DNA from: Octopus sinensis
Lineage: Eukaryota
Assembly (NCBI RefSeq): GCF_006345805.1
Contig: NW_021828383.1
Span: forward strand, 1 to 8,657
Length of the DNA: 8,657 nt
Direction: 5' to 3'
The notes below the pieces were generated by a model, which was given only the letters and a program-made list of their open reading frames with translations, made no database searches and had not been told where the DNA came from. Positions 1 to 8,657 of this stretch are shown one piece after another (the stretch's first letter is position 1; each line of letters begins with the position of its first letter). The translations under genes were made by a program, and so were the position numbers.

Positions 1-3000
1 GTAACAAGAGACAGTGACAGAAATTATGTCCATTGTCCATCTTCTGTGACCAGTTTCACCAGAATCAGTGAAGACATGGTTCTGGCAACCCTCCCCTTCA
101 AGAAATGATTCTTATTATCAGCCCCAAAACCTTCAAGATCAAAAGGATACAGTTGGGGTTACATATGGTGAGTTACTTGGAAGATTCTACACTTATAGGT
201 GTAGAAATGTTTGGTAAGATAGTTTACCAATTTGATTGGGAGGATAACACTATTAACTATCAATTTATTACCAAAGAAACCCCTACAGATATTGCTGTAG
301 GGGTCCAGAATATACTTGTAATTACATTCGCCAGCATCAACAGAGTAATCTGTTACAAACTGGATGGCCAACAGTTATGGGAGGTAGAGACCCATTCTCT
401 GCACCTCCCAAGTAAAATCTCTCTGTACCAAAATTATTTCTATGTCCTCCAGGGACAAATAATTTATAGGATTTCAGCTAAAGGTGGTGTAACAAGGAGG
501 GACGTTGGCAGGAAATGCCGCTCTATTTCTGTTGGTAAAGATACCATTTTGGTAACAGATTATTGTGGCAAACCACATGGTATTCAAATGAATAAAGACT
601 TTTGGCCCAAACTGTCATACAACCACCAGCTACATACCCCCAGTTTAAAAGACTATATTGATATTGAGGATTGCTACAACATTACAAATATTCTACCTAT
701 GTCTACATCTTCTATATTAATAATTTACAAAAACAAGAAAGCTAAATTATTCACTGATAATGGGGAAATAATTAACCAAAATAATTCAGTTTTCTTTGAG
801 CTTCCTTCTTTCTGTTGTAGAATAAACGCAAACAGATTCCTGGTATTTTATCGTGAAAAGAAAGGGTTTCAGTATATCACCTGTCCTGAACTAAGAAAAG
901 GCCCTTTAATAAAGGTGCAAACTGGTTACATGAAAATATGTCATATCGTATCTAATAAGTGTTTAGCTGTGACCACCACTGAAAACAAAAGCGAGGTCCA
1001 TATCCTCTTGATCAACGAAGATAGAGTTGACATTGCAGAAAGAATTTCTCTGGGACATCATAATGTCAGCATTGCTGCAACTCCAATTAATTTTGTAGTC
1101 GTAGATGGAAACGAAAATAAAATGGTATTTTATTCCACATGTGGTGAAGAACTTTTTCAAAAATACCTTCCATTCTATGGCTACCCTCATCACATCTACT
1201 CTGATAATGTTTATTTCTACGTCCTCTTCAAGAGACACTCTATTCTCAGATGTTATGATATATATGGAGAAATTAAATGGCAGTGGGAACTGCCTTTCCC
1301 TGTTCACCCTGACATTACTGTTTTCCAAGGAACTCTTTATGTCCCGGACACTCAACTCAACAGGGTTCTTCTTTACAAGTATCAAGACCGGTCGTCTGGC
1401 TGTTGTTTACCCATTAAAAATCCTTATATCAGAAATCTAAATCTACGACTCAAAGAAAAGGAGAATGACCAAAAACTTCTCATTGGCGAAATATGTAATC
1501 TGTCCAATGGACAGTTAGTGGTGTCCGACATCAACCATGATTGCTTGTTATACATTTCTCAGGAAGGAGACATTGTGTCCAGATTTTCTCTGCCGTCTAC
1601 AGCCACAGATATATGTCGATGGGATTCTAATCATATAGGTATCACATTACCCCTACAGAAACAATTAAGGGTCATCGGAAACCTATCAAAGACAGTGAGA
1701 AGTGTATCATTAAGGCAGCCTTATGTACGGGTGTGTAAGATGGGTGAAGGTGAAATTGTTTGTTATTGTGATAAACCATCACATTTAAACATTTTAGCCA
1801 TCATTTATTATAATCAAGTTGAAGTAATTAAGACAATTAATATCCCTGTTTTTGTGAAATCATTATCAATAGACAAGAAAACAGAAAAGCTATTAATTGT
1901 TACTAAGGAAAAAGTTTTTCAGTACAACACTAGAATAGGTGGTGGTGGTCATGGCGGTCGTCAAATGGTCCCCAGTGTTTTAATGTCCCAAGTGAAACGT
2001 CCCCTCAATCTCCAAGGTGGATCTATTGACCAAACGTTTGTTTATCTGATAGACAGAAGCCGTATGTTTGCCATAAACGATCAGAATTTGTTGGTTAATG
2101 ATCTCGTTACTAATAATCAACTTAATTATTATATCGACCTGGTGGATGTATTTTCTAGAAATATTTCTCTCAGTGAAATGTTGTCTTCCACTTTATATCT
2201 ACAGGACCTGACAGTTTCTGATAAAGCCAGACATATTCCTCTCCCTAAACATTTGGGAGACAAAGAACCAGTGAAGATTAATCATTTGGTTCTTACTGAA
2301 AATAATCTGATTGCAGGATGTGACGAGAAGAATGGAAACATTAAGATATTCACATTGGATGGTCAGCTTTTGGATTCAATAAAAGTGAATGTTTATAAAT
2401 GTATTAGAATGTGTCGATGGCAGTCAAACACACTGGTCATTACGTGTAGGGATCTTTATAATAAACACCAACTGTTGACATTAAAAGTGGAATTTCAATT
2501 GTCGTTGGTAATTTACCAAATGAGAAATAATTATAAATGTGTGGCTTCTTTATCAAACAATCAACTGGTTTTGAGTGAATCGGGAGATGGAAGACATTTG
2601 CATTTTGTTGATATTGATGAAATACATTCGAGTGTGAAGGAAATAAAAAAAATAGACATACCTGAACCATTAATAAGGAGAAAAGAAGATGGAAATTATT
2701 TTGATGACATCCAGGATATTAAAGTTACTGATGAAGATGTCATCATTGTCTTAAACAGGAGATTCATCATTTTCTTCGACAGTGATGGTCAATATTTACA
2801 TTCAGTCAGACACTACATGGAGTATTTTGGTAATGATGACAGGATGACAATTGATGACAGTTTTTTGTACATTTATGGTCAGTGGGGGAAATATTTTGGT
2901 TCACATAAATATCGAAACATTTTGTGTTTGACCCAGAATGGGGAATACAAGAGAATATTCTTGAATGAAAGAATTTATAAAGAAGAAGTATTTTTCGTCA

Positions 3001-4761
3001 GTATAGACTGTAAAGGACCAAGGTTTGTTGGAAGCCCCAGGAGGGTAATGAGAGGGAATGAATTGTATGTTGAAGGGTTGTTTATGGTGAATCGAGACAG
3101 TGTCCCGGTTGCTCGTTTACAAACAGACGAATGTCCTGTTCAAGTAAAAGATTTTGATGTTTCTGAGGAAGGAAAGACAGTTGTGTGTGAAAAAGCCAAT
3201 AATGAAAATGTTAAAATATTCGATGAAGACGGCCAGTTGCTACGTCACAGAAATGTTGCAAGTTTAGTTGGTGGTGTGTGTTTTACACAAGAATCACACA
3301 TAATGGCCACGGTTCCTAAAAGAAAAGAAATATTTCAACTGAATGGAGATTTGCAGACATCTAAAGTTTGGCCAAGTCTCATCCCTTATGGTGTAATATG
3401 GAGAAATGTGGGGGGTATTTACTGGTGTGTACATATTGAATTGATTGAATGTCATTGCATAAAGATTGATGGGGACCAAGTGAACATTCTGGAATCTGTG
3501 TCATTATTAAATCTTGATTCTGGTCTTCGTTTCCCTTCCATTACATCTGAAACAAACAAGGAAATATTCAGTAATGAATTAATTAATAAATTGGAATACA
3601 GAGGAGGAGATGGAGGAGGAAGAAGAAGAGGTAAATCAGGTGAAATAATTGTTAAAGGTAGATTAAAGGTGAGATGTGGTAATTACATAGCAGAGATTAG
3701 TAATTTAGGAATTGATGAAATATCAGTGAGGAGACTTCCATATAGGACAGCAATGGTCCCTTTTTCCATTCCTGCATTCGAGGAACCTGTTGATTATGAT
3801 TTGAGGGACATTAGGGACCTGAACAGTAAACTAATTAAGTTAGATGAGAATGTGAGTGTGTTGATGTTTCGAGAAAGTGTCACATTAATCAGAACAACAA
3901 CAACAACAACAGTGGACATACTTCAACATGAACAACAACAACGACCAGCACTGGACATATGTCGGTGGACAGAGGATGTTTCATTGTCGCCTTGGGAGAG
4001 AAATGAGGGTCTTCAACAGGGATCTCTGTCGTTTAAAAACCATCAGAACTGAGAAATACTACAACAGGATTTATAAATACAACGACAATCAACTCGTGTG
4101 TGGTGGTCATTATATTAGAGACATAACTCAAGAAGAGAGACACAAGAAATACCAAAGAAGATGGAGAAACAACAAGGATTACTATTATTGCATTGACCCC
4201 GACATCTTTGACCCTTATTATGTGGACGTGGTTGATTTCGAAGATGGGAAATGTAAAGATGAAGTGTGTCGTGGGAAGATGAGGAGATGGAGAAGCTTGG
4301 AGGGAGATGAAGGGGTGGATGGAGTGGGAGTCACATCTTTTGGTGATGTTTTTGTTTTGAGGAGGGAGATGAAGGAAGAGGGGTTTGGAAGATGGGAAGT
4401 TTTTTGTTTTGTGGAATGGTTCAGGGAAAAGTCTTTGGTGAGGAAGATAAGAATAGAAGAAAGAATGTTTTATAGTACGGAAGATTATATTGCAAAAACT
4501 GGTCTGATCATAGTTGGTGAATGTGTTTATATAACAGATACAAGAAACAATATTTATGAAATACCTCGACATATTGAAGAGGAAACATCTGAATATGATG
4601 AAATCCTGGGATTTGGATATAATCCAAAATATTTACTCCTCAGATGGGATGATAATGAAGTCTTTGAAGTTCTTGGTTTGGATGTTTCAGACAATTCTTT
4701 TAGGGTTTTTGGAATTATTCCTGGACGTCAACCTTTTGCTTTCTTTTATTTTGACAAATAA
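1..4761 (+). CDS. 5'-truncated, frameshift-interrupted gene for a large multi-beta-propeller (NHL-like, probably six-bladed) repeat protein, >=~1,587 aa after repairing three 1-nt indels
   Basis: Frame 1 is open from 1 to 105 (VTRDSDRNYVHCPSSVTSFTRISEDMVLATLPFKK), then continues in ORF 105..4052 and in ORF 3928..4761, ending at TAA 4759-4761. NHL-type blade motifs recur throughout: GTLYVPDTQLNRVLLY, NGQLVVSDINHDCLLYISQEG, NIKIFTLDGQLL, NVKIFDEDGQLL, IIFFDSDGQYL, RVICYKLDGQQL, GECVYITDTRNNIYEI. A (D/M)xCRW-type anchor recurs with Cys-position codons at ~58, 816, 1614, 2412, 3279 and 3960. The fold call comes from motif recognition, not an HMM search. Confidence 0.8.
105..4052 (+). CDS. Main uninterrupted ORF segment (1315 aa) of the beta-propeller repeat gene; the ATG at 105 is probably internal and the last ~25 codons (after ~3977) are probably out of frame
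   Basis: 3.9 kb without a stop in ~33% GC DNA cannot be chance. Beta-strand-rich NHL-like repeats are present. The homologous module pattern continues upstream in frame 1 and downstream in the 3928..4761 frame. Confidence 0.85.
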   Translation: MILIISPKTFKIKRIQLGLHMVSYLEDSTLIGVEMFGKIVYQFDWEDNTINYQFITKETPTDIAVGVQNILVITFASINRVICYKLDGQQLWEVETHSLHLPSKISLYQNYFYVLQGQIIYRISAKGGVTRRDVGRKCRSISVGKDTILVTDYCGKPHGIQMNKDFWPKLSYNHQLHTPSLKDYIDIEDCYNITNILPMSTSSILIIYKNKKAKLFTDNGEIINQNNSVFFELPSFCCRINANRFLVFYREKKGFQYITCPELRKGPLIKVQTGYMKICHIVSNKCLAVTTTENKSEVHILLINEDRVDIAERISLGHHNVSIAATPINFVVVDGNENKMVFYSTCGEELFQKYLPFYGYPHHIYSDNVYFYVLFKRHSILRCYDIYGEIKWQWELPFPVHPDITVFQGTLYVPDTQLNRVLLYKYQDRSSGCCLPIKNPYIRNLNLRLKEKENDQKLLIGEICNLSNGQLVVSDINHDCLLYISQEGDIVSRFSLPSTATDICRWDSNHIGITLPLQKQLRVIGNLSKTVRSVSLRQPYVRVCKMGEGEIVCYCDKPSHLNILAIIYYNQVEVIKTINIPVFVKSLSIDKKTEKLLIVTKEKVFQYNTRIGGGGHGGRQMVPSVLMSQVKRPLNLQGGSIDQTFVYLIDRSRMFAINDQNLLVNDLVTNNQLNYYIDLVDVFSRNISLSEMLSSTLYLQDLTVSDKARHIPLPKHLGDKEPVKINHLVLTENNLIAGCDEKNGNIKIFTLDGQLLDSIKVNVYKCIRMCRWQSNTLVITCRDLYNKHQLLTLKVEFQLSLVIYQMRNNYKCVASLSNNQLVLSESGDGRHLHFVDIDEIHSSVKEIKKIDIPEPLIRRKEDGNYFDDIQDIKVTDEDVIIVLNRRFIIFFDSDGQYLHSVRHYMEYFGNDDRMTIDDSFLYIYGQWGKYFGSHKYRNILCLTQNGEYKRIFLNERIYKEEVFFVSIDCKGPRFVGSPRRVMRGNELYVEGLFMVNRDSVPVARLQTDECPVQVKDFDVSEEGKTVVCEKANNENVKIFDEDGQLLRHRNVASLVGGVCFTQESHIMATVPKRKEIFQLNGDLQTSKVWPSLIPYGVIWRNVGGIYWCVHIELIECHCIKIDGDQVNILESVSLLNLDSGLRFPSITSETNKEIFSNELINKLEYRGGDGGGRRRGKSGEIIVKGRLKVRCGNYIAEISNLGIDEISVRRLPYRTAMVPFSIPAFEEPVDYDLRDIRDLNSKLIKLDENVSVLMFRESVTLIRTTTTTTVDILQHEQQQRPALDICRWTEDVSLSPWERNEGLQQGSLSFKNHQN
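3928..4761 (+). CDS. C-terminal segment (remainder of the last propeller module) of the same gene; real coding portion starts at ~3994
   Basis: REMRVFNRDLCRLKTIRTEKYYNRIYKYNDNQLVC parallels module D (NNYKCVASLSNNQLVL). GVGVTSFGDVFVL and GECVYITDTRNNIY are propeller-blade-like. The first ~22 codons (MNNNNDQH...) are a shifted reading of the CAA repeat. Confidence 0.75.
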   Translation: MNNNNDQHWTYVGGQRMFHCRLGREMRVFNRDLCRLKTIRTEKYYNRIYKYNDNQLVCGGHYIRDITQEERHKKYQRRWRNNKDYYYCIDPDIFDPYYVDVVDFEDGKCKDEVCRGKMRRWRSLEGDEGVDGVGVTSFGDVFVLRREMKEEGFGRWEVFCFVEWFREKSLVRKIRIEERMFYSTEDYIAKTGLIIVGECVYITDTRNNIYEIPRHIEEETSEYDEILGFGYNPKYLLLRWDDNEVFEVLGLDVSDNSFRVFGIIPGRQPFAFFYFDK

Positions 4762-4781
4762 ATATTTCCAGAAATATTAAA
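4757..4781 (+). promoter_or_regulatory. Candidate polyadenylation signals: AATAAA (4757-4762, overlapping the stop codon) and ATTAAA (4776-4781)
   Basis: Both hexamers are seen directly and are followed by a U/GU-rich tract ((TTC)n(TTG)n, 4783-4823). Such hexamers are common by chance in AT-rich DNA. Confidence 0.35.
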
Positions 4782-4782
4782 C

Positions 4783-4823
4783 TTCTATCTTCTTCTTCTT
4801 CTTCTTATTGTTGTTGTTGTTGT
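4783..4823. repeat. Compound trinucleotide microsatellite (TTC)n-(TTG)n
   Basis: tcttcttcttcttcttctt a ttgttgttgttgttgt. Confidence 0.9.
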
Positions 4824-4825
4824 AA

Positions 4826-4853
4826 GTGGCTTCGCCCGGGAATCGAACCTGCA
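4826..4853 (-). other. tRNA 3'-half-like / Pol III B-box fragment (possible SINE or tRNA-pseudogene remnant)
   Basis: Minus strand reads GCAGGTTCGATTCCCGGGCGAAGCCAC, which contains the B-box consensus GGTTCGANNCC (4839-4849). No convincing A-box or cloverleaf. Confidence 0.4.
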
Positions 4854-4916
4854 TCGCATACATTGCATTCTACACACTAACAATTACTGTTGTAACATTC
4901 CTCAACACACTTTCTT

Positions 4917-5012
4917 TGTGTGTGTGTGTGTGTGTATATATATACAGTATATATATATACATATATATATATATACATATATTTATATATATATATACGT
5001 ACACACATATTT
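4917..5012. repeat. Compound (TG)n/(TA)n microsatellite
   Basis: tgtgtgtgtg...tatatatata...acacacatat. Confidence 0.95.
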
Positions 5013-5081
5013 ACGAATGTATGTATAGAAATAAGGCTATAAACATAAGTATGAACTCACTTTTGAATATATACACATAAC

Positions 5082-5133
5082 GAGGTGCTCCAGCATGGCC
5101 ACATTCAGATCACTGAAAACAAGTAAAAAAGAA
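5082..5133 (+). mobile_element. 3'-terminal fragment of a SINE (same family as 5811-5952 and 8089-8296)
   Basis: gaggtgctccagcatggccacattcagatcactgaaaacaagtaaaa matches the reverse complement of 5821-5866 (aggcgtctccagcatggccgcagtcaaatgtctgaaacaagtaaaa) and ends in an A-rich tail. Confidence 0.75.
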
Positions 5134-5179
5134 TGTGTAACGGTTCTGGGACAATTTTGCAGTTTTACAAAAATGTGAA

Positions 5180-5277
5180 TATACACGTGTGTGTGTGTAT
5201 ATATACATATATATGAGTGTGTGTGTGTTTATGTAATGTTTAAATATGCACGTTTGTGTGTATATATATGTATGCAG

Positions 5278-5313
<36 letters not shown>
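5180..5313. repeat. Imperfect (TG)n/(TA)n microsatellite tract
   Basis: Alternating gtgtgt and tatata runs. Confidence 0.9.
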
Positions 5314-5761
5314 GCTTGCATTTTTGAGTTTGTTGGCACTGTTAGTGTCAAGCAGATCTTCAGAAGCGATAAGAAGCCGAAAGGGTATGCTCCCACTTTC
5401 AGTGTTTTCAAATCTAAACCAGGGAGTTCTGAGCTGATGATAGAAATGTCGAGTTGACTACTCTTGAAACGTACGTTCTCAAATAACCTTTGCATTTGAT
5501 TTTTTAATGTCTTTACCCCCATACTTCCGTGAGTTGAATTGAGCAAACACTATATGAGAGAGGTTTCTTTAAGTATTAGAAATAGTTTAAAAAAAGTTTT
5601 TTTGGCTGCTATTTGTAATGAGTTCAGTATGCGGCAAAGTAATTTATTTTACTAAGCCTTTTATATAATGTAATAATTTGAATTCGCCTTAAATGGTCCC
5701 TTTGCATACTGAATACTTGGTGAAATTGATTAATTAATTAATTTTACCCTCAATTGTTGAA

Positions 5762-5803
5762 ATATATATATATATCTATATATATATAGATATATATATA
5801 TGT
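5762..5803. repeat. (TA)n microsatellite with symmetric C/G interruptions (perfect palindrome)
   Basis: atatatatatCtatatatatataGatatatatat. Confidence 0.9.
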
Positions 5804-5810
5804 ATCTTTC

Positions 5811-5950
5811 GCTTTTTCTCTTTTACTTGTTTCAGACATTTGACTGCGGCCATGCTGGAGACGCCTTTAATCGAGCAACTCGACCCCAGGACTTATTCTT
5901 TGTAAGCCCAGTACTTATTCTATCGGTCTCTTTTGCTGAACGCTAAGTGA

Positions 5951-5952
<2 letters not shown>
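5811..5952 (-). mobile_element. 3' half of an abundant Octopus-type SINE, minus strand
   Basis: The reverse complement reads cgtcacttagcgttcagcaaaagagaccgatagaataagtactgggcttacaaagaataagtcctggggtcgagttgctcgattaaaggcgtctccagcatggccgcagtcaaatgtctgaaacaagtaaaagagaaaaag. Its tail is shared with 5082-5133 and its start overlaps the end of 8089-8296. It is flanked by (TA)n on both sides. The family identity is from recollection of octopus repeats, not a search. Confidence 0.75.

Positions 5953-5953
<1 letters not shown>

Positions 5954-5985
<32 letters not shown>
5954..5985. repeat. (AT)n microsatellite
   Basis: Pure AT dinucleotide run. Confidence 0.95.
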
Positions 5986-5988
<3 letters not shown>

Positions 5989-6061
5989 TGCAGTACGTAT
6001 AGGAATGTCTGGTCTGAAACCAGAGACTTTCATAATCATTGATACTCCAATAAAAGGCAGA

Positions 6062-6190
6062 CAACCAACAACAACAACAACACCAGACGACCACCGCCAC
6101 TGCCTCCATCATCATCACCACCACCACCGCCTCCATCATCATCACCATCATCATCATCGTCGTCATCAGCGTTGTGTGTGCGTGTGTGCA
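6062..6190. repeat. Compound trinucleotide repeat (CAA)n/(CCA)n/(CAT)n with an internal ~27-bp-period duplication, followed by (TG)n
   Basis: gcctccatcatcatcacca occurs at 6102-6120 and 6129-6147. Confidence 0.9.
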
Positions 6191-6229
6191 GTCTGCATCT
6201 GACAGTTTTTAACGTTTAATAAGAATAGA

Positions 6230-6316
6230 TTGTTGTTGTTGTTGTTGCAGTGACATTCCAACTGCACACACGCACAAACATTGCCTTTCGTCCTCGTAGG
6301 GTTGTTGTTGTTGTTG
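6230..6316. repeat. Two (GTT)n microsatellites (6230-6247 and 6301-6316)
   Basis: ttgttgttgttgttgttg; gttgttgttgttgttg. Confidence 0.9.
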
Positions 6317-6334
6317 GGGGTTCATACAAAAGAG

Positions 6335-6720
6335 AAGGACACTTTAAGAAGCATTCAGTAAAAGCTTTCCCATAGCTGGTCATTGTTCATGCTAGAAATA
6401 GAAACCAAGTGAATTCAAATTCACATTATTTTTCATATAAAATTTAAAGGACAGCTAAGAACCTTTTATAAATGAAATTGGCCTGTATATGGTCTCATTT
6501 CATGCTAGAAAGAGCCACCAAAGCCTTCACATTTTTTGTTTTATCACACATAAATATCGAAGGACAATTTACAATGCATCATTGTCAAATATTGTCCTAT
6601 AGATGGACTAACATCATGCTAGAAATAACAGCCAAATACTCTAAAATGTGTATCGTTTTTCAGAAAGAAATGAAGGACAGACACATTCAGACACAACTCT
6701 TAAAATATTCTCCTGTGGCA
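6335..6720. repeat. Degenerate tandem repeat, ~113-bp unit, ~3.4 copies
   Basis: AAGGACA at 6335, 6447, 6560, 6673 (spacing 112, 113, 113). CATGCTAGAAA at 6388, 6501, 6615 (spacing 113, 114), each preceded by a cc(t/a)..tagatgg-like motif and followed by ccaa. Confidence 0.8.
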
Positions 6721-6856
6721 GTTTAAGTGTAAAATATTATAAAAGTATGCATCTATGAGTTTTATGTGTTTAAAAATCATAGCAAAGACATCTGTGTATA
6801 TGTAGGTATATATAAATATACATGTGTATAATTGTTCCTTTATGATGTATAAGCTT

Positions 6857-7326
6857 CTTCCCTAATAACTTACAGAAAAATGGACATTGTTCATGGAATT
6901 TCCTACAAATATGCTTCAGATGGTGTAGATTCCGATTCTATGGGGATTTATTGGGAAAACTTTTTTTCTTTCATAACAAAGGCGAATCTTGTGAATTTTC
7001 TAAAACTGCTTTTCCCACCCAGGGTCAAACGGTTTTCACAATGAATTCCGATTTAATCAGAATCTAAACCATCTGAAGAATATTTGTAGAAAATTTCATT
7101 AAAAAATATTTAATTTTGTGAAAGTTGTGAGGAAGCAAATTCGGCATAACTACAGATAGATACCCCCACAGACTTTGTTTCCTCATAACTTGCAGAAAAA
7201 TGGATATTTTTTCAGGAAACTTTCAACAAATAATCGTTTAGTTCCTGTAGATTGAGTTTTTGTAAGGATTTGTTGGAAAAACATTTTCTGAAGTGTTGCG
7301 GAAAGGAGTTTCGCAAAATTCACACA
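6857..7326. mobile_element. Foldback/MITE-like cluster: three copies of a ~160-bp unit in +,-,+ orientation
   Basis: Copy 1 (+, 6857-6968, partial) has ctacaaatatgcttcagatggtgtagattccgatt. Copy 2 (-, ~6990-7140) has the reverse complement ctacaaatattcttcagatggtttagattctgatt. Copy 3 (+, 7174-~7326) shares ataactt(a/g)cagaaaaatgga with copy 1, and tttg.ttcctca.aactt plus ...aaaattcaca with the reverse complement of copy 2. The transposon origin is inferred. Confidence 0.65.
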
Positions 7327-7395
7327 ACCAGACATTTTCCTGTTGTTTCTAGCACACCACCCTCCTTGTCTTCTTCTTTTTTCTCATTCAATATT

Positions 7396-7815
7396 TTGAC
7401 GTTTTTCAATATTTTCCCCTCAGAAACACATTTATGTTATAAAAAAATAAAAAGAATATTTTAAAAATCTATGATTATTTTTAGCCCCACTTCCTGGCCC
7501 CCGATTCTTTCTCATTATATAATTGTAAAATATTGGAGAGCCTGAGAAGATTCTTGCTGGGATTTATCCACAGGGATTTAAATAAGAGCTTTGTAAAAGA
7601 GGATTTCTTTTGAGAGCATCCTTTTCTCTTAGAAAATGCTTTCTTTTCTTACACACACGGCCTTGCTTGGTTGCGATGCGAATAAAAATCGAAATTACCA
7701 TTTTGTCTTTTCTCTTAGCTTATTATATCGCAGCAATGGACCAGGCGTGTGTTACTTTGGCATCATCATTCCATAAAATGTGTTTCTTGGGAGAGAAAAT
7801 ATTGAAAAGCATCAA
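7396..7815. mobile_element. Candidate MITE-like element bounded by ~42-bp imperfect inverted repeats (7396-7436 / 7772-7815)
   Basis: ttgacgtttttcaatattttcccctcagaaacacatttatg versus the reverse complement of 7772-7815, ttgatgcttttcaatattttctctcccaagaaacacattttatg. Non-coding interior; no clear target-site duplication. Confidence 0.5.
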
Positions 7816-7979
7816 TAAAAAAAGAAATTTGAGTTTTTAAAATTTTTTCTTAGTGAAAATCGAGGGGTTTTCTTCCCAAAGTTTACATAATACTTTTATA
7901 AGCGATCTTTCGTTGTAAGAATTGATAATACATTATATAGACATAAATATGTAAACAAAATTATATACCAGGTAGGCAG

Positions 7980-8088
7980 AATATATATATCCATACGTAT
8001 TTATATATAAACTCATATATATATACACCTGCAGACATATACATATAATTATACATTATTATACACTGCCTTCTTGCACACACATACA
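7980..8088. repeat. Degenerate TA/CA-rich low-complexity tract
   Basis: atatatatat...atatatacac...cacacacatac. Confidence 0.7.
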
Positions 8089-8296
8089 TTCAGTCCCACT
8101 GCGTGGCACCTTGGGCAAGTGTCTTCTACTATAGCCTGGGGCCGACCAAAGCCTTCTGAGTGGATTTGGTAGACGGAAACTGAAAGAAGCCCGTTGTATA
8201 TATATATATGTGTGTGTGCCTATGTTTGCGTTTGGCCACGAACATCGCTTGACAATGGATTTTAGTGTGTTTACGCTCCCGTAACTTAGTGATTCA
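8089..8296 (+). mobile_element. 5'- and 3'-truncated CORE-type tRNA-derived SINE (Octopus-type) with internal (TA)n(TG)n
   Basis: It begins with a B-box remnant (ttcagtccc), then ACCTTGGGCAAGT (8108-8120), the hallmark of the CORE-SINE central domain (cf. MIR gtgaccttgggcaagt). An internal microsatellite lies at 8197-8218. The end, cgtaacttagtgattca, overlaps the start of the minus-strand fragment at 5811-5952 (cgtcacttagcgttca). Confidence 0.8.
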
Positions 8297-8545
8297 AGAT
8301 TTTTATAGTGTAATGTAACTCTTTGGAATAACGATGTTTGCGGCTGAAGAGAGCTTTAAACCATCTTTTGTATCAATTATACACTGATATAAGAATGGTG
8401 TTTATAAAGCTTGAAACACGTGTACTGCAACATCCTTTGTGTTCTGTTTTTGATTTAATTTCATATATTTTATTTGATATGTTCTCCCTCACCTCTGCCA
8501 CTATCTGGCATATACAGGTGCTTACACTTATCAAGTATTCACCTG

Positions 8546-8546
<1 letters not shown>

Positions 8547-8586
<40 letters not shown>

Positions 8587-8645
8587 TATAAAGTTAATCC
8601 AAACAAGAAAACAAAAAAAAACAAAAAAAAACAAAAAAACACAAC
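8547..8645. repeat. (TA)n microsatellite followed by an A-rich (CAn) tract
   Basis: tatatata... 8547-8590; aaacaagaaaacaaaaaaaaacaaaaaaaaacaaaaaaac 8601-8640. Confidence 0.9.
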
Positions 8646-8657
8646 CAACGCCAGGAC

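Follow-up and report, generated by a model that had tools for sequence, protein, structure and literature searches.

The vertebrate TRIM5 and fish finTRIM B30.2 expansions and the NLR clusters are known cases of intracellular sensors that lie in clusters and evolve under positive selection in the ligand-binding domain, and they retain a RING or NTPase effector module; in cephalopod immunity, to our knowledge, few specificity receptors have been identified. Among propeller proteins, the TRIM-NHL group (Brat 1q7f, Mei-P26 7nyq, TRIM2 7qrv, LIN-41/TRIM71 6fpt/9jur, NHL-2 8suc) comprises 3-5 conserved genes with one C-terminal six-bladed propeller, and in Brat the top face, made of the b-c and d-a loops, is the ligand face according to PMC4015489. 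Molluscan RING/B-box-coiled-coil-propeller proteins (L091-L098 of the octopus genome; Potamilus KAK3588083.1; P0072, P0082) have a single propeller, preceded by zinc fingers and a coiled coil, and a B-box orthogroup is expanded in bivalves according to PMC8382680. The nearest conceptual precedent found for the family described here is the set of DED-TRADD-N-WD40 proteins of Branchiostoma and Crassostrea, which PMC8195603 describes as expanded and intracellular, with variable WD40 propellers that lie behind death-fold/TRADD-N domains, are diversified by recombination and are proposed to recognise invader molecules; the same paper credits cephalopods with few or no TRADD-N proteins.

The window analysed here (the whole stretch of DNA, 8,657 nucleotides, from Octopus sinensis) is an entire 8.6-kb contig that begins inside a gene for a chain of six propeller modules, A to F. 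The family to which this gene belongs has the six-bladed propeller in common with TRIM-NHL proteins, whose structures rank first among the matches for modules B and D and high among those for A (Z 19-22, rmsd 3.1-3.6), and its variable face is, by prediction, the top face, as is the ligand face of Brat. It differs from TRIM-NHL proteins in having six modules instead of one C-terminal propeller and no RING or B-box that could be found, in an identity of only 10-14%, in scores below the Pfam NHL cut-off, in a top face that is not consistently basic, and in occupying more than 140 places in the genome. The molluscan TRIM-like proteins show sequence homology to all six modules, and the eight such genes read here (L091-L098) are single long ORFs, as in the octopus family; relative to them, the zinc fingers have been lost and the propeller hexuplicated, with the fifth copy truncated. 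In contrast to the DED-TRADD-N-WD40 proteins (as presented in PMC8195603), no death-fold or TRADD-N domain was found in the family. Several propellers per chain also occur in LRP4, LRP2, teneurin, IFT-A, UTP and DDB1, but none of the signal peptide, TM helix, EGF spacers or orthology that would relate the family to LRP/teneurin-type receptors was found. Compared with TRIM5, finTRIM and NLR proteins, the sensor domain is a different one and no RING was found. Clustered paralogues, positive selection on the predicted binding face and exchange between copies, the traits of a birth-and-death recognition family, are all present, and as judged from sequence the family appears to descend from TRIM propellers and to resemble a diversified intracellular sensor family while falling outside TRIM-NHL membership. 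The features of the window are as follows.

1..4761, + strand: coding exon of the six-module propeller gene, stop codon TAA at 4759-4761
1..600, + strand: module A, blades 2-6; six-bladed in the paralogue model; omega 0.27; hhalign 96.6%
97..99, + strand: 1-base deletion (frameshift 1), near 98, from alignment with paralogues
645..1380, + strand: module B, six-bladed, conserved; Brat NHL Z 22.4; hhalign 93.7%
1443..2215, + strand: module C, last blades low-confidence; hhalign 98.7%, E 1.8e-16
1938..1961, + strand: Gly-rich loop of module C, up to 155 aa longer in paralogues
2229..3075, + strand: module D, six-bladed, with hypervariable top-face loops; 26 selected sites
3111..3752, + strand: module E, truncated propeller (blades 1-3 at 3144-3501, degenerate stretch at 3504-3681, last blade at 3684-3750); hhalign 96.9% over 142 columns
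3756..4761, + strand: module F, six-bladed; top-face loops long and hypervariable; 14 sites under selection; hhalign 95.5%
3974..3993, + strand: frameshifts 2 and 3, each a 1-base deletion, near 3975 and 3991
4762..5042, + strand: 3' flank common to paralogues and included in the duplicated unit; probably 3' UTR

The window copy is a 5'-truncated member of a family whose genes encode about 1,800 aa in a single coding exon; the start of the contig removes about 210 codons (the helical N-domain and the start of module A). Positions 1-5042 are 93% identical in DNA to paralogue L037. The coding sequence is read in frame 1 to about 98, in frame 3 to about 3975 and again in frame 1 to the stop at 4761, and in the alignment with paralogues all three deletions sit in short homopolymers. 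The extra base near 98 was found at full depth in all three public runs covering the place, and those near 3975 and 3991 in four of four runs, the one at 3975 at about 37-43% of depth. The deletions are likely to be assembly errors, a likelihood rather than a proof because public contigs may derive from paralogues. Among the short indels of 23 young copies, a tally that includes alignment noise in variable loops, 65 of 106 were 1-base deletions (36 beside an identical base), a predominance that fits read errors; some frameshifted copies could be true pseudogenes. Downstream, a non-coding block (5954-7340) is 83-90% alike in several paralogues, so that the duplicated unit reaches at least 2.5 kb past the stop. 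Short interspersed repeats at 5777-5962 and 8089-8295, probably SINEs, recur in both orientations in many fetched loci and lie among microsatellite tracts; tRNA and Rfam scans gave no match.

The earlier note on this DNA, made from the letters of the sequence, had proposed about six diverged NHL-like domains in a row and had aligned six second-blade anchor motifs, all of which are present where it placed them (nt 55 in frame 1; 813, 1611, 2409, 3276 and 3957 in frame 3; 3977 in frame 2 for the second half of the last anchor). Its module boundaries lie within about 45 nt of the structural ones, and its B-C and C-D anchor distances are each exactly 798 nt in the window. The B-C distance is 798 nt in 22 of 22 long-ORF paralogues and the C-D distance in 10 of 22; since the Gly/Ser loop of module C varies in length, the equality is partly a coincidence. 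In L063, L065-L068, L071, L075 and L076 this loop has grown by SSSDGSI- or RGGGHH-type Gly/Ser/His repeats. For structure prediction with AlphaFold2, paralogue L032 was divided into two overlapping halves (mean pLDDT 68.7 and 66.6), and repeated propellers were predicted, as the note had anticipated. Modules A, B, D and F each form a 24-strand six-bladed propeller. Four to five blades of C are confident and its last blades are low-confidence in both models, so that C is only probably six-bladed; E consists of three blades, a low-confidence stretch of about 60 aa and one final blade, about four blades being kept. The row of six propellers thus stands for A, B, D and F in full and probably for C, with E truncated.

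Fold searches with single modules covered A, B and D. Module B matched the Brat NHL domain at an rmsd of 3.1 over 251 aligned residues (Z as listed above), module D the same domain at Z 21.7 (rmsd 3.6, 256 aligned), and module A matched PknD (Z 20.5) and the TRIM2 NHL domain (Z 19.7). Foldseek matches to multi-propeller proteins had whole-model rmsd values of mostly 23-32 Å, TM scores of 0.12-0.23 and 7-12% identity, and no one-to-one orthology to a known multi-propeller protein was found among them. In a Pfam scan of the window and family ORFs no significant family was obtained and the modules were not NHL hits, the best family member reaching 18.5 bits against Pfam NHL (PF01436; cut-off 20). 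A PDB sequence search gave a best E of at least 0.003, with Brat, TRIM3 and Thin at 0.26-0.39, and the ESM Atlas returned NHL clusters at 0.92, with a recognition score under the reliable range.

The TRIM-NHL-like ancestry of the modules is supported by profile comparison. Scattered over several contigs of this genome are TRIM-like genes (L091-L098, read by eye), each mostly one long ORF, that combine a RING, a B-box or both with a coiled coil and a single propeller. A TRIM propeller profile made from these eight and three database proteins aligned to all six modules in blade register (hhalign 93.7-98.7%, E 2e-7 to 2e-16; reversed controls E of at least 0.24 and under 1% probability), C being the closest of the modules to the ancestral TRIM propeller. 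Module-against-module comparisons were weak, with 5 of 15 pairs at a probability of at least 78% (1 of 15 above 90% in the first alignment). From the profile match of all six modules we infer that the chain arose by repeated duplication of a TRIM-type propeller, a single-propeller TRIM-like unit being its likely ancestor.

No RING was detected in a Pfam scan of 15 family ORFs or in three odd gene models, neither B-box nor EGF was found by Pfam in the family ORFs, and no zinc-finger motif was seen 3-13 kb upstream of 16 copies. The earlier note had also seen no signal peptide or TM helix in the part present, and hydropathy of 11 of 11 full-length proteins agrees (maximal 19-aa mean 1.38-1.89, falling in beta-strands), which predicts an intracellular location. 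In four octopod species the full-length models begin with a helical domain of about 90 aa (pLDDT 33-60 in AlphaFold2), for which Pfam gave no family, the PDB sequence search nothing and the ESM Atlas at most 0.77, a lead only; in the comparison with TRIM proteins, where a coiled coil precedes the propeller, the alignment was limited to the KFRP linker of the domain against the TRIM linker (E 0.026, and 0.18 when reversed). The first 170 aa or so of L031-L049 are of no fewer than three N-terminal types, strongly diverged from one another (20-37% identity), on near-identical downstream modules, and two of the types have the same upstream DNA from about -530 nt relative to the ATG outwards. In one N-terminal subtype a splice acceptor lies 7-8 nt before the ATG, and a distant upstream coding exon is therefore formally possible for that subtype. 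Fusions of family modules with C2H2 fingers (P0012), DUF4371 (P0017) and ankyrin-RING sequence (P0067/P0090), like internally deleted gene models, were treated as probable gene-model artefacts. In P0067/P0090 (O. vulgaris) and in P0076 a divergent module A fragment lies behind MIB2-like ankyrin-RING sequence; P0067/P0090 is probably a chimeric model and less probably a real E3-propeller fusion. Another O. vulgaris model, P0002 (2526 aa), contains B-C-D-E-F twice in tandem and probably represents two adjacent copies merged in the gene model.

A search of the window's own genome with module E gave 150 matches in at least 143 distinct places, a lower bound for scoring that haplotigs may inflate, some small contigs repeating rows of the 15-Mb contig C30 with identical scores. 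Of these places, 62 are on C30 (40 of them within three 1-Mb bins), 12 on nine other large contigs and 69 on 62 small ones. Open frames of 1,700 aa or more contain about 30 of the 150 matches, and many copies carry frameshifts or stops. Among the 60 copies fetched for comparison, intact ones consist of a single ORF of about 1,680-1,940 aa with a low-complexity start, the helical domain and modules A-F, which have a constant order in full-length members. A named record labelled Octopus sinensis is 100% identical to part of paralogue L032. In a protein search 50 of 51 hits were named and all were Octopus; in an exhaustive profile search 22 proteins reached an E of 1e-10 or less, of which 13 were named, all Octopus or Argonauta hians (names were looked up for 25 of the 35 hits, 14 of the 22 among them). 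Weaker profile matches were a Potamilus RING-B-box protein, a B-box-NHL protein, a Mytilus propeller and generic propellers. No member from squid, cuttlefish or nautilus was present among the hits examined, in protein databases that may cover those proteomes incompletely. The family was found in four named octopod species, and with its named close relatives confined to Octopus and Argonauta, the lineage-specific range suggested by the earlier note agrees with these results. Literature searches, those with six LOC identifiers (0 papers) included, gave no description of it, although supplements could list the genes as anonymous orthogroups, nor did the main texts of three cephalopod genome papers (PMC9068888, PMC13218726, PMC9795677); it has gone unnoticed because there is no Pfam hit and annotation reads only 'uncharacterized' or 'hypothetical'.

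In a tree of 29 proteins (midpoint root, with a long-branch warning), an expanded clade of young copies excludes the conserved single-copy members (C2, C10). The window copy is part of this clade and is distinct, its best other copy among the 40 of 145 candidates scored being 92-93% identical in the variable D region. The single-copy members L049 (C10) and L050 (C2) show 88-100% identity in every module, even D and F, when three Octopus species are compared (88-96% between O. bimaculoides and the others), and are candidates for holders of the ancestral, non-diversifying function; the conservation of these members means that the ancestral role may not be immune.

Selection differs sharply along the chain. 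Tree-free pairwise dN/dS in 44 young copies was 0.33 for A, 0.54-0.58 for B and C, 1.21-1.33 for D, 0.78 for E and 1.53 for distal F. Site models were run on 21 of 22 long-ORF copies with gap-flanked columns masked (L040 was left out as divergent; one 21-row set includes L071, the frame of which starts inside module A). Module D had an M0 omega of 1.70 and a 2dL of 490 for M2a against M1a, with 13% of codons at an omega of 10.6, and module F an omega of 1.39 and a 2dL of 276, with 9% of codons at 11.2; for A, B, C and E omega was 0.27-0.70 and 2dL was 0, 25, 24 and 19, respectively. In a recombination null, simulated for D alone (12 neutral simulations with six different segment trees), 2dL was 6-48, which places D and F far outside and B, C and E within the effect of recombination. 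Each third of D was significant when taken alone (2dL 134-147). Diversifying selection is thus confined to D and F, and modules A-C are under purifying selection.

The selected sites, for which posteriors were computed with our own naive empirical Bayes code, concentrate on one predicted face of the propeller (faces were assigned from DSSP strand order, not from coordinates, and some strand limits in F were set by hand). In D, 17 of 26 are on the top face, 1 is on the bottom and 8 are in strands (top vs bottom, p 8e-5), and in F 12 of 14 are on top (top vs rest, p 7e-5); indel columns likewise map to the top face, 21 of 21 in D and 35 of 37 in F. In alignments of both modules, variable spots appear twice per blade on an invariant frame. 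Two copies compared with each other differ at 12-25 of the 26 D sites. Arg makes up 15-18% and Trp 6% of residues at selected sites (background 6% and 1%, respectively). By charge counts, the net charge of the top loops ranges from -5 to +10 in D and from -12 to +5 in F, changing sign between copies; in A it lies between 0 and -10, in B close to 0.

The copies are mosaics, with sequence exchanged between them. Distances in different modules are decoupled (rho 0.16-0.6) except for D and F (0.84), the covariation of which falls to 0.41 (Mantel p 0.023) without five divergent copies; E and F distances do not covary in the core set. Identity to the window is bimodal in module A (52-70% vs 81-97%) and steady in module E (88-95%), which is near-uniform among young copies (dS 0.03). 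In a dispersed young copy, L099 (G000:C3:171017000-171026999, ORF 3752-4984, minus strand), blade 1 of C joins blade 2 of F, with D and E gone, a junction that looks like recombination between homologous modules.

On balance, the family is rather likely to serve inside the cell as a sensor repertoire for foreign molecules, probably those of pathogens. In each copy D and F would form a pair of binding surfaces peculiar to that copy and would hold a ligand in the cytosol, for instance an effector or a capsid protein of a pathogen; the homogenised half-propeller E could serve as a spacer between them. The conserved modules A, B, C and E would act as a chassis and, together with the exchangeable helical N-domain, would pass the binding event on to an unvarying partner in the host, and tandem duplication and exchange between copies would renew the repertoire. 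Since a RING is lacking, its role would be that of a sensor or an adaptor rather than of a ubiquitin ligase itself, and no known effector or signalling domain was found in the family. Of the multivalent recognition or immune-type scaffold that the earlier note envisaged, the scaffold agrees with these results and an immune role may be inferred, but six-fold multivalency is improbable because only D and F diversify. A bolder form of the sensor reading, to which we would give slightly less than an even chance, is that octopods have a cytosolic immune repertoire of their own, built from a TRIM propeller and made up of more than 100 mosaic genes, in each of which a unique D+F clamp with antibody-like loops, spaced by the half-propeller, is set on a constant chassis, with no RING, NTPase or death domain; no description of such a repertoire in any animal was found in the literature searched.

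Tandem amplification, homogenisation and positive selection would leave the same signature if D and F bound fast-changing selfish elements (transposon proteins, drivers) or gamete proteins, and tandem testis gene arrays are other cases of families in germline conflict. TRIM-NHL relatives such as Mei-P26 also work in the germline according to PMC9070667; this origin is nonetheless the unlikelier one, at perhaps one chance in several. Recognition by D and F of differing RNA sequences, from viruses or transposons, in the way in which the top face of Brat reads mRNA, is suggested by the nearest folds being RNA-binding NHL domains and by the Arg and Trp at selected sites, but the top-loop charge of D and F varies in sign while TRIM-NHL RNA binders are predicted to be electropositive on top (PMC4015489), and the swing between copies argues against one fixed RNA target. 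With Glu also frequent at D sites (13%), an RNA repertoire appears distinctly improbable. Octopuses have expanded protocadherin arrays, and with its combinatorial diversity the family might supply a neuronal or tissue code of cell identity or self-recognition that would operate intracellularly, below a layer of diversified receptors at the surface; the absence of a signal peptide or TM helix in the proteins scanned and an omega near 11, which points to antagonistic coevolution and not to a stable identity code, leave this very little probability. Least probable, and already largely refuted, is neutral amplification of a decaying segmental duplication or carriage by a mobile element or a co-sequenced parasite: the frameshifts or stops in many copies would fit it, but the long open frames, the purifying selection in A-C together with site-specific positive selection in D and F, the presence of copies on chromosome-scale contigs and in four octopod species, and family ORFs free of transposase, RT and capsid domains (two probably chimeric models excepted) all count against it.

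If the sensor reading is right, an omega near 11 on two defined faces in so large a family points to an unrecognised arms race, and the D and F variants would be directly testable targets for a ligand search. The family also shows how one TRIM propeller may have given rise to a chain of six modules that divides labour between constant and variable modules. Within this chain the half-propeller E is conserved from Argonauta to Octopus, its truncation recurring, as judged by eye, in Argonauta and in the C2-type protein.
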